Source: a virus
Reading direction: 5' to 3' (one strand)
Length of the DNA stretch: 64,000 nucleotides
Virus record (IMG/VR): IMGVR_UViG_3300009130_000013
Location: 1 to 64,000 of that record
A program made the translations under genes and the position numbers. Under the pieces are notes generated by a model, which saw nothing but the letters and a program-made list of their open reading frames with translations, was not told the DNA's origin and did not search any database. This document shows positions 1 through 64,000 of this stretch, piece after piece; the first letter of the stretch is position 1; the number at the start of each line of letters is the position of its first letter.

Positions 1-520
1 CGAAGTTTTTAAACTTCCAAATCTGCATTGGGCAGGTATTGGTTCGGTTGTACAACCCCAAAGTATATTCCAAATTAAAGATACAATGAAATGGTTCCTA
101 GACGGATACAGACAATACTATCCAAAGCATAGAGGCATATCATTTTTGCCAATTGTTGATCCAATGTTCTTATCAATATGTTGGTTGGACGATGATCATA
201 AAGCAGAGATAAATGTATTGCTTGATGAATGTATTGATGAATACAAAATGAACAAAAGAGAAATTCAATGGTTCCGTACTATTCGTTCAGAACTGAATAG
301 AGAAATTAGCGGACATTCTACACAAGCAATATCACCAGGTAGAAAGAAACGTTTGATGTTACAATTTGTTAGACACCAAATGGCATTAGATGAAGTACGT
401 GGTACAGATACTCTTGCTATAGAACCTAAGTTACAACGATACTATGATAGGTGTAAAAACGATTTCCAATCAGATGTATTACAGTTTGATATCGAGGGCG
501 TAGTAAACGGACCAGCATAA
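1..520 (+). CDS. C-terminal part of a probable radical SAM protein (5' truncated by window edge)
   Basis: Frame is open from the window start. C-terminus QFVRHQMALDEVRGTDTLAIEPKL resembles the F..ft..LD..R.....PEL tail of the radical SAM paralogues at 14865, 16640 and 19675. Confidence 0.55.
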   Translation, partial: EVFKLPNLHWAGIGSVVQPQSIFQIKDTMKWFLDGYRQYYPKHRGISFLPIVDPMFLSICWLDDDHKAEINVLLDECIDEYKMNKREIQWFRTIRSELNREISGHSTQAISPGRKKRLMLQFVRHQMALDEVRGTDTLAIEPKLQRYYDRCKNDFQSDVLQFDIEGVVNGPA

Positions 521-628
521 ATGAAATATATTGATTACGTTTTACAACGAATCAATATTATAGGAAATAAACACATACTAGAATTTCCTATAACACTAGA
601 GTCAATTGAAAGGTTGAGGAAAAATAAA

Positions 629-856
629 ATGAGTATAGAAGCAATACACGTGATAAAGTTTCTGAGCAAACAATTAGACGTAGATGAAAAGCTCGTAACA
701 CCTAATGCTAATCTTATAGATGATTTAGGAGCAGATGATTTCACTATGATTGAAGTTGTAATGGGCGTCGAAAAAGAATTTAATGTAAAAATATCAGACG
801 ATCAAGCTCAAGATATCACAACTGTACAAGATATTATAGACATTATTATTAAATAA
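629..856 (+). CDS. acyl carrier protein-like protein lacking the phosphopantetheine Ser
   Basis: SD GAGG before ATG629. QLDVDEKLVTPNANLIDDLGADDFTMIEVVMGVEKEFNVKISDDQAQDITTVQD aligns with AcpP, but DSL is replaced by DDF. Confidence 0.85.
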   Translation: MSIEAIHVIKFLSKQLDVDEKLVTPNANLIDDLGADDFTMIEVVMGVEKEFNVKISDDQAQDITTVQDIIDIIIK

Positions 857-948
857 TCAGCCTATTTTACTAGTTGCAACCTCCCGCGAGTGACACAATA
901 TGTTGTGTCACGACAATTATTTCTAATCTTTTTTCAAAAATCCAATAA

Positions 949-1016
949 TATCAATGACTTACAACTCCAAAAAAGACGTCATTTTGGTTGACAAATTGGC
1001 CAAAAGACTGTATTAT
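949..1016 (+). promoter_or_regulatory. early sigma70-type promoter with upstream IHF-consensus site (copy 1)
   Basis: TATCAAtgacTTA 949-961; TTGACA 988-993; 17 bp spacer; TATTAT 1011-1016. Confidence 0.8.
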
Positions 1017-1049
1017 AGTAGTATAGTTAATAAAAAGGAGTAACAAAAT

Positions 1050-1316
1050 ATGTCAAATCTTACTAATGTTTTAAAAGAAATAGACAAAATGGACAGCACA
1101 GAAATTAATACAGTTGTTCAAGCAATTAAAAACAGAAGAAATGCTATAGCAAAAAATAGTGTTTTAGGTTTTCAAGTTGGTGATAAAGTAGAGTTTAATG
1201 CCAGAGGTGGTGTTATTACAGGTACTATTACTAAAAAAGCAATCAAAAATATTACAGTAGATACTGGTGCTGGCAACTGGAGAGTATCAGCAACACTACT
1301 TAGAAAGGCGGCTTAA
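1050..1316 (+). CDS. small early protein, SH3/KOW-like; paralogue of 32774..33064
   Basis: SD AAGGAG. FQVGDKVEF...GTITKKAIKNITV...WRVSATLLRKAA matches FIKGENVTF...IIRKINPKTIEV...WKVAPTYLNKVA. Confidence 0.7.
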   Translation: MSNLTNVLKEIDKMDSTEINTVVQAIKNRRNAIAKNSVLGFQVGDKVEFNARGGVITGTITKKAIKNITVDTGAGNWRVSATLLRKAA

Positions 1317-1522
1317 TGTCAAAAGTTAAAAATTGGGCTTGGGATAAAGCAGAAGATAAACTAGACGACGTAGTTGAAAAAGTTGAAAAAGGTTTATTAA
1401 CCAAAAGCCAAGCAGTAAAAGAAATACAAGACGCTGATGAAAATTGGGGTTTATTAGGTTTTGATACTGTTGATGATGTTATTGACTTTATTGATGAAAT
1501 AGAAATACAGGTAACAGCCTAA
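1316..1522 (+). CDS. hypothetical early protein
   Basis: TAATG coupling with neighbours. Confidence 0.7.
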   Translation: MSKVKNWAWDKAEDKLDDVVEKVEKGLLTKSQAVKEIQDADENWGLLGFDTVDDVIDFIDEIEIQVTA

Positions 1523-1782
1523 TGAGAAATGTTAATCCATATCTTTGTAAAAAAGGTTATTACATTACAGAGCAACACTTTGGTGATATACCAGGTGACG
1601 GATATAAGTTAATTGACACATCAGATTTAAGAGGTCCTTTTAAAACATTAAAAAGAGCTCAGGAAATTTTTAGCAGTATGTTTACTAAAGAAGATTGGAA
1701 CTTTGGTATTAGAGGTCCTGAACATGATAATGATAATAAAGGATATAATACTATTTGGTATAACGTTAAGGAGACAGGATGA
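1522..1782 (+). CDS. hypothetical early protein
   Basis: TAATG coupling. Confidence 0.7.
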   Translation: MRNVNPYLCKKGYYITEQHFGDIPGDGYKLIDTSDLRGPFKTLKRAQEIFSSMFTKEDWNFGIRGPEHDNDNKGYNTIWYNVKETG

Positions 1783-2198
1783 AAGCAGATATTAAACCGT
1801 TAGTTGATTTATTTAAAAAGCCTTCCATTACGGAAGTTGAGATTGTTTATGAAACTCTCGGAGTTAAAATATCTGAGACTTTAATGTTAGGTTTAGAAAA
1901 ATCAACCGACCGTCTTTATGTTTTTGAATGGATGGTATATAACGAAGGCACACCAGCTGAAACAGGCGACTGGGTGGCTGGACGTTTTTTAACTTTTGAA
2001 AATAACAGTTGGGTCAGCAGACATACAAGCCCTGTTGTTAAGTTTAAAACTTATGAAGAAATTACAAAGTACTGGAATGAGAATATGGTTCTTCATCCAG
2101 GACCAAACCCAGGTACAAAAGAATATGATGATATGATCCTCAACAGTTACATTTGTGAGATGTCGGAAGGTATGGCTTCTCTCTCACACGTAGGATGA
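1779..2198 (+). CDS. hypothetical protein
   Basis: ATGA overlap, SD GGAG. Confidence 0.65.
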   Translation: MKADIKPLVDLFKKPSITEVEIVYETLGVKISETLMLGLEKSTDRLYVFEWMVYNEGTPAETGDWVAGRFLTFENNSWVSRHTSPVVKFKTYEEITKYWNENMVLHPGPNPGTKEYDDMILNSYICEMSEGMASLSHVG

Positions 2199-2403
2199 AA
2201 GAATTCTTGCTAGTTACTAGTAAGGAGTTCGAGAATGTTTTTGCCGGTGCGGCTGTTTAGAACTCGAACATAATGAAGATAAAAAAAAACAAATCGCGAG
2301 TCACTCTTTTTTGGCTTTTTATATAAGACTCACAAACTGATAAAAACGCCAAGTCAACTTTAAGTTAGTTTCTTTGACTTTAAATTAAAAACAGCACGTG
2401 AAG

Positions 2404-2455
2404 ATGCTCCGGCGAATTACTCCTAACCCGAGTTAACTGTTGGAGCATTTTTTTA
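2404..2455 (+). terminator. Rho-independent terminator-like hairpin
   Basis: ATGCTCC...GGAGCAT stem followed by a T run. Confidence 0.55.
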
Positions 2456-2769
2456 ACCTTTGGAGGAAGGGTTATGACAAGGAGGAATTTAAAGGATCAA
2501 GTATATCCTGCTTGTGTTGGTTTGGGCAGAACTGGATTGTACCCAAACAGAGTTCACGAAGTTTGGAATGATCAAGTATTAAGACCAGTACCATTTCTAT
2601 ATATGTTTATACCTATGAGATGGCTGGACTGGAATAACAAAGGAGTTATGTTAAAATGGAACAAGAATTAGTCCCCCTAGTTGGCTTAGGTTTTATAATG
2701 CTAACATTATTATTTGTAGTATGGATGATGATTAAGTGGAACAAGGAAGATCCACATAAGTAATATATC

Positions 2770-3036
2770 ATGAAACTCATATTAGTACTTTTATTATCAA
2801 TTGTACTAAACGGGTGTGGCGTTATCGCACCAATAGGTACAGCAGGTACTTCTGGATATCAAACTTATAAGACAGTAACAATGGCTAAGGCAGGTGTCGA
2901 CGTGGCCTTAACAGCTAACGACAAACAAACAACAACCGACAAAGCAGTTTCAATACTAGTAGGTCGTGAATGTAAATTAAGTCGTAGTTTAAAAGAGAAA
3001 GACCTTACTGTCTATTGTAAAGAATTAGAAGATTAA
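2770..3036 (+). CDS. putative lipoprotein
   Basis: Hydrophobic signal with LNGC lipobox; TAAGTA late motif 7 nt upstream. Confidence 0.65.
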   Translation: MKLILVLLLSIVLNGCGVIAPIGTAGTSGYQTYKTVTMAKAGVDVALTANDKQTTTDKAVSILVGRECKLSRSLKEKDLTVYCKELED

Positions 3037-3113
3037 CTACCTGTAGCTCAGTTGGATAGAGCGTTAGTTTGCGGAACTAAAGGTCAGGAGTTCGAATCTC
3101 TTCAGGTAGGCCA
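3037..3113 (+). tRNA. tRNA-Arg(GCG)
   Basis: CTACCTG/CAGGTAG acceptor stem, TTAGT-TTGCGGA-ACTAA anticodon arm, TTCGAAT T-loop, encoded CCA. Confidence 0.92.
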
Positions 3114-3307
3114 AGTTTATATTCGATATCTCGTTTAGTTTCTTTAGGTAATTTATAAGGTAATAAGAATAAATCTTGTAGGAACTTTTTATTTTTCTTT
3201 ATATATTCTTCTTTAGTATAGTCAGGTGAACGACCTTCCCAGATAGCTAACTCGTCCTGGTGTTCATTCCATTTGTTGTTACAAAAAAATTCCCAATAAG
3301 AATACAT
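3077..3307 (-). CDS. hypothetical protein; 3' end overlaps tRNA-Arg antisense
   Basis: 76 aa ORF with TAAGTA 7 nt upstream of the ATG. Confidence 0.6.
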   Translation of the reverse strand: MYSYWEFFCNNKWNEHQDELAIWEGRSPDYTKEEYIKKNKKFLQDLFLLPYKLPKETKRDIEYKLGLPEEIRTPDL

Positions 3308-3365
3308 ATACTCTTACTTATCTTAATTAATCATTATATGAGTAGTTAATGGATTATTCTTAAGA

Positions 3366-4826
3366 TTAACTTTCTAATGCTGTAATTCTAGCCTCTAACT
3401 CTTGTATCGTTTTAACCAATAAAGGTACTAGTTTACTTTGGTCTATTCCTTGAGGATCAATTTCAGATGAATGAAATTCTTTAAAGTCACCAATTGCTTT
3501 AGTAGGATTTTCGCCTTGTGTTTCAGCGTCAGCACTTGTATATAATATTGGTTTCATAGCATCTTTGGCTCCTGTAACTGCTTCTGGAACTACACTAGAT
3601 ACTTCGTGTGCTATAAAGCCATCTACTAATGTATTATCGCTGTCTGCTATAAAGTTAAACCTTGCCGGCTTTAATTGTTTTAATCTAGTTGTGGCATCCC
3701 AATCATAGTCAACATTTTCTTTAAGTCTATAATCCGATGAAGTATTATATGTTGTACTCGAACTACTAGTTTGTATTCTGCCAACTAACCCATTGCCGTT
3801 GTTAAAATGCATTAAGTCCCTAGTAGTAGTAAGGTTTGTTTCTATTAGTATCATACCTTGATTACCATCAGCATTTAGTTTGTAGCCAGAACCAGTACCG
3901 TTACCAACCCAGTACCTTGATCTTACATCACCATCACTAGTAACTTCTACCGACCTTGTCGTGCCGTGACCAATGCCCCAACGTTGTCCATTCTGTACAT
4001 AGATACCCGCTGAAACATCTGAACCACTGCCAGTCATACTAGCCTGTGTGGCATGATATAAAACTGTTGAGCCAGCATCAGAACCACTGCCATTGTGTCG
4101 TAAACTGTAAGCGGCTTTGTAATTAGTTTTTGATATAATGGCTAGTGTTTCATCATTGCCCATTAAGTTATTTCCATAACCAGCATAGGTACCATTAGTA
4201 CTTAATGTTCCATCTATACTAGTGGCGCCAGTAAGATCAACACCCGATGAGGTTGTTTCAACTTTTATTGAACCATTGTACATTAATTGTGTTTTTCCAG
4301 CGGCATCGGCCCTGATACCAACAACAGTACCTCCAGGATTCATTACATAAAAGTTACCTGCCCTAACTGATAAATTACCAGTTCCATCTTCTTTAATAAT
4401 AGAGTCACCGCCATCGTGATAAATCTGTAGGTCAGACCCATTGCCAAAGATGGCTTTGTTGTTATCGCCAAAAGTTACATTACCAGTAAGTGTACCGCCT
4501 GCTAAAGGCATCTTTGTTGAGTCAGTAGCAGTAATACCGGTTAAGTTAGAACCATCACCGTGAAACTCATCTGCTTTAATATTAGCATAACTTGTTATAG
4601 TAACATTGCCTGATGTTGTTCCTGTTTCACTAGTATTAATTACAGCAAATTGATCAGCTGATTCATCCCATATGATAGCAACGTTGGCATCACTACCACG
4701 TTCTATTACTATGCCAGCATCAACATCATTGCTACCTGACTTACCTTTGTTTAAACCTATTAGAGGGTCTGATAAGTTAGTAACATCAAAGTTTATTTGT
4801 GTGGCTTTAGGTCTTGTTAATCCCAT
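3366..4826 (-). CDS. tail fibre/spike with C-terminal peptidase S74 intramolecular chaperone
   Basis: G/S/T-rich beta-repeat body; SDYRLKENV...GFIAHEV...IDQSKLVPLLVKTIQELEARI chaperone signature. Confidence 0.9.
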   Translation of the reverse strand: MGLTRPKATQINFDVTNLSDPLIGLNKGKSGSNDVDAGIVIERGSDANVAIIWDESADQFAVINTSETGTTSGNVTITSYANIKADEFHGDGSNLTGITATDSTKMPLAGGTLTGNVTFGDNNKAIFGNGSDLQIYHDGGDSIIKEDGTGNLSVRAGNFYVMNPGGTVVGIRADAAGKTQLMYNGSIKVETTSSGVDLTGATSIDGTLSTNGTYAGYGNNLMGNDETLAIISKTNYKAAYSLRHNGSGSDAGSTVLYHATQASMTGSGSDVSAGIYVQNGQRWGIGHGTTRSVEVTSDGDVRSRYWVGNGTGSGYKLNADGNQGMILIETNLTTTRDLMHFNNGNGLVGRIQTSSSSTTYNTSSDYRLKENVDYDWDATTRLKQLKPARFNFIADSDNTLVDGFIAHEVSSVVPEAVTGAKDAMKPILYTSADAETQGENPTKAIGDFKEFHSSEIDPQGIDQSKLVPLLVKTIQELEARITALES

Positions 4827-4882
4827 ATGGTTGGTTCCTTTTATATATTGTATTTATTATTTTTAAGATAAGTACATATATT

Positions 4883-5557
4883 ATGATATTCGAAACTTCT
4901 CAAGACACATATAATTTCACTGATTTAAATACTGTAAACAATATAGGTATTAAAATATCTGGTGGACTTGATAGTGCTATTCTTTGTTATATGTTATTTA
5001 AAACTATACACGAACAAAAACTTAATACTAATGTATATATTATAACAACTAATATGATTGGCAAAGCATATCAAGTAGAGTATTCTACTAAGGTATGGAA
5101 ATGGTGCTGGAATAAGTTTGAGAATGTTACGTTGAAAGATCATGTTACTAATGAATGTAACCCCGATAATGAAGACTATGCTGAAGTTCAGAGAAAATTA
5201 TTAGACGAACTTTATAATAACAAAACAATTGACAGGCATTATATGGGTGTTACAGCCAATCCTCCAGAAGAAGTATACGAAACTTTTGACGATATTAAAG
5301 GTGGTGATTGGATTGATGCTAGAGATTCAAATACTAAAAAACCACAAACAAGCAAATCTAAAAGCTGGCATCGACCTTTTGTTAACACAAACAAGGCAGG
5401 TATAAAAGAATTATATGACCAGTTTAATCTATTAGAGCCTGGTTCATTGTTTGATCAAACTAGAACCTGTGAGGAATGGACCAACGACTTTAGTAAGCAT
5501 TGTGGTAAGTGTTGGTTTTGTAAAGAACGCTTATGGGGATTTGGTAAGTTAGATTAA
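4883..5557 (+). CDS. QueC-like PP-loop ATPase (7-cyano-7-deazaguanine synthase family)
   Basis: ISGGLDS PP-loop; TRTC...HCGKCWFCKER Zn-binding tail. Confidence 0.75.
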   Translation: MIFETSQDTYNFTDLNTVNNIGIKISGGLDSAILCYMLFKTIHEQKLNTNVYIITTNMIGKAYQVEYSTKVWKWCWNKFENVTLKDHVTNECNPDNEDYAEVQRKLLDELYNNKTIDRHYMGVTANPPEEVYETFDDIKGGDWIDARDSNTKKPQTSKSKSWHRPFVNTNKAGIKELYDQFNLLEPGSLFDQTRTCEEWTNDFSKHCGKCWFCKERLWGFGKLD

Positions 5558-5707
5558 TTAAAAAGCCTGAAGGACAAGGTATCCTAATCCTATAAGCAAT
5601 ATACAATCCGCACAGACACTCCAAACGATATATGCTTTAAACATATGACTCGCCATTCTCTTTATGGGTTCTGGCATTCGACTTGCTAGGTTCCGGATCT
5701 GGTTCAT
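5558..5707 (-). CDS. small membrane protein (49 aa)
   Basis: SD GGAGG; MNQIRNLASRMPEPIKRMASHMFKAYIVWSVCADCILLIGLGYLVLQAF. Confidence 0.5.
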   Translation of the reverse strand: MNQIRNLASRMPEPIKRMASHMFKAYIVWSVCADCILLIGLGYLVLQAF

Positions 5708-5825
5708 CGTTCTGACCCTCCGTAATCATAGCTATATTACAACATGAATTAATAAAATAATACATATACTGCCTCCTTTATAACGACTGTTATTTATAAT
5801 CGGAGGCAGTATTCATGTAATTAAC

Positions 5826-6677
5826 TTACATTGCCGCGGCTATTTTGGCAACTTTAAACATTTCATTAGCTCGTATTAATCTAGTTATACCAATACCTCC
5901 ACCTACTCTAGGTATAAAGTCTAATGATAGGAAGTCATTTAATTCCTGTTCTACACGTTCTTTACCAAACTTACCAAACAACAAGTCAGCATACATACCA
6001 TCACTTATTGTATGAAACATCTCTCTCATCTCCGCTGTGTCTGAGGAGCGTTCAGCTGAACCTATTGTTTCTTGTCCTGCTATAATAACATCTATCTTAG
6101 ATGCTGTACCATCTCCGTTTTGTTTCATATTCCAAAATGGACTAGTATGGTTTGGAAAGTTTTTAATCATACAAGCTCTTCCATTCCAATTTTGGCACAT
6201 ACGTTCTTCGTGTTCATGTGTTAGCTCATCTACTTTGTATATGTCTGCCCATTCTTTATAGTCTTTAGAAACTACATCATGCCTAGAACAAAAGTCCAAA
6301 TGCTCTACTAACTCTTTTTCCATCTCTTCTAACTCTACTATTGTTCCTGGGAATTCAAATTCAAACATAGGAAATATTAAATCGTGTCTACCACTTATAG
6401 GATTTGGCTCTTGCCTATAGGAAGTGGAGACACAAAAAAACCCTGGCGTAGCAGGGTCATTAAGTAATTCATATTCGAGCCACATCTGGCCCGTCTGTGG
6501 CAGAGGCCACACTTGCCCTGAATAGTCATATGTTGAAACTGTAGTTGGATCTTCACAAGCGGCTAATATGCTTAACCTATTTTGTGTATGAACTTCTACG
6601 AAACCCTTGTCAATAAAAAAGGCTCTTAAAGAGCCTGTAACTTCTGCGAATTGTTTTGGTCGTATTAATTGTGTCAT
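5826..6677 (-). CDS. class IIb aaRS catalytic-core paralogue (AsnRS/AspRS-like, no anticodon domain; asparagine synthetase- or EpmA-like)
   Basis: Motif 2 SYRQE..RH..F.MFEFE, ETIGSAER, motif 3 GGGIGITRL; only 283 aa. Confidence 0.85.
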   Translation of the reverse strand: MTQLIRPKQFAEVTGSLRAFFIDKGFVEVHTQNRLSILAACEDPTTVSTYDYSGQVWPLPQTGQMWLEYELLNDPATPGFFCVSTSYRQEPNPISGRHDLIFPMFEFEFPGTIVELEEMEKELVEHLDFCSRHDVVSKDYKEWADIYKVDELTHEHEERMCQNWNGRACMIKNFPNHTSPFWNMKQNGDGTASKIDVIIAGQETIGSAERSSDTAEMREMFHTISDGMYADLLFGKFGKERVEQELNDFLSLDFIPRVGGGIGITRLIRANEMFKVAKIAAAM

Positions 6678-6773
6678 CTTCTTTTTCTCCGGTCAAAAAA
6701 AATTTACTCAAAAAAATTTTGTCATAAGACCGACAAAATTTTCTTCACAAGTATTTATACAAAAGATAATAAA

Positions 6774-6849
6774 TGGCTCCGCGAGCTGGATTCGAACCAG
6801 CGACCCACAGCTTAGAAGGCTGTTGCTCTATCCACTGAGCTATCGCGGA
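6774..6849 (-). tRNA. tRNA-Arg(TCT)
   Basis: Cloverleaf, ACAGC-CTTCTAA-GCTGT, CCA end. Confidence 0.95.
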
Positions 6850-6855
6850 ACAGAG

Positions 6856-6930
6856 TGGAGTTGCGGGTAGGAATCAAACCTACATAAAAAGGATTTGCAA
6901 TCCTTCGCATAATCATTCTGCCACCGCAAC
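6856..6930 (-). tRNA. tRNA-Cys(GCA)
   Basis: AAGGA-TTGCAAA-TCCTT, U discriminator, CCA; atypical T-loop TTTGATT. Confidence 0.9.
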
Positions 6931-6932
6931 AT

Positions 6933-7007
6933 TGGTACACCGTAGGAGAATCGAACTCCTCTTGCCGGGATGAAAACCCGGTGTCCTAACCGATAGACGA
7001 ACGGTGC
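6933..7007 (-). tRNA. tRNA-Glu(TTC)
   Basis: CCGGG-TTTTCAT-CCCGG, CCA end. Confidence 0.95.
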
Positions 7008-7009
7008 CC

Positions 7010-7085
7010 TGGTTCCGGAGAATGGACTTGAACCACTGACACAAGGATTTTCAGTCCTTTGCTCTACCAACTGAGCTACTCCGGA
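7010..7085 (-). tRNA. tRNA-Phe(GAA)
   Basis: AAGGA-CTGAAAA-TCCTT, CCA end. Confidence 0.95.
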
Positions 7086-7095
7086 TTAAGATTAT

Positions 7096-7124
7096 ATTAT
7101 ACATTAAGTTGAATCACTTGTCAA
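7096..7124 (-). promoter_or_regulatory. sigma70-type promoter for the tRNA cluster
   Basis: TTGACA-17-TATAAT on the minus strand just upstream of tRNA-Phe. Confidence 0.75.
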
Positions 7125-7130
7125 GTCATA

Positions 7131-7220
7131 TGGCGGAGAGAGTGAGATTCGAACTCACGAAAGAGTTGCCCCTTTGCTGGTTTTCAAGACCAGTGCTTTC
7201 AACCGCTCAGCCATCTCTCC
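7131..7220 (-). tRNA. tRNA-Ser(TGA)
   Basis: CTGGT-CTTGAAA-ACCAG, long variable arm, CCA end. Confidence 0.95.
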
Positions 7221-7372
7221 TGACGTAATATTTATAGGTGGGGTTAGGAGGCGGACATAAATGCGAAGCTTAAAAATTTTTTTGGTGGGTTACAAATTGC
7301 TACGATTCGTAGCACACGACCAGGCTCCTGTTGTGTAGCACAACGGTGCTACCCAACCACAAATGTCAAGCC

Positions 7373-7627
7373 TTATTGAGTGTCGTCTGGAAGCTCTTCT
7401 GGTTTAGGGATAGTCCAAGTTTCATATGGTATCTGGCGCCATGGAATAGCGTTGCCGTTTGAGTCTAACAGTAGTCCTTCTTCTATCTGACCACACATTA
7501 TTCTAGACCCTCCCGTACGAACGTATAAGCAAGGCTTTACTGTTTCACCATTGTAGGTTTTTTTAATCTGATCTTGTTTTGGTTTTCTATTAACCTTGTA
7601 TCCTGCCATAAAGCCTTTACTAGACAA
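7373..7627 (-). CDS. hypothetical protein
   Basis: ORF; start uncertain. Confidence 0.6.
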   Translation of the reverse strand: MSSKGFMAGYKVNRKPKQDQIKKTYNGETVKPCLYVRTGGSRIMCGQIEEGLLLDSNGNAIPWRQIPYETWTIPKPEELPDDTQ

Positions 7628-7779
7628 TAGTTATCTGAGTACGTCTATAAACTACCGTTAAGACGTATTACCAGGCGGTTTTATTTTTAGCAGATAAATA
7701 ACAGCGAAAGTACATAGGCGTACTAAGGTTCCATCGTACATTGTCGTACATTAATCAAATTACATATAAGGAAAGATAA

Positions 7780-7968
7780 ATGACAGAGGTCGTTAAGAAT
7801 GCCATTGTGAATTACTTTGGCAGAAGGAATAGAAGGACAAGTAAAGATTTAGTTAGTTGGGCTAAAACAGAATACGGAAGTGATTGGCAATATGCTTTAC
7901 AGCATATGATTGATACTGGACAGAAGCCCAAGGAGTATGAGAAATATATTGTTAAACAATGCCTTTAA
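7780..7968 (+). CDS. hypothetical protein
   Basis: SD AAGGA; late motif TAAATA upstream. Confidence 0.6.
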   Translation: MTEVVKNAIVNYFGRRNRRTSKDLVSWAKTEYGSDWQYALQHMIDTGQKPKEYEKYIVKQCL

Positions 7969-8389
7969 AAGATTAGTGTGTAGAGTAGATATACAAATAC
8001 TGAAACGATAACTGCTACGGAGATTAGCCCAGCGATGGTGTACAGTTTATTCATTAGCTATTAAGTAGAACAACAAACACGCCTACAAGAATAATCCAAA
8101 ACAGTATAATCATCTTATACCAAAAGACTTTAGGGTCTATTTGTTCCCACTTCTTTTTTTCTTCTTCGCTTACAGTACTAACAGGTATTGACCAAGGACC
8201 CCATACCATTATCTTTTTAGTCCTTCGCTTAATAAGAATACGCCTGCTACTATACAAAACATTATTACTATTATACAAGTTATCATAGAGCGTAACTTAA
8301 TATCATCAAAATTACAATTACAATACAAACAGCAAATATATAATTTATGTTATCAGTAACTAGTTTCTTAAACCAATGTAACCAATCCA

Positions 8390-8710
8390 TTAATTTCCTT
8401 TCTCATCGAAGTCCATATACAATGTGTACTTCGCTGTTAATTCTTCGCCTGCTTTAATAGGCTTAATTGACATTAGATATACTACTGGCAGTTGATGCCA
8501 GAAGCCCTGTATTGATTTACAATTAGGATTATCTGAATGATTATAAAAGGCACCTAGTGCCGTTCTAATATGTCCGTGTGGAAAGTTTTTATTCTTTATA
8601 TGTACAATGCCGAATACTGTATCAGCATTGAAATCTTTTGTAGCATAAAGTCCTAGACCTTGTACTTTAGATTCTTTAATAGTAATACCATCGGGTAACG
8701 GTTTGTACAT
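8390..8710 (-). CDS. stand-alone SET-domain lysine methyltransferase
   Basis: S.VQGLGLYATKD, FYNHSDNPNC and IKAGEELTAKY SET motifs. Confidence 0.9.
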   Translation of the reverse strand: MYKPLPDGITIKESKVQGLGLYATKDFNADTVFGIVHIKNKNFPHGHIRTALGAFYNHSDNPNCKSIQGFWHQLPVVYLMSIKPIKAGEELTAKYTLYMDFDEKGN

Positions 8711-9048
8711 TATACTAAACCTTTCCAGTCGTTGTTATCTTGTTCCGGTGTGTCAATGTTTGCTAAACGTTTAACCAGGTTATTAGGTTTGCTAATTGGT
8801 AAGCCACATCTATCAAAGTATCTATTGTCTTCTGTCTTGTATACGTGACTTAGAAATCCCCATCTTGTTCTAATGCTTTTCTTTTCTATCTTGCCTGTGT
8901 ATACAGTTCCATCTTTTTGAATTAGTTTACGATCATCACCTTTCCATATACTTCCATATATTCTATCAAAAGGTTCCTCGTCGACTTTGTTAGTCTCTGG
9001 TATTATTATATCTTCTTTAAGATAATCTATTGACGGAGGCATAACCAT
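8710..9048 (-). CDS. hypothetical protein
   Basis: TAAATA 5 nt upstream; coupled to the SET gene. Confidence 0.65.
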   Translation of the reverse strand: MVMPPSIDYLKEDIIIPETNKVDEEPFDRIYGSIWKGDDRKLIQKDGTVYTGKIEKKSIRTRWGFLSHVYKTEDNRYFDRCGLPISKPNNLVKRLANIDTPEQDNNDWKGLV

Positions 9049-9059
9049 ACTAATATTTA

Positions 9060-9269
9060 TTAACCTACTATTGTGATCTCTTCTACTGTAGCCTGAGGTA
9101 CAGGTTCTGAATAGAATACATCTGGATAGTTCTTTAAGTAATACATTTGAGCTTTATGAAGTTGATCTTCTAACGTTTGACATCCTGTTAAGAATGCTAC
9201 TGCTATAAAGCCTACAAATAGTAATACTATAAATTCCTTTTTCCTAAACTTCTTTGATTTCTTTTTCAT
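9060..9269 (-). CDS. putative lipoprotein
   Basis: Basic N-terminus, hydrophobic stretch, LTGC lipobox. Confidence 0.55.
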   Translation of the reverse strand: MKKKSKKFRKKEFIVLLFVGFIAVAFLTGCQTLEDQLHKAQMYYLKNYPDVFYSEPVPQATVEEITIVG

Positions 9270-9270
9270 G

Positions 9271-9609
9271 TTAACCCTTGAATTGATTGCCACACTCTGG
9301 ACAAGTGTGAACTAGTGAATGTGTATGTGTTGATTCTGGAGTATCTTTTTGAAACCATAAGGAAAACAAAGTAGCAACTTCAGGATCAGCAAACGAATAA
9401 CAGTACTCGCCTGTTGTTTTATCTGCTGTGAAATCGTAATCTTTATTCTTTCTCATACCCATACCTGCTAGAAAGTTCCTAGCATTAGGTAAAGGTCTTA
9501 TCTTACTGCCCCAAACAACTTGTCCATTTTGATTTTTAAAGGTAAATGAGTACGTCATATCCTTTTTATTTTCTGCTTTAACTACAACGTCTGTCCAATC
9601 ACTTAACAC
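9271..9609 (-). CDS. hypothetical protein with C-terminal CxxC
   Basis: SD AGGAGG; HTCPECG. Confidence 0.65.
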   Translation of the reverse strand: MLSDWTDVVVKAENKKDMTYSFTFKNQNGQVVWGSKIRPLPNARNFLAGMGMRKNKDYDFTADKTTGEYCYSFADPEVATLFSLWFQKDTPESTHTHSLVHTCPECGNQFKG

Positions 9610-9796
9610 TTTAACCTCCTATGAGAATAGTTTGACAAGAATCACAACTTGAAGTACTAGAACAAGTAGAGCTGTAACAGTTCTAATCAGTTCCATTGTG
9701 TGATTCATTGTATCCAATTTGACTTCCAACTTCGTTTTATTATTATTTTTCTTTTTCATGCTTTATTATAACACGAAATTGGAATTGTGTCAAGTC

Positions 9797-10003
9797 TTAT
9801 TCGATGTTTTTACAAGCTTCTTTGGATGCTTCTAGGCCAGCTTCTTTGTCGTATACCCAAACTGTACTGTAAACTACTTGCCCATCTTCAGCTACTGTAC
9901 ACTTTTTTCCAAAAGAAAAACTTGGATTATCGGGTAATTTGGCACAACCTTGGATCGCTATCGCAAATCCTAGTATTGTTATTGCTTTTAGTATATGTTT
10001 CAT
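9797..10003 (-). CDS. putative lipoprotein
   Basis: IQGC lipobox; TTGACA...TATAGT promoter upstream. Confidence 0.65.
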   Translation of the reverse strand: MKHILKAITILGFAIAIQGCAKLPDNPSFSFGKKCTVAEDGQVVYSTVWVYDKEAGLEASKEACKNIE

Positions 10004-10056
10004 TCTATACTATAGCATTGATTTTGGGTATTGTCAACCGAAATGTTTGATTATTT

Positions 10057-10242
10057 CTATGATGTATGTCGTAAGCCTTTTAAAAACTTGACATCTTTTT
10101 TGAGTTTTTGGATTTGTTTGGTAAGTTCTTCTATTTCTTTTTTCAGTTTTAGTATCTCTTCCAATCCTCTATAGCCATACTCAGTGTAACCTTCACGTGT
10201 TTTTTCTGGGGGATTGAAATATTTGTTATAATCATTAACCAC
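10057..10242 (-). CDS. small coiled-coil hypothetical protein
   Basis: SD AAGGAG; heptad-rich C-terminus. Confidence 0.55.
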   Translation of the reverse strand: MVNDYNKYFNPPEKTREGYTEYGYRGLEEILKLKKEIEELTKQIQKLKKDVKFLKGLRHTS

Positions 10243-10272
10243 CTCTTACTCCTTATTGTTAATGTTATTGAG

Positions 10273-11493
10273 TTATTCTATTAATTTCCACAACAAATAT
10301 TGTGGGTTTGTTAGTTTTTGAATTCTTACTGTAGGGTTTGAAGCAAACAACCCGTTAGCATATCTAATATAAAGTTCTAATGTAGCATACTTAGATGGAT
10401 CTATATCACCTTCTGCTGTGTTTTGAACGTTAACAAAGAACTTTTGACTTGACCCATCAGCTTCAGCGGGTACTATATCTCCTACTATTTGAAGTTTAAC
10501 AGCTTTCTTTCCTGCTGGTACTTCATATAACTTTGTATCATTAGCATAGAAGTATGATTTCTTTTCATTCATTTGTAATAGTTTATTCAACACTTCTGGT
10601 TTCTTAGCAAATGTATTGTTTAATGTTTTTATTGCTGTCTCACCAAACTTTTTAAACAAAGCCTTTTGCCATGATATGACTGTTGGGTTTTTTATAAGTT
10701 CAGCTTGATACCAATCACCAAATACACGTTGTACTAAACTATTACCTTCTTTAGCTAATTTCTTTATCTCTTCCTTTTTAAATGGTTTTCTATGCCAACC
10801 GCTTTCACTTGTACCTTTGCCATACCATATAGTGTAAGTATTTGCTGGGTATTCATTGCCAGCTTTATCTGTGTGAGCTTGTTTATTAAATTGTATTGCT
10901 CTTATTTTATCACCACCACCTAACTTTGCTTTTGCTCTGCCAGCCTTTGTATCAGGTGTAGGATGTACTCGACCATCGTTTGCTAAATTTAATACTGCTT
11001 CTACAATTTTCAGTTTCCATGTCTCCCACTCTTTACCGTGGTAGCTTTGGAATATGTCTCCTTTATATTCAAACCCTAATACAACAGGTGTTGTGTTAGC
11101 TAGTGTAATTCCTGTTTTCTCTTTTATTGATATACCTGAGTGTGTCTTAGAATCAAACATTACATCTGCTACAGCACCAGCATTACCTTGACCTACACCA
11201 TCCCAACCTACTTTACCTGAGTAACCTATCTTATCTTTAATCCAGGCTCCACGCTTAACCCAAGCGTTGAGACCTTTCTTTGCTAGTTTCTGATTATCAG
11301 TTGCTTGTTGTATAACAAGATCAGGATTGATTAATTTGCCTTGATGATCAGCTAATACTTTTAAAAAGTTTCCTGTATTTGCTTTAGGATTTAAAAAGCC
11401 AAGTAGACAACCTAACTCACTATTGTATTGAGTTGCGGCTGAGCTCTCGCCCTCGTCTATAAGTTTTTCTGAAATGAATTCGTTGGCTCTCAT
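10273..11493 (-). CDS. probable virion internal protein with possible PD-(D/E)XK-like nuclease core
   Basis: N-terminus MRANEFISE resembles the T4 capsid-targeting peptide; AD..(x9)..ISIK motif; TAAATA 5 nt before ATG. Confidence 0.5.
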   Translation of the reverse strand: MRANEFISEKLIDEGESSAATQYNSELGCLLGFLNPKANTGNFLKVLADHQGKLINPDLVIQQATDNQKLAKKGLNAWVKRGAWIKDKIGYSGKVGWDGVGQGNAGAVADVMFDSKTHSGISIKEKTGITLANTTPVVLGFEYKGDIFQSYHGKEWETWKLKIVEAVLNLANDGRVHPTPDTKAGRAKAKLGGGDKIRAIQFNKQAHTDKAGNEYPANTYTIWYGKGTSESGWHRKPFKKEEIKKLAKEGNSLVQRVFGDWYQAELIKNPTVISWQKALFKKFGETAIKTLNNTFAKKPEVLNKLLQMNEKKSYFYANDTKLYEVPAGKKAVKLQIVGDIVPAEADGSSQKFFVNVQNTAEGDIDPSKYATLELYIRYANGLFASNPTVRIQKLTNPQYLLWKLIE

Positions 11494-11504
11494 AACTATA
11501 TTTA

Positions 11505-11813
11505 TTATATTGTAAGCAGGTCTGGGTCTGCCATCTCTGGTTGAATTGAGTCAGCATCAAACTTATTCTCAGTACTAGGTGGGAGAACTATACCTGGTAG
11601 TTTATCTTCTGGTACACAATATATCTGTTCAATAGGACGATTCGGACCGTAGTAGCTTTGAGTATGAAACAATAGTTCCACAGCATTCTCCATAACATAC
11701 TCTTTACATATTTCCGAACTTGTATGCTTTGGATTATCGAAGATATATATGTCCTTATTCCCCTCTGGATTGAATCCAAGCATTACAACTATTATAATCC
11801 ACACCTTAGCCAT
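11505..11813 (-). CDS. hypothetical exported/membrane protein
   Basis: SD AGGAG; hydrophobic N-terminus; two Cys. Confidence 0.6.
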   Translation of the reverse strand: MAKVWIIIVVMLGFNPEGNKDIYIFDNPKHTSSEICKEYVMENAVELLFHTQSYYGPNRPIEQIYCVPEDKLPGIVLPPSTENKFDADSIQPEMADPDLLTI

Positions 11814-12629
11814 TACCACTCCTATATATAGCCCTGTCGCCAATTGTAAGCGTCATACAAGCGTCTTAATGAGTCATTGCTGTCAAACAGTTATCTAATA
11901 AAAACTCGACGCTGTAGTCTGCGGATATCTCGGACCTAACCTTCCAAAACACCCAATATCCATAACGTGCCAAAGAACACTAAACTAATTGTTACCGGAT
12001 CCATTAGAACAGAACCATAACAAGAAGTATAATAATGACACACAATATTATACCTTTTAACATAGTAATACTTATCGGAATTAAGACCGGTCTATACAAC
12101 TATCCGAAAAAAAATACAGCGTAAAAATTTTCAAACCACTCTCGTTATAGAATCAAAACTTTACAGCTTTATAAGGGGAAGAAAAATGAGAACAATAAAG
12201 ACTGTAGTGATAACCATAAGACTATTAGTAGTAACAGTAACTATAACATTAGAAAGATAACGTGTAGTAAGAACTTATAAGAGAGTAATGAAAACGATAA
12301 AGGGCTTAAAGGGGTCTATAGACTGTTGATGAATTTTTGAGAATCAGGCTAGCCGCCGTGGCATTTCTGCCACAGATTTCTACTGTATGACCACCACCCC
12401 CAGACATTTTATTTTCATTCGTCGCCGGAGAGGGCTGACCCGATGTCCTCCGGCTTAAGAATAGATTCACTGTAATCTACTATAGCGTACAGTAGCTCAC
12501 GCTGTACGGCCCCGCGTGTAGCTGGCTCGAGCTTCTAGCTCACGCGACTACACACGATTTTATTCGGGCCGTAAGACCCCAGTCACCGCGGCAGAGATGT
12601 GTGGTGTCCTGCCGCTATAAGACTGTTAA

Positions 12630-12703
12630 TGGCTGGGCTACATAGACTCGAACTATGACTAACAGAATCAAAATCTGTCGTGCTACCATTACACTATAGC
12701 CCA
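12630..12703 (-). tRNA. tRNA-Gln(TTG)
   Basis: TGGGCTA/TAGCCCA acceptor stem, ACAGA-TTTTGAT-TCTGT, CCA end. Confidence 0.93.
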
Positions 12704-12818
12704 GCACTTGTTACAAGAGTGAGTACTCACTCTTGGCCTCCTCCTACCCCTGTGTAGTCCTCAGGTACTCTTGCGGGACCTACATACAGCCTACCCTTTT
12801 TCTTCCCTACGGTTTATT

Positions 12819-13064
12819 CTACACGTTGTCTTTTCTGGCATTCTCATTATATTCATATAGTGATACTTCATCACGCTCAACCCAGCGTGTATGGTCACCA
12901 TTAGCTATGAGGTAGCCTAGTCTATTAGCAAAGCATATGGTCGGACATATCTTTATTACTTCCCATATATACTTCTTCTCTTGCGATCGTAACTGCCGGT
13001 TTCGATTATTAGATGGCAAGAGTTCAACCAGATCGCCTGGCATCAATTGTGTTTTAAATGTCAA
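12819..13064 (-). CDS. hypothetical protein
   Basis: ORF within minus-strand early block. Confidence 0.5.
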   Translation of the reverse strand: MTFKTQLMPGDLVELLPSNNRNRQLRSQEKKYIWEVIKICPTICFANRLGYLIANGDHTRWVERDEVSLYEYNENARKDNV

Positions 13065-13198
13065 TGTTTAATACCTTTTAGGATTCATCTAACTTATTAA
13101 TACGATCGTTCTCATCAAGGAAGAAGGGAACGAATACCGCCGAAGCAAGTACTAATACAAATACTGTAAGGATACTATATTCAACCATTGCTGGCCTC

Positions 13199-13447
13199 CT
13201 ATACGTTATCTAGTGGGTACAACTCTTTAGGAACAGACCTACCGCAACTACAACTCTCATCTGGCAGGAAGTCTCCCGGCTTTAATACACTTTTTACAAT
13301 GTAGCCTAGGGGCCTAACAATAGCAGACGCTTTAGCATCGGCTTCGTCGGCGGTTAAGGCTTTAATGTAAGTAACGTCTTCGTGACTACAGTCAGCTATA
13401 CGCGGTCTAATACCAATCTGATATGTATTCATTAGACTGTTTAACAT
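13199..13447 (-). CDS. hypothetical protein
   Basis: SD AGGAG. Confidence 0.6.
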   Translation of the reverse strand: MLNSLMNTYQIGIRPRIADCSHEDVTYIKALTADEADAKASAIVRPLGYIVKSVLKPGDFLPDESCSCGRSVPKELYPLDNV

Positions 13448-13481
13448 AGATACTCCTGGTAGTTATAATAAAGGGGGTGGG

Positions 13482-13832
13482 TTAAGCGACGTCTTTGAAG
13501 CCCCAGTTAGCAACAACACTCATTTTGCCTGTAGGATCTTCAACAATATCTGAAACTGATACAGAATACATCTTACCTAAACGCTCGATCGCCTCTTCTG
13601 GACCAGCGTTTCCTACGTGGAACACGCCTTCTAGGCCGCCTTCTGTAGTAATATTACTCACGTGTGTGTAGTAACCTAGGTCAAAACACTCCTTGGCAAT
13701 GGCTCCTGTGTCGTTTTTGCTGAAGCTCATGTCTAATTTCAGCTTCTGTTTGTGAACAGAATCGTGTCCATCACGGTTAATTTTGTCAACTTCTGGCTTT
13801 GTTAAGTGTATTTGGTGTAATTTGTACTTCAT
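13482..13832 (-). CDS. hypothetical early protein (YodL-like SVSD motif)
   Basis: MKYKLHQI...GLEGVF..GN...MYSVSVSDIV; first gene after promoter copy 6. Confidence 0.6.
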   Translation of the reverse strand: MKYKLHQIHLTKPEVDKINRDGHDSVHKQKLKLDMSFSKNDTGAIAKECFDLGYYTHVSNITTEGGLEGVFHVGNAGPEEAIERLGKMYSVSVSDIVEDPTGKMSVVANWGFKDVA

Positions 13833-13862
13833 ATTTTATCCGTTTTCTTATTTTATATGTAT

Positions 13863-13930
13863 ATTATACATTCAATTTTCCAATTTGTCAACCAAATACG
13901 CAGGTATTTGGCCTGTGTAAGTCGTTGATT
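13863..13930 (-). promoter_or_regulatory. early promoter with IHF-consensus site (copy 6)
   Basis: Minus strand: AATCAAcgacTTA 13930-13918; TTGACA 13891-13886; 17 bp; TATAAT. Confidence 0.8.
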
Positions 13931-14064
13931 TATATAGATTAATTAAAAAATAGTAAAAATATGCGTACTATCTTGGTCCAATCAGGGGCCGGAGGCCCCT
14001 GATTCATTCAAGAAACCACACAAATTGTGTGGGTATTTGGTAGATTTGGTGATGAATAGCCAAT

Positions 14065-14088
14065 AAAAAAGGCCCCGAAGGGGCCTTT
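14065..14088 (-). terminator. Rho-independent terminator
   Basis: Minus strand AGGCCC-C-TTCG-GGGCCT followed by a T run (UUCG loop). Confidence 0.85.
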
Positions 14089-14110
14089 AATACCGTCTGA
14101 AGAAGCGAGA

Positions 14111-14359
14111 TTACGCTAGTTCTTCGTCAGTTACCATTGGATCTAATGAATCAACAGTAGCGTTTTCAGGGATTTCCTGTTTTACAACTGGATTAATCTC
14201 TTCAAACTGAAGCTCTGTTTGACCTTCCAACGGTTTGTAACCATTGTCCATAAGAACAATAGCTCTATCCTCCGGCTTGTTAGTATACCTAACAACAACT
14301 TTTCCCGTAGGATGTACCAATTTTACTCTGTGAGAGTACTTCGTTTCCTTAATTTTCAT
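14111..14359 (-). CDS. hypothetical early protein (monocistronic)
   Basis: SD GAGGAGG; has its own promoter and terminator. Confidence 0.75.
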   Translation of the reverse strand: MKIKETKYSHRVKLVHPTGKVVVRYTNKPEDRAIVLMDNGYKPLEGQTELQFEEINPVVKQEIPENATVDSLDPMVTDEELA

Positions 14360-14394
14360 ACTTGCCTCCTCGACATTTCAATTAAAGTACAACT

Positions 14395-14467
14395 ATTATA
14401 GCACGATCATAGGCCAATGTCAACCAAAAACTGGCCAAATTTTCCAATTTATTTCCAATTTGGCCAA
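14395..14467 (-). promoter_or_regulatory. early promoter with phased TTGG array
   Basis: TTGACA 14423-14418, 17 bp, TATAAT; CCAA at 14414, 14424, 14435, 14444, 14455, 14464. Confidence 0.75.
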
Positions 14468-14842
14468 TTAAATGTGTTGCATTTATACAACATTAGTCAT
14501 ACGGCATACGCTAGACCCCCTATTTGACCACGATTCTTACGCTATAATCGTGGCCCATGTGCCCTGAGAGCCAGCTTTTCACTGGAATCTCGATGTGGGT
14601 TTCCCTAGTCCATCTATAATATATGTGTATTCATAGATGTTCGTCCGGTTAGAGAAGGCTCTTAACCCTGGTTTAGTGTGACCGGTGTCACTGATTTTCG
14701 TCTGATTTGAGTCCGCAACGTTTCCTTATTCGCCTGTTATGAGGCCTAGGAGTCCCCTGGTGCCCATTGTATATCTTCGTTTCCTTCAGGGTTTCGCATA
14801 TCTCCACGTATTGGTGCTTGGAATTTAGCAATTTATAAGTAT

Positions 14843-14871
14843 ACTATAACACTATAGGAACAAAATGTCAA
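14843..14871 (-). promoter_or_regulatory. sigma70-type promoter firing into the GC-rich non-coding region
   Basis: TTGACA(14871-14866)-17-TATAGT(14848-14843); overlaps the start codon of the divergent radical SAM gene. Confidence 0.6.
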
Positions 14872-16055
14872 CCGAAAAAGCCAAAAAACCTACTTGCTAT
14901 GCCCCATTTTTTAATGTATACTTAAGATCTAGTAGTAAAGAATCGCGTGTATGCTGTACAGCCGGCCAATCACACCACTTGAAAAGCAATGAAATGTCAG
15001 AAGTATTCAATAATCCTACAGCAATTGACATACGAGAGGCCATGCTAAAGGGAGAATGGCACCCGGCCTGCTACGGTTGTTATGAAAAAGAACAATTAAA
15101 TGAGCCATCTGATCGTCAAGTATATAACGACTGGTACACAGAAGCAGTAAAACAAAACAATATAGATCCTAATAACCCACTAGAACTAGAGATGGAAGAA
15201 CCAATATGGGCAGATATTAGGCCGTCTAACTTATGTAACCTTAAATGTCGTATGTGTTATCCTGACAACAGTACAGAAGTGGCCAGAGAACAAGCAGACA
15301 TATTAAAAGATAATAAGGATACATTTCAGGTATTAGAAAAAATACCACTTAATAAGCTAGAGGAATACTCACAACGTAAACACTATACATTACCGGCCCT
15401 TAATAAATTAATTAATATAAAGCTACTAGGGGGAGAACCTACACTACAATCAGAAGTGTTCGATATAATAGATCAATTAGAACCTAATGACCATAGGTTT
15501 ATTAACATTACTACTAATGCTTCTAGCAAACAACAGTTACAAACTATTATACCTAAGTTAAAAGATGTAGCACAAGTTATGTGGAATATTAGTATAGATG
15601 GGGTTTGCGATCATTTCGAATATGTAAGAACACCTGCTAAATGGGACCGGTTCAATGAATGTGTACAGTACTTAAAAGAAACTAAAGTAGCACGACATAA
15701 TACTTTAATTGGTTTCAATTTTTGTGTACAAGCATGGAACTGGGAAAGCGTCCCACTAGTGTTAGACTATTGTGAAAGTATGGCAGGGTCCAGATATGCT
15801 ATTAATATGGTGGACCAGAACCACTTAGGCCTTGCTGTAATACCCTTAGATGCTAGAGAGCGTCTATTATCTACGCTAGAAAAAAAAGGTTGTCGGAGAC
15901 GTGAGACGATGAAAAAATGGTGCCAATCAATCCCATTCCAAGCTGAATTACTACCCAAGTTTTGGCAACATACAGTACTATTAGATCAGCAACGTGGTAC
16001 ATCATTTCCTGAATTAAATCCACTATTAGCTGAATCAATGCTTAAACACCTTTAA
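14865..16055 (+). CDS. radical SAM protein with N-terminal Twitch/SPASM-like Cys domain
   Basis: CYAPF..CC..CYGC, then CNLKCRMC and GGEP. Confidence 0.9.
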   Translation: MSTEKAKKPTCYAPFFNVYLRSSSKESRVCCTAGQSHHLKSNEMSEVFNNPTAIDIREAMLKGEWHPACYGCYEKEQLNEPSDRQVYNDWYTEAVKQNNIDPNNPLELEMEEPIWADIRPSNLCNLKCRMCYPDNSTEVAREQADILKDNKDTFQVLEKIPLNKLEEYSQRKHYTLPALNKLINIKLLGGEPTLQSEVFDIIDQLEPNDHRFINITTNASSKQQLQTIIPKLKDVAQVMWNISIDGVCDHFEYVRTPAKWDRFNECVQYLKETKVARHNTLIGFNFCVQAWNWESVPLVLDYCESMAGSRYAINMVDQNHLGLAVIPLDARERLLSTLEKKGCRRRETMKKWCQSIPFQAELLPKFWQHTVLLDQQRGTSFPELNPLLAESMLKHL

Positions 16056-16258
16056 AAATAGATTAATTAATCAATTACTCCTTTATAATAGCAAATTAAA
16101 GCAGTACGAACGATAGTGAGTACTATACGACTCTGTCGTATCTTTACTGTAGTTACTGTAGTTACTACTACTAGCTATAAGTGTTTCGACCGGTAATTCT
16201 TACACACACAGTAAAAAAGGTTGACATTCAGAGCAACTCGTGTTATATTGTGTACATA

Positions 16259-16486
16259 ATGAATATTGATACTGACGTAAAAAAGGTTAAAGTAACGTGT
16301 ACGGATAACGGTAACTCAGTTGAAGCAGTAGTTGATAGGTTCAGAGAGCATGACTTTATAGATGTTATTATGGCAAATACTAAAGTCAGATTAAAATATA
16401 ACTCTCAGTATGGCAAGGCTTATGTTGGCTCAGCTGTAGGACTTGAGTTTACTGTTAAAGGACCTACTATACAGTTTATAGACTAG
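16259..16486 (+). CDS. hypothetical protein
   Basis: TTGACA-17-TATATT promoter at 16221-16249 directly upstream. Confidence 0.65.
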   Translation: MNIDTDVKKVKVTCTDNGNSVEAVVDRFREHDFIDVIMANTKVRLKYNSQYGKAYVGSAVGLEFTVKGPTIQFID

Positions 16487-16639
16487 TAGTTTATTGTATA
16501 GCAGAAAAAATTTTAAGGCTCCGCCCTTATATGTGCCGCCGCTCTGGGTCCTAATTATAAGACGTTATATTAACCACGAAAAAATTTTTTTACTCCGTTT
16601 TTATAGGCCGCCGACCACCAATCATTTAAATACAACACA

Positions 16640-17953
16640 ATGACAATAGACTGTAAATTCCTTGATCATGCTTTAGCTATACGTCCTAATGGAAGGGTGT
16701 TGCCTTGCTGTCGCTATACAGGAGATGAAGAAATACTTACTGATAATAGTGAATATAATAAAGAATTCTTGTTTAGTAGAGCTAAAGAACCTATGAAAAA
16801 AGGTAATTGGGCGTCTGGTTGTGAGAAATGTCACATACAAGAGTCAGCAGGTAATACTAGTATGCGAACAGAGTCTTTAAGGTTGTTTAATGATTTAAAT
16901 ATCTACAATTATCAGTTTATACGCGGTCCTAGACCCAATAATCCTAATATAGATGGTACATTAACGTTCTTAGAGATAATGATAGGTCGTTATTGTAATT
17001 TAAAGTGTCGTATGTGTACACCGGAGTTAAGTACAAGCTGGGACGAGGACATTAATAGAGATAATTCATTAATTAGTGAAATGTTTTATAATCCTAGTGA
17101 CTGGGAAGAGGCTAAGAAGCTACCTAAAACAGTAGATACAATGCTTAACTTAGATAAAGAAGCTTGTAAGGATCTAAACGAGATAAAAATTACAGGAGGT
17201 GAACCCTTTTTATCCGACTATCTTGACGAGTTTCTTCAACATCTAGTAGACTGGGATTTAGCACAAAATATTACATTAGATATATTCACTAATTGTACAT
17301 TTATACCTAAAGAAAAGTATATTAAAAACTTTAATAAGTTTAAAATGGTATTTCTTAATTTAAGTATAGATGGTATAGAAGAACGAGGTGAGTTTATTCG
17401 TAAAAAGAGTGATTGGAAAGCAGTAAGCAGTAATATTAAATGGTATTGCGATTATGCTCTTAATAATGAAAACATTTATGTAACTATAGCAACTACATTG
17501 GTCTTATATAATGTTTATTATTTAATTGAATTAATTAATTGGATTGATAACAATATTCCTGACAATATATTAAATGGACAAAATGAATTAAACTTTCTAT
17601 CGACAAATAAATGTTTTACGCCCACTCATTTAAGCATATACAATTTAAGTGTTGATAAAAAGAAAGAATTAATTAATAAATTAGAAAAAGATTTTAATTA
17701 CATTAATAAAGAAGTTAGCCAAGTAAAAAGAAGTAGTAAATTAGAAGGTGGCGGACAGTGGTCGTGGAATGTATATAGAATAATTAATCAAATTAAAGAT
17801 GATTTATCTAAAGGAATAGATAGTCGTAAAGGCAATAAAGCTAAAATTACTTCATTTAATTCATTTAATAAACGAGAATCTAAGTTAGATAAACTACGAG
17901 ATGAAGATTGGACTAAAGTATTCCCTGAATTAAAGGATTTTTTAAATGACTAG
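16640..17953 (+). CDS. radical SAM protein with N-terminal Twitch/SPASM-like domain
   Basis: PCC, CEKC, CNLKCRMC, TGGEP. Confidence 0.9.
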   Translation: MTIDCKFLDHALAIRPNGRVLPCCRYTGDEEILTDNSEYNKEFLFSRAKEPMKKGNWASGCEKCHIQESAGNTSMRTESLRLFNDLNIYNYQFIRGPRPNNPNIDGTLTFLEIMIGRYCNLKCRMCTPELSTSWDEDINRDNSLISEMFYNPSDWEEAKKLPKTVDTMLNLDKEACKDLNEIKITGGEPFLSDYLDEFLQHLVDWDLAQNITLDIFTNCTFIPKEKYIKNFNKFKMVFLNLSIDGIEERGEFIRKKSDWKAVSSNIKWYCDYALNNENIYVTIATTLVLYNVYYLIELINWIDNNIPDNILNGQNELNFLSTNKCFTPTHLSIYNLSVDKKKELINKLEKDFNYINKEVSQVKRSSKLEGGGQWSWNVYRIINQIKDDLSKGIDSRKGNKAKITSFNSFNKRESKLDKLRDEDWTKVFPELKDFLND

Positions 17954-18791
17954 GGATGATGTATTCAATAACGTTACATTATACTTGGTAACAATTCCAC
18001 AAGGAGCCGGAGGTGCTTTTTTAGGATATTTACAACGTGTTTATATGGGATTTAAGCCACCATTAGCAGAATCACAATTTCCTAAACTAAACAGATGGGA
18101 TGATGTTAGAGGTGCTTGGGTTGATGTACATCAAGTCTTTGCCAATGACAATGATAGATTTTTTCCATTTAAACTTGATGCTTTAATAGGTCCTCGAGCT
18201 TCAGTAAAAGAAAAGAATAATATATCAAAGAAATATAATGATGCTTTTACTATATGGTGGGATCATATATCTGGAAGAAACTACGAAACACACGATGGAA
18301 TTAATAAATTTATTCCCCCAGAGCTAATTGATGTTGATGAAAATATGATGAATCCACTTGCTGATTTTATCGCAACACAACAAATTCCTAGAACTTTAGC
18401 TGGTAATTTAGGTTACTTCTTTATTCAACATGAATATCTGTATGGAATAAACAAATATTTTAAAAAAGTAGAACACTTACTTACAATTGAATGTGATTTA
18501 GAAAGCCACATATATTGTAACAAATTAAAACGAATTAAAACAGGAATACAGAGTCTTGTAGAAGGTAGACCAGAATGTCATTTCGATAATCAAGCAAGAT
18601 CTAATAAAGAGTTTCCAGCTAAAATTAATATTAACTATAATAAATTCTTTTTTGAACAAGATATGAATGAAATAGAAAAGTTTTTAGTAGGAACACTACC
18701 AATTAATGATGTTAATCAAGAAAGATTAGACCCTATAGTTGATATGATTAAAACATATACAAAATTAAATAAGGAACTTTTAAATGAGTAA
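17946..18791 (+). CDS. PxGAG-family protein (possible sulfotransferase-like P-loop fold), paralogue 1
   Basis: IPQGAGGAFLGYLQ; C-terminal MIKTYTKLN. Confidence 0.6.
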   Translation: MTRDDVFNNVTLYLVTIPQGAGGAFLGYLQRVYMGFKPPLAESQFPKLNRWDDVRGAWVDVHQVFANDNDRFFPFKLDALIGPRASVKEKNNISKKYNDAFTIWWDHISGRNYETHDGINKFIPPELIDVDENMMNPLADFIATQQIPRTLAGNLGYFFIQHEYLYGINKYFKKVEHLLTIECDLESHIYCNKLKRIKTGIQSLVEGRPECHFDNQARSNKEFPAKININYNKFFFEQDMNEIEKFLVGTLPINDVNQERLDPIVDMIKTYTKLNKELLNE

Positions 18792-19014
18792 TTTAGATTT
18801 ACATGGTTATTATGTACATGATGCTTGGATAGAGTTTAAAAGTTTTATTAATGAACAAAAACATTTAAAATACGTTACAGTAATCACTGGGAAAGGAAAA
18901 ATACAAGAAGAATTTCAACATTGGGTTAATACAAATCCAATATTAAAATCCTGCGAGTTACTTCCAACAGGTGGTGCTTATAAAGTATACTATAAAAAGG
19001 ATAAAAACAAATGA
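18784..19014 (+). CDS. stand-alone Smr-domain protein
   Basis: LDLHG, VITGKG and GGA motifs. Confidence 0.85.
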   Translation: MSNLDLHGYYVHDAWIEFKSFINEQKHLKYVTVITGKGKIQEEFQHWVNTNPILKSCELLPTGGAYKVYYKKDKNK

Positions 19015-19682
19015 GAGAATTTACATTATACCCACACGGTGGAGGTCGGAACTTTTTAGGTGCTTTACAGGTTGTTATAAGAGGTATGGAAAGTCCTAAA
19101 CAAATCCAGGCTGTAATAGAAGGTCGTAACTTGTTTGACGACACTTATCCACCTGTTAATTTTAATCCTGAGTTTTTTATTCGTACACCTTGGAATAAAG
19201 AATTAATTAGATGCCAAGAAGTATGGATAGAATATTTAAGTAAAAGACGTACACAAGCATCAGCTAAAAAACAAATAATTGATTTATTAAATGAATGTTA
19301 TCAAGGATCATTTCATTTAAAAACAGCATTACCTACAATAAGTCGTTATTCAATTGTTTGTATAGTAGAAAGTCAACTATTACATCAATGGTTAGACCAA
19401 TTAGCAACAATTAAAAAAGATTTAGAGAAATATACTAAAACAAATGTTCATGAGAGTAACTTATGCTTCAGTAACAACTTAGATCTATTACATACATATA
19501 GAGCTGACTGGAGTTTTTCTTATAGCGATATGTTTTTTGAGTTAAATACAACACTACACGAAGACTTCATAAAAAGGACTGAAGATTGTTTCAAAGTTAA
19601 GTCCGCAGTTGACCTTAATACAATTACAGACTTAATCAATAATTATAATGAAAGAAATCATCAAATATTAATATATGAGTAA
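19011..19682 (+). CDS. PxGAG-family protein, paralogue 2
   Basis: YPHGGGRNFLGALQ; C-terminal LINNYNERN. Confidence 0.55.
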   Translation: MREFTLYPHGGGRNFLGALQVVIRGMESPKQIQAVIEGRNLFDDTYPPVNFNPEFFIRTPWNKELIRCQEVWIEYLSKRRTQASAKKQIIDLLNECYQGSFHLKTALPTISRYSIVCIVESQLLHQWLDQLATIKKDLEKYTKTNVHESNLCFSNNLDLLHTYRADWSFSYSDMFFELNTTLHEDFIKRTEDCFKVKSAVDLNTITDLINNYNERNHQILIYE

Positions 19683-21006
19683 AACATTTTGCCCAATTCC
19701 TTGGATATTCCAAGCAGTTAGAAATAACGGTGACATAAGAGTATGTTGTCAAGCTAACGTAACGCCTAATCAAGGTGTTGTACGACATTCTGATGGCACT
19801 AGTTATAATGCTGGACGAGATTCATTTGATGAAGCCAAAAATGCTGAATTAATGAAGATAATTCGTAAGAATATGTTAGCAGGTCGCTGGAGTGAAGAGT
19901 GCGGTCGCTGTAAACAAGAAGAAGAAGCAGGATTACAAAGCAGACGCTTGTACGAAAGAGAACATTGGGATTATTCATTTGATCAAGCATTAAAAGAAAC
20001 AGCTATCGATGGAAGTATAACAGTTCGTAATCAATATTACGATTTACGCTTCGGTAATATGTGTAACTTGGCTTGTAGAATGTGTGGACCTACAGATAGT
20101 CATACATGGTATGAGCAATGGTTAGGTTACCACGGTGGAACAGGGTACGAAGATACACACGGTAAAGTTGAGCTTACTCGTAATGCTAAAGGTAGATTAA
20201 CAACTACTGACTACGATTGGCATAATTCAGAAACATTTTGGGAACAAATAGAAAAGAATATTCCTTATATTGAACACGTTTATATGGCAGGTGGTGAACC
20301 TATGATGATTGAACGTCATTATGAATTCCTACAACGCTGTATTGATAGTGGTCATGCTAAAAATATAATGATTGAATATAATACTAATATGACAAGTCTT
20401 CCACCTAGAGTATTAGAAATGTGGAAAGAATTTAAGCAAATAAGAATAGGTGCTAGTATAGATGGAATGGGAGATATGTTAGAATACCAACGTTGGCCTA
20501 TTAAGTGGAGACAAGCTAAAGTTAACCTAGAAAAAGTAGACAACTTACCTGATAATGTTATAGCCTGGATAGCCTTTACAGTTACAGCATATAATATATT
20601 TCATTTACCTGAATTTATGATGTGGAAGTTAAAAGAGTCTGGATATAAAAAGATTAATTCAAGTTCAGCAAAGCCTATTATAACACATCACGTAGCACAT
20701 GGACCTAAACGTGCTAATATTAGATTATTAAATAAAGAATTAAAACAAGATGTACACGAGCATTATGATTATTATAAGAATAAATTAGCAAAAGACGAAA
20801 CAATTGATTCTAATATTAAAAAGAAATTCAATAAAATATTAGATAGTGTAACAAACTATATGGATGCCGAAGACTATTCAGAAAAAATACCTGAATTTAT
20901 TAAGTTTACAAAGTATTTAGACCAAGAAAGAAAACAAAACATACTAATGGTTACACCGCAGTACAAGGAAATGTTTGATGAAAATAGGACCACAGGAACC
21001 AAGTGA
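19675..21006 (+). CDS. radical SAM protein with N-terminal Twitch/SPASM-like domain
   Basis: FCPIPW..VCC..CGRC; CNLACRMC; AGGEP. Confidence 0.92.
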   Translation: MSKTFCPIPWIFQAVRNNGDIRVCCQANVTPNQGVVRHSDGTSYNAGRDSFDEAKNAELMKIIRKNMLAGRWSEECGRCKQEEEAGLQSRRLYEREHWDYSFDQALKETAIDGSITVRNQYYDLRFGNMCNLACRMCGPTDSHTWYEQWLGYHGGTGYEDTHGKVELTRNAKGRLTTTDYDWHNSETFWEQIEKNIPYIEHVYMAGGEPMMIERHYEFLQRCIDSGHAKNIMIEYNTNMTSLPPRVLEMWKEFKQIRIGASIDGMGDMLEYQRWPIKWRQAKVNLEKVDNLPDNVIAWIAFTVTAYNIFHLPEFMMWKLKESGYKKINSSSAKPIITHHVAHGPKRANIRLLNKELKQDVHEHYDYYKNKLAKDETIDSNIKKKFNKILDSVTNYMDAEDYSEKIPEFIKFTKYLDQERKQNILMVTPQYKEMFDENRTTGTK

Positions 21007-21142
21007 ATATAACGAAGAACTTCTTACAGACGCCCACTATCCTGAAGATGGAATACAAGTAGTGGCTGAATACGACTTTGCTGATGCTCCTGAATGGGCA
21101 ATACCTAGAGAATGGGTGATGAGGAATCAATACGATTGTTAA
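20978..21142 (+). CDS. small acidic protein (54 aa)
   Basis: MKIGPQEPSEYNEELL...WVMRNQYDC fills the gap between two radical SAM genes. Confidence 0.45.
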   Translation: MKIGPQEPSEYNEELLTDAHYPEDGIQVVAEYDFADAPEWAIPREWVMRNQYDC

Positions 21143-21145
21143 AAG

Positions 21146-22186
21146 ATGTTTATAGATGTAGATAAAATAAAAGAATTAGAAGTAGAACTTTCTACTTATT
21201 GTAATGCTGGTTGTCCTGGTTGTAGTAGACATTGGTGGGGGACTAGTGATAAATTACCTAATTTAATAGAAGAACACCTTAGTATAGAAACTGTATCATC
21301 AGTAATATCACAAATTCCTGATCCTTCTATCTTAAAAATACAATTATGTGGTAACATTGGTGACCCAATGATGAACCCTAAGGTGTTAGATGGAATTAAA
21401 GAATGGATATTTGATTATAATGTTAAAGCTATTGCTATTGATACAAATGGTGGATTAAGAGGCGAAAGTTTCTGGCAGGAACTAGCTCAAATACCTAGAG
21501 TTTTTGTAACATTTAGCATAGATGGTATGGAAGACACTAATCACATTTACAGAGTAGGTGTTGATTGGAATAAACTGGAACGAAACTTTATAACATTTAT
21601 TGAAAATGGCGGAAATGCTGAATGGAAATTTTTGATATTTGAACACAACAAACACCAAGTTTTAGCCGCAAGAGACCTCTCAAGATATTATGGTTTTACT
21701 AGATTTGTTCCTAAAATGAGTATGAGAGAGCCAATGTCAGCAGTTGGTACCGGCAAATCATTAACTACAAAAGAAGCACAAAATATTAGAAGTGAAAAGA
21801 TTGACAACATAGATCATGGTGAAAATATTAGCTGTAAAGCATTAGATATTAAAAGAATTTATTTAAATGGCGAGGGTAGAATATGGCCTTGTTGTTATAC
21901 AGCACAACGTTACATGAAAAGCCAAGCATTTTATCCTAAACAGTTTCAAGAGAAGAATCCATACCTATTTGGATGGTATGAAAAGGGATTTAATAAAGCA
22001 AAAGATCATAGTTTAAAAGATATATTAAATCACGAAGCCTTTGCTCATATTAAAAGCGAATGGGAAAATAAAATTGATTGTGAATATAAAGTTTGCTGGG
22101 ACGTATGTAAAGGCCAAAGTTGGGAAATGAACAACGACATAGATCAATTTGACCAACTTGGAGCAGACTGGGGTGGTAATCCGTGA
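21146..22186 (+). CDS. radical SAM protein with C-terminal SPASM/Twitch domain
   Basis: CNAGCPGC; C-terminal SC..G.IWPCC..CWDVC. Confidence 0.9.
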   Translation: MFIDVDKIKELEVELSTYCNAGCPGCSRHWWGTSDKLPNLIEEHLSIETVSSVISQIPDPSILKIQLCGNIGDPMMNPKVLDGIKEWIFDYNVKAIAIDTNGGLRGESFWQELAQIPRVFVTFSIDGMEDTNHIYRVGVDWNKLERNFITFIENGGNAEWKFLIFEHNKHQVLAARDLSRYYGFTRFVPKMSMREPMSAVGTGKSLTTKEAQNIRSEKIDNIDHGENISCKALDIKRIYLNGEGRIWPCCYTAQRYMKSQAFYPKQFQEKNPYLFGWYEKGFNKAKDHSLKDILNHEAFAHIKSEWENKIDCEYKVCWDVCKGQSWEMNNDIDQFDQLGADWGGNP

Positions 22187-23130
22187 CACATATATACAAA
22201 CACAGCGTAATTCCTAAAACAATGCCAGAGGAAGAAGTATTTGAAAATGTTACAATATACCTAGTAACGTTTCCAGAAGGTGCTGGCAATTCTTTTATGG
22301 GATATTTACAACAAGTGTATGGTGGAGACTCTGGCTTTAAACCGTTATATGTTGATAAAAATATTTCTTGGTCAGGAAAATTTAAGACTGGTATTACTAT
22401 TTTTAATCTTTTCCCCATGGATAGTTTTTTACACCCTGATGTTGAGGGATTAAAGCCAACAGTTATAGCTCCAAGGGTAAGTATAGGAGGCAATGAAGGT
22501 GACCCTTCTTTAGCAAAAAAAATACAAGACCTTTGGGGTATAAGTTCTACTGTATGGCTTAACGATCATCCTACTGAGAGTCGATCTGAAAGGCGAAAAG
22601 AATGTATGTTTCGATTAGCTCGAATTATAGGTTCTCAAACATTCAAAAAATATAGAACTCTTAACGGAAACATTGGTGCTATATTATACTCTCATTATGC
22701 TCCATACGGAGTTGAAGGTATAAACAAATATTTTAAAAATGTAAAACACTTACTCGCAGTTAATCCTGGTGATGTAGATACAGCAATTTATTGTGAAAAT
22801 TTAAAATACACCAAAAAAAACAATTACTCTACTAATCCAAATGAAAGACAAATACTTGATAAAGCAAAATTTGTAGTAGAAACATACGAAAGTGTTCTTA
22901 AACATAATCCAGCTGAAGTTAATATAGATTATAAGAAGTTCTTTTTTGACAGAGATGAAGACGAAATAAAGAAATTTCTACAAGCTACGATGGATATTGA
23001 AGAATTTGATAACACAAAACTTAATATTGTAAGCGACATGATTAAATCATATACAAAAGTTAATATAGAATTGTTAAAAGACGTAACACTTTCTCCTGAA
23101 TTTCGAGACGTGTTAAGGAATATATCATGA
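22183..23130 (+). CDS. PxGAG-family protein, paralogue 3
   Basis: FPEGAGNSFMGYLQ; MIKSYTKVN. Confidence 0.6.
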   Translation: MTHIYKHSVIPKTMPEEEVFENVTIYLVTFPEGAGNSFMGYLQQVYGGDSGFKPLYVDKNISWSGKFKTGITIFNLFPMDSFLHPDVEGLKPTVIAPRVSIGGNEGDPSLAKKIQDLWGISSTVWLNDHPTESRSERRKECMFRLARIIGSQTFKKYRTLNGNIGAILYSHYAPYGVEGINKYFKNVKHLLAVNPGDVDTAIYCENLKYTKKNNYSTNPNERQILDKAKFVVETYESVLKHNPAEVNIDYKKFFFDRDEDEIKKFLQATMDIEEFDNTKLNIVSDMIKSYTKVNIELLKDVTLSPEFRDVLRNIS

Positions 23131-24284
23131 ATGATTTAAAATGGAGCAATTACGACTTTACTAAAATACCTTATGATGATTTAGTAAGAGTAGGACAACG
23201 TACTATGTTATATCGAGATATGTTTACAGTATCTTGGTTACTAGGACGTTTTTGTAACTATAAATGCTCGTACTGTTGGCCTTATGCTCGGAGTGATAGA
23301 AAAGATCATAGACCGACTCAACTATGTTTACAGACAATAGACGAAATAAAACGGCAGGCAAGAGAACGAGGATTTAATAGTTTCCACTTTAGTTTAAGTG
23401 GAGGCGAACCCACATTTCACCCAGGTTACTTAGATATAATGAAGCACTTGGCTGATGATGTGGGTAATACAAACTTTACTAGTGTACACATGACTAGTAA
23501 TATATCTAGAAATATGAAATGGTTTGAAGAATATGTTAAAATTGTATCATCGTTCCATAGAGCCAGTATTACGGCTTCATACCACAGGGAACACGTTAAC
23601 ACACAAGAGAAAAGAAAAGAATTCGCAGATAAACTTTGCTTTGTCCAAGAACACGACGTCCAAGTCACAATTAACCAAGTCATGGTCCCAGAATGGTTTG
23701 ACGAATTATACGAGGAGTCATTATATTTCCACGGCAGAGGCATTAATGTTACGCTCAAGCCTCAATCAGATCCTACAGCGTCAAAAGTCGTTGAAGGCTA
23801 CACGGAAGAGATGCTTGAGAAGTTACACAACGGAATGCCACAAAGAGCATTCACTGAATCTAAAAATATAAATGTAGTAAGACCAAAACCTCAATTTATG
23901 AGGGCACCAGACCCTATATATAAAAACTTTGATGAGGATAGTATACCACAACATTTTCAAGTTGAATTTAAAGACAGTAAACACAAAGAATGGTACATGG
24001 ACCAAGCAGAAAGGTTTAATGCTTTTAACTTTAACAAATTCACAGATTGGGAGTGTAGTTCAGGTTATCGTAGTATCATAATCAGAGAACCAGACGGCAG
24101 TATAAAAAGAAGTTACAGTTGTATGGATGTTCCACTAGGTAATATTGAAACAGGATTTAAATTGTTCAGTAAGCCTATGAAATGTATTAGCCCGTCTTGT
24201 GTAAGTTCAGCTGATAGTAAGATACCAAAACGTGCCCCTGGAACTAAACTACCACTATTTCCAGGAGACACAACATATGAATAA
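23127..24284 (+). CDS. radical SAM protein with C-terminal Twitch-like Cys cluster
   Basis: CNYKCSYC, SGGEP, C-terminal CSSG..SC..CISPSC. Confidence 0.9.
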   Translation: MNDLKWSNYDFTKIPYDDLVRVGQRTMLYRDMFTVSWLLGRFCNYKCSYCWPYARSDRKDHRPTQLCLQTIDEIKRQARERGFNSFHFSLSGGEPTFHPGYLDIMKHLADDVGNTNFTSVHMTSNISRNMKWFEEYVKIVSSFHRASITASYHREHVNTQEKRKEFADKLCFVQEHDVQVTINQVMVPEWFDELYEESLYFHGRGINVTLKPQSDPTASKVVEGYTEEMLEKLHNGMPQRAFTESKNINVVRPKPQFMRAPDPIYKNFDEDSIPQHFQVEFKDSKHKEWYMDQAERFNAFNFNKFTDWECSSGYRSIIIREPDGSIKRSYSCMDVPLGNIETGFKLFSKPMKCISPSCVSSADSKIPKRAPGTKLPLFPGDTTYE

Positions 24285-24753
24285 TTTAACAGTTGTACCT
24301 GTAGGAGCAGGTAGTAATTTTATAGGCTACTTACAGCAATATATGAACAAAGGAACATTAGCATCAGTTGATCTTAAAGCAAAAAGAAAAAAGAATTGTT
24401 GGAATGAATATAATATTAATTCAGACGTAGAGTTTTTTATAGATTGCGATAAAGATACATTTACCTGGTGTTATAAGTTAGCTAACATTAAAGAAAATAA
24501 AAAGATGGCTAAACAAAATGAAATTAACAAGTCATGGGATGACTATTTAGAAACTAAAGTAGAATATAGTTTAAAACTTACATCTTTTAACTATCTTGAT
24601 ATATTTGAAAGAGCAGATCCTAAAATTTGTGAAGAGTTTTTACGAAAATTATACACTAGTTCTAAACCTTTGTATCCTACGTTCAAAATAGATAATGCTA
24701 TTAATATGATTAAACAATATAACAAACATAACAAAGAAATATTAGCAAGATGA
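24277..24753 (+). CDS. PxGAG-family protein, paralogue 4 (minimal form)
   Basis: SD AGGAG; VPVGAGSNFIGYLQ; MIKQYNKHN. Confidence 0.6.
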   Translation: MNNLTVVPVGAGSNFIGYLQQYMNKGTLASVDLKAKRKKNCWNEYNINSDVEFFIDCDKDTFTWCYKLANIKENKKMAKQNEINKSWDDYLETKVEYSLKLTSFNYLDIFERADPKICEEFLRKLYTSSKPLYPTFKIDNAINMIKQYNKHNKEILAR

Positions 24754-25745
24754 ATGATGTAGCACATCCTAAATATGAAAGATTACAAGCATATAAAAAT
24801 ACATTTGCTAGTATAGAAGATTGGAATGAATTTGTAGGGAAACTAGGTTTAATAGAATTACAAAATATTACCGAAGAGCTCTGGTTATATTTGTTAGAAA
24901 ATAACGAATACAAAGCATTTAACAGTCTTCACAAGCAAAATCAAGCAAAGATAGATGTATTAGATTTTTATTGGAATGTAATACCAACTGGTGCTGGCAG
25001 TAGTTTTATAGGTGCTCTACAATCATATCTATTGTTTAACTATGAAGTACCAGATCCTAATAAACGAAAAAATAACTTATGGGACGACGAGTATGGTACT
25101 AGAATGACAATGAACTATCCTCAAGTTGAGAACAAAATAATTAAAGGTAATAGTGACTATCAAGACAAAATAGTATCTTCAGAAAGAATATTTCAAAGAT
25201 TATTTAACGGGTATGAAACTTGGTATACGTTATTTGAACAATATTATTCTACCCTAACAAGTACTATGACTCATAACGCTCAAAACTTTCGAGGGGCTGA
25301 AAAGGTATTTGTAGAATTTACTGTACACAATTATCTTTTATTATTTGAATTGTTTGGTAATTCTAAAATAAATCTGTTTATGGATTGTACCTGGGAAAGA
25401 TTTAAATGGTGTTATCTTTTAGCATTTTTTAAACATGAAGAAAAGGGAATAAACCCTGAATACAAAGTATCTGCTACTAGAAGAGCATGGTACTGTAAAA
25501 GGGCATGGGAAATATATAAAATAACAAAGCAGTATCACAAACCATTAATCACAATTGACTATGAATTACTTTTTATACATCAAGATGAGGATACTATTAA
25601 AAAACTTATATATGAAACACTACAAAGAGACCCTACTGATAGGCAAATAGAATATTTAGGCAAACATTTAAATATGTATACAAACAGAAACAATAAAATA
25701 ATGGAAACTATCCCAACAAAATTATGGGATAAATTTACAAAATGA
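24750..25745 (+). CDS. PxGAG-family protein, paralogue 5
   Basis: IPTGAGSSFIGALQ; LNMYTNRN. Confidence 0.6.
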   Translation: MNDVAHPKYERLQAYKNTFASIEDWNEFVGKLGLIELQNITEELWLYLLENNEYKAFNSLHKQNQAKIDVLDFYWNVIPTGAGSSFIGALQSYLLFNYEVPDPNKRKNNLWDDEYGTRMTMNYPQVENKIIKGNSDYQDKIVSSERIFQRLFNGYETWYTLFEQYYSTLTSTMTHNAQNFRGAEKVFVEFTVHNYLLLFELFGNSKINLFMDCTWERFKWCYLLAFFKHEEKGINPEYKVSATRRAWYCKRAWEIYKITKQYHKPLITIDYELLFIHQDEDTIKKLIYETLQRDPTDRQIEYLGKHLNMYTNRNNKIMETIPTKLWDKFTK

Positions 25746-25990
25746 GATATGAATTTGAGGACTATCGCAAACCTAAAAAAGAACCTGAGCTAGAATCGTG
25801 GCCTTTTTGGGTGTTACCTATTGAAAATGTTAGAGGGTATTTTATAAGATTCTTTCTTTTATTGTTTATTTTACCAATAGCTTTCACTGGCTACTTGTTT
25901 ACACCGGCCACAACATTTATGTATTTTATAATATTTGATTTAGCTGAATACTGGAAAGTAAAACGTGGTAAAGGAATGTTTGAACCATAA
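25742..25990 (+). CDS. small membrane protein
   Basis: Two hydrophobic segments. Confidence 0.6.
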   Translation: MRYEFEDYRKPKKEPELESWPFWVLPIENVRGYFIRFFLLLFILPIAFTGYLFTPATTFMYFIIFDLAEYWKVKRGKGMFEP

Positions 25991-26026
25991 GATAAATACT
26001 GTTAAGCACAATAAAAGACTATCACT

Positions 26027-26296
26027 ATGAACAACCCATTTACCAAGCACCCGAAAAGTGTTAATGAATCTTACTTGGTACATTTGGTTCATGCCCTAAG
26101 ATTTGCGGCAGAATTTTACATATTACATTTAATAGTTATAGTTCATGCTTTCCTTCCTTTTTTATTCCAAACTACAGCTAGTGATAGGATTAGGAAACTA
26201 ATCACCAAAATGGACCGTCAAGATCCGTCAAAAAACCCCCCAAAACCACGAAATCCGTCAATTTCCGACTGGAAACCACCCGTAAGAATACCATAA
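26027..26296 (+). CDS. DUF6356-like small protein
   Basis: FTKHPKSVNESYLVH...VHAFLPFLFQTTAS pattern. Confidence 0.65.
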   Translation: MNNPFTKHPKSVNESYLVHLVHALRFAAEFYILHLIVIVHAFLPFLFQTTASDRIRKLITKMDRQDPSKNPPKPRNPSISDWKPPVRIP

Positions 26297-26306
26297 AACC
26301 TAGTAA

Positions 26307-26375
26307 AATCAAGGGTTTATACCACCAAAAAAAGACGTAATTTCGGTTGACAGATTGGCCAAACGACTGTATACT
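26307..26375 (+). promoter_or_regulatory. early promoter with IHF-consensus site (copy 2)
   Basis: AATCAAgggtTTA 26307-26319; TTGACA 26347; 17 bp; TATACT. Confidence 0.8.
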
Positions 26376-26405
26376 ATGTAGTATAGTTAATAAAAAAGGA
26401 ATAAA

Positions 26406-26717
26406 ATGAAGTTAGATAGATTTACAATTTTTGCTTGTTTTTCAGCCGAAGAACAAGAACTCATATCAAAATATATTAGTCCTGACTGTGAATACAGCAG
26501 TTTTAAAAATATTCCTATGTCATTATATGACCAGATAACTAGATTGTTACCTAAGAAGAATAGAAGAATTAGATTTAGAGGTACAAGCAAATCAAATTAC
26601 AACAGGCCTAGAGACTTTATACATAAAGACAAGGCTGACACTTTCGCAATATATTACGACAACAACACAACATTACATTTAGGTGACCCTAGATACGGAG
26701 GAGGAGCAACAGTATGA
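26406..26717 (+). CDS. hypothetical early protein
   Basis: First ORF after the promoter; ATGA-coupled to the ligase. Confidence 0.7.
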   Translation: MKLDRFTIFACFSAEEQELISKYISPDCEYSSFKNIPMSLYDQITRLLPKKNRRIRFRGTSKSNYNRPRDFIHKDKADTFAIYYDNNTTLHLGDPRYGGGATV

Positions 26718-28024
26718 ACCAACCATGGGAAGTAATACAAAAATTAGGATCTGATAATAGCAGACTGTTTAAAGAATCTGTTATATTAGATGAAATTAAC
26801 AATAAGAATCACATATTCTTTCATGGTAGTAAGTTAGCATTAGACAAACTTATTACTTTTGGTGTTAAACAAGTACCTGAAGCAAAAGCAGATGGTAAGG
26901 GTTTACCGTGGAGCGAATTTATAACTGAACTAGCAACACCTTTACAAAACAGAGAGTTAACAGGTCACGATGCTAGGGATAAAATTATTGAATTAATGGA
27001 AAGAGCTACAGTTGAACAATGGAACGACTGGTATAGACTTATTCTTATTAAAGATTTTAAATGTGGTACAAGTGAAAAGACTATAAACAATGTTGCCAAG
27101 AAAGCAAAGGCAAAAGAGTATATGGTTCCTACATTTACTTGTCAATTAGCACACGATTCTGCTAACCACGAAAAGAAATTAGCAGGTACTAAACAAATTG
27201 AAATTAAACTTGATGGTGTAAGAGTTATTACTATTGTTAAGAAAGATTCAGTTGAAATGTTTAGTAGAAATGGTAAGCAGTTTACTAACTTCGATCATAT
27301 ATGTGAGGAAATTAAAGCAGTAGCAAACTTTGATGAAGACATGGTATTAGATGGTGAAGTTATGAGTGAAAACTTTCAAGATTTAATGAAACAAGTTCAC
27401 AGAAAGAGTTCAGCAGGGGCAGTTGATGCCGTGCTGTACTTGTTTGACCTAATTCCATTAGCAAACTTCAAGAAAGGTTTGTGGGATAAACCTCAAAACA
27501 AAAGAAGTGAAAGTGTGAAGGTCTGGGTCGAAGCAAATAGCCAAGCACTTCCACACGTTAGAGGTTTAGAGTGGGAAGATGTTGACCTCGACTCCCCACA
27601 AGGTCAAGCAAGGTTTAAAGATATTAACAAGAAAGCAGTTGAAGGTGGTTACGAAGGTGTAATGATTAAAGACATTGAAGCTGGTTATACTTGTAAAAGA
27701 AGTCACAGTTGGTTAAAGATGAAACCATTTATTGAAGTTTCATTAGAAGTAAAAGCAACAGAAGAAGGCACAGGTAAAAACGAAGGTAAATTAGGTGCTT
27801 TGGTTTGCGAAGGAACTGACGATGGTAAAGATATTAAAGTTAATGTTGGTAGTGGTTTAACAGACGACCAAAGAGATAGTTTTTGGGCAGACAAAGAATC
27901 ACTAATTGGACAAATAGCAGAAGTAAGAGCAGATGCTGTTACACAAAACCAAGATGGAACTTACAGTTTAAGATTTCCAAGGTTCAAAACTTTTAGAGGT
28001 TTTGAGATAGGAGAAAAAATATAA
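26714..28024 (+). CDS. lig: ATP-dependent DNA ligase
   Basis: KLDGVR motif I, LDGEV, EGVMIK, WLKMKP, SLRFPRF. Confidence 0.95.
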   Translation: MNQPWEVIQKLGSDNSRLFKESVILDEINNKNHIFFHGSKLALDKLITFGVKQVPEAKADGKGLPWSEFITELATPLQNRELTGHDARDKIIELMERATVEQWNDWYRLILIKDFKCGTSEKTINNVAKKAKAKEYMVPTFTCQLAHDSANHEKKLAGTKQIEIKLDGVRVITIVKKDSVEMFSRNGKQFTNFDHICEEIKAVANFDEDMVLDGEVMSENFQDLMKQVHRKSSAGAVDAVLYLFDLIPLANFKKGLWDKPQNKRSESVKVWVEANSQALPHVRGLEWEDVDLDSPQGQARFKDINKKAVEGGYEGVMIKDIEAGYTCKRSHSWLKMKPFIEVSLEVKATEEGTGKNEGKLGALVCEGTDDGKDIKVNVGSGLTDDQRDSFWADKESLIGQIAEVRADAVTQNQDGTYSLRFPRFKTFRGFEIGEKI

Positions 28025-28150
28025 TGAATTTTGTGGGTGAAGGCCCTAACGACAGATGATGAACATAGCAGACGTGAAAATGATAATTCTAATCCGTCAT
28101 AAGGACTTTTGCTCGTGGCTAACACCTACAGAACAAATAAAGGAGGACAA

Positions 28151-28558
28151 ATGAGTGAAGCAGTAAAACAAGAATTTCCGCCAATCATAGACGGAACTTA
28201 CAAAAAAGATGATCCACATAAGGACATCGGTAAACAAAAATTCAGAGTTAGACAATACTATAACGCCTGGGTTGAATATGATGTAGTCGCAGAAACTAAA
28301 GACGAAGCCATAGATGCCGTAATAGATCACGGTGGTATTGAAAAAATAGAATGGCAAGAAGGTTATCATAAAGATGAGCCAGTTGAGGTTTATGCTAATG
28401 ACTATAATTATGTGGAACAAGATGACACAGTAAAAGTAGCAGAATGTGTTCCATATGAAGATTATGATTCAGACACAGGTAAACATTTTGACAACTATGA
28501 AGACCCTGAATGGACTTCAGATGATTATAGATGGAAGAAGGAAGAGGAGCCAGCTTAA
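28151..28558 (+). CDS. acidic hypothetical protein
   Basis: SD AGGAGG; D/E-rich. Confidence 0.7.
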   Translation: MSEAVKQEFPPIIDGTYKKDDPHKDIGKQKFRVRQYYNAWVEYDVVAETKDEAIDAVIDHGGIEKIEWQEGYHKDEPVEVYANDYNYVEQDDTVKVAECVPYEDYDSDTGKHFDNYEDPEWTSDDYRWKKEEEPA

Positions 28559-28755
28559 TGTCATTACCAAGTAGATTAGATATAAAAGGCCATTCAAAAG
28601 AAATGGCCTTGCTGGGCGAAAAATCAGCATTATTAGATGTACAAAATAGTGTTCAAAAAAGACTTATCAGAGTTAATAAAAAACTACAAGATATAGAACA
28701 TAAAAGAACAGTCAATTTATTAAAGGAATCTGGGACGAATGCTAACACTAAATGA
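28558..28755 (+). CDS. hypothetical protein
   Basis: TAATG coupling. Confidence 0.55.
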   Translation: MSLPSRLDIKGHSKEMALLGEKSALLDVQNSVQKRLIRVNKKLQDIEHKRTVNLLKESGTNANTK

Positions 28756-29128
28756 TATAGGCGGAGAATTAGTTAAAAAAGATCATAGATATGAGGTCAA
28801 AGATAATAATACTCTTAAGAATCTAGTAGTAAGTTCTACAAAGATGAGGCCTAATAAAGAAACTAATGGACATAAGCACGAAGGACAAGAAGAAGTGTAT
28901 ATGTTTATTGAAGGTAACGGATATATGACTTTAGATGATGATAGATTTATGGTCCAAAAGGGCGATATGGTTTTAATCAAAGATGGAGTATTCCATAAAG
29001 TTGAATCTGGACCTGGAGGAATTTACTTTGTATGTGTGTTTGATGGCGGGCGACACACAGAAGAAGATCTAAAGCAAAAAGAAGAAGCCAATAAAATAAT
29101 AGATATGTACGCCAAGAAAGGAACATAA
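28739..29128 (+). CDS. cupin-domain protein
   Basis: GHKHEGQEEVY..G.G; GDMVLI..GVFH. Confidence 0.85.
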   Translation: MLTLNDIGGELVKKDHRYEVKDNNTLKNLVVSSTKMRPNKETNGHKHEGQEEVYMFIEGNGYMTLDDDRFMVQKGDMVLIKDGVFHKVESGPGGIYFVCVFDGGRHTEEDLKQKEEANKIIDMYAKKGT

Positions 29129-29271
29129 TGATTGACACAATCAATAGATGGGCTGGCGAATGTATAATTCATTGTGGCAGAGAGCTTACAGACTTCGAAA
29201 TATACGGAATTATGCTGATTTCATTGCCATTTGTCCTATTTTTTCTTACAAAAGACTAAAAAAGCCAACAA

Positions 29272-29329
29272 ATTCAATGATTTAAAAGCACAAATACTGG
29301 TTGACAGATTGGATATTTGGTGCTATTAT
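29272..29329 (+). promoter_or_regulatory. early promoter with IHF-like site one helical turn closer (copy 3)
   Basis: ATTCAAtgatTTA 29272-29284; TTGACA 29301; 17 bp; TATTAT. Confidence 0.75.
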
Positions 29330-29364
29330 AATAGTATAGTTAATAATAAAGTTAAGGAGTAAAA

Positions 29365-29703
29365 ATGTTAGAACAAGCAATTAAAACACTACAACAAGCA
29401 ATCAAACAAGACTACATCGATTGGTCTACTTCATATGGGAAGAAACCATTAACTGGTTATTCTAAAGAGCAGGTAGATAATTTCGATGATAATATGTCTG
29501 TTAAAGACGGTAAGAAATATATCAAAATTATCAGAGATAGAAGTGTTTGGGGTTTCATAGTTAAGGAAGACTTTAAACATTTTAGAAAAGGTGATATTTT
29601 AAAGGCGGCAGGTTATAATGCTCCAGCATTAAATCAAGCCAGAGGTAACATCTTAGATGGTGGTTATACAATCCAATGGACTGGACCACTTTACTTAAAA
29701 TAG
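29365..29703 (+). CDS. conserved phage early protein
   Basis: GKKYIKI..SVWGFI..KGDILKAAGYNAPALNQARGNI...WTGPLYL motif common in large myoviruses. Confidence 0.75.
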   Translation: MLEQAIKTLQQAIKQDYIDWSTSYGKKPLTGYSKEQVDNFDDNMSVKDGKKYIKIIRDRSVWGFIVKEDFKHFRKGDILKAAGYNAPALNQARGNILDGGYTIQWTGPLYLK

Positions 29704-29711
29704 GAGGAACA

Positions 29712-29969
29712 ATGGGATTAGAAAAGAAAGTATTAAATTCAATCAAGACTACATTTGAGTCAAAAGGTTTAACAAAACCTATGGCTTGGTTTGAGTATGG
29801 TACTCTTTGGGCTGACACAGAAAATCCGATGGCTGTTGCTCTAATAAAAGATTCAATTGAAAATGTTATTGTACCAGCAACTGGTGACCCAGATAATTTT
29901 GGAGTCAAAGTAACAAAATTTAAACCAACAAAAAGGGAGCCTTGGACACATTGGGCTTTTGATTTCTAA
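29712..29969 (+). CDS. hypothetical protein
   Basis: SD AGGAGG. Confidence 0.7.
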   Translation: MGLEKKVLNSIKTTFESKGLTKPMAWFEYGTLWADTENPMAVALIKDSIENVIVPATGDPDNFGVKVTKFKPTKREPWTHWAFDF

Positions 29970-29971
29970 AA

Positions 29972-30475
29972 ATGGATAGATTCTTTATTGGCGATACCCA
30001 TTTTGGGCATGACGCCGTATACACATTTACACATCCTGACGGAACAAGGGTTAGAGATATAGCAGATAACTCTGAGGAGGGCGATGCTATTATGGTTGAC
30101 CGTTGGAATAAGGTTGTGAAACCAAACGACAGAGTTTATCATTTAGGTGACGTAGCATTTCCTAGAAGGAAATTGGCATTACTTGATCAACTAAATGGAA
30201 ATAAGATTCTTATAAAAGGCAATCATGATATGTTTGATCTAAAAGATTACATGAAATACTTTAAAGATATCAGAGGAGCATTTGAACTTTATAAGATGAT
30301 ATTAACACATATACCTGTACATCCTGACCAGCTTTATAGGTTTGATGCTAATATCCACGGTCATATACACGATACCACGATGGGAGATCGTAGGTACGTC
30401 AACGTTTCGGTAGAGCAGATAAACTATACGCCTATCACTCTAGACGAAGTTCTCTATAGGAGGGGAAATGAATAA
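29972..30475 (+). CDS. calcineurin-like metallophosphoesterase
   Basis: DTHFGH, LGD, GNHD, THIP, HGHIH. Confidence 0.92.
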   Translation: MDRFFIGDTHFGHDAVYTFTHPDGTRVRDIADNSEEGDAIMVDRWNKVVKPNDRVYHLGDVAFPRRKLALLDQLNGNKILIKGNHDMFDLKDYMKYFKDIRGAFELYKMILTHIPVHPDQLYRFDANIHGHIHDTTMGDRRYVNVSVEQINYTPITLDEVLYRRGNE

Positions 30476-31010
30476 GAAACTATTTTTAATATTAACTTTT
30501 GCTGTAGTATGTTGGGCACTATTTTTTACTAGTTCAACAAAGGCAGAAGACAGGGGTCCTGGAGCCATTTTAATAGAATTTGGTCCAAGTGGATATGGTG
30601 ATATAGATAAAGGACCTACACTAAAAGGATTCGGTGGAGCATTTTTTGATGCTTTAGACGGTAAAGTACCTGACGACAAAGGTCCACTTTTAGATAAAAG
30701 TATGGGACTATGGGATAAAATTTATACAGATTTATTCTATCATGGATTTAGATGGGACTGGCATATTGAATTATGTGCTAGTAATAGAGCATTAGATTCT
30801 ATTAATGGCGAAGGATCATTTGATAAAAGACTTAAAGCATCTGTAGAAGCAGGTGGTATGCCTTGTCCAACAGGCGGCCCAAATCATCCAAGCTGGGCAT
30901 ATGATTGGAAAGGTCATATTGATGAACACTGGTTAAAGATTAGTGAACATAAAAAACCAATGGGGCGAATGGGAATACCTACAGCGCCTTGTTGTATGAT
31001 AAGAGGATAA
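30468..31010 (+). CDS. exported hypothetical protein
   Basis: N-terminal signal peptide. Confidence 0.6.
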   Translation: MNKKLFLILTFAVVCWALFFTSSTKAEDRGPGAILIEFGPSGYGDIDKGPTLKGFGGAFFDALDGKVPDDKGPLLDKSMGLWDKIYTDLFYHGFRWDWHIELCASNRALDSINGEGSFDKRLKASVEAGGMPCPTGGPNHPSWAYDWKGHIDEHWLKISEHKKPMGRMGIPTAPCCMIRG

Positions 31011-31011
31011 T

Positions 31012-32376
31012 GTGAGACCAAATAGAGGATTATTTCAACTTGTTACACTAACTTTGTTATGTCTAATGATATACAGTTATGCCAATGCGAGTGAATGGCC
31101 TAGTGGTAAGACCTGGGCTTATAATTGTGCTAAAACTGGCGACTGTAATATAATAATTGATGATATAGAGAAAGAACCTAAGTTGTTTATAGGTAAAAGT
31201 GTATTCAACAATAAGAACAGAGTTATTAATATTGCTGACAAAGATAACAAATTCTCACTATCAAATTACAATGGTAAGATGGTAGGAGTATGGGGAGAAA
31301 ACTGGACATCTCGTAAAGCCATACTTGGTGAATGTCGTAAAAAACAAACAAACTATGCTCAAAATGGCAACTGTAATGAAATGTCATGGAGTGGAGAATA
31401 TGATAGTATACTTTATGCTCCTTCACCTGACGATGGCAATGAAATTTTTCTTAATAAGCAATTTAAAAATAAAATTATGGATGGTGGTGATATAAAACCA
31501 TGGAGACATACATATGATATCGCTTACTTAATACAAGCAGGTAAATTTAAATCATTAAAAATAGGTTTGGTTAAAGGAGCAGAAGGTAAATGGTTAAAAG
31601 AATTACAAGCAGATACCTACATCTATAAAAGTGGGTCATATAAAGACTACCAAGCATATAGTAGTTCCTTGAATGTCTTTTACCCTACAATTTTTTCTTT
31701 GTTAGAAGCACATATTATACTACAACGAAAAGGGTTATACACTGAAGAAGAATTTAATCTAGTACACAAATGGCTAGAAAAAAGAGTGTGGGCATTAGAA
31801 CAAGGTCCTTTAGATGGATTAGTATCAAGTGCCTGGGGCTGGAAACATTTCTTTGAACCTGCTAACCATGAGTCAATTAATAAAAGATTGGCTTATATGT
31901 TATGGGGTATTGCTGACCAAAATGATTATTATTTTAAAGCAAGTATGAATGGGTTTGAAGATGTCTATAGTACTATGAGAGAAAATGGTACATTTAAAAA
32001 CGAGCACAAAAAAGGTAACGGAGCAAACTATGGAATTTCTTCAGGTAATAAATTGGGTCAAGCAATGGTCTATATGGCAATTATACTACATAATCAAGGA
32101 TTTGATATTAAATTAAAATATCCTAAGATTGAAAAATTTGTTGAATGGGCAATTAAAAGTTATAATGATCCTAAGAAAACAGGATACACATCAGGCGGTA
32201 ATAGTAACTTAAGATTTTTAGGTGAAGACCCCCAAAAAGACAATACATTAGCATATTTGATTTTATTTGATAAAGTATTTGGAACAAATCATTTAAATAA
32301 TAAAGACATATTTGATAATGGCAGAGCTTATATACCACTTGGTATTTCAGATGCCAATAAAATTAGAATAAAATAA
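31012..32376 (+). CDS. exported protein with alginate-lyase-like helical C-terminal domain
   Basis: Signal peptide; HKWL..ANH..A.MLWGIA...ENGTF..E pattern resembles the (alpha/alpha) alginate lyase family. Confidence 0.5.
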   Translation: MRPNRGLFQLVTLTLLCLMIYSYANASEWPSGKTWAYNCAKTGDCNIIIDDIEKEPKLFIGKSVFNNKNRVINIADKDNKFSLSNYNGKMVGVWGENWTSRKAILGECRKKQTNYAQNGNCNEMSWSGEYDSILYAPSPDDGNEIFLNKQFKNKIMDGGDIKPWRHTYDIAYLIQAGKFKSLKIGLVKGAEGKWLKELQADTYIYKSGSYKDYQAYSSSLNVFYPTIFSLLEAHIILQRKGLYTEEEFNLVHKWLEKRVWALEQGPLDGLVSSAWGWKHFFEPANHESINKRLAYMLWGIADQNDYYFKASMNGFEDVYSTMRENGTFKNEHKKGNGANYGISSGNKLGQAMVYMAIILHNQGFDIKLKYPKIEKFVEWAIKSYNDPKKTGYTSGGNSNLRFLGEDPQKDNTLAYLILFDKVFGTNHLNNKDIFDNGRAYIPLGISDANKIRIK

Positions 32377-32447
32377 TTGTCCAAAAAAGGTTGACAATAA
32401 TCTAAAAGATGTTATATTAATATAAACCATTAATGAAAGGCCGTTAA

Positions 32448-32642
32448 ATGTACCTAACGACAATCGACTACAAACACAAGAACAAAATAGAAACAACAGA
32501 AGCCTGGGAAGGCAATACATCAAAAGAAAGTATTGACAAAGCCATAAAATGTTGTGAGCGAGAAAACATTAAAGCAAATCAAATCCTTGCTATCGTTACA
32601 TTTGAAAAATGGATGCTAGGCAAGAAAGGAATTTTAGTATGA
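32448..32642 (+). CDS. hypothetical protein
   Basis: Follows TTGACA..TATATT promoter at 32391-32418. Confidence 0.55.
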   Translation: MYLTTIDYKHKNKIETTEAWEGNTSKESIDKAIKCCERENIKANQILAIVTFEKWMLGKKGILV

Positions 32643-32773
32643 TTAAACGATTATGGAATTGGGAAGTTAAAATAATTAAAGCAAACCCTGTTTTTTGGTG
32701 TTACTTTAGTTTTTTAAAAGGCTTAATAATCGGTATGTTAATAGTATGGTATTTTTAATATGAGGAGAATAAC

Positions 32774-33064
32774 GTGGCTTTTACACGAAAACAAAAAGAG
32801 CAGATGGAATCACTATTCCAGATTGCTGACAACAAGGATCTAGGAGACATTTCAGAGTTATATCAACTTCGTAGAACTTGGTTGAATAATAAAGCACGAA
32901 GAAGTTTTATTAAAGGCGAGAACGTTACATTTAATCACAACGGAAATACAATCAGAGCAATAATTAGAAAAATTAACCCTAAGACTATTGAAGTAGGGGT
33001 TACCACCGGGGGCCAAACTACTGTATGGAAAGTGGCTCCTACTTATCTTAACAAAGTAGCTTAA
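32774..33064 (+). CDS. small SH3/KOW-like protein; paralogue of 1050..1316
   Basis: SD GAGGAG; shared motif with 1050..1316. Confidence 0.7.
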   Translation: MAFTRKQKEQMESLFQIADNKDLGDISELYQLRRTWLNNKARRSFIKGENVTFNHNGNTIRAIIRKINPKTIEVGVTTGGQTTVWKVAPTYLNKVA

Positions 33065-33078
33065 ACGAGGATCAAGCA

Positions 33079-33294
33079 ATGGCTAAGAAAGAAGTAAAAT
33101 CTACTCAATATCGAGCAGAAGAAATGGACCTGGCGGCTTCACAGGCTGTATATGGTTTACAATTAAGTAAGGATAAGGCAATACGTTTTATTCTTCGCAG
33201 GGTAAAAGGAAGTGATGTTAAGCAGGCTCGTAAAGCTCTTCATTATGTTTGTACGAGTTACAAAACTGATGAACCAGATTATGGGTTCAAATAA
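33079..33294 (+). CDS. hypothetical protein
   Basis: SD GAGGA. Confidence 0.6.
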   Translation: MAKKEVKSTQYRAEEMDLAASQAVYGLQLSKDKAIRFILRRVKGSDVKQARKALHYVCTSYKTDEPDYGFK

Positions 33295-33501
33295 ATAATA
33301 TTGCTACTTTTTAAGCATTTGAAATATATCTTGACAAGTAGATGATAATTATAGTATAATATAACTATAATTTCGAATTGGAAAGACCATTAAAGTTCGC
33401 TATAATTTGTTATGTGGGCTGAACAGATCGAGAACGGCAGGAATGGTCACTTAAAGGACGGAGACTAGGGGGTCACTTTAGGAACTGATGAGTAACTGAC
33501 T

Positions 33502-33633
33502 ATGGGCAAAAGAGCAATACCAGGAATAATAGTAAAAAGAGGCCAGCCAAGACTTAGAAAGAATATGAGTCATGGAACGTTTCGTTGTAAAAGGCATCCT
33601 AATTCAAAGAGATGTCAGAGTGGGAAAGTATAA
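33502..33633 (+). CDS. small basic protein (43 aa)
   Basis: MGKRAIPGIIVKRGQPRLRKNMSHGTFRCKRHPNSKRCQSGKV; TAATG-coupled to the next ORF. Confidence 0.5.
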   Translation: MGKRAIPGIIVKRGQPRLRKNMSHGTFRCKRHPNSKRCQSGKV

Positions 33634-33815
33634 TGCCAACAGTAAGTGATTTCATGTATGGATGGAAAGCAGATGGAAATCCTAAACCAAATGAACACAA
33701 CAGAAAAGAAAGAAGAAAGGCGGCTAAGATAGCCTATAAGGTTTATAAGAAAACACAAAAGGCATTAAAGCAAAAGAACCAAGATGGCGTACAAAGTAAA
33801 GAGGCTAATTTGTAA
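33633..33815 (+). CDS. small basic hypothetical protein
   Basis: TAATG coupling. Confidence 0.5.
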   Translation: MPTVSDFMYGWKADGNPKPNEHNRKERRKAAKIAYKVYKKTQKALKQKNQDGVQSKEANL

Positions 33816-34015
33816 ATTACGAATGTGGTATGCTGAATTAAGAGGACACAAAGGAAAACGTTGGAACTACGAACCTTCAGAACATTATATGGGAAGAGGT
33901 AGACATGGAAAAATGTAAAAATTGTAATCACGACGCTCACTGTCCTGAAGTATGTTCAATGGAAGAATGTACTTGTAAAAAATGTAATTGTTCAGTATGT
34001 ACAAAAGAATAATAT

Positions 34016-34537
34016 ATGACAAATGATTTAAAATGGCACGAAAGATTAAGACTTAAAATAGTCCGAATATTACTGAGCATTATAGATCGTTTATTAAAAA
34101 GAAATCCAAACTCATTACAGAAATTTATTGAGCAGAAAAATGTTGCTATGGATTCAGCTTTAACAGAAGCTGTCAATAAAAAAATGGCAAGCGATATTGC
34201 CAAAGTATTAATACCACCAGTACCAGAACCTACTTTCGAAGAAACTAAACCTAATCTAGCTATTAGAGATATAGATTTTAATCTATCTAATGATGAAAAG
34301 GCTAGTGATGATTTAATAATGTTTTATGCTGAACTAGAAAATTTAATTGAAAAACATATGGTCGGTACTAGTGCTCTAGTTATCGCTGGACCTTTAATGG
34401 CCCATTCAATGAAAATATATCGTACTGTATTACCTCAAAATGAATACGATCAAATACTATATCATGTTTATAATACAAGAAACAAGATAGAACCAATAAT
34501 CCTACCAGATTCAAATTCTCCAAAAACAATACACTAA
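34016..34537 (+). CDS. hypothetical protein
   Basis: 173 aa ORF. Confidence 0.65.
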   Translation: MTNDLKWHERLRLKIVRILLSIIDRLLKRNPNSLQKFIEQKNVAMDSALTEAVNKKMASDIAKVLIPPVPEPTFEETKPNLAIRDIDFNLSNDEKASDDLIMFYAELENLIEKHMVGTSALVIAGPLMAHSMKIYRTVLPQNEYDQILYHVYNTRNKIEPIILPDSNSPKTIH

Positions 34538-34550
34538 TAAGTATTAGTAC

Positions 34551-35324
34551 ATGAACGAAAACCTAACAATTTACATTAGCCAACCTATGGAAAATAATAG
34601 CCGAACAGATAGGTTATTTGAGCATACCAAAAATAATTGTTATGAAATGTACCCAAGTGCTACGATTAATAGTTTCCCTACAGAGGATTCTCGTCAAAAA
34701 GATATCTGGAATTCAATATATTTTAATAGAGATAGCCTAGGTATTGTTTGTGTAATTTCAGCAGGACATATATTTTTAGAGCCTAACAAAACATTTGAAT
34801 TAGTATTAGAGCAAACCAAAGGTAAAACTTGGTGGGCTTTAGGCCATATGTTAGATCGTACAAACGAAGGAACATATCTGAGAATATTTAATAGTTGTTA
34901 CTTTGTAAATGTACCAGAGATTCGTTCAATCTTAAGCAAAAGAGAAAAAGGAGTATTTCCAGGCTATCGTCCTACTGGTGGAATAAAAGAACCATGGAAA
35001 AATTGGACAAGAAGTAAACAAAATCATCATGGAACCTATACTCCATTGTGGATTGAAAATGGAAAGGGTTATTACGAAGGACCCCCTTTAAAAGAACATT
35101 GTGGATCTGTAATGATACACGAAGGAATTAAAAGAAACATCAGATTTGAAAGTTTTAACCAGAAAATTAGAGATAGTAAAGAATTTGCCTATATGAATTG
35201 GGATGATTTTGGTACTATTGATTGGGAGAATATGATTGGATATTTGGACTCAAAAGTCATTCCAAACGGTGAAAATGACGATAATTATTGGTGGTTTTAC
35301 AGAGATTCCGAAATAAAATCATAA
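34551..35324 (+). CDS. hypothetical late protein, possibly glycosyltransferase-like
   Basis: TAAGTA 7 nt upstream; GHMLDR and CYFVN motifs; fold assignment tentative. Confidence 0.4.
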   Translation: MNENLTIYISQPMENNSRTDRLFEHTKNNCYEMYPSATINSFPTEDSRQKDIWNSIYFNRDSLGIVCVISAGHIFLEPNKTFELVLEQTKGKTWWALGHMLDRTNEGTYLRIFNSCYFVNVPEIRSILSKREKGVFPGYRPTGGIKEPWKNWTRSKQNHHGTYTPLWIENGKGYYEGPPLKEHCGSVMIHEGIKRNIRFESFNQKIRDSKEFAYMNWDDFGTIDWENMIGYLDSKVIPNGENDDNYWWFYRDSEIKS

Positions 35325-35335
35325 AAATCCAACAA

Positions 35336-35403
35336 AATCAACGACATATCTAGGTAAAAAAACCGTCTTTTTGGTTGACAGATTGGCCAAAAGGTGGTAT
35401 AAT
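35336..35403 (+). promoter_or_regulatory. early promoter with IHF-like site (copy 4)
   Basis: AATCAAcgacATA 35336-35348; TTGACA 35375; 17 bp; TATAAT. Confidence 0.8.
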
Positions 35404-35437
35404 AGTAGTTATATTAGTTAATTAAGGAAAGGAAAAT

Positions 35438-35809
35438 ATGTCAAATTGTTCAAAAAGCTGGATCAAAGAGAGTTTCAATTATCACGGCAAGTACTTAACA
35501 TATAAATTCGGTGGCGAAGATAAATTCGTTGGTCGTTTCAAATATGGTGGAATGGGTCATTTTAAAACCTTCCTGAAAAAGAATTTTACACCTGAAGAAT
35601 ACTTTAAAATGTATGATGAAGGTTTTACACCAGTAGGAATACTAGAAACAAAAGGTTATGTTTCTAAGAACTTACAGGAGTTCGCTAAACATTATGGGTT
35701 TGAACCTACTCAACGTGGAGTACAACAAGCTCTTAAATATGTTAGGGACGAAAAAGATCGTAAAGAAGACGCCCAGTTTTTAGGCGTTGAAGTGGAGGCG
35801 TTAGCATAA
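35438..35809 (+). CDS. hypothetical early protein
   Basis: First ORF after the promoter. Confidence 0.7.
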   Translation: MSNCSKSWIKESFNYHGKYLTYKFGGEDKFVGRFKYGGMGHFKTFLKKNFTPEEYFKMYDEGFTPVGILETKGYVSKNLQEFAKHYGFEPTQRGVQQALKYVRDEKDRKEDAQFLGVEVEALA

Positions 35810-36036
35810 TGACAATTAGAGCTAAAACTGAACCAACAGAAAGAATTATAGACTTAACAGGACCAGATGGTAATGCTTTTGTCTTAATGGGATATGCCCA
35901 AAACTTCGCAAAACAACTTGGCATGATATCAGGTGAAATTGAAATAATGCTAAATGAAATGAGGTCGGGCGATTATGAAAACCTGATTCAAGTATTTGAT
36001 AGATATTTTGGATCGTTTGTAGTATTGGAGAGGTAA
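35809..36036 (+). CDS. conserved phage hypothetical protein
   Basis: IDLTGPDGNAFVLMG...M.SGDYENL motif. Confidence 0.75.
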   Translation: MTIRAKTEPTERIIDLTGPDGNAFVLMGYAQNFAKQLGMISGEIEIMLNEMRSGDYENLIQVFDRYFGSFVVLER

Positions 36037-36269
36037 TGATAGATGTTATCACAGACATTGAAGTTTTAACAACGGCACTGGAGAACTTAAAGCCAACAGA
36101 TAAGAAAGGCAAAGCCAGTCGAGAAATGCTAGTAAACTTATTAAATAAAAAAGTAAGGATACTCGCAGACTTTGAAAGAACAGAGCCGTTAAAATGGGAG
36201 AAGGTTATAAACTCCCCAACGGCTCAAGAAGCATTTGAACCTGTAACTTTTAAGAAAGTAGGAACATGA
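36036..36269 (+). CDS. hypothetical protein
   Basis: SD GGAGAGG; TAATG coupling. Confidence 0.65.
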   Translation: MIDVITDIEVLTTALENLKPTDKKGKASREMLVNLLNKKVRILADFERTEPLKWEKVINSPTAQEAFEPVTFKKVGT

Positions 36270-36451
36270 ATACAAAATATTCAACAACACCTAGCACAGA
36301 AGACAGATTGCTTAATGTTAAAGTTTGGAAAAATATGAATAAAGACAACGCCTGGGTACAATTTATTAGTAAGATTTGGATCAGACGTTTAGCAAGAGAC
36401 CTTTCATTAGAAAAGGTTGGGTTAACTCATCACGATGGGTTATATAAATGA
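36266..36451 (+). CDS. hypothetical protein
   Basis: ATGA coupling. Confidence 0.55.
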   Translation: MNTKYSTTPSTEDRLLNVKVWKNMNKDNAWVQFISKIWIRRLARDLSLEKVGLTHHDGLYK

Positions 36452-36495
36452 ATTTGTTTGGGTACGCCAAACATTTAACTGAGGAAGGAGACAAA

Positions 36496-36963
36496 ATGAA
36501 GAAACTATATAAACAATTAGCAACAATACTTTTTATTATGGGTATGGTAATTTCTATGCCAACGTTTGCTTATAGTGAAGGGTTTATAAGACAAGGAAAG
36601 GTTATTGATCATTATAAGATGGTTATTGATCGTGTACCTTACCAAGTTGAAGTATGCCAAAAAGTAACAGGTCAACCTGGTGCTTCATCGGCTGATGTCA
36701 TAGTTGGTGCTATAATTGGTGGTGCTGTAGGTAACCAAATTGGTAAAGGCAAAGGTAACGATGCCGCAACTATTTTGGGTGCTATTTTAGGTGCCGATAT
36801 TGCCAATAAAAGTAAACCAGGTACTACAGGTTCAACTCAATGTTTTTTAGAAACTCGTTATAATGAAACTGAAAGAAACATATACAGCCATTCTGTATTA
36901 CACTTTGAATATGCTGGACGTATGTATTCTGTTTCGTTTGTAAGAGACGGCGTTAACAACTAG
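36496..36963 (+). CDS. glycine-zipper 2TM exported protein
   Basis: GAIIGGAVGNQIGKGKGNDAATILGAILGA. Confidence 0.85.
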   Translation: MKKLYKQLATILFIMGMVISMPTFAYSEGFIRQGKVIDHYKMVIDRVPYQVEVCQKVTGQPGASSADVIVGAIIGGAVGNQIGKGKGNDAATILGAILGADIANKSKPGTTGSTQCFLETRYNETERNIYSHSVLHFEYAGRMYSVSFVRDGVNN

Positions 36964-36974
36964 TAGATAAAATT

Positions 36975-37466
36975 ATGACAATGAGTTTAGCACGTGGTCT
37001 GACCATGCTGAATACAAAAAAGCGAAAACGTAAGACTATTACGGAAAAGCAAAGATTAAAGTATAAGGCAGATCTTAAAGCACATAACAAACGTTTGAGA
37101 CAACTACATCTACATAATTCTCAAATGAACCTTGATGATTATATTGATTATGTTCAAGGTTATTATCAGCCACGTAACACATTTCAAGTCCGTAAAACAA
37201 TTACCGGGCCTATTTCCACTTCACCTAGGAGTGTAGTGTCAACGGTTAGCACGGCGGTCTCCAAAACCGCAAGTGGGGGTTCGAATCCCTCCGCTTCTGC
37301 CAACCATTCTTGGCGTAACAATTCTAACGGTGGTACTAAAGATTGGAAGGAGCAACAAGAACGTATTGAGATTAGTAAACAATATGCTATTGTTCCAGCT
37401 TATAACAAAGGCCCGTACATGGTCGTATCAAAAGAGGATTTAAAGACGGCCGGGAAGAAGGTCTGA
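36975..37466 (+). CDS. conserved phage hypothetical protein containing a nested tRNA
   Basis: Uninterrupted 163 aa ORF; basic N-terminus and C-terminal PAYNKGPYMV motif flank the tRNA. Confidence 0.7.
   Translation: MTMSLARGLTMLNTKKRKRKTITEKQRLKYKADLKAHNKRLRQLHLHNSQMNLDDYIDYVQGYYQPRNTFQVRKTITGPISTSPRSVVSTVSTAVSKTASGGSNPSASANHSWRNNSNGGTKDWKEQQERIEISKQYAIVPAYNKGPYMVVSKEDLKTAGKKV
37227..37302 (+). tRNA. tRNA-Trp(CCA), nested inside CDS 36975..37466
   Basis: AGGAGTG/CGCTTCT acceptor stem, GTGT/GCAC D stem, GCGGT-CTCCAAA-ACCGC, GGGGG-TTCGAAT-CCCTC, G discriminator plus CCA. Confidence 0.88.
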
Positions 37467-37670
37467 TTGTCCGACTCAAAAGATTCACATATATTTAAAA
37501 ATGACAGCGGTAGAAAGATTGTAAGAATTCCTGTAAAGGAATTTGTTTGTATAGGTGAAACGCCACCTATGGATCATCCACACGTTTTTTTAACTATGGG
37601 CAATAAAGATTTTATGTATTGTCCTTATTGTAGTACGAGGTATGAATATGGCGGGAATGATGAAACGTAA
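37467..37670 (+). CDS. zinc-finger CHCC-type protein
   Basis: C.G....DHPHVFL......CPYC. Confidence 0.85.
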   Translation: MSDSKDSHIFKNDSGRKIVRIPVKEFVCIGETPPMDHPHVFLTMGNKDFMYCPYCSTRYEYGGNDET

Positions 37671-38310
37671 ATTTAAAAAATGGACATATATAATCTTAGG
37701 ATTTATATTTGGATTAATATTAACATTTGTTGTAGGAACATTTTACCCTAACTTTTATGTTGTATCAAAATTACAACAACAATTTGATGATAAGATTCAA
37801 TCTGTTTGGGAAGACTTTGGTATAATAGAACCTGCTATAGAATATTCAAACAATAACGAATTTGTTTTATCTGTTAGTAAATGTATTCAATGGATAAATT
37901 TAGGCGTTAAAACACACGAAAGAATAGATAGAGAAATTATCATAGCAATGGCTGTTCTTGAAACAGGATACGGAAAGAGTAGATTTGCTAACGAAGGTAA
38001 TAACTTATTTGGTATTAGAACTTGGGATGATGAAATACCACAACTAAAACCATTAGGAAATCCTGACGTTGTTTGGGGTGTAAGAGTATACAAAACCAAG
38101 TGCCAATCAGTTCAAGATATGATAAGTACTATTAACAGACATCCAGCCTATGAACTGTTTAGAATTGAAAGAGCAAAACAGTTAGAAACAAATTCTATTA
38201 ACATTAATAAACAAATCGATCTTCTAAACAAATGGAGCACCAACCCTGACTACACAAAACTAATTAAGCAAAAGGTTATAAAGATTAAAAAAATATTAGA
38301 GAATGGGTGA
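37657..38310 (+). CDS. membrane-anchored glucosaminidase (Bax/GH73-like)
   Basis: N-terminal TM; AMAVLETGYGKSRFANEGNNLFGIR. Confidence 0.85.
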   Translation: MMKRKFKKWTYIILGFIFGLILTFVVGTFYPNFYVVSKLQQQFDDKIQSVWEDFGIIEPAIEYSNNNEFVLSVSKCIQWINLGVKTHERIDREIIIAMAVLETGYGKSRFANEGNNLFGIRTWDDEIPQLKPLGNPDVVWGVRVYKTKCQSVQDMISTINRHPAYELFRIERAKQLETNSININKQIDLLNKWSTNPDYTKLIKQKVIKIKKILENG

Positions 38311-39553
38311 ACCGATTTATAGTTTAAAAAATCTCAACACAATCCAAGTAGAACTTACAGCCAATTGTAATGCTATGTGTCCTGCTTGTGACCGGTGGGT
38401 TAGAGATACCGATAATAAAGATAAAACACTAAAGGTTGGTGACTTAAACCCTACCATTAAACCTTACCAAGGTAGTAAAGGACATTTTACTTGGGAGGCT
38501 TGGCAAAATTTATTCAATAAAGAAACATTAGCAGACTTAAGAATGATCACCTATAATGGAACTTGGGGTGATGCTATTTTACATCCTGATATATTTTCGT
38601 ATACACAACATATCATTGATACAATAAAAGAAACAGATAATAAATTTTGTGCTCTTGAAATTAGTACCAATGCTGGTTTACATTCTACAGATTGGTGGAG
38701 AGAATTAGCAAACTTAAACAAACAATTTTATCAGCCATGGAGTAAAGTTATATTTTGTATAGATGGACTTGATGATAAAACCCATCAACTATATCGTAGA
38801 GCAGTTAAGTGGGAAAAGGTTATGGAAAATGCCAAAGCATATATAGACGAAGGTGGTAGAGCTGTTTGGCAATGGTTACAATTTGATCACAATAAACATC
38901 AAACAGAACAAGCAGAGGAATTAGCAAAAGAATTAGGGTTCGCTGAATTTTGGTTAAGAGGCAGTCGAGGTGAACGTTTAGCAGTACAAAAAACAATAGC
39001 AAAATTAGGTGACGACGATACTGATATCGGAAATGTAGACGTAGCCTTGTATAATAGCAAAGCAGTAAACAGACGTGTTAAACATAATGAAGCGAAAGAG
39101 GGCTCTATATCGTATATTACAGATAAGGATAAAGTATCAGTTAATACAAAAGAAATAACATCTAAATATAAGAATTACGAAGATTATAGAGAGAATACAA
39201 CGATTTCTTGTTCCTGGGGGAACAAAGGAAAAATCAACGTGGAGTTCAACGGTTTAGTCCATCCATGTTGTTACGTTAACCACTATATGAATAACTTCTG
39301 GAGTAAAGAACTAGATGGTCATTTAGAGGGTAGCGAATATGAGATTATGACAGATAGTTATGTTGGTCATTGGAATAATTTGAACCATAACAATCTACAG
39401 AACATATTATCTCATAACTTTTATATGAACGACCTGGAGCAATCTTGGAAAAATAAGACAGGTGATTTAGAACTTCCAAGACTAGGTGTTTGTGTAAGTC
39501 ATTGTGGTGAAGGCCACGAAAACATCAGAAGTTATGATGTAAGCAAACTGTAA
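38303..39553 (+). CDS. radical SAM protein with C-terminal SPASM/Twitch domain
   Basis: CNAMCPAC; HPCC; CVSHC. Confidence 0.9.
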   Translation: MGEPIYSLKNLNTIQVELTANCNAMCPACDRWVRDTDNKDKTLKVGDLNPTIKPYQGSKGHFTWEAWQNLFNKETLADLRMITYNGTWGDAILHPDIFSYTQHIIDTIKETDNKFCALEISTNAGLHSTDWWRELANLNKQFYQPWSKVIFCIDGLDDKTHQLYRRAVKWEKVMENAKAYIDEGGRAVWQWLQFDHNKHQTEQAEELAKELGFAEFWLRGSRGERLAVQKTIAKLGDDDTDIGNVDVALYNSKAVNRRVKHNEAKEGSISYITDKDKVSVNTKEITSKYKNYEDYRENTTISCSWGNKGKINVEFNGLVHPCCYVNHYMNNFWSKELDGHLEGSEYEIMTDSYVGHWNNLNHNNLQNILSHNFYMNDLEQSWKNKTGDLELPRLGVCVSHCGEGHENIRSYDVSKL

Positions 39554-39564
39554 AGGAGAATATT

Positions 39565-39723
39565 ATGGATTATGTTACAGATAGAATGAAAGAAAAAGCA
39601 TCGCACGGTGGAGCAGGCTTAATCGCTATTGGAGTTTTAGTTTTAGTAGGCGGTAGTTTGGTACATTGGGCGGCCTGGGCCGCGATTGCCTATGGTGCTT
39701 ATCAAGTATTAAGCAAAGGCTAA
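39565..39723 (+). CDS. small two-TM membrane protein
   Basis: SD AAGGAG; MDYVTDRMKEKASHGGAGLIAIGVLVLVGG... Confidence 0.6.
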   Translation: MDYVTDRMKEKASHGGAGLIAIGVLVLVGGSLVHWAAWAAIAYGAYQVLSKG

Positions 39724-39731
39724 TTTTAACT

Positions 39732-40043
39732 ATGAGTACGTTCAAATGTATTACAAGATCGGGACGTGAATTTGATGTTGAGTACAATGAGAACGATAAC
39801 ATCATGGTGGCACTATATGATCACTTCAAAGGCGAACCTTGGGGAGACTGTGGAGGGTGTTGTATATGTGCCACCTGTCATGTTGAAATTATAAAAGGGT
39901 ATCCTAATATACCACACGAAGATGAAGAGGATACCTTAGAAGGGTCTTTTGAGAAGGTTGACAATAGCCGACTAGGTTGTCAATGTCCATTAAAAGGCAT
40001 AAAAGATAAGTCACTAGTCGTGAAAGTTCATCATATAGACTAA
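39732..40043 (+). CDS. fdx: [2Fe-2S] ferredoxin (adrenodoxin/Fdx type)
   Basis: CGGCCICATCHV...SRLGCQ. Confidence 0.9.
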   Translation: MSTFKCITRSGREFDVEYNENDNIMVALYDHFKGEPWGDCGGCCICATCHVEIIKGYPNIPHEDEEDTLEGSFEKVDNSRLGCQCPLKGIKDKSLVVKVHHID

Positions 40044-40077
40044 TAACGATAAGTATTATTAGTTAGGAATTATTAAA

Positions 40078-40410
40078 ATGATAGAAGTAACACAAAAAGC
40101 AAAAGACTATCTACTACAAGCTACAAACAGAAATGATCAACAATATGCTACTTTTTCTATAAAAGGTGGTGGTTGTAGTGGATTTACCTACGAATGGGAA
40201 TTTGCTAACGAAATAAAAGATCCTAAAGAATGGATTGAAGTACAATTAAGCGATAAATCAGATAAAAAATTAATGATAAATCGTCTCGCTGAAATGTATG
40301 TTTTAGGTAGCACAATAGACTATGTAGAAGAATTAGGTGGTTCCTTCCTAGCAATTAAGAACCCACAAGCCAAATCAAGCTGTGGCTGTGGCGATTCATT
40401 TGCTGTTTAA
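40078..40410 (+). CDS. iscA: A-type Fe-S carrier (IscA/SufA/ErpA, HesB family)
   Basis: GGGCSG...NP.AKSSCGCGDSF. Confidence 0.92.
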   Translation: MIEVTQKAKDYLLQATNRNDQQYATFSIKGGGCSGFTYEWEFANEIKDPKEWIEVQLSDKSDKKLMINRLAEMYVLGSTIDYVEELGGSFLAIKNPQAKSSCGCGDSFAV

Positions 40411-40450
40411 GAATATAAATACAATATAACATAAAAATAGGAACACGGAA

Positions 40451-41116
40451 ATGGCAAAACAAACTGTAAATCTAGGTAGTTCAGCAAATGACGGAACAGG
40501 TGATCCGTTAAGAACAGCCTTTGATAAAATTAATGATAATTTCGACGAACTATATAGTGCTGGAGCGGCCGGTACAAACTTAGACTTAACCGGAAACAGT
40601 ATAACAAGCATAGACACAAACGGCAATATTACACTTGATCCAAACGGAACAGGTAAAGTAGTAGTTAATACAGCCGCTAAACTAAACCTAGCTGACCATA
40701 ATGACCATTCCATCCTATTTACAAATACAGCAGGTGATGTTAGCAATAGCACAAAATTAACTTTTAATGCCGCAACTAGCACTTTCTCATTTGAAGATCT
40801 ATCAGTAAATGCTAGTACTATTTCATCTAATAACTCAAATCAAGATATAACACTTGACCCAGCTGGTACTGGAAGAGTAGCTGTTAACAGTTCACTAATT
40901 CCAGTTGATACAGCACAAGAAAGTTTAGGATTAGCAACTAAACAATGGTTAACTGTATTTGCTAGTACAGGTACATTTGGTACAACTAGTGCTAATTCAT
41001 CTTTACACAATCCAGGTTCGGCTCCAGGTTCACCAACAAATGGTATGATCTATTATGATAGTACAGCCCATAAATTCAAAGGCTATGCCAATGGTGCTTG
41101 GGTTGACTTACATTAA
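40451..41116 (+). CDS. baseplate/tail-fibre-connector structural protein
   Basis: T4 gp9/gp10-like N-terminus ANDGTGDPLRTAFDKINDNFDELY. Confidence 0.8.
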   Translation: MAKQTVNLGSSANDGTGDPLRTAFDKINDNFDELYSAGAAGTNLDLTGNSITSIDTNGNITLDPNGTGKVVVNTAAKLNLADHNDHSILFTNTAGDVSNSTKLTFNAATSTFSFEDLSVNASTISSNNSNQDITLDPAGTGRVAVNSSLIPVDTAQESLGLATKQWLTVFASTGTFGTTSANSSLHNPGSAPGSPTNGMIYYDSTAHKFKGYANGAWVDLH

Positions 41117-41129
41117 TAGGTAATACTTA

Positions 41130-42548
41130 ATGGCATATACAAGACAGATAGTAAACGTAGGTACAACAGCAGACGACGGTTCTGGTGATTACTTACGTGA
41201 TGCTTTAATAAAAGTTAATTCAAACTTTGAAAACTTATGGAGTGTCACAGCAGTAAATTCTGATTTAGACTTTACTGGTTCTACTATTTCGTCTGTGGTT
41301 ACTAACGAAGATATTATTTTAGATCCAGCAGGTACTGGTAAAATTATAGTAGCTAGTTCAATAGAACCACAAACAACAGCAACAGCTACATTAGGTTCAT
41401 CTAGTAAAGAATTTTCAAATGTTTATTCAGACATTGTAACAACAGATACATTAGCTTTAAATGGTTTATCTTCTGCTCCTTCAAGTCCAGCAGATGGTTA
41501 TTTGTATTATGATAGTGCTACTAAAAAGTTTGTTGGTCGTGTAGACGGTGGTTGGTTAAACGTACAAACTGTTGCCGTAGGTGCTGACAATAAATGGACA
41601 ACTTTTAATGCTGACACAGGAAGTACGGCGGCAAATACAACTACAGACGCTTTAACAATTACAGGTGGTACAGGAATTACTACAGCAATAAGTGGTGATA
41701 CAGTTACTATTACAAGTTCAAATCCTTCAGGATTAGATAATGTTGTAGAAGATACTACACCTCAACTAGGTGGTGGATTAGATACACAAGGTAATATTGT
41801 TTCAGCAAGTACTGGATACTTAAAATTTGGTGCGACATTACCTGGATCACTAGCAACTAGAACAGTTGGTCTTGGTGCTTATTTTACTTCAAATAGTGAT
41901 AACTCACAAAGACATTATTCTAGTAGTTGGATGAACAAACAAACATTAACAGCTAACGTCGATGCCAATAATAAAAAACAAGGTTGGTCATATGATAATA
42001 CTTTAGATATAGCAGGCTTTACACATGGAATTGACGATGCTACTAATTCTTCTAAAAACTGGGGCGATTATGAATATACTATTGTTACAAATTCAAGTGC
42101 TTCAGCTAAATCAATAAATGGTGTAACAGGTAGATTTGTTAAAGGTGAAATTGCTTACGATTCAACTGGAGATATTTCAGCAACTAACGTAATTGGTTTA
42201 GAAGCAGTAGGATCAACTGACACAGGCGGAACAACTACAAACTTAATTGGTGTTAAGGCTAAAACTGATAAAGGTGGTAGTACTACAGTAACAAATAGAT
42301 ATTCAATTTATGCTGATAATAGTGACGATACATTGTATAGTGTAGGTCCTATTAAAACAGATGCTAAAGTAACAACTACAAGCGATAAATTTAATGTAGC
42401 AACTAAACTTACACCTGGTTCAGCAGTAGGATCAGCTGGTGATGTTACTGGTGATATTGCTTTTGATGATGATTACATCTACTACTGTACAGCTGATCAT
42501 GACGGTTCAACAGCTATTTGGAAAAGATCAGCACTCTCTACTTGGTAA
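41130..42548 (+). CDS. baseplate/tail-fibre structural protein
   Basis: ADDGSGDYLRDALIKVNSNFENL N-terminus; DTTPQLGG.LD repeat. Confidence 0.8.
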   Translation: MAYTRQIVNVGTTADDGSGDYLRDALIKVNSNFENLWSVTAVNSDLDFTGSTISSVVTNEDIILDPAGTGKIIVASSIEPQTTATATLGSSSKEFSNVYSDIVTTDTLALNGLSSAPSSPADGYLYYDSATKKFVGRVDGGWLNVQTVAVGADNKWTTFNADTGSTAANTTTDALTITGGTGITTAISGDTVTITSSNPSGLDNVVEDTTPQLGGGLDTQGNIVSASTGYLKFGATLPGSLATRTVGLGAYFTSNSDNSQRHYSSSWMNKQTLTANVDANNKKQGWSYDNTLDIAGFTHGIDDATNSSKNWGDYEYTIVTNSSASAKSINGVTGRFVKGEIAYDSTGDISATNVIGLEAVGSTDTGGTTTNLIGVKAKTDKGGSTTVTNRYSIYADNSDDTLYSVGPIKTDAKVTTTSDKFNVATKLTPGSAVGSAGDVTGDIAFDDDYIYYCTADHDGSTAIWKRSALSTW

Positions 42549-42580
42549 AATCCTAACTATATTTTCTGATAAATACTTGT

Positions 42581-44902
42581 ATGAGTAAACCCATATGGAC
42601 AACGCCAGCGGGTAGTCTAGGAACTATCCAAGAGAACGAATATTATAGCCTTCCAATAGAATGTGATTACGGTGAAAGGCATGATATTGTTTATACCCTA
42701 CAGGCTGGCAAATTACCACAAGGATTATTAATTAGACGAGACGGTATCTTAGAAGGACAACCTACTTGTAAGGTTGATGTTGCTGGTATTCCAGTGGAAG
42801 TAGGGCAAGATGTCAAAAGCACATTTGCCATAAGGGCTTCAGCAGATGGGTTTGTAACAGATAGAACATTTGAATTAACAGTAACAGGACAAGATGCTCC
42901 TATGTTTACTACATCAGCAGGTGTTATTGGAACATTTGTAGATGGTCAAGAAGTTAATTTACAACTAACAGCACACGATCCAGACCCAGACGACACATAT
43001 ACATTTTTAAAAACATCAGGTGAATTACCACCAGGTGTTACAATGGATTCAAGTGGTAAAATTACAGGGTTTATTACACCTTCTAAAATACCTGGATCAC
43101 CTGATCCTGGTTTAGATAAAACATACTTTGACCTGTATAGTTTTGACTTCACAAACAACTATATTAGTAAAGCATATGAATGGACAGTAGCAGTAACTGA
43201 TAGTAAAGATACAGCAATAAGAACATTTGCTATTGATGTTAAAGCATCTTCTACATTAAGAGCCTCAACTGATGCCATAAAAGCCAGTAACACAATAATG
43301 ACAGCTGATTCTAGTGTTTTTCATCCACCACAAATAACAAATAAAAGTTATGTGTTTGATAATATCTTACATAGTAACAAATGGTACTTACAAGTACTTG
43401 GTTACGACTATGACGAAACACCTATAACATATAGTATTAGTTCTGGAGCACTACCATCTGGGCTATCAATTAATTCAACATCAGGTTGGATAACAGGAAA
43501 CTTACCATCTATTACTGACATCAAAAAACAATACAAGTTTACAGTAAGGGTTACAAAATCAGACAATCCAAATTACTATAGCGAAAAAGAATTTACACTT
43601 AACCTTGTAATAGATAGTGCTGTTACTCCTACATGGAAAACTCCTGCTATATTAGGAACAGTTATTAGTGGAGAACCTAGTAGACTTTATGTTGAAGCTA
43701 CAAGTACAATGTCAGAAAGTTTTTCTTACAGAATTAAATCAGGAACTAAAAGTGGATTGCCACAAGGACTACAACTAGAAACAGATGGAACAATATCTGG
43801 TGTACCTAGCTTTGGTAGTTTCTCAAATGATAATAATACTACAACATATGATAACAAGTTATTAACATTTGACAAATCATTTAAGGTTACAATCCAAGCC
43901 GTTAATGCCAACGGAAGTGTAAGGGCTGAAAGAGAATTTACAATATTAATTAAGAACGAAAACTTTAAGCCTTATGAAAATGTTTATGTTGTTAATCAAT
44001 CAACTGATGTTAATAGAACAGCTTGGTTTAATATGGTTAACAATCATGATAACATACCAAACGAATTTATATATAGACCAAACGATCCATTTTATGGTGT
44101 TGAACGAAGTCCTAAAATATTATTAGCACATGGATTATATCCTAAATTAAGTTCTGAATACATGACAGTTTTACAGAAAAACTTTTATAAAATAGACTTA
44201 AACTATGGAGAAATAAAAACAGCTCAAGCAGTTGATCCTGATACTGATAAAGTAGTATATGAAGTTGTATATGCTGAAATAGTAGATCGACACACCGAAA
44301 AGAACACAGATGGAAAACTAATCCCAGGCAATGTAAAAATTGTAGCCAATTCGGCAACTACAATTACCAGTTATAGTTCTCCTTTAACAGTTGATGAGAT
44401 AACTAAAGGTAACACTAATTTAATTACTGGTGATGTTAAAAACAAAACAATACTTTATCCAAGTGGACTTGAAATTATGCGACAAGCTATTATTTCAAGT
44501 ATTGGACATTTAGATAGTAGAGTTTTACCATTATGGATGAGAAGTGCTCAAGCAGATGGCAAGATTTTAGGTTACATACCAGCAGTTATCTTATGTTATG
44601 CTAAACCAGGCAAAGCGGCACAGATCAAGTATTATTTAGATAAAGATAAAACAATAGACTTAAAGAAACAAATATTTACTGTAGATAGATTCCTTTGGGA
44701 TAACAGTCGAAGTAAAAACTTTAATAAAACTACTCAAAAGTGGAGTACAACAACTGAAACAACATATGATGGTGATACAACTACTTTTGAGGGCTCTTAT
44801 ACCAGCTTTTTTGGTAATGTTGATAAAAGAGAACAAAATTGGAACACAGGCGATCAATATTTGAAGTTCCCGAGAGAACATATAATGGATACGCCGAACT
44901 AA
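42581..44902 (+). CDS. baseplate wedge-like protein with Ig-like (He_PIG) repeats
   Basis: Repeated G.LP.GL.l...G.i.G.P units. Confidence 0.75.
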   Translation: MSKPIWTTPAGSLGTIQENEYYSLPIECDYGERHDIVYTLQAGKLPQGLLIRRDGILEGQPTCKVDVAGIPVEVGQDVKSTFAIRASADGFVTDRTFELTVTGQDAPMFTTSAGVIGTFVDGQEVNLQLTAHDPDPDDTYTFLKTSGELPPGVTMDSSGKITGFITPSKIPGSPDPGLDKTYFDLYSFDFTNNYISKAYEWTVAVTDSKDTAIRTFAIDVKASSTLRASTDAIKASNTIMTADSSVFHPPQITNKSYVFDNILHSNKWYLQVLGYDYDETPITYSISSGALPSGLSINSTSGWITGNLPSITDIKKQYKFTVRVTKSDNPNYYSEKEFTLNLVIDSAVTPTWKTPAILGTVISGEPSRLYVEATSTMSESFSYRIKSGTKSGLPQGLQLETDGTISGVPSFGSFSNDNNTTTYDNKLLTFDKSFKVTIQAVNANGSVRAEREFTILIKNENFKPYENVYVVNQSTDVNRTAWFNMVNNHDNIPNEFIYRPNDPFYGVERSPKILLAHGLYPKLSSEYMTVLQKNFYKIDLNYGEIKTAQAVDPDTDKVVYEVVYAEIVDRHTEKNTDGKLIPGNVKIVANSATTITSYSSPLTVDEITKGNTNLITGDVKNKTILYPSGLEIMRQAIISSIGHLDSRVLPLWMRSAQADGKILGYIPAVILCYAKPGKAAQIKYYLDKDKTIDLKKQIFTVDRFLWDNSRSKNFNKTTQKWSTTTETTYDGDTTTFEGSYTSFFGNVDKREQNWNTGDQYLKFPREHIMDTPN

Positions 44903-44925
44903 ATACAGTATACGGAGAATAGAAA

Positions 44926-45696
44926 ATGGCAAGTAGTATTACACCGACTAACATAAGCGTAACTTTCCCAATAGCTGGGCAAGATAACGACTCGCAAGGG
45001 TTTAGAGATAACTTTAATAACATTAAAACTAACCTAACTTATGCTAAAACAGAATTAGAAGATATACAAGCAAAAGGTATATTTAAAAGTGCTTTAACAG
45101 GTACAACACTATCTAATGATGGTGCTGGTGCTGTTCTTGAAGACTTTGAACTTAAAGACATTTCCGAAACTAAAATTGACAAAGGTACAAACTCAGGTAC
45201 TGTAGCAATTGATTTCTCCGCAGGTCATTTCCAAACAATTCAAACAAGTGGTGATGTTACTTTAGACTTTACTAATTTTCCAGCAAGTGGTAAAATTGGT
45301 TCTGTAACAGTTGAAGTTAACGTTACTACAGCACACAAATTAGGATTACCTGCTACAGTAACTATTGGCGTTGCTGACTTGGCAGACTATAATTCAACAG
45401 CTAGAAAAATTGGGTTTGCGGCAGATGGAAAATATAGATTTAAATTTACATCATACGATGGCGGAACTTCTGTAGCAATAGAAGATCTTAATAGAGCACC
45501 AAATAGAGTACATGGTAACACATTACAACTTGTTCCAGTTCCTGGAAGTGATGTTGCTAACTTTAAAACTGTTGGTGTTGCTGGTAATAAAGCCGGAATG
45601 ATAGCCATTGATGCTGATGCTATCTATATTTGTACAGCAGATTACGATGGCTCTGCCAATATTTGGAAAAAAGCTACATTAGTAGCAAGTTCATAA
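44926..45696 (+). CDS. virion structural protein
   Basis: FPIAGQDNDSQGFRDNF N-terminus; C-terminal module shared with 41130..42548. Confidence 0.7.
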   Translation: MASSITPTNISVTFPIAGQDNDSQGFRDNFNNIKTNLTYAKTELEDIQAKGIFKSALTGTTLSNDGAGAVLEDFELKDISETKIDKGTNSGTVAIDFSAGHFQTIQTSGDVTLDFTNFPASGKIGSVTVEVNVTTAHKLGLPATVTIGVADLADYNSTARKIGFAADGKYRFKFTSYDGGTSVAIEDLNRAPNRVHGNTLQLVPVPGSDVANFKTVGVAGNKAGMIAIDADAIYICTADYDGSANIWKKATLVASS

Positions 45697-45757
45697 TAAA
45701 AAATACTTGACTTTGTAACCTCTTTGATGCTATAATAGTATTTTATGGAGGCTATAG

Positions 45758-46165
45758 ATGACAACCATCTTAAACAACTATTCAAAATTTGTTGAAACTG
45801 TCACAAGCGAAGAAGCAAATGACACAAATACCCTTATAGATAAACTTAAAGAGATAGAAGCATCTTCGGGAGTAAACTTGGCTTTACTTATGAATGGTGC
45901 GATTGGTATCTCATCAGAAGGAGGAGAATTCAGTGAAATTGTTAAAAAATGTGTGTTCCAAGGTAAGCCACTTAACGATGAAACTATATTTCATTGTAAA
46001 CGAGAACTTGGTGATATTATTTGGTATTGGAGTAATTGCTGTAGGGCTCTTGGCTTGGACCCAAATAAAGTCATAGAAGAAAATATAAACAAACTATCAA
46101 GTCGTTACCCAGGCGGTTCATTTGATGTATATCATTCTGAAAATAGAAAAGAGGGAGACCTATAA
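45758..46165 (+). CDS. mazG: MazG-like nucleoside triphosphate pyrophosphohydrolase
   Basis: EGGEFSEIVKK...ELGDIIWY...NINKLSSRYP. Confidence 0.9.
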   Translation: MTTILNNYSKFVETVTSEEANDTNTLIDKLKEIEASSGVNLALLMNGAIGISSEGGEFSEIVKKCVFQGKPLNDETIFHCKRELGDIIWYWSNCCRALGLDPNKVIEENINKLSSRYPGGSFDVYHSENRKEGDL

Positions 46166-46443
46166 TGTTTAATCCACTCGCTCCTAATCTAGATGATTAC
46201 AGCATAGATGATTTAACTAAAAGATTATCCCAACTAAATGCTAGACTATCTGGTGCTATTAAAAGTGGTAACCCTACTGTAGCACAACAGGTAAGAGTAT
46301 TAATAATGGAAGCTTCTGAAGAACTTGCTAAACGTAACAGAGATTTAATGAAAAAAACACAAGAAGAAATGAATAAGGGTAAAGAACCTGTAAGAAAAGA
46401 TCTTGACCCTGAAAACACAGACCCAATGGATATAGGCGAATGA
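46165..46443 (+). CDS. hypothetical protein
   Basis: TAATG coupling. Confidence 0.7.
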   Translation: MFNPLAPNLDDYSIDDLTKRLSQLNARLSGAIKSGNPTVAQQVRVLIMEASEELAKRNRDLMKKTQEEMNKGKEPVRKDLDPENTDPMDIGE

Positions 46444-46682
46444 AAGGAATCAGAGCACACAAACGGAAACCAAAAGAAAAAGATTTCTTAGAAGAAGCCG
46501 AAAAGGAGAAAAGAGAATTGAACGAATCTTATCAAGAGTCAAAACGACAAACTAAAGAAAGAAAATATCAAAACCTAGCTGACTGTATTAGATCCGATCA
46601 GTTATCAGCAAGACAAGTAGTACAAGAAATGGAAGCTGATCCTGAGTTTAAAGAATGGTACAAAAAAAGGTACTTAAAATGA
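46440..46682 (+). CDS. hypothetical protein
   Basis: ATGA coupling; LADCIRSDQLS motif. Confidence 0.6.
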   Translation: MKGIRAHKRKPKEKDFLEEAEKEKRELNESYQESKRQTKERKYQNLADCIRSDQLSARQVVQEMEADPEFKEWYKKRYLK

Positions 46683-46865
46683 CAACAAAGCCATTTAAAA
46701 AAATGTGGCAATTAAGAATTCCATTTCCTGATATGCCAGAGTTATGGCAAGATTGGAATTGGGAATACAATAAAGAAGAAGCAAAAGCAAACATTGAGAA
46801 AAAAATGAAAGCATGGCGTGAAAGCGAAGGCGGTAAAAAGTTTTTTAAACATTTTGGTAACAGAT

Positions 46866-47375
46866 ATGATCGATAAGTACGGGCAAGTATACTTTAATGA
46901 AAACGAAGCTATAAATTTAGTTTATGCTAACCCTAAAATAGACTTGAGTAATATTAAAATTGAAGACCCAAGTAAATTTAATAAAGCAGTAGAAGAATTA
47001 TACAGTGACGTACCAAAGTTAAAACAATATGTACCTTTGGATATAAGTATCGAAGAATTCGATAGAAACAATCAAAATAATTGGTTTATGCCTAAAGAAT
47101 ATATCGAGTTTGATATAGCAAAATGGGTATTAGAACAATGTGATGGTGATGCTGAATTACAACGGGCTGGAGAAGAATTAATGTCTTTTCAAGAACGTAA
47201 TTTATTACCATTATTAAATTTTATGTATTATCTAGTTAACATCATGAGAGAAAATAACATAGTCTGGGGTGTAGGTAGAGGATCTAGTGTATCTAGTTTT
47301 GTATTATACAAAATTGGAATTAATAGAATAAACCCGATATATTACAGTTTAGACTTCTCTGAGTTTCTAAGATAA
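46866..47375 (+). CDS. DNA polymerase III alpha (DnaE)-like fragment
   Basis: R..EEL..F...GVGRGSSVSSFVLYKIGI..INPI.Y.LDFSEFL; ends before the PDID motif. Confidence 0.85.
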   Translation: MIDKYGQVYFNENEAINLVYANPKIDLSNIKIEDPSKFNKAVEELYSDVPKLKQYVPLDISIEEFDRNNQNNWFMPKEYIEFDIAKWVLEQCDGDAELQRAGEELMSFQERNLLPLLNFMYYLVNIMRENNIVWGVGRGSSVSSFVLYKIGINRINPIYYSLDFSEFLR

Positions 47376-47401
47376 TATATACATATACAGGAGAATAACT
47401 T

Positions 47402-48016
47402 ATGGCAAAAAGAGAATATAAGACAGCAAGTGGTAAAAGAGTAGACTTTGATACTTTAATGATCAAAGGCGAAGAAACTATTGCTGTTGGAAATATGGGT
47501 GTTAATGCCAGGGGTGATAAACTAGGTGAAGGTGGAGCAGTAGTTCAAAAACGTGAAGAGGTAATAGCTGATTATTACAGAATTCACAATGGCACTATTC
47601 CACAAGACCGTCCAATTCCAGATGGTTCACCAGAGCCTGATCAAGTTGATTTACAACAAACAACAGGCCCAGAAGTAACAAACATTAACCCTAGCAAAGA
47701 TCCTATTTTAGCAGAGCTAGAGACTGAAAGTCCTAGTGAACGTGATATTGTTACCAGTGATGAACTTGCTTCAGCATTGGCTTCAACAGCAGAAGTAGTA
47801 GTCCCAGCTACAGATCACGCTGAACAAAAGACTTATGAAAATGAAGTTGATAAAAGTTCAGAAACTGAAACAGTAGTAGAAGAACCCGTTGTAGAAGAAA
47901 AACCTCGTGGAGGATTGGCTTCAGCAGTAGCAAAAGTAAAATCTACAAAGCCTGTTGTTAAAGAAAAAACAGCAGATGAAACGACAAAGGCAAAGCCAGG
48001 AGTAAAACGAGTTTAG
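47402..48016 (+). CDS. conserved jumbo-phage hypothetical protein
   Basis: AVGNMGVNARGD.LG.GG motif; acidic low-complexity tail. Confidence 0.7.
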   Translation: MAKREYKTASGKRVDFDTLMIKGEETIAVGNMGVNARGDKLGEGGAVVQKREEVIADYYRIHNGTIPQDRPIPDGSPEPDQVDLQQTTGPEVTNINPSKDPILAELETESPSERDIVTSDELASALASTAEVVVPATDHAEQKTYENEVDKSSETETVVEEPVVEEKPRGGLASAVAKVKSTKPVVKEKTADETTKAKPGVKRV

Positions 48017-48017
48017 T

Positions 48018-49214
48018 ATGAAAATACTTTGTATTTTATATGACGACCCTACAAAGGGTATGCCTACAAACTATCCAGTAAAAGATTTACCCAAGCTGGA
48101 CAAATATCCTGATGGGATGACATTACCAACACCTAAAGGTAGAGATTATACTCCAGGTGAATTACTAGGTTGTGTCTCAGGAGAATTGGGTTTAAGAAAG
48201 TTCTTGGAAGACCAAGGACATACATTAGTTGTTACGTCTGATAAAGATGGTGAAGGTTGTACAGCTGATAAAGAGTTAGTTGATTCTGACATTGTTATAT
48301 CACAACCATTTTGGCCTTACTACTTAACAAGGGAAAAAATGGAATCAGCACCAAACTTAAAGATGGCAATTACGGCAGGCATAGGATCTGATCACGTAGA
48401 CTTACAAGCGGCAATGGATAATAAAGTTGACGTAGTTGAAGTAACTTATTGTAATTCAAGATCAGTAGCAGAACATATTGTTATGATGATACTAGCATTA
48501 GTTAGAGATTATCATAATCAACACGCTATCGTAAAAGCAGGCGGCTGGCATATTGCTGACGCTGTTCAAAGAAGTTATGATGTTGAAGGTATGAACGTAG
48601 GTACTATTGCGGCAGGACGTATTGGTATTGATATGTTAAGAAAAATGAAACCATTTGATGTACATTTACATTACATGGATAGACATAGATTACCTGAAGC
48701 TGTGGAGCAAGAGTTAAATCTTACTTTCCACGAAACAGTAGAATCTTTAGTAGCAGTTTGTGACGTTATTAACATTAGTTGTCCACTACACCCTGAAACA
48801 GAACATTTGTTTAATGACGAAATGATTAGTAAGTGTAAGCCTGGTGCTTATATTATTAATACAGCACGTGGTAAGATTTGTGATAAAGATGCTATTGCTA
48901 GAGGACTTGAGTCAGGTCAGTTAAGTGGTTATGCAGGAGATGTTTGGTTTCCACAACCAGCACCTAACGATCATGTGTGGAGAAGTATGCCACATCATGG
49001 AATGACACCACATACATCAGGAACAAGTTTATCAGCACAGACAAGATATGCTGATGGCGTTAGAGAAATACTAGAATGTTTCTTTGACGGTACACCAATT
49101 AGAGATCCATACTTAATTGTACAAAATGGAGAACTAGCAGGTATGGGAGCTCACTCTTATAGTAAGGGTACAGCTACTGGTGGCTCTGAAGAAGCCGCAG
49201 AATATAAAAAGTAA
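48018..49214 (+). CDS. fdh: NAD-dependent formate dehydrogenase (metal-independent)
   Basis: PGELLGCVSGELGLRKFLE, SQPFWP, AGIGSDH, AAGRIG, NTARGK, GDVWFPQP, PHTSG. Confidence 0.95.
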   Translation: MKILCILYDDPTKGMPTNYPVKDLPKLDKYPDGMTLPTPKGRDYTPGELLGCVSGELGLRKFLEDQGHTLVVTSDKDGEGCTADKELVDSDIVISQPFWPYYLTREKMESAPNLKMAITAGIGSDHVDLQAAMDNKVDVVEVTYCNSRSVAEHIVMMILALVRDYHNQHAIVKAGGWHIADAVQRSYDVEGMNVGTIAAGRIGIDMLRKMKPFDVHLHYMDRHRLPEAVEQELNLTFHETVESLVAVCDVINISCPLHPETEHLFNDEMISKCKPGAYIINTARGKICDKDAIARGLESGQLSGYAGDVWFPQPAPNDHVWRSMPHHGMTPHTSGTSLSAQTRYADGVREILECFFDGTPIRDPYLIVQNGELAGMGAHSYSKGTATGGSEEAAEYKK

Positions 49215-49232
49215 GGCAGAGAGTTTAAGACT

Positions 49233-49598
49233 ATGATTAATCCTACTATTATGGGAGGTAAAGTTCCCCAATACAATGCCATTAAAGGGAAACTTATACC
49301 AATAAAAAACAATGTTATTATCGAAGACATGGCATTCGGTGAAACAGTAACAAAAGGCGGAATTATATTACGTGATGATGACGGGACAGATGAAGGAATT
49401 AAACCTCGTTGGGGCAGAGTATATGCTAAAGGCCCTGAAAACAAAGACGATTACGAGATAGGCGATTGGGTATTAATTGCCCATGGACGTTGGAGTAGAG
49501 GTATTGATGTTGAAGACCCTGACTCAGGTAACATTGTTAAACTACGAAGAGCAGACCCTGAAGACATCATGGCTGTATCAACAGAGGAACCAAATTAG
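49233..49598 (+). CDS. groES: GroES-like co-chaperonin
   Basis: LIPIKNNV..E.VTKGGIIL..G.V.A.GP..IGD.V..DIMAV. Confidence 0.85.
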   Translation: MINPTIMGGKVPQYNAIKGKLIPIKNNVIIEDMAFGETVTKGGIILRDDDGTDEGIKPRWGRVYAKGPENKDDYEIGDWVLIAHGRWSRGIDVEDPDSGNIVKLRRADPEDIMAVSTEEPN

Positions 49599-49912
49599 TA
49601 TATGACTTGGAAAAATCACGAAGATGATCCAACAGAACAAATGAGAAGACATTTATTAGCTTCAGAGGAAAGATGCTCTATACTTAAAAAGCAAATCCAA
49701 GAAGAAGTAAAAGAAAAATATGCTTTATACAAACGGATTAAAGAATTAAGAGAAGAAATAGATGCCAAATAAAAATAAAGATCGTCCTAAGATATATGAA
49801 CGTAATCCTGACACTGGAGTAATACGTTGGAGATATGTAGGCGAAAGCCCTGATGATTATGGTTGGCCACATTATGGAAACATTCTAACTAAAGAAGAAG
49901 AGAAAGAGTTAG

Positions 49913-50233
49913 ATGGCAAATAAAAGAAAAATGACAACAAACGAATATGTTAGGTCACTACCGCCAAAAGATCCTAAAGACATAGCAGTTGGTATACTCC
50001 TTAAAGAAAATCGTAAAAATAGAGAACTCTTAGATACTTTAAAATTAGAATCAATCCAATCAATTGAAAATGCTAAAAAAGAATCTGATGAGTTAATGAT
50101 GGCTAAAGTTATAAAATACGAAAACGAAATAGCTATGTTAAAGAAAAACATTTCCGAACTAGAACAGCAATTACTTACAGCTCAAAACGACGCCGATGCC
50201 AACAGAGCAATGGCCAATATTCCACAATATTAA
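49913..50233 (+). CDS. coiled-coil hypothetical protein
   Basis: ORF with heptad pattern. Confidence 0.6.
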   Translation: MANKRKMTTNEYVRSLPPKDPKDIAVGILLKENRKNRELLDTLKLESIQSIENAKKESDELMMAKVIKYENEIAMLKKNISELEQQLLTAQNDADANRAMANIPQY

Positions 50234-50290
50234 ACTTGACTTTTATCATAAATTGTTATATAATACTTGTTATATGAAAAGGTATAGCAA

Positions 50291-51211
50291 ATGAAAGAAC
50301 TTTGGACAGAAAAATATAGACCTACAAATCTTAATGATTATGTATTCCGTGATGAAGCACAACGAAGACAAGTAGAATCATGGATAGATTCTGGTACTAT
50401 TCCACACTTATTATTCAGTGGTGCTCCTGGTGTAGGAAAAACTACACTAGCAAAACTACTATTGGGTATATTGGAAGTAGATCAATATGACACATTAGAA
50501 ATTAATGCTAGTAGAGAAAACTCTGTAGACACAATTAGAGATAAGATAACAGGCTTTGTACAAACAATGCCATTTGGTGACTTTAAAGTAGTATTACTTG
50601 ATGAAGCAGATTATATTAGTCCAAACGGACAGGCGGCATTACGTGGTGTTATGGAAATGTATGCTCAAACGGCAAGGTTTATATTAACTTGTAACTATCC
50701 TAATAGAGTTATTCCAGCATTACATAGTAGATGTCAAGGATTTCATATTGAGAAATTAGATGTAACTGACTTTACACATAGAGTAGCAACTGTATTAGTA
50801 GAAGAAGATGTTAAAGTTGATATAGATGTATTAGATAGCTATGTTAAAGCAACATACCCTGACTTAAGAAAATGTTTAAACTTATGTCAAATGAATACAG
50901 TTAATGGTTTATTACAACGACCACACGAAGCTGAAAATAGTTCAGCAGATTATAGACTACAAATGGTAGATATGATTAAAGGTGGAAAGATTAGAGAAGC
51001 TAGACAACTATTGTGTAGTCAAGTACGCCCAGATGAAATGGAAGAACTATTTAGATGGATGTATGATAATTTAGGTTTATGGAGCACAACTGTAGAAGGT
51101 GAAGACGAAGCAATTTTAATTATAAGAAAAGGTTTAGTTAATCATCCTATGGTAAGTGATCCAGAAATTAACTTATCAGCGACATTAGTTGAATTAGCAA
51201 ATATTAAATAA
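50291..51211 (+). CDS. clamp loader AAA+ subunit (RFC small / gp44-like)
   Basis: WTEKYRP, GAPGVGKT, DEAD, SRC motifs. Confidence 0.93.
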   Translation: MKELWTEKYRPTNLNDYVFRDEAQRRQVESWIDSGTIPHLLFSGAPGVGKTTLAKLLLGILEVDQYDTLEINASRENSVDTIRDKITGFVQTMPFGDFKVVLLDEADYISPNGQAALRGVMEMYAQTARFILTCNYPNRVIPALHSRCQGFHIEKLDVTDFTHRVATVLVEEDVKVDIDVLDSYVKATYPDLRKCLNLCQMNTVNGLLQRPHEAENSSADYRLQMVDMIKGGKIREARQLLCSQVRPDEMEELFRWMYDNLGLWSTTVEGEDEAILIIRKGLVNHPMVSDPEINLSATLVELANIK

Positions 51212-51225
51212 GGTTAAATATTTGT

Positions 51226-52524
51226 ATGTTTTTAGACCCAACGAAACTCAGAAGAATCACGATAGAAATTACAGCAAACTGTAATAGTTTCTGCCCTCAA
51301 TGTTTGAGAAGAGTATCAGGTGATATTCCACATTTAAATTTAAAAGAAGGTGATGTTAATCCAGCAATTAAAGTAGGTAGTTCTGGTAATATGCCTATGT
51401 CTACTATTAAGAATATCTTTACTCCTACAGTAATGGGTGGACTTAAAACATTAGACTTAAATGGTTCGTTTGGTGACGCTATTAATCACCCAGACATGAT
51501 AGAGATACTTCATTATATTGCTGATGTAAGTGATAGTGTAAAGTCACAGAGATTAAAGAATGATCGTAACACTAGAACAGACCTATGGGTTAGTACTAAC
51601 GGTGCTATGAGAAACAAAGAGTTTTGGACTGACCTTGGGCATTTAGCAAGTCAACGATACAATCCTAACAACTCAGAATTAATATTTGCTTTAGATGGAA
51701 CAGATGATAAAACACATCAACTATATCGTAGAGGTTGTTCATACGAAAAAGTTTTAGAGAATGCTCGTTACTTTATGGAGGCTGGCGGCAAAGCTATATG
51801 GCAAATTATTGAGTTTGACCACAACAAACATCAAATAGAAGAAGCAAAAGAACTAGCAAAGAAATTAGGATTTGTTAGAATTGATGTAAGACGTAGTAGA
51901 TGGGCTGAAAGAATTAGTAATCAATTAAGAGAAAAAGCAATTAAAACAGGTGTTGTAAGTGTAAAAGAAAAAGAAACAGACTTCGACCATAAAGGATTTG
52001 GTAACGTTAAGAAAAAGAAGTTTGAAAACAAATCACATAAGCCACCTACAGATCATTACAAGTCAATGGAAGAAAAAGCTAAGAAAATTGTTGTAGAAAA
52101 GTTTGACAATAGTATGGATGACTATGCCAACAACTGTAACATTTGGTGCTCATGGGGTAATGAAGGAAAGTTACAAATTGAATGGGATGGTCGTGTACAC
52201 GTTTGTTGTCACTTTACAGCCTATTTTGCTCGTTCATGGCGTAAAGATATGGCTAACCCTGATGGTAGCCCTAATAATACATACCATAACAAGTATGTGT
52301 CGAACTATGATGAGAAATGGAATTATACCAGCCATCATACATTAGAAGATGTGTTAGGACATAAGTTCTTTCAAACGGATTTACAGGATAGTTGGAAAAA
52401 CCGTACTGACGATCCAATTAAACCTAGAATGGAGATCTGTGTAGATAACTGTGGTAGTATCGTACAAGAGCTCAGAGATAAAAAAGAAGATAGAATATCT
52501 TTAGACGGAGGTAAAACAACATGA
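51226..52524 (+). CDS. radical SAM protein with C-terminal SPASM/Twitch domain; close paralogue of 38303..39553
   Basis: CNSFCPQC; THQLYRR, CSWGN.GK, HVCC, CVDNC. Confidence 0.9.
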   Translation: MFLDPTKLRRITIEITANCNSFCPQCLRRVSGDIPHLNLKEGDVNPAIKVGSSGNMPMSTIKNIFTPTVMGGLKTLDLNGSFGDAINHPDMIEILHYIADVSDSVKSQRLKNDRNTRTDLWVSTNGAMRNKEFWTDLGHLASQRYNPNNSELIFALDGTDDKTHQLYRRGCSYEKVLENARYFMEAGGKAIWQIIEFDHNKHQIEEAKELAKKLGFVRIDVRRSRWAERISNQLREKAIKTGVVSVKEKETDFDHKGFGNVKKKKFENKSHKPPTDHYKSMEEKAKKIVVEKFDNSMDDYANNCNIWCSWGNEGKLQIEWDGRVHVCCHFTAYFARSWRKDMANPDGSPNNTYHNKYVSNYDEKWNYTSHHTLEDVLGHKFFQTDLQDSWKNRTDDPIKPRMEICVDNCGSIVQELRDKKEDRISLDGGKTT

Positions 52525-52847
52525 ACCCAGAAGATCAATTAGAATTAGATTTAACGTATATAAGAGACAAGATAGATGTATTATCATACGACGAAGATGA
52601 TATGTGGAGCAAAGCTGGAGCAGGATTTGATATGGGTGATACACACGAGGACCAAAGCTCTAAAATAAATGACATTGGTCAAAGATTAACTCTTATAGAA
52701 AAAGCATTAGGTATCCCACCTAAGTTAAAAGTAAATCTCGACATGGAAGAAGAGTATCCACACATTAAAAAATTACGTGAAAAATACGAGCTTGAAGTAG
52801 AGAAACACTTAACTTTAAAACTTTTAAAACCTGAGCTACCTTATTAA
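52521..52847 (+). CDS. hypothetical protein
   Basis: ATGA coupling. Confidence 0.65.
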   Translation: MNPEDQLELDLTYIRDKIDVLSYDEDDMWSKAGAGFDMGDTHEDQSSKINDIGQRLTLIEKALGIPPKLKVNLDMEEEYPHIKKLREKYELEVEKHLTLKLLKPELPY

Positions 52848-53716
52848 TGAATCAGTCGTATGCTTTTATAGGAACAAGTTATCTCGAGGCTTGTGAAGAA
52901 AGTTATACTCCGAACGCCTGGCGGACTGATCCTGCCTTATCAACCGATTCAACTTTAACTCCAAGATTTGAATACAAAACAAATCTAATTCAAGCAGTAT
53001 CTAAAAGAAATCCTAGCAACACCATTTATAATTGTAGTGAAAGTGGACATGGTATTACAACATACTATAAAAGAATACTAACTCTACTAGATAGGTATGA
53101 CCCAGATGTATTTGTATTTGAAATACCAAATGGACAACGTATGTTAGCACATACAGATAATGAGTACGGTGAAAACTACGACCTTCATTTTCCTGTACAA
53201 GTATACGAAGCAGGACAACCTCAAAACCTAGATGAAGAGTACCGCAAGGTTTCGGCCGCAATAATTGATGATTGTCAAGTACTCATGTCATCACATAGAT
53301 TAAACAAGTATTGGACTACACATACTAATATGGTATTTAATTTAGGGGACAAACAATGGCAAGGCTATACAAGAATACTATCAACTCTTGATGATGGTAT
53401 GAAGTCTAAGTTTTCAGATATTGTAGCACAATGCGAAATAATAAACGAATTTTTAGTAAGCAAAGGTAAAAAAGTATATTGGTTTAGTTGGTTTAAAGAT
53501 TACCGACTAGAAGTTAACCCTGACAAAATAACGTTATTAAGCCCAGACAACATTCAGCAATGGAAATTCGATAAAGACGGTCAAGTGTCTCCACGAGTTA
53601 GCAGACAACAAGATCTAATAAAGAAGTATTATAAGCAATTTTCTTATGATAACAGCCACTTACATTCCAAATATATGCCCGAATTTGCTGAATATTTCGA
53701 CCAAATCTTTAAATAA
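52847..53716 (+). CDS. SGNH-like hydrolase/acyltransferase
   Basis: FIGTSY block I, N..SGHG block II, D.SH block V. Confidence 0.5.
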   Translation: MNQSYAFIGTSYLEACEESYTPNAWRTDPALSTDSTLTPRFEYKTNLIQAVSKRNPSNTIYNCSESGHGITTYYKRILTLLDRYDPDVFVFEIPNGQRMLAHTDNEYGENYDLHFPVQVYEAGQPQNLDEEYRKVSAAIIDDCQVLMSSHRLNKYWTTHTNMVFNLGDKQWQGYTRILSTLDDGMKSKFSDIVAQCEIINEFLVSKGKKVYWFSWFKDYRLEVNPDKITLLSPDNIQQWKFDKDGQVSPRVSRQQDLIKKYYKQFSYDNSHLHSKYMPEFAEYFDQIFK

Positions 53717-53733
53717 TTTCCAAAATCTATATA

Positions 53734-53801
53734 AATCAACGACTTATCTCGACTAAAAAACCGTCTTTTTGGTTGACTTTTTGGCTAGTTTAGTGTATTA
53801 T
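53734..53801 (+). promoter_or_regulatory. early promoter with IHF-consensus site (copy 5)
   Basis: AATCAAcgacTTA 53734-53746; TTGACT 53773; 17 bp; TATTAT. Confidence 0.8.
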
Positions 53802-53832
53802 AATAGTATAGTTAATAAGGAATAGTTGAAAA

Positions 53833-54636
53833 ATGTATAGAAATAATATATCCGCAGTTAATAGAGCTAGTAACTTTATGTCAACAAAATCAAGACCAAT
53901 GAGAACTTATAGTACACAAGCAGTATTAGAAGCTTCAGTGGCCGCGAATCGTTTTAACGGTGCTTATATTAAACAGAACAAAACCAAATACATTAAAGAC
54001 GAAAACGACAATGATACAACAAAGTATATTGTTGAAATGGCTTGTAATAAGTCATTAGTATATTTCCTATTAAACAAGAAATTACCAGATGTTAAGTACC
54101 ATAAAGAAGAAAATGCTTATCTGTCTAACATTCAAAATATACTTAAAGTAACAGATGCTGATAAAGAAACAGCTAACGATATTAAAGACCATTTTCAAAG
54201 CAAACTGTTTCAAGCATTAGGTGGTAAGCTAGATGAATATACTGATCAAATTTGGAAAGTATTAGATACTGAAGAGGTTACAGCACGTGAAGTAGGCTTA
54301 TTAACTAGTACGCCATCTGCTTATAATAGAGATCTTAATAAAGAAGTAGTTGAAGATACAGTTTTAGAAAGATGTGCTGATGAATATGTTGGCAGTAAAG
54401 GCGAAAAGATTGAAGGACCTGTCGAACTTGTAAATGTAATTTACTCTAGTCGATTTGAGTCATACATTTACACAGGCATTTATAAAGATAAGTTTCTTGT
54501 TAGTTTTTGGAACGGTGTAGAGCTAGGCAAGAAAGGTGAAACTATTAATCTTAAAGCAAGAATCAAAAAACTTGCTCTTAGTAGATTTTACAACGGTGCT
54601 TGGGAAACTCAATTAAATTATGTTAAGAAGGTATAA
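53833..54636 (+). CDS. hypothetical early protein with C-terminal OB-fold-like domain
   Basis: EYVGSKGEKI...ETQLNYVK tail. Confidence 0.6.
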   Translation: MYRNNISAVNRASNFMSTKSRPMRTYSTQAVLEASVAANRFNGAYIKQNKTKYIKDENDNDTTKYIVEMACNKSLVYFLLNKKLPDVKYHKEENAYLSNIQNILKVTDADKETANDIKDHFQSKLFQALGGKLDEYTDQIWKVLDTEEVTAREVGLLTSTPSAYNRDLNKEVVEDTVLERCADEYVGSKGEKIEGPVELVNVIYSSRFESYIYTGIYKDKFLVSFWNGVELGKKGETINLKARIKKLALSRFYNGAWETQLNYVKKV

Positions 54637-54950
54637 TGGTTAAAGACGTGAAACAAAAACTTAATGATAAAATAAAGGCCCTAAATTCAACTAGGGTTTT
54701 TAAAAAGATTACACCACAGTATGAACTTACTTGGTACATCAAATGGTCAGCAAGTTTATTTCTATTATTAGGAATGGCTTTAGTGACAGCAAACATACAA
54801 CCACTTCAAATGATAGTTTCACTAGTAGGTGTTGTTGGTTGGCTAGTAGTTGGAATGATGTGGCACGATAGAGCATTAATTTTTATTAACGGTATTGCCT
54901 GTTTTATATATACTACAGGTTTAATTAAATATTTCCACTCAGGATTATAA
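54636..54950 (+). CDS. DUF6552-like membrane protein
   Basis: LTWYIKW...GW.VVGMMWHDRALI.IN. Confidence 0.7.
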   Translation: MVKDVKQKLNDKIKALNSTRVFKKITPQYELTWYIKWSASLFLLLGMALVTANIQPLQMIVSLVGVVGWLVVGMMWHDRALIFINGIACFIYTTGLIKYFHSGL

Positions 54951-54951
54951 T

Positions 54952-55278
54952 ATGGATGATTTTGTACAACGAGATTTATTCGAAGACGTGGGGTTTGATG
55001 ACAAAGATCGTCAAGCAGAAGTTAAAGAAGATTTACAAACAAAAATTCTAGAAGTTACATTTACTAAAAAGGATGGCGAAGAACGAGTAATGACGTGTAC
55101 ACTTATGTCAGAAGCTATTCCTTTAGAACGTAGACCTAAACCTTTAGCAGAAGGTGAAGTACTAAAACCAAAGCCTGAAGGTTTACAAAGTGTTTGGGAT
55201 GTCAAAGCTGAAGGTTGGCGTAGTTTTTATTGGGATAAAGTAACAGCCGTTAAGGTTGCCAACATTGAAACAGTCTAA
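54952..55278 (+). CDS. WYL_2/SH3-like (DUF2693) protein
   Basis: VTFTKKDGEERVMTCTL...VWDV...GWRSF. Confidence 0.8.
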   Translation: MDDFVQRDLFEDVGFDDKDRQAEVKEDLQTKILEVTFTKKDGEERVMTCTLMSEAIPLERRPKPLAEGEVLKPKPEGLQSVWDVKAEGWRSFYWDKVTAVKVANIETV

Positions 55279-55726
55279 CAAATTTAAAAGCAGTTTAAGG
55301 TTTGGCAACAAACTAGAAAAGAATCATGCTCTTAGAGTAATCGAGCAAATCCATCCAAAGTGTACTATACACGAACCAGACGAATACAGAGAGAATGGAT
55401 TAGCAGTTCCTGATCATATAATAAAGAAAGGCAAAAAAATCGTAGCCTTTTATGACAGCAAAAACAAACGTTCAACATATAAAGTTACAGGTGAACCAGA
55501 AAGAATTTGGAGTGTTGATGAGAAACTTTTAGAATATAGAAAATATGCTCTAAAACATAAAGCACCTTGTTACTTAATATTCTATCATAAAGATAGCGAT
55601 AAAAATAATGTGTATATTGTGGATGTTAGTATTGAACCAAAGTTCTATAGAAGAATCAATAACAAGTACGGTGAACACTGGTACGGTTATTACATATCAC
55701 AAACAACACCATATTCAATTGATTAA
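55256..55726 (+). CDS. putative PD-(D/E)XK nuclease
   Basis: G..LE...VPD...YDSK motif. Confidence 0.55.
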   Translation: MPTLKQSNKFKSSLRFGNKLEKNHALRVIEQIHPKCTIHEPDEYRENGLAVPDHIIKKGKKIVAFYDSKNKRSTYKVTGEPERIWSVDEKLLEYRKYALKHKAPCYLIFYHKDSDKNNVYIVDVSIEPKFYRRINNKYGEHWYGYYISQTTPYSID

Positions 55727-55753
55727 AAAGCCCTCTGTAAGGAGGGCTTTTTT
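55726..55753. terminator. bidirectional Rho-independent terminator
   Basis: AAAAAGCCCTC-TGTAAG-GAGGGCTTTTTT between convergent genes. Confidence 0.85.
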
Positions 55754-55757
55754 ATGA

Positions 55758-55829
55758 TTACTTTTTCTTTTTCTTTTTATTTTTAGCCTTCGCTTTTTTA
55801 GAAGGCTTTTTTTTCTTTTTCTTAGCCAT
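55758..55829 (-). CDS. 23-aa lysine-rich peptide
   Basis: MAKKKKKKPSKKAKAKNKKKKKK; SD AAGG; TAAATA late motif upstream. Confidence 0.5.
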   Translation of the reverse strand: MAKKKKKKPSKKAKAKNKKKKKK

Positions 55830-55882
55830 GTTAATGACCTTTCTAAAGGCTTAAAGCCTTTAGCTCGTATTTATGAGTCCAG

Positions 55883-56479
55883 TTACTTAATATCTTCTAT
55901 CTTATCACACAACTTTAAGGTTTTAGCCTCTTTGGCACTCAACCATACGTCCTGTGGTGGAAGTAAAAACTCTCTAATTTTCTTTTCAGTTAACCCTGTA
56001 CATTTTTTGTAGTGGTTAATCATACGTTCTGTAGTTAATTCTAGTTCTTTAACACGAGCAAATAATTCGTGTTCTTTACCAGCACTACCCCAACTATATT
56101 GATGTGATAGTATTGCTGTATTAGGTGTAAGTATTCTACGACCTTTCTTACCTGATATGAATAGTAACAAGCCACAAGAAGCAATCATACCTAATCCTAT
56201 TGTTCTAACAGGTATTGAAGATGCTCTCATAACATCAATTAAAGCAAAACAGGCATTTAAGTCTCCACCTCTGGAGCAAATTCCCAAGGTTAACTCTTTT
56301 GCCTTATTCCCTTTCTTCATATTTTCAGCAAGAATCCAATCGACGATCGGGCTCAAAGTGTCCATTGTTACATCACCCATGAACACATACATACCATTCA
56401 TAAGTAATTCTATTTTAGGTAGCATCATTTCTGGTCCAGGTGGTTTTGGGGCACCGTTAGCCGGTTTTTTATCTGACAT
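55883..56479 (-). CDS. clpP: ClpP protease subunit
   Basis: S.GG, IASCG (catalytic Ser), SHQ (His), DVWLSA.EA (Asp). Confidence 0.88.
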   Translation of the reverse strand: MSDKKPANGAPKPPGPEMMLPKIELLMNGMYVFMGDVTMDTLSPIVDWILAENMKKGNKAKELTLGICSRGGDLNACFALIDVMRASSIPVRTIGLGMIASCGLLLFISGKKGRRILTPNTAILSHQYSWGSAGKEHELFARVKELELTTERMINHYKKCTGLTEKKIREFLLPPQDVWLSAKEAKTLKLCDKIEDIK

Positions 56480-56520
56480 TTTCTTGTTCTCCTTGATCCT
56501 TTGTTATATGTTCCATTGTG

Positions 56521-57039
56521 TTAAAATCCCACACTAGAGTCGTTGTCTTCATAATTACGATCTTTTGTTATATGTTCCATTTTATTAAAGTCCCACAACT
56601 TTAATGTTTTTTCTGTAAATTCATTACCCGAATCCTCAGGTAACATCATTTTTTGAGGAAGTCCTTGTCCTTGCCTTTGTTTGGCTTCCGATAATTTCTT
56701 TTCTCTTTCTTTAGTATATTTTATTTTATATGATCTAGGTTCCATTGACCTTGACATATCAACAGCCCAAATGTATATCCATTTTTGCTCATGTCCAACT
56801 AAATGAGTTATATAAACTTGCTCTTGTTTAGAGTTAAAATTAGTTGGATAGCCGAGCATATTTTCTATATTTGTTTTAACACTCATAGAAAGAAATAAGA
56901 TTAAAGGTATCATAACATACGTCCACCTATTTACCTTACCATATCTAATCATTGTTAACAATGAAAAAGACATTAAAACAAATATAGAAATAGTTAAGAT
57001 TGTCTTAACAGTTTCAAAATCGAAATAACTAAAGACCAT
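56521..57039 (-). CDS. two-TM membrane protein, third member of the motor-like module
   Basis: Two N-terminal TMs; LGYP..WIYIW..EPRSY..Y. Confidence 0.7.
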   Translation of the reverse strand: MVFSYFDFETVKTILTISIFVLMSFSLLTMIRYGKVNRWTYVMIPLILFLSMSVKTNIENMLGYPTNFNSKQEQVYITHLVGHEQKWIYIWAVDMSRSMEPRSYKIKYTKEREKKLSEAKQRQGQGLPQKMMLPEDSGNEFTEKTLKLWDFNKMEHITKDRNYEDNDSSVGF

Positions 57040-57754
57040 GTTCCGCTCCTTCTCCTGGCGCTGGATTTAAATTCGTACTTGGAATATGACCTTCTAAATC
57101 ACCTTCCGACTCATAAGCATTTTGAGTTGGTTTGCCTTTAATAAGATGTGAAGGCCTATTATTAAAACCCACCCAGTTACCTTTCTTGTCTATAGTAAAT
57201 CTGACTAGGCTTTTTTCTTCCCAACGTCTACTGTATGTTCCTTCGCCTTTATACATAACTTTATACGGGTTAATTTTAATAACTTCTATTGTATACTTTG
57301 TTGGTACCCTGTCACCTTTTATACCACCATCTACTTTCTTTACAAAAGGTCTCGCATATACGTGAAGCATAACTTGGTATTCACCAGCATAAGTACCTCT
57401 TAATGTAACTATCTCCCTATTCAATTCTATTATAGTTTCATTACCATATTCATCTATCATTTTATCGTTTTTAGAACCTAAGTCATCTTTTTCAAGATTC
57501 ATAAAACCACTAGTCTTGTTTTTAAAACTAACTACTCCACCACTTGGATCAGAAACCCAAAGATCTATATCATCTTTTGATTGGTGTTCCCATTCCATTA
57601 CAATTATATACTCTGCTTTTTTTACTATATCAGCCTCTTTTGCTGGTGGTTGAATAAGCAAAAAAGCAATAATAAACATGGCTCCGAATCCTGCTAACAA
57701 GATCCAGAGCATATCTAAGAACGAGGTTATACTTTTAAATTTTGTTCTATTCGC
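57029..57754 (-). CDS. single-TM protein with MotB/ExbD-like Asp helix and YfaP/DUF2135-like extracytoplasmic domain
   Basis: ITSFLDMLWILL TM; W....DDIDLWVSDPSG, LEKDDLG, NREIV, GEYQV.LHVY. Confidence 0.7.
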   Translation of the reverse strand, partial: ANRTKFKSITSFLDMLWILLAGFGAMFIIAFLLIQPPAKEADIVKKAEYIIVMEWEHQSKDDIDLWVSDPSGGVVSFKNKTSGFMNLEKDDLGSKNDKMIDEYGNETIIELNREIVTLRGTYAGEYQVMLHVYARPFVKKVDGGIKGDRVPTKYTIEVIKINPYKVMYKGEGTYSRRWEEKSLVRFTIDKKGNWVGFNNRPSHLIKGKPTQNAYESEGDLEGHIPSTNLNPAPGEGAEHGL

Positions 57755-58238
57755 CATCTTCTTGATCAAATTCTATATTCATTAATTGAACTTTTGTAAT
57801 TAAAGCACCTATCATACCACATATAGTAGTATACATCGCAGTTGAAAGTCCCCTAGCCATATGACCCAAAGCGTCTTTAAGATCTTCTGGGTTACTTGGA
57901 TCTATCTGGTCGAATATCATTCCAAATAAATATATCATTCCTGCGATCGTTCCAATCAATCCTAATGTCATCATTGTTTCTGAACAGAACCAACAGACAT
58001 CAATAACCTTTTTGGTGAATCCATTATACTCTTTATCTTTAGCATCAATGTTAGTTCTATAGGCGGCAATACCTGTTAGTATTGTTGCTATTAAAAATAC
58101 GCCATATATTATAAAACTAATATTAGTAACGTCAGCATGATAGATATCTTTAAATACACCAAAATGCCATAACGGATAAATGCCACACAGAGTAATCGTT
58201 GTAAGCAACCACCAACGAGGCAGAGTTTTTCTTATCAT
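57747..58238 (-). CDS. MotA/TolQ/ExbB proton-channel family protein
   Basis: LGLIGTIAGM...GLSTAMYTTICG. Confidence 0.85.
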   Translation of the reverse strand: MIRKTLPRWWLLTTITLCGIYPLWHFGVFKDIYHADVTNISFIIYGVFLIATILTGIAAYRTNIDAKDKEYNGFTKKVIDVCWFCSETMMTLGLIGTIAGMIYLFGMIFDQIDPSNPEDLKDALGHMARGLSTAMYTTICGMIGALITKVQLMNIEFDQEDGE

Positions 58239-59260
58239 TTTGTTTTTCCTTCTGCTTCATCTAGAGCTCCGTTGAATTCCCTTATACGTTTAATAACTGA
58301 TAAAAAGTCTACGATAGTAGTCCATCTATCTATAAAGAATCCCATCGAACTTTCAACTCGTCCAAAGGCGTTAAGCACTTGGAACAAGACCCCTAGAGTA
58401 ATTAGTTGATCAAAGTATGCTGGTGCTAATACAATTAAAGCTAAATTACCAACAGCTAATCCAAAAGAAGTTTGCCAAACACCAAAGCCCATATACCAGT
58501 TAAACAGTCTGTAATAGTTCTTTTTAACTGCCGAGAACATTGGAAATAAAACATCTGTAGCTCTTTCTTTAAAATTGTCTTCTGAAAATACTAATTGCTT
58601 CCTAAAAGTTGCTTCTACTTTCTGGTTGTTATATTCAAGTTTAGGAAGTTTCCAACCCAGAACAACTGATATTAGTGTACCACCCAATGATACGCCTAAT
58701 GCTACCCATACTAAAAACCCAGGAATTATTTGGCCATTCCATACTGGTAAGCCTTCTGATAAATTCCATAGGATTGGAAGGAAGGCAAACAATATCAATA
58801 TAGACGAAAAGAATCCAGTAAACAATCCTTGTAATGTTTTACCGAATATCATTAAGTCTTCTTGAATACGCTGGCTTCCACCTTCTATTTGAGCGTCACA
58901 ATTTTCCCACCTTCTTAGGTAGTAGTGTGTATTAGCCTCTCGCCAATGGAAACAATATCTTTGTGTTTGCCACGTGGCGTAAACGGCTATTGGAACATAC
59001 AAGCCTATAATTTCAATAAATGAAGGCATGGTATCTTCTGTTAGTGTAACGAAATCCCAAATCCTCTCGAGATTAAACCCTAGAAATAATTCCCAAAATC
59101 TATCTTCTTGAAGAGATTGAATAGCGTCATAAATTTCTTTATTCCAAGCATTATAAAATACTAGAATTTCTACAGTATACCAAGATATACTTAATAATAA
59201 TGACAACATAACCCAAGCATAAAAGGCCTGACTTCGTTCTAAGAAAAATGACTTTAACAT
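58235..59260 (-). CDS. sbmA: SbmA/BacA-family peptide importer
   Basis: M.KSFF, N.W...YDAIQ, F.WR.A...Y, IEGGSQRIQED, LEYNNQKVEA.FRK.LV..ED; no NBD. Confidence 0.88.
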   Translation of the reverse strand: MLKSFFLERSQAFYAWVMLSLLLSISWYTVEILVFYNAWNKEIYDAIQSLQEDRFWELFLGFNLERIWDFVTLTEDTMPSFIEIIGLYVPIAVYATWQTQRYCFHWREANTHYYLRRWENCDAQIEGGSQRIQEDLMIFGKTLQGLFTGFFSSILILFAFLPILWNLSEGLPVWNGQIIPGFLVWVALGVSLGGTLISVVLGWKLPKLEYNNQKVEATFRKQLVFSEDNFKERATDVLFPMFSAVKKNYYRLFNWYMGFGVWQTSFGLAVGNLALIVLAPAYFDQLITLGVLFQVLNAFGRVESSMGFFIDRWTTIVDFLSVIKRIREFNGALDEAEGKTK

Positions 59261-59272
59261 TGACTATCTCCT

Positions 59273-60097
59273 CTAATCATGTGTCCCTGACAGTAAAACT
59301 CCTTCACCTGTCACTCCCCAAAAGTTTTTATAATGTGTAGCCAATGTAGCAAGTGCTGGCTTGTACTGAAAATCTCTTGGATTTAAAAAGTACATTGACG
59401 TAGATGGTACTTGAAGAAACAAGTACTTAATATCATCGTCTGTTATACCTAACTGATCAAGCAACATCATTATTGCCGCACTAGTTCTGTACGTTTGTGC
59501 CTCTAAAGCTCGTTTACCAACTTGTGGTAATACTTCATCTGGAGTTCTAGGACTATGTATACCAAAGTACACGTCACCAATTAAGTAACGTTTATCTCCG
59601 CCTAAAAATATTAATGAACACGAAGAAGCACACATAACTTTGCCGTCCTTACTTGGCCATCCTGGTATTGATACCTTGCCAGGATCGTATAGTATTTCAC
59701 CGTCTTCATTAATAACAGGTGTATCTCTAACTACTGTAACTACATTTCGATGTTTTAAATGAGCCGCCAAACAAGCCCCATCAATTAATGATCCACCGGG
59801 GCTTTCTAATATTACAGAAAAAGGCGAGCCATCATTAGGCAATTTAGCTACAATCTTTTCACAGTCGTCAACTTGAACGTAACCAGTCATTGAATATAAT
59901 GACTTTGATAATTGTTTAAATTCTAACCCCGGTAATTGTTCGTCATTAAGTGAATGAGTATAGGGCGGGAATGGCGAAGCACCAGAACCTGTATCTTGGT
60001 TGCTAACAAACCAAAAAATATTTCCCACAAGTATCGATACTAATATAATGCCCGATAATAGGAACCATCTAGTTTCCTGAAAAAACGACTTAAACAT
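59273..60097 (-). CDS. membrane-anchored ClpP/crotonase-fold periplasmic protein (COG3904-like)
   Basis: N-terminal TM; LESPGG, CASSCSLIFLGG, GIHSP. Confidence 0.75.
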   Translation of the reverse strand: MFKSFFQETRWFLLSGIILVSILVGNIFWFVSNQDTGSGASPFPPYTHSLNDEQLPGLEFKQLSKSLYSMTGYVQVDDCEKIVAKLPNDGSPFSVILESPGGSLIDGACLAAHLKHRNVVTVVRDTPVINEDGEILYDPGKVSIPGWPSKDGKVMCASSCSLIFLGGDKRYLIGDVYFGIHSPRTPDEVLPQVGKRALEAQTYRTSAAIMMLLDQLGITDDDIKYLFLQVPSTSMYFLNPRDFQYKPALATLATHYKNFWGVTGEGVLLSGTHD

Positions 60098-60351
60098 ACC
60101 TTTGTTTTCCTTTTCTTCTTAGTAGCCATTTTTGTTTCCTATTTGGGCTTAGAGTTATTTCTGTGACACCTATTGTCTTAATGATAGTCTACACATCCTT
60201 ATTAAAATGTTATAGTATTATTTATTTTAAAATCAAACCATAGATAAATGGCCATTAAAGTTTTTATTTTTTTAACATAAATTAGGTCTTGACAAGTTGC
60301 TCGAAATGTGTTATAGTATACTAATAATAACGAAAATGAATAATCAATAAC

Positions 60352-60969
60352 ATGAAAAAAACAATATTAACAGATGTAGATGGAGTACTCTTAAATTGGG
60401 AGTATGCTTTCGATGTTTGGATGATCGAACAAGGATTTAGAAAACAAGAAGGCGAAGAATTTGTATACGGAATGAATGTTCGTTACGGAATTGAACAATC
60501 ACAAGCCAAAAAACTCATTAAAACCTTTAATGAGAGTGCTGTAATGGGGTTTATTCCTCCTTTAAGAGATGCTGTTGAATATGTAACTAAAATGGCTGAT
60601 GAAGGATATACCTTTCATGCTATTACTAGTATGAGTACACAATATCATGCTAAAAAACTTCGTAAACAAAACTTAGACAAATTATTTGGAGAAAATGTAT
60701 TTACAGAAGTTGTTTGTTTAAGTACAGGTGCTGATAAAGACGAAGCATTAGCAGTATACAAAAATAGTGGAATGTGGTGGATCGAGGATAAAGTAGTTAA
60801 CGCTCATGCGGGAGCAAGAGTAGGATTAAAGCCTATTGTTATGGAACATGGTTTTAATATGAACGATGAACATTCATTTCCTGTAGCAAAAACCTGGAAG
60901 GACATTTACAACATTGTCAAAGGTAAATCAATAAAAACCGATATACTCAAGATTCAAAAAACTGGATAA
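60352..60969 (+). CDS. HAD-family 5'(3')-nucleotidase-like protein
   Basis: DVDGVL, ITS, WIEDK; TTGACA-17-TATAGT promoter at 60289-60317. Confidence 0.85.
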   Translation: MKKTILTDVDGVLLNWEYAFDVWMIEQGFRKQEGEEFVYGMNVRYGIEQSQAKKLIKTFNESAVMGFIPPLRDAVEYVTKMADEGYTFHAITSMSTQYHAKKLRKQNLDKLFGENVFTEVVCLSTGADKDEALAVYKNSGMWWIEDKVVNAHAGARVGLKPIVMEHGFNMNDEHSFPVAKTWKDIYNIVKGKSIKTDILKIQKTG

Positions 60970-60978
60970 TCACTCAAG

Positions 60979-61008
60979 AAAATAGAGCGATTTTAGGTCG
61001 CTCTATTT
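60979..61008. terminator. bidirectional terminator hairpin
   Basis: AAATAGAGCGA...TCGCTCTATTT. Confidence 0.7.
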
Positions 61009-61233
61009 AAATATTACTTTGATTAACCGCCAGTTACTTCTGCCGGTGTAGGAGTGAAAATTCCGTATTGCCATAACGCCAAAGCGACAACAATAACTAT
61101 TCCTCCCCATATCCATTTATTCTTCATCATTTCAATTTCCTCTAAAATGAGTAAAACTGAGTGCGGTTCAGACTCGCAAAGTTTTTAATTAACTCTTAGC
61201 CACACTCGGAGTCAAACATAATATTCTAATAAC

Positions 61234-61467
61234 TTACTTCGCTTTATATAAGTTATATAAAATCCAAACAGCAACCAAACCAAGTAAACCTTGCTCTGAG
61301 AACCCTGCTAGAATTGACTGAACATTACCTATAACAGATATGTTCGGCCAGAACGGAATGTTTTGACCACTAAAAAGAACTTCAAGCACTATGCCTAAAG
61401 CTATTAGGCTTACGCCTGTGTCAGCTAGAGACGATGCCCAGCCTTTTATTTTTGTCATAATGTCCAT
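61234..61467 (-). CDS. small two-TM membrane protein
   Basis: SD AAGGAG; two hydrophobic helices. Confidence 0.7.
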   Translation of the reverse strand: MDIMTKIKGWASSLADTGVSLIALGIVLEVLFSGQNIPFWPNISVIGNVQSILAGFSEQGLLGLVAVWILYNLYKAK

Positions 61468-61655
61468 ATTGGATCTCCTTTATGTTCACTGAAAAAGTTA
61501 ATCAGCAGTAATATTTACTGGTTCTCCGATCATGAGTTATAACATCTGAAATGGTCTTAGGTACCAAAAACAGCGAAACCGCCAGGACTAATATTCGTGG
61601 CCAGCCAGTTATCCACAAGTTATATAGGTGTTTAACCTCTATTCTTAATTATTCT

Positions 61656-62378
61656 TTAAATTTCGCCATATAATGCTAAAACCTCCGCAACAGCTGGATG
61701 CCGTTCGATGTCTTTGTTTGTGAACTGACAAGATCTAATATATCTCATTTCTTTTCCATTGGTGATCATGTTAAAATTCAATAACCCATTATTAGAATCT
61801 TTCTTATCAGCTTGTTTGACGTCACCGGTTACTACAATCTTTGAACCTTCACCTAAGCGGGTAAGTAACATCTTTATCTGACTTGGAGTGGCATTTTGCA
61901 TTTCATCTGCTATGATCCACGATTTTTTAAAAGTTCTTCCTCGCATGAATGCTAGTGGACTAATTTCTATTATTTCTTCTTCTAACATCCTAGTAATTTC
62001 TTTAGGACTGTAATATTCCTTCAACACGTCAAAGAGGGGCTTTGTCCACGGTTCCATTTTCGCATTTAAATCACCTGGTAAGAAACCATGTCGTTCGTCA
62101 TCAACTCCTACAGCTGGTCTTGTTAATACTAATTTATTAACGTGACTTAATCTCAAAGATCTAATAGCCGCTAACATGGCCAAATATGTTTTACCAGTAC
62201 CAGCTGGGCCGCTAGTAATAGCTATTGAACATTTGGGGTCTGTTAGTATATCCACATAGTGTTCTTGTGCTAAAGATCTAGGTATTATTTGTGGGGGTTT
62301 ATTACGAATGTTGTCAAAATGTAATGTATTATCAGCATAAGCTAGGTTATGCTTTTGTTTTCTGTGTTTTCTTGACAT
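61656..62378 (-). CDS. phoH: PhoH-family ATPase
   Basis: GPAGTGKT, GFLPG, FMRGRTF, DEMQN, GD..Q.D, RHP. Confidence 0.95.
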   Translation of the reverse strand: MSRKHRKQKHNLAYADNTLHFDNIRNKPPQIIPRSLAQEHYVDILTDPKCSIAITSGPAGTGKTYLAMLAAIRSLRLSHVNKLVLTRPAVGVDDERHGFLPGDLNAKMEPWTKPLFDVLKEYYSPKEITRMLEEEIIEISPLAFMRGRTFKKSWIIADEMQNATPSQIKMLLTRLGEGSKIVVTGDVKQADKKDSNNGLLNFNMITNGKEMRYIRSCQFTNKDIERHPAVAEVLALYGEI

Positions 62379-62545
62379 TAGTGCCTCCTATAAACAATGT
62401 CTAGTGGCTCGATTCTTATCCATTTCTATCAGTGGATTTATCTTAACCACTATAAGTATTTAATGAGCAGGAGCAAAACCATATAACTTATGTAATATTC
62501 TTGTTTTTCGAGCTAAATACAACATACATATAGACGGATTATTAA

Positions 62546-63094
62546 ATGAAAGCATTGGACATAACTGAAACACTTAAAACACTATACAACTCTGATAGTT
62601 TTACAGAAACACTAGTAGACTTTGAAAGAGTACTAGATGCTGTTCACCTTTACAGTTATAAGAACTGGTTAGACGGTGAATTAGTCTTAGGACCTGTTAC
62701 TGAACGACATTGGGTAACAGCTTCTTTTTTATGGCCTGAAAAGAAAATGCCAGACCCAGATGGTGCTAGACGACTTTTAGACTATGGTGCTAAAGTAACT
62801 TTTCGAAAAGACATTTTAGAAACACCTATGAAAATAACAGCTGACATGGTTCATAATAGAGACAGCTTTACAGACAGTGGTCGCTATCCTAAAATGATTA
62901 AAGAAAAAGTTTGGATAGTAGAAATTATTATGCCAAAGCAACTAATGACAGAAATTTATAGAGGTAGTGTTGAGATCGAAGGCGACACTTACGACATGGA
63001 AGATATTACAGCAACAAACGAAACTGGAACTACTGAAACAGATATAGTAACTCCAGAACCTGGAGCAGAAATAGACGCAGGAGTAGAAATATAA
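62546..63094 (+). CDS. conserved jumbo-phage hypothetical protein
   Basis: FERVLD..LY.YKNW.GELV.GP..RHWV..MPDPDG. Confidence 0.7.
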   Translation: MKALDITETLKTLYNSDSFTETLVDFERVLDAVHLYSYKNWLDGELVLGPVTERHWVTASFLWPEKKMPDPDGARRLLDYGAKVTFRKDILETPMKITADMVHNRDSFTDSGRYPKMIKEKVWIVEIIMPKQLMTEIYRGSVEIEGDTYDMEDITATNETGTTETDIVTPEPGAEIDAGVEI

Positions 63095-63552
63095 TGGGAC
63101 TCAAACACGGCGACCTTAGAATGACAATTAACGATCATGTTGAAGTAGATCGTTATAAAGCAAAAATGGGCACAGACGAAGATGTTTGTGTTGTTAACTT
63201 TTTTGTTGAAAACAAAGAAGCAGGAAAAGATTTAGTTGACTTTCTAGAATCAGGTTATGAATGGATCTTAGATGCGGCTGTGTCACCAGGCACTAATAGA
63301 CACGGAAAATATATGGTGTTTGTTGAAGCTGAAAGAGATGAAAGCATTAGAGAAAATATTGGATATATGCTTTCAGAAGTAAGCAAAGTTGCTGAAATTG
63401 AAAAATGGAAATTTAGATACAGTAAAAGCCCAATCAGTAAAGAAGTTAATGAAGAAGCATTGGCTTCAATACCAAATTCAGCTGAAACTTATAATCATTT
63501 TTTAGCTGACTCAGAAATAATTGACAATATCAAAAAGGCAATAAACTTATAA
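63094..63552 (+). CDS. conserved jumbo-phage hypothetical protein
   Basis: TAATG coupling; D.YK.KMG.DEDV.V..F.E.GY..ILDA.VS. Confidence 0.7.
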   Translation: MGLKHGDLRMTINDHVEVDRYKAKMGTDEDVCVVNFFVENKEAGKDLVDFLESGYEWILDAAVSPGTNRHGKYMVFVEAERDESIRENIGYMLSEVSKVAEIEKWKFRYSKSPISKEVNEEALASIPNSAETYNHFLADSEIIDNIKKAINL

Positions 63553-63601
63553 TTGCCTTTAATAAGTATGTTAGAAGCATACAACTAGAAGGACATATCA
63601 A

Positions 63602-64000
63602 ATGAGTTTTAAGTTCGATTTTACAAAAGATCAATTATCAAGTATTCTATCAAAAAACAATGAAGTAAATGAATGGTATGAACTAATGAAAGACTTACTA
63701 CCAAAATACGACATTGATACAGAAAATAGAGTAGCAGGATTTTTAGCACAATGCGGACATGAAAGTTTACAGTTTACAGTATTAAAAGAAAACTTAAACT
63801 ACAGTTCAGATGCTCTTAACAGAGTATTTCCAAAGTATTTTAAAAATGCTGGCAGAGATGCTACAGAGTATCACAGGCAACCTGAAAAAATTGCTAACGT
63901 TATCTATGCTAATAGGATGGACAACGGAGACACAGCGTCAGGAGATGGATATAGATTCCGTGGACGTGGTGTAATACAATTAACAGGTAGAAGTAACTAC
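63602..64000 (+). CDS. glycoside hydrolase family 19 endolysin (3' truncated)
   Basis: FLAQCGHES..ENLNYS..YANRM.NG...GDGYRFRGRG.IQLTG. Confidence 0.9.
   Translation, partial: MSFKFDFTKDQLSSILSKNNEVNEWYELMKDLLPKYDIDTENRVAGFLAQCGHESLQFTVLKENLNYSSDALNRVFPKYFKNAGRDATEYHRQPEKIANVIYANRMDNGDTASGDGYRFRGRGVIQLTGRSNY

What the first reader, a model, noticed from the sequence alone, without database searches (positions are those of the whole stretch)
36975..37466. A complete tRNA-Trp nested in-frame, same strand, inside an intact protein gene
Seen: nt 37227-37302 fold as a canonical 76-nt tRNA-Trp(CCA) with encoded CCA. The same nucleotides also translate without stops (RSVVSTVSTAVSKTASGGSNPSASA) as the S/T-rich linker of a 163-aa ORF. 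Both flanks look like real protein: a basic helical N-terminus and the C-terminal PAYNKGPYMV motif I recognise from large-myophage hypotheticals. Known: tRNA maturation by RNase P and 3' nucleases would cut this mRNA. Inference: a dual-function locus in which translation and tRNA excision are mutually exclusive. It could be a built-in mRNA-decay timer, or a sensor that releases tRNA-Trp when ribosome traffic falls; the first Trp codon of the ORF lies just after the tRNA. Annotation pipelines usually discard one of the two features.
Basis: partly seen in the sequence, partly recalled or inferred. Interest (0 to 1): 0.82.

Follow-up and report, generated by a model that had tools for sequence, protein, structure and literature searches.

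The report
tRNA gene nested inside phage ORF
A complete tryptophan tRNA gene sits in frame inside the floppy middle of a small conserved gene of marine giant phages, selection has kept both the tRNA shape and the reading frame, and a cultured phage (Melnitz) has the same layout, so it can be tested at the bench.

Summary
ARAGORN and Rfam call a 76-nt tRNA-Trp(CCA) at 37227-37302. It forms codons 85-109 of an uninterrupted 163-aa ORF (36975-37466).

Both flanks belong to one conserved protein family with about 500 relatives, most without a tRNA. About 29 records carry a tRNA inside the linker of this family: three types of Trp, Arg, Pro, or Arg plus Pro in tandem. In every one the frame runs open through the tRNA, including those found by searches blind to reading frame.

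- The nested tRNAs show compensatory base-pair changes and are 88-97% identical, while the coding flanks are 53-78% identical.
- Both flanks are under purifying selection (dN/dS 0.09-0.47).
- No conserved start codon lies after the tRNA.
- In a complete 328-kb relative the nested copy is the only tRNA-Trp.

Best reading: one transcript serves either as mRNA or as tRNA precursor, and the tRNA is cargo lodged in a tolerant disordered linker.

The only published precedent I found is selC inside selB (Mukai 2021). This scan has already noted the same family on other genomes. New here: cultured Methylophilales phage Melnitz carries an unannotated nested tRNA-Trp in its homologue.

The parts
36975..37466 (+). 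163-aa ORF of the PAYNKGPYMV family (stop codon included), with the tRNA nested in its linker
   Evidence: ORF list. 497 homologues covering both ends, alignment A1. 382 cluster representatives at 50% identity. Weak C-terminal hit to phrog_4593, function unknown. No Pfam family.
36975..37187 (+). N-terminal basic helical domain (residues 1-71; MTM start, KKRKRK, YIDYVQG)
   Evidence: AlphaFold2 gives helices 24-43 and 53-61 with pLDDT above 90. M51, Y56, Y59 and G62 are invariant. dN/dS among tRNA-bearing genes is 0.09-0.47.
37188..37226 (+). Linker segment VRKTITGPISTSP (residues 72-84). It is the counterpart of the VRETxxxPS motif of tRNA-less homologues and also serves as the tRNA's 5' leader
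   Evidence: Compared by eye with the tRNA-less linkers printed. pLDDT is below 50.
37227..37302 (+). tRNA-Trp(CCA), 76 nt with encoded CCA, read as codons 85-109 plus the first base of codon 110
   Evidence: ARAGORN. Rfam 56.9 bits. Across nested copies 99.4% of cells are paired and 6 pairs change on both sides; 0 of 500 shuffles reach this. It is 88-97% identical among the 76-nt copies, against 53-78% for the flanks.
37303..37334 (+). Linker after the tRNA (residues 110-120, NHSWRNNSNGG), which is also the tRNA's 3' trailer. It has no in-frame ATG, GTG or TTG
   Evidence: Start-codon scan. pLDDT below 50.
37335..37466 (+). Conserved C-terminal module (residues 121-163: WKEQQER..SKQY..PAYNKGPYMVV..TAGKKV) and the stop codon
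   Evidence: Invariant columns. dN/dS 0.09-0.46 among tRNA-bearing genes. The same module occurs in the Arg/Pro-bearing relatives (hhalign probability 97%).

Best explanation
A working tRNA-Trp gene lies inside the codons for a disordered linker between the two conserved domains of a small phage protein. It got there by insertion. RNA polymerase makes one transcript. Molecules that ribosomes read before the cloverleaf is cut yield the full-length protein, in which the tRNA bases read as a Ser/Thr/Gly-rich 25-residue spacer. Molecules cut by host RNase P and 3'-end nucleases yield tRNA-Trp and leave a stop-less 5' mRNA piece and an untranslatable 3' piece. Selection therefore acts on the same 76 bases twice: strongly for the cloverleaf, and weakly for 'no stop, right frame'. 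The arrangement is most simply a by-product of packing tRNA cargo into a gene-dense genome. A floppy linker is one of the few places where about 75 extra bases do no harm, and tRNA-Trp is usually stop-free in this frame. Shown here: both features are present, both are conserved, and the layout recurs. Inferred: that both products are made, and that they compete for the same RNA molecules.
For: 1. The tRNA is real and under selection. ARAGORN and Rfam call it. In nine nested copies 99.4% of stem cells pair and six pairs show changes on both sides, which 0 of 500 shuffles reach and which collapses when partners are slid. Between the window and L106 (96% protein identity), T-stem pair G-C becomes C-G through two changes that are both synonymous in the ORF. 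The tRNA is 88-97% identical between genes whose flanks are 53-78% identical and whose third codon positions are 35-60% identical.
2. It is the only tRNA-Trp in a complete 328-kb relative that has 15 tRNAs.
3. The protein is real. There are 497 homologues, most without a tRNA, sharing both domains. Among tRNA-bearing genes dN/dS is 0.09-0.47 for the N part and 0.09-0.46 for the C part. Five of eleven lineages have no in-frame start between the tRNA and the C module.
4. The frame is kept. Searches that ignore frame (tRNA 5' pattern; T-loop plus PAYNKGP DNA pattern) found no nested tRNA with a broken frame. tRNAs of 74, 75, 76, 77 and 78 nt, and a 160-nt Arg+Pro pair, are all read through. At 76 and 77 nt, removing the tRNA would shift the frame.
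5. The segment lies in a predicted disordered linker, residues 72-120 with pLDDT below 50.
6. Open reading is cheap: 54 of 65 free-standing tRNA-Trp of this type have no stop in the same frame (corrected).
Against: A single-sequence energy fold does not give the cloverleaf and is no better than shuffles (z = -0.56). Avoidance of stops inside the nested tRNAs is not significant on its own: 0 of 12 against 11 of 65, Fisher p = 0.13. Copies with a broken frame would be lost if the protein matters, so 'always open' shows selection on the protein, not that much full-length protein is made. The protein's function is unknown. A weak internal promoter for the tRNA cannot be excluded.
Confidence: 0.7

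Rival explanations
1. The nesting is an evolved control device. Ribosome traffic through the linker hinders RNase P, so tRNA release and carrier-protein output are reciprocally regulated, as a timer or as a sensor of translation. The stop-less fragments are cleared by tmRNA.
For: The same gene family has taken up tRNAs several times at different linker positions: Trp of three types, Arg and Pro. The complete relative G001 encodes its own alpha-type tmRNA, and the Melnitz paper reports a phage ssrA gene. Mukai proposed the same logic for selB/selC.
Against: Most family members have no tRNA. The tRNA identity varies, so the protein has no tie to one tRNA. Earlier scan notes report nested tRNAs in unrelated phage genes (not checked here), which fits tolerant linkers better than a family-specific device. 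No expression data exist.
Confidence: 0.15
2. The protein is dispensable and the ORF is open by luck. The locus is just a tRNA gene whose leader and trailer still look like an old gene.
For: tRNA-Trp is stop-free in this frame in 83% of free-standing relatives. A single in-frame insertion has a chance of roughly 0.28.
Against: dN/dS is 0.09-0.47 on both flanks among tRNA-bearing genes with synonymous sites near saturation, and PAYNKGPYMVV is invariant. The frame is kept across at least five separate tRNA contents; by chance that is about 0.002-0.006.
Confidence: 0.06
3. The tRNA-like stretch is a dead relic that now serves only as linker codons.
For: The energy fold of the single sequence is unremarkable.
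Against: Compensatory changes keep every stem. The stretch is far more conserved than the flanking codons. All identity features are intact. It is the sole tRNA-Trp of a complete genome. tRNA-less linkers show no decayed tRNA.
Confidence: 0.04
4. The tRNA acts like an intron. It is cut out by tRNA-processing enzymes and the two mRNA halves are rejoined by an RNA ligase.
For: None found directly.
Against: Removing 76 or 77 nt would shift the frame, yet in every lineage the frame is continuous only when the tRNA is read. None of the nested copies contains a stop.
Confidence: 0.02

Closest known systems
selC (tRNA-Sec) nested in the selB ORF of Alphaproteobacteria (Mukai 2021, Int J Mol Sci 22:4605, PMC8124441; a bioinformatic prediction)
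   Same: An entire tRNA gene on the same strand is read in frame as amino acids and conserved across taxa. The proposed consequence is the same: processing yields a stop-less mRNA, so the tRNA and the protein are alternatives.
   Different: In selB the tRNA forms a C-terminal extension after all functional domains, and the protein binds that very tRNA. Here the tRNA lies between two conserved domains, so the C module can only be made by reading through it. The host is a phage gene of unknown function, and relatives carry other tRNAs, or two of them.
tRNA genes nested in protein genes of the Armadillidium vulgare mitochondrial genome (Doublet et al. 2015, RNA Biol 12:1159, as cited in Mukai's reference list; not read here)
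   Same: A tRNA overlaps a protein gene in a compact genome, and processing and translation compete for the transcript.
   Different: That case concerns organelle tRNAs of reduced structure in a 14-kb genome. It is not a canonical bacterial-type tRNA in a phage linker.
Ordinary free-standing phage tRNA genes and arrays (T4-like phages; the window's own array at 6774-7220)
   Same: The tRNA is of the same type. The nested 75-nt copy in L002 matches a free-standing phage tRNA-Trp at 73 of 75 positions. The presumed role is the same: supplying or replacing host tRNA.
   Different: Free-standing copies lie between genes, often with a stop codon directly before or after them.
tmRNA
   Same: A single RNA with both tRNA-like and mRNA-like roles.
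   Different: tmRNA is a dedicated rescue RNA with a short tag frame outside its tRNA-like part. ARAGORN calls no tmRNA here, and the tRNA bases themselves are the codons.
Earlier notes of this scan on the same gene family in other genomes (e1-5337812, e1-5337828) and on other phage genes (e1-5827392, e1-3294985, e1-5770901)
   Same: The same layout, and for the first two the same family: a tRNA in frame in a linker, with fold and frame both kept.
   Different: These are unpublished AI notes. Added here: the Arg, Pro and Arg+Pro forms, the different insertion sites, the nearest cellular tRNA, and the cultured Melnitz case.

Membership tests
Canonical bacterial-type elongator tRNA-Trp | Cloverleaf with 7/4/5/5-bp stems, T-loop GTTCGAATC and D-loop GG | tested here: met
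   Rfam RF00005 scores 56.9 bits over model positions 1-71. ARAGORN agrees. All 21 pairs hold in the nested copies.
Canonical bacterial-type elongator tRNA-Trp | Anticodon CCA with A37, discriminator G73, and an A1-U72 (or G1-U72) first pair. The Trp identity set is recalled from my own knowledge of E. coli tRNA-Trp. | tested here: met
   Read from alignment A3: CCA, A37 and G73 are invariant; pair 1-72 is AU in six copies and GU in two.
Canonical bacterial-type elongator tRNA-Trp | The RNA is processed, modified and charged with Trp | not testable with these tools
No reads were laid.
[quoted passage not shown] | The whole tRNA lies on the same strand, inside the ORF, and is read without a stop | tested here: met
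   and about 29 related records.
[quoted passage not shown] | The tRNA forms a C-terminal extension and is the ligand of the encoded protein | tested here: not met
   The tRNA lies between two conserved domains. Relatives carry Arg or Pro tRNAs. So this works like the selB case but is not a member of it.
PAYNKGPYMV small-protein family (PHROG 4593 region; homologues in Pelagibacter phages HTVC008M and Mosig and in Methylophilales phage Melnitz) | An N-terminal basic helical domain with YIDYxxG plus a C-terminal [ER]xxISKxYxxxPAYNKGPYxV module, joined by a variable linker | tested here: met
   Alignment A1 and its invariant columns. Profile search. Phage hits.
Phage attachment site (attP) within a tRNA gene | A partial tRNA copy (usually the 3' part) next to an integrase | tested here: not met
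   The tRNA is complete with its own 5' half. The neighbouring genes are a glycine-zipper protein, a zinc-finger protein, a glucosaminidase and a radical SAM protein; none is an integrase.

The most novel reading that the evidence does not exclude
The PAYNKGPY gene family is a dedicated carrier for phage tRNA genes. Ribosomes moving through the linker control RNase P access, so tRNA supply rises when translation of the carrier falls and the reverse. The phage's own tmRNA clears the stop-less fragments. This would be a translation-gated tRNA release switch with no described counterpart.
Probability: 0.12. Interest if true: 0.9.

Novelty: new variant of a known kind. Interest (0 to 1): 0.75.

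Why it matters
Genome annotation assumes that a stretch of DNA is either a tRNA gene or coding sequence, and pipelines drop one of the two when they overlap. The Melnitz GenBank record shows no tRNA feature at its nested site. If both products are made, these phages show that a canonical tRNA can be translated as protein, and that one transcript is split between two fates. That links tRNA supply, mRNA decay and ribosome rescue. The layout recurs with different tRNAs in one gene family, which gives a natural series for asking how RNA structure and coding constraints are reconciled. Melnitz and its host strain are in culture, so the question can be tested directly.

Tried and rejected
- Near-identical DNA in cultured phages: none found.
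- Energy fold of the single tRNA sequence: not a cloverleaf, z = -0.56. I rely on covariance models and covariation instead.
- Decayed tRNA remnants in tRNA-less linkers: none, z at most 2.1. The resemblance suggested by the first protein alignment came from misaligned Ser/Thr/Pro-rich linkers.
- Stop avoidance inside nested tRNAs against free-standing ones: not significant, p = 0.13.
- Function of the protein: nothing from Pfam, only an unnamed family in PHROGs, no Foldseek PDB match, no ESM Atlas hit.
- A dedicated promoter in the window: the matches do not exceed shuffles. A consensus promoter abuts the start codon in the other clade, but with and without the tRNA alike.
- L407 from the short-distance pattern scan is a chance match in unrelated GC-rich DNA.
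- The 76-aa ORF that runs through the window's tRNA array at 6840-7070 has no protein flanks and is chance.
- An attP or integration reading was rejected: the tRNA is complete and no integrase lies nearby.
- Excision followed by ligation was rejected on frame arithmetic.

Full report
**What is there.** The window comes from a 93-kb viral contig that CheckV rates 26% complete. ARAGORN finds a tRNA-Trp(CCA) at 37227-37302 on the + strand. Rfam's tRNA model scores it 56.9 bits, full length. The ORF 36975..37466 (163 aa) runs through it without a stop. tRNA bases 1-75 are codons 85-109. Of the eight tRNAs in the window and the 15 in a complete relative, this is the only one inside a long same-strand open stretch: 169 and 158 aa against 81 aa or less for the others.

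**The ORF is a real gene.** A protein search returned 497 relatives of about 141-168 aa that cover both ends of the query. The alignment shows one protein. It has an N-terminal basic domain with invariant M51, Y56, Y59 and G62. It has a C-terminal module with invariant PAYNKGPYMV and TAG.K. A variable linker joins them. Most relatives have no insert. The cultured Pelagibacter myophages Mosig and HTVC008M carry short tRNA-less versions annotated as hypothetical proteins. A profile search of 1.84 billion representatives found 382 clusters. AlphaFold2 predicts helices 24-43 and 53-61 with pLDDT above 90. Residues 72-120, which include the tRNA-coded 85-109, fall below 50. The function is unknown.

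**Nesting recurs and the frame is always open.** Eighteen of the 120 listed protein clusters contain the tRNA-coded peptide, but protein searches can only find open frames. I therefore searched DNA collections without regard to reading frame.

- A pattern from the 5' part of the tRNA found many tRNA-Trp genes in the metagenome and viral collections.
- In every hit where the PAYNKGP motif lay within 450 nt downstream in any frame, it was in the tRNA's frame, with no stop between and the N-domain motif upstream. These are L106, L120, L134, L137, L142, L153, L195, L197 and L199, plus the viral contigs behind L002, L010 and L041.
- A second frame-blind pattern (T-loop, then 80-110 nt, then DNA encoding AYNKGP) found 12 further contigs.
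- In these, a more distant branch of the family carries tRNA-Arg(TCT, 78 nt), tRNA-Pro(TGG, 77 nt), or both in tandem. All are read through, and the copies scanned (L394-L396) score 60-70 bits in Rfam.
- These genes share the C module with the window's family (hhalign probability 97%) and are homologous to Melnitz gp124 over their whole length.
- Peptide signatures in two further representatives suggest a Pro-like tRNA (P0164) and an Ala(UGC)-like tRNA (P0253). This rests on the peptides alone.

I found no nested tRNA with a broken frame.

**The tRNA is under selection as RNA.**

- In nine nested copies (eight distinct), 99.4% of stem cells pair and six pairs change on both sides. No shuffle in 500 reaches this, and the signal vanishes when partners are slid.
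- The window and L106 encode proteins 96% identical. Their T-stems differ by G-C to C-G, through two changes that are both synonymous in the ORF.
- The 76-nt copies are 88-97% identical between genes whose flanks are 53-78% identical and whose third codon positions are 35-60% identical.
- In G001, a complete 328-kb genome with terminal repeats, the nested copy is the only tRNA-Trp among 15 tRNAs.
- A single-sequence energy fold does not recover the cloverleaf, so I give it no weight either way.

**The protein is under selection in tRNA-bearing lineages.**

- dN/dS is 0.09-0.47 for the part before the tRNA and 0.09-0.46 for the part after it, with synonymous sites often saturated.
- The window, L002, L010, L106 and L153 have no in-frame ATG, GTG or TTG between the tRNA and the conserved C module. 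That module can therefore only be made by ribosomes reading through the tRNA.
- The nested tRNAs are 74, 75, 76, 77 and 78 nt long, yet the frame is continuous only when they are read. Removing a 76- or 77-nt tRNA would shift the frame. This rules out a cut-and-rejoin model.

**History.**

- On a tree built without the insert, the tRNA state needs at least five changes, and well-supported branches force at least two.
- tRNA-less linkers show no decayed tRNA. They do share a motif (VRETxxxPS) across distant clades.
- The window keeps this motif just upstream of its tRNA (VRKTITGPISTSP). Melnitz keeps it just downstream of its tRNA (IRQTPDYPSLSN). The insertion sites therefore differ.
- The 75-nt tRNA of L002 matches a free-standing phage tRNA-Trp at 73 of 75 positions, but matches the other nested copies at only 55-60 of 76.
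- Several separate captures are the simplest reading.
- The nearest cellular relative of the 76-nt type (65-71 of 76 positions) lies between tuf and secE-nusG in a marine alphaproteobacterial MAG, MarineAlpha5_Bin3. That copy has an in-frame TGA in its anticodon stem, which all nested copies lack.
- Such stops are uncommon anyway: 54 of 65 free-standing relatives are open in this frame. Stop avoidance is therefore not significant by itself, p = 0.13. One in-frame insertion has a chance of about 0.28. Four or five independent ones have a chance of 0.006-0.002.

**A cultured case.**

- tblastn with the L041 protein hit four records of Methylophilales phage Melnitz.
- In MZ577097.1, the CDS MelnitzEXVC044M_124 (147 aa) is a full-length homologue (hhalign probability 98.9%, E = 9.7e-18).
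- A 74-nt tRNA-Trp(CCA) lies inside it on the same strand (ARAGORN; Rfam 50.8 bits).
- The record shows no tRNA feature there, and its locus tags skip number 125.
- The paper describing Melnitz lists four tRNAs, including this Trp, but says nothing about nesting (PMC9004378).

**Mechanism.** What is shown is that two constraints act on one sequence. What follows from established RNase P and 3'-end processing is that a transcript cut at the tRNA ends can no longer give full-length protein. It leaves a stop-less 5' piece, which is a substrate for tmRNA. G001 encodes an alpha-type tmRNA (131.6 bits), and the Melnitz paper reports a phage ssrA gene. Whether this competition is used for control is open. 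The facts favour tolerated cargo in a floppy linker over a purpose-built switch:

- most family members lack a tRNA;
- the tRNA identity varies;
- the consensus promoter that abuts the start codon in one clade is present with and without the tRNA;
- other phage genes reportedly host tRNAs too (not checked here).

I put about 0.15 on a regulatory role.

**Comparison with what is known.** In six literature searches the only paper on a whole tRNA nested in a protein ORF outside organelles was Mukai 2021 on selC inside selB. It calls itself the first such report in bacteria and proposes the same either-or model. The present case differs in four ways: the tRNA lies between two conserved domains, the host is a phage gene, the tRNA is not tied to the protein's function, and the content varies. 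This scan has noted the same family on other genomes before (e1-5337812, e1-5337828), so this is not the scan's first sighting. I rate it a new variant of a known kind.

Noticed in passing
L406:1405-1848 (MZ577097.1, positions 68376-68819): Cultured Methylophilales phage Melnitz has a tRNA-Trp nested in CDS _124. The GenBank record shows no tRNA feature there, and its locus tags skip _125. The tRNA was probably dropped because it overlaps a CDS.
   Followed up: yes
L394-L405 (viral contigs): A distant branch of the same gene family carries tRNA-Arg(TCT), tRNA-Pro(TGG), or both in tandem (5-nt spacer) inside its ORF. All 12 loci are open.
   Followed up: yes
L320:1501-2030; also P0148, P0186, P0191, P0196 and others: The N-terminal domain of the family is also found joined to a divergent C-terminal module (YTGxxxxGxxxMHKSNxVPV...RMRR) in place of PAYNKGPYMVV. 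Melnitz looks intermediate between the two.
   Followed up: partly
G001:C1:94937-95228 (complete 328-kb relative, the contig of L041): A phage-encoded alpha-type (two-piece) tmRNA, Rfam RF01849 at 131.6 bits. It points to an alphaproteobacterial host.
   Followed up: partly
L097, L128, L149, L166, L392: The cellular tRNA-Trp closest to the nested type lies between tuf and secE-nusG in a marine alphaproteobacterium (MAG MarineAlpha5_Bin3). This is a possible hint to the host.
   Followed up: partly
L007, L010, L041, L043: the 40 nt before the start codon: A consensus TTGACA-17-TATATT/TATAGT promoter ends 6-9 nt before the ATG of this gene in one clade, which implies a leaderless or near-leaderless mRNA. 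It is present with and without the tRNA.
   Followed up: partly
window 36448-36963, 37467-37670, 37642-38310, 38303-39553: The neighbouring genes are a glycine-zipper 2TM protein, a zf-CHCC zinc-finger protein whose start overlaps the stop of the tRNA-bearing gene, a glucosaminidase-domain protein, and a radical SAM protein. In relatives the gene also lies next to cell-wall hydrolases.
   Followed up: no
window 6774-7220 (- strand): An array of five tRNAs (Arg, Cys, Glu, Phe, Ser) spaced 2-45 nt apart. A 76-aa TTG-started ORF runs through three of them but has no protein flanks, so it is probably chance.
   Followed up: partly

Follow-up and report, generated by a model that had tools for sequence, protein, structure and literature searches.

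Gene content and layout of the operon

The window analyzed here, a stretch of 64,000 nucleotides (positions 1 to 64,000 of IMG/VR record IMGVR_UViG_3300009130_000013), is part of the genome of an uncultured marine jumbo phage. It carries one six-gene operon on the minus strand, at positions 55883–60097. In the direction of transcription, the features of the locus are as follows.

60219..60226, minus strand: AATAAATA box similar to late promoters of the T4 type, a candidate from a pattern match on the sequence, ~120 nt upstream of the P6 start
59273..60097, minus strand: P6, an ORF encoding an N-terminal transmembrane (TM) anchor and a periplasmic domain, probably a ClpP-fold Ser/His peptidase-like protein
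58235..59260, minus strand: short-form SbmA/BacA-family inner-membrane transporter (PF05992 match; 341 aa)
57747..58238, minus strand: A, minimal MotA/ExbB/TolQ-family channel subunit (PF01618 match; 163 aa)
57029..57769 (TTG start), minus strand: B, ExbD/TolR/MotB-like protein with a single TM helix bearing an invariant Asp
56521..57039, minus strand: C, a hairpin of two TM helices and then a small beta-barrel that includes one helix (alignment A4 and AF2 model)
55883..56479, minus strand: cytoplasmic ClpP-family serine protease (PF00574 match; 198 aa)
55758–55829: 23-aa poly-Lys ORF, before the terminator-like hairpin
55725..55750, minus strand: hairpin like that of an intrinsic terminator, AGCCCTC...GAGGGCT and then a T run (direct sequence reading)

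An earlier note on this DNA had described six minus-strand ORFs, four of them overlapping, and both statements hold: the ORFs lie at precisely the positions it gave, and the measured overlaps join SbmA, A, B, and C in a chain. The SbmA/A overlap is 4 nt, the A/B overlap is 11 nt with the ATG start of B (23 nt with the TTG start), and the B/C overlap is 11 nt; P6 and SbmA are separated by a 12-nt gap and C and ClpP by a 41-nt gap. Homologues of all six genes are conserved across many contigs, so these are real genes and not chance ORFs. The poly-Lys ORF showed no conservation in related loci. The hairpin probably marks the end of the transcription unit. It is very likely that the six genes form one transcription unit combining three separable parts, namely A-B-C, P6-SbmA, and ClpP.

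A, B, and C as a probable new lineage of ion-driven motors

The assignment of A as a MotA/TolQ/ExbB channel, already made in the earlier note, was borne out by a Pfam match to PF01618 (MotA_ExbB) at E 1e-6, with 29.0 bits against a cut-off of 22.9; two homologues from Rhizobium phages also scored above the gathering cut-off. With 163 aa (about 150–163 aa across the family), A has four predicted TM helices, and its cytoplasmic parts comprise only a ~22-residue loop and a short tail. Models of ZorA membrane domains were its best-scoring profile matches (PADLOC ZorA, E 1.2e-8; NCBIfam ZorA_4, E 4.4e-6), and its sequence similarity to known families is weak, both for the Pfam match and for PDB chain 8vvi_F (E 0.26). 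The last two TM helices contain invariant Gly-Thr and Thr-Thr motifs, with G96, T97, T133, T137, and T138 invariant in alignment A3. A adjoins or overlaps B in 80 out of 83 viral loci and in all 60 bacterial loci.

The true start of B is most likely the ATG at 57757, yielding a 242-aa product, and the TTG start is most likely wrong, because a 97%-identical metagenome protein is also 242 aa long. The SFLDML motif with its essential-type Asp, reported in the earlier note, is present: the Asp (D19 when numbering begins at the TTG) sits at the end of the single TM helix that faces the cytoplasm and is invariant in 116 out of 116 distinct homologues. The same holds for D67, D69, and E119, and D95, D96, and D102 are conserved in 115 out of 116. 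The TM helix is followed by a conserved linker, a TerD-like beta-sandwich carrying this acidic cluster, and a disordered tail. The cluster resembles a metal-binding site, a putative role.

All structure predictions of B and C were of single chains. The AF2 model of B (pLDDT 78) has a helix at residues 8–39 and a sandwich at 54–203. Its best structural match was TerD (2qz7_B; Z 9.3, 130 residues aligned, rmsd 3.7), followed by 2kxt (Z 8.3), and Foldseek also placed TerD-family entries among the top matches (E about 3e-4 to 8e-4). B had no Pfam match and no TerD sequence signature in Pfam. The periplasmic domain had previously been taken as YfaP/DUF2135-like; only 1 out of 23 family members of B matched it, at E 0.083, giving the identity no sequence support, and the predicted TerD-like fold, which is well supported by the model, replaces it. 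The accompanying observation that B lacks an OmpA peptidoglycan-binding domain stands: its periplasmic domain is non-canonical. That B is the Asp-bearing partner of A is well supported.

A homologue of C follows B in all loci inspected, including the bacterial locus L132 (hhalign probability 98%). The IP and LGYP motifs and His79 are conserved (alignment A4), and by the positive-inside rule the barrel is probably periplasmic. C had no Pfam match, and no convincing structural relative of it was found: the best matches to its AF2 model (pLDDT 75) reached only Z ~6 and, although they included OB-fold toxin B subunits, were not decisive, so that the modeled barrel appears weakly OB-like. The 93-kb record, which covers ~26% of the phage genome, showed no TonB_C domain. 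A-B-C is probably a new lineage within a family of motors that is already known.

P6, SbmA, and ClpP

Among 35 diverse homologues of P6, the SPGG, CxSxC (Ser158), and GIHxP (His181) motifs are invariant. P6 had no Pfam match. When a diverse P6 profile was compared with the PDB, 35 out of 37 matches at E<=1 were ClpP, the best being sub-threshold (E 0.038); two co-linear regions align with ClpP, and NCBIfam returned weak Clp-related matches. More remote relatives carry a fused Sel1 or PG_binding_1 domain. From its sequence, P6 is probably a ClpP-fold Ser/His peptidase-like protein. The "ClpP/crotonase-fold" label of the earlier note is thus in line with the consistency of the ClpP matches, but all of these are sub-threshold and do not prove the fold.

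Both remaining family assignments in that note were correct. SbmA matches PF05992 (SbmA_BacA) at E 1.8e-78 over nearly the whole model (positions 5–313 of 315). Its scores against NF009036 (299.6 bits) and NF008306 (229.9 bits over model positions 85–401) fall below the equivalog cut-offs. The protein has no ATPase domain and, relative to E. coli-type SbmA, is missing the N-terminal ~85 residues. Across the 401 Alphaproteobacteria genomes that were searched, its closest match was at most 44% identical, and P6 was not found. The ClpP-like protein matches PF00574 (CLP_protease) at E 3.7e-27, with an intact Ser101-His126-Asp177 triad whose columns are invariant or nearly so (alignment A5); NCBIfam ClpP and head-maturation models all scored below their cut-offs, and the N-terminus is atypical and Pro/Lys-rich.

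Distribution and linkage of the modules

The A-B-C trio occurs in at least 278 viral contigs and in Rhizobium and Sinorhizobium phages. In Alphaproteobacteria, including SAR116, it is also an ordinary chromosomal operon among metabolic genes. One complete SAR116-type chromosome has it flanked by TctABC/GGT genes and anthranilate-synthase genes, and this synteny is kept across SAR116 genomes; in a second bacterial clade, the trio lies beside otsA/otsB. The trio is therefore not phage-specific. The earlier proposal of an undescribed three-component motor used by the phage survives in that the module is conserved and no description of it was found in the literature that could be searched, but it is not a phage invention.

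The operon of the window is a composite of separable modules. SbmA directly follows P6 in 61 out of 64 viral loci. In 29 of these 64 loci, A-B-C is found no more than 6 kb from P6-SbmA, and at least five different gene orders occur. Many of the linked loci belong to jumbo phages that are related to one another, and the linkage counts are therefore not independent events. ClpP-like genes were found near the other modules in 13 out of 83 A-B-C loci and 19 out of 64 P6-SbmA viral loci. The SbmA/ClpP linkage is thus not unique to this genome and recurs elsewhere in several gene orders. In the B tree, SbmA-linked trios are spread over at least six distinct clades, and a second SbmA lineage (PF05992 at E 3e-134) directly follows C in other phages.

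Proposed function and alternatives

Our best overall explanation, to which we assign a probability of about 0.5, is that the operon joins a mini ion motor, the P6-SbmA pair, and ClpP; their most likely joint use, proposed tentatively, would be as an envelope-uptake route. We regard it as rather likely that the trio itself is an ion-driven motor of the MotA/ExbB-MotB/ExbD superfamily; its functional coupling to P6-SbmA-ClpP is a tentative proposal. Solved relatives of these motors are 5:2 complexes. By analogy, A subunits would surround the TM helices of B in a 5:2 assembly, ions would be conducted by way of B's invariant Asp and A's conserved Thr residues, and this flow would move B relative to A. 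Since A has essentially no cytoplasmic domain, work would have to be delivered in the membrane or periplasm, with the beta-sandwich of B and the 2-TM partner C as likely outputs; C may occupy the place held by TonB or TolA in Ton/Tol systems. The P6-SbmA pair would combine a membrane-anchored periplasmic Ser/His peptidase-like protein with a short proton-driven importer. The motor could then energize or gate a periplasmic step in the infected cell, where P6 might trim cargo, SbmA import it, and ClpP degrade it.

The strongest alternative, which we consider possible but well short of probable, is that the motor trio, P6-SbmA, and ClpP act alone and merely share a jumbo-phage late/membrane gene region. 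SbmA is absent within 6 kb from 60 out of 83 A-B-C viral loci (single-sequence tblastn), and Rhizobium and Sinorhizobium phages and bacterial chromosomes carry A-B-C alone. Conversely, P6-SbmA has no trio within 6 kb in 35 out of 64 loci, and an 84%-complete phage record contains P6-SbmA without the trio; in a 342-kb phage that is 92% complete, ~30 kb separates the two modules. A different phage has a Na/Pi-cotransporter-like fragment as the next gene after C, which hints that genes for membrane proteins are grouped there in general. Independent action fits less well with the recurrence of close linkage across gene orders and B-tree clades, with the finding that the two SbmA lineages adjoining the trio are only ~34% identical to each other, and with the overlapping stop/start codons that link SbmA, A, B, and C in the window's clade.

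We think it improbable that the trio serves in superinfection exclusion or as an envelope sensor of the Zorya kind, so as to detect or block phage arriving at the inner membrane, with P6-SbmA and ClpP as unrelated cargo. Exclusion is a frequent role of inner-membrane proteins made by phages, TerD-family proteins come from Ter operons, which have a history of association with phage inhibition, and the ZorA profile matches of A point the same way. However, A lacks the cytoplasmic tail of ZorA, and its 25.9 bits compare with a ZorA_4 cut-off of 500. PADLOC gave clear matches only for A, every one of them to a model of the ZorA membrane domain, a marginal one for B (PD-T7-5, E 0.043), and none for the other four genes, so no defence-system effector genes are seen in the operon; moreover, the SAR116 trio sits in conserved metabolic synteny and not in a variable defence island. 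An action on the cell wall or lysis, in which B/C would bind peptidoglycan or envelope glycan and the motor would position, gate, or time a wall-remodeling or lysis step sensing loss of membrane potential, is likewise unlikely: an ESM Atlas search placed the C model beside a viral cluster of 297-aa Phage_lysozyme proteins (TM score 0.62 by query, 151 residues aligned) and the barrel weakly resembles glycan-binding OB folds, but none of the C homologues in the inspected loci is longer than 258 aa or carries a Pfam domain, no fusion of C to a lysozyme was retrieved, a search for longer C-type proteins found none, the lysozyme genes in phage records that contain the trio are distant from it and have no TM hairpin like that of C, and free-living bacteria retain the trio without lysis genes.

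Comparison with known systems

The trio shares with ExbB-ExbD-TonB and TolQ-TolR-TolA the MotA_ExbB domain of A, a B subunit that spans the membrane once and carries an essential-type Asp close to the cytoplasmic end of that helix, translational coupling of the A and B genes, a third membrane-anchored partner encoded beside them, and an expected periplasmic-side output. It differs in that A has four TM helices, no cytoplasmic domain, and about 150–163 aa instead of about 230–245 aa; B has a TerD-like beta-sandwich instead of the alpha/beta periplasmic domain of ExbD/TolR; C consists of two TM helices and a small barrel, lacking an SHLS-type helix, a Pro-rich spacer, and a TonB_C/TolA domain; and the trio has no known outer-membrane partner.

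MotAB/PomAB flagellar stators resemble the trio in the four-TM topology of A, the Asp within the TM helix of B, and a conserved linker after that helix that may correspond to the MotB plug position. By contrast, A lacks the cytoplasmic torque-generating loop, B lacks the OmpA-like peptidoglycan-binding domain, no flagellar genes lie near the phage operon, and the trio has an extra obligatory partner, C. The likeness to ZorAB of Zorya lies in the membrane domains of ZorA; A lacks the long ZorA tail and scores far below family cut-offs, B lacks a ZorB-type peptidoglycan-binding domain, and ZorC-E genes are missing from a trio that is carried by phages and in bacterial core synteny.

B shares with the calcium-binding TerD family (PDB 2qz7 and 2kxt; ~130 residues aligned) its predicted fold and invariant Asp-rich motifs, without the Pfam TerD signature. 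TerD proteins are soluble and cytoplasmic, whereas the domain of B is membrane-anchored and periplasmic. The phage SbmA resembles the proton-driven peptide importers SbmA/BacA in its PF05992 match, which spans the model, in having no ATPase domain, and in its link to an ExbB/ExbD-like motor; it differs in its short form, its limited identity to the alphaproteobacterial homologues found, and its position after P6. To enter E. coli, microcin J25 needs ExbBD-TonB for the outer membrane and SbmA for the inner one, and this two-step logic of motor and SbmA import parallels the route proposed here for the phage.

Genomic setting and organization of the operon

The window makes up the first 64 kb of a single viral record of 93 kb, which has a G+C content of ~34%. 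CheckV estimated this record to be ~26% complete, which puts the whole genome at about 350 kb, the size of a jumbo phage, and its tail-fibre, baseplate, ligase, PhoH, and radical-SAM genes identify a tailed phage. The region had no blastn match among 50,697 phage records, and no cultured phage is near it at the DNA level. The six minus-strand open reading frames (ORFs) of the operon lie exactly where an earlier note had placed them, with overlaps of 4 nt (SbmA/A), 11 nt (A/B, taking the ATG at 57757 as the B start), and 11 nt (B/C); this B start is supported by a metagenome protein of 242 aa that is 97% identical. Pfam did not recognize B, C, or P6.

Features of the window
59273-60097, minus: P6, TM-anchored periplasmic ClpP-like candidate
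58235-59260, minus: SbmA, SbmA/BacA-like importer
57747-58238, minus: A, MotA/ExbB-like subunit
57029-57769, minus: B, Asp-bearing partner of A
56521-57039, minus: C, 2-TM protein
55883-56479, minus: ClpP, ClpP-like protease gene
~120 nt upstream of P6: candidate promoter box AATAAATA, read from the sequence
55758-55829, minus: 23-aa poly-Lys ORF (MAKKKKKKPSKK...), flanked by a 9-bp hairpin and by a clean intrinsic terminator, at the operon end
about 55725-55750, minus: terminator-like hairpin and then a T run, downstream of ClpP and after the poly-Lys ORF
16640-17953, plus: radical-SAM-domain gene
19675-21006, plus: radical-SAM-domain gene
38303-39553, plus: radical-SAM-domain gene
51226-52524, plus: radical-SAM-domain gene

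The candidate box and the hairpin with its T run fit a single transcription unit; generic scans for promoters and terminators gave nothing above shuffled expectation or background. In 11 related loci, ClpP is not followed by any small Lys-rich ORF. Another Lys/Arg-rich start (MATKKKRKTK..., about 60096-60127, minus strand) runs across the P6 start codon in a different frame and may represent a short upstream ORF or chance. Elsewhere, the four radical-SAM-domain genes of the window (PHROG matches, E 1e-10 to 1e-17) fall within 36 kb of one phage fragment.

Sequence and structure of the A, B, and C subunits

A is a member of the MotA/ExbB family, matching MotA_ExbB (PF01618) at 29.0 bits, above the curated cut-off of 22.9; two Rhizobium-phage homologues scored 26.8 and 26.2 bits. 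The protein measures 150-163 aa (about 295 aa in the alphaproteobacterial clade with otsA/otsB beside the trio) and has four hydrophobic helices. Gly-Thr and Thr-Thr motifs are invariant in the last two, the part of the protein covered by the MotA_ExbB alignment of Pfam. On the cytoplasmic side there is just a TM2-TM3 loop of ~22 residues and a short tail. Beyond Pfam, the top profile matches were ZorA membrane domains, far below the cut-offs of those families, and a search of the PDB with the A sequence profile returned nothing significant.

B had been described in the earlier note as a single-TM partner with an Asp at the essential position. Indeed, this Asp is kept in 116 of 116 distinct sequences drawn from viral contigs, Rhizobium phages, and bacteria. 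W60, D67, D69, G98, and E119 are also invariant in this set, and D95, D96, and D102 are each kept in 115 of the 116 sequences. The AlphaFold (AF2) model of B (pLDDT 78) comprises a long helix (8-39) that contains the Asp, close to the cytoplasmic end of the single N-terminal TM segment and followed by ~20 hydrophobic residues, a conserved linker, and a beta-sandwich (54-203). In an exhaustive structural search with this model, TerD came first (2qz7_B, Z 9.3, 130 residues aligned; 2kxt, Z 8.3), followed by a calcium-bound Bacteroidales protein (2lge, Z 6.4) and, lower down, generic Ig-like sandwiches (Z about 5); Foldseek agreed with the TerD-like reading. As modelled, the periplasmic domain of B has a TerD-like fold, and the likeness is one of fold only, with no TerD (PF02342) sequence match among 23 B family members. 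The YfaP/DUF2135-like domain (PF09906) originally assigned to B was not confirmed by sequence, with a match in only 1 of 23 members (E 0.083). None of the 370 B homologues in the metagenome protein collection has a Pfam domain, and the B sequence profile retrieved nothing significant from the PDB. The sandwich has an invariant acidic cluster and, like TerD, may be a metal-binding domain.

In the model of C (pLDDT 75), a 2-TM hairpin leads into a small barrel that includes one helix. Its structural matches, which include OB-fold toxin B subunits, reach a best Z of only about 6 and are not decisive.

Distribution of the trio in phages and bacteria

Scanning IMG/VR with the B alignment identified 278 relatives. 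The viral neighbourhood set comprised 83 loci, namely 80 fetched IMG/VR loci out of these 278 and three Rhizobium-phage loci. B lies downstream of and adjacent to A in 80 of the 83 viral loci and in all 60 bacterial loci, and the two genes overlap in the window. Single-sequence tblastn detected A in 80 and C in 72 of the 83 viral loci, and inspection revealed a C-like 2-TM gene after B in every locus without a tblastn C match; the A-B-C gene order is strict. Among cultured phages, the trio occurs only in 28 Rhizobium and Sinorhizobium phage records, including phage 16-3, where its genes are all annotated as hypothetical and neither SbmA nor ClpP lies nearby.

In the genome collection, we found A-B pairs in 60 loci, mostly from SAR116 and other Alphaproteobacteria. 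On a complete SAR116-type chromosome, the trio is flanked on one side by TctABC/gamma-glutamyltranspeptidase genes and on the other by luciferase-like, dehydrogenase, and anthranilate-synthase genes. The C profile matched the third gene of this trio with 98% probability, and the synteny is kept across SAR116 genomes. In a second alphaproteobacterial clade, the trio is flanked convergently by otsA (GT20), a GH15 trehalase-like gene, and otsB, which hints at an osmotic or envelope-stress link, or at mere synteny.

Bacterial trio loci flanked by otsA/GH15/otsB
L097:8139-11977, minus
L093:11452-12231, minus

The presence of the trio in bacterial chromosomes with kept synteny indicates an ordinary cellular operon that phages share rather than a phage invention. 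Separately, a 106-kb contig of a 'Gammaproteobacteria' MAG (L084, PBDY01000027.1) contains all six genes of the operon, 55-87% identical to those of the window, and is probably a phage contig mis-binned into a bacterial MAG.

P6, SbmA, and ClpP

P6 has 430 close homologues and 528 representatives at E<=1e-3. Its distant relatives, to whose core Pfam is blind, carry fused Sel1 repeats or PG_binding_1, as would suit a protein of the periplasm. In a set of 35 diverse members, SPGG, C156, S158, C160, and H181 are invariant. An earlier P6 sequence profile retrieved nothing significant from the PDB; with the diverse profile, ClpP accounted for 35 of the 37 matches at E<=1 (best E only 0.038), aligned in two co-linear stretches over the SPGG loop and the Ser/His region. 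For the ClpP/crotonase fold proposed earlier, these ClpP-dominated matches and the invariant SPGG, Ser158, and His181 stand beside a missing Pfam match and an hhalign probability of only 4% against a phage ClpP alignment. Judging from the sequence profiles, P6 probably has a ClpP fold with a Ser/His active site.

In the viral scan with P6, SbmA lay directly downstream in 61 of 64 loci, and the two form a fixed two-gene cassette. Searches did not find P6 in 401 Alphaproteobacteria genomes or in four trio-bearing genomes. The N-termini of the two neighbours on the minus strand resemble each other (MFKSFFQET for P6, 60071-60097; MLKSFFLER for SbmA, 59234-59260). MLKSFF is universal in phage SbmA homologues, and the SbmA-like start of P6 is limited to the clade of the window, other P6 homologues beginning differently; this suggests that the TM anchor of P6 arose as a copy of the sbmA 5' end. 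NCBIfam weakly aligned P6 residues 1-37 to SbmA positions 1-35 (E 0.24), and a BLASTP comparison of the two proteins missed the shared N-terminal motif.

The importer and the protease had both been named correctly at the outset. SbmA belongs to the SbmA_BacA family (PF05992, 264.6 bits against a cut-off of 24, E 1.8e-78, model positions 5-313 of 315), and falls below both NCBIfam equivalog cut-offs (299.6 versus 385 and 229.9 versus 492). It is a short form, covering positions 85-401 of the E. coli-type model and aligning over its full length to the 326-residue NF009036. Identity to alphaproteobacterial homologues, several of them from genomes of about 1.2 Mb, is at most 44%. ClpP belongs to the CLP_protease family (PF00574, 95.8 bits against a cut-off of 20.2, E 3.7e-27), with an intact triad (invariant S101 and H126; D177 conserved to at least 90%); it scored below the NCBIfam ClpP-equivalog and head-maturation cut-offs. 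A gp21-type prohead protease (PF03420) had no match in the record, which is ~26% complete, and the controls were unmatched too; a part for the ClpP-like gene in head maturation is formally conceivable. A 342-kb related jumbo-phage contig that also carries the trio and P6-SbmA (L217) encodes a canonical-looking 208-aa ClpP (YINSPGG, AASMG; 1231-1857, minus) beside lysozyme and an M15-like peptidase, so such phages can hold a standard ClpP together with a divergent, operon-linked one.

Linkage between the modules

In 29 of 64 loci, no more than 6 kb separated the trio from P6-SbmA; this count overstates independence among loci because the records are mostly short pieces of related jumbo phages. 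Far from being unique to this genome, an outcome that would have told against the original proposal, the SbmA/ClpP linkage recurs in several arrangements, with at least five gene orders among the linked loci.

Gene orders among linked loci
Order 1: P6-SbmA-A-B-C-ClpP (that of the window)
Order 2: ClpP...A-B-C...P6-SbmA
Order 3: ClpP-P6-SbmA-A-B-C
Order 4: P6-SbmA-A-B...ClpP
Order 5: an inverted form

In a maximum-likelihood tree of B, the window falls inside a well-supported clade of ten viral rows. All seven rows covered by the neighbourhood scans have P6, SbmA, and the trio, and six of the seven also have a ClpP-like gene; SbmA-linked trios occur in at least six other clades. In other phages, a second SbmA lineage (~34% identical to that of the window; PF05992 E up to 3e-134) immediately follows C or lies a few genes further on, and there it is not accompanied by P6. 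In a separate observation, the gene right after C in locus L067 (7133-7615, plus) is a 160-aa Na+/Pi-cotransporter-like fragment (PF02690, E 1.5e-16), a further transporter gene next to the trio, and it recurs in the identical loci L072, L074, and L076.

Whether the trio works with P6-SbmA-ClpP can be argued both ways, and we regard such coupling as a tentative proposal. That the modules are independent, with no coupling between them, is about equally likely: they are separable, as most trio loci are without SbmA, one 84%-complete record has P6-SbmA and no trio, and in a 342-kb phage that is 92% complete some 30 kb separate the trio from P6-SbmA. Against independence stands the repeated association of the trio with SbmA-type importers.

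Possible functions of the trio

The most far-reaching reading, to which we assign a probability of about 0.2, is that the trio represents a new minimal class of ion-driven motor coupled to transport, which in phages would power or gate uptake through P6-SbmA-ClpP and in bacteria would serve other partners. The ExbBD, TolQR, and MotAB complexes are solved, and by analogy A would form a ring around the helices of B, with ion passage by way of the Asp of B driving relative movement of A and B. Since A has no cytoplasmic domain, output would be periplasmic or within the membrane, and the obligatory 2-TM protein C may fill the place that TonB or TolA holds in Ton/Tol systems. Entry of microcin J25 needs both ExbBD-TonB and SbmA; with this precedent, the repeated phage linkage to SbmA-type importers suggests a role in uptake, and hints at an undescribed virus-encoded function.

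An exclusion or sensing role for the trio appears improbable. A wall or lysis role, which we likewise consider quite unlikely, would draw on an Atlas structure search that linked C to a viral cluster of 297-aa proteins, all with a lysozyme domain; no C-lysozyme fusion was retrieved, a search for longer proteins found none, long C variants had no Pfam domain, and the lysozyme genes in records with the trio are soluble, unrelated ORFs located well away from it.

If the transport-coupled reading is true, infected cells gain a phage-built, motor-assisted import pathway. The trio is abundant, occurring in hundreds of ocean viral contigs, in cultured Rhizobium/Sinorhizobium phages, and on chromosomes of Alphaproteobacteria, SAR116 among them. 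Being so small, it would make a good minimal model of how ion-driven motors work, and its presence in Sinorhizobium meliloti phage 16-3 makes its role accessible to genetics.

Comparison with known ion-driven motors

Ion-driven 5:2 motors (MotAB, ExbBD, TolQR, GldLM, and ZorAB) are a small set of machines that draw on membrane potential to do mechanical work. The trio has the sequence features that define the MotA/ExbB-MotB/ExbD superfamily and is a member of it. No description of the trio was found in literature searches covering pelagimyophages, SbmA with ExbB, TerD with ExbD, DUF2135, and ExbB AMGs, and a 2025 survey of MotAB homologues includes non-flagellar groups of unknown function, none with this architecture.

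Compared with Zorya ZorAB, A scored 25.9 bits against a ZorA_4 cut-off of 500, and is only 163 aa, without the long tail; for the other five operon genes, PADLOC gave only a marginal match of B (PD-T7-5, E 0.043) and no ZorC-E. The MotAB/PomAB stators have a large FliG-binding loop and an OmpA-like peptidoglycan-binding domain, whereas the TM2-TM3 loop of A is ~22 residues and B has a predicted beta-sandwich with no OmpA match. In ExbBD-TonB and TolQR-TolA, the B-type subunit carries an ExbD/TolR-type periplasmic domain, unlike the TerD-like sandwich here, and C, a 2-TM hairpin with a small barrel, differs from a TonB/TolA-type partner; the 93-kb record, itself only about 26% complete, yielded no TonB_C domain. 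With the wrong domain in B, no TonB/TolA-type partner, and an A that lacks the cytoplasmic loop or tail, the trio does not qualify as Ton/Tol, a flagellar stator, or Zorya specifically. It would be the smallest such motor so far, with a channel subunit of ~150 aa and no cytoplasmic domain, and what sets it apart from these systems would be a TerD-like sandwich as the periplasmic output and an obligatory 2-TM partner.
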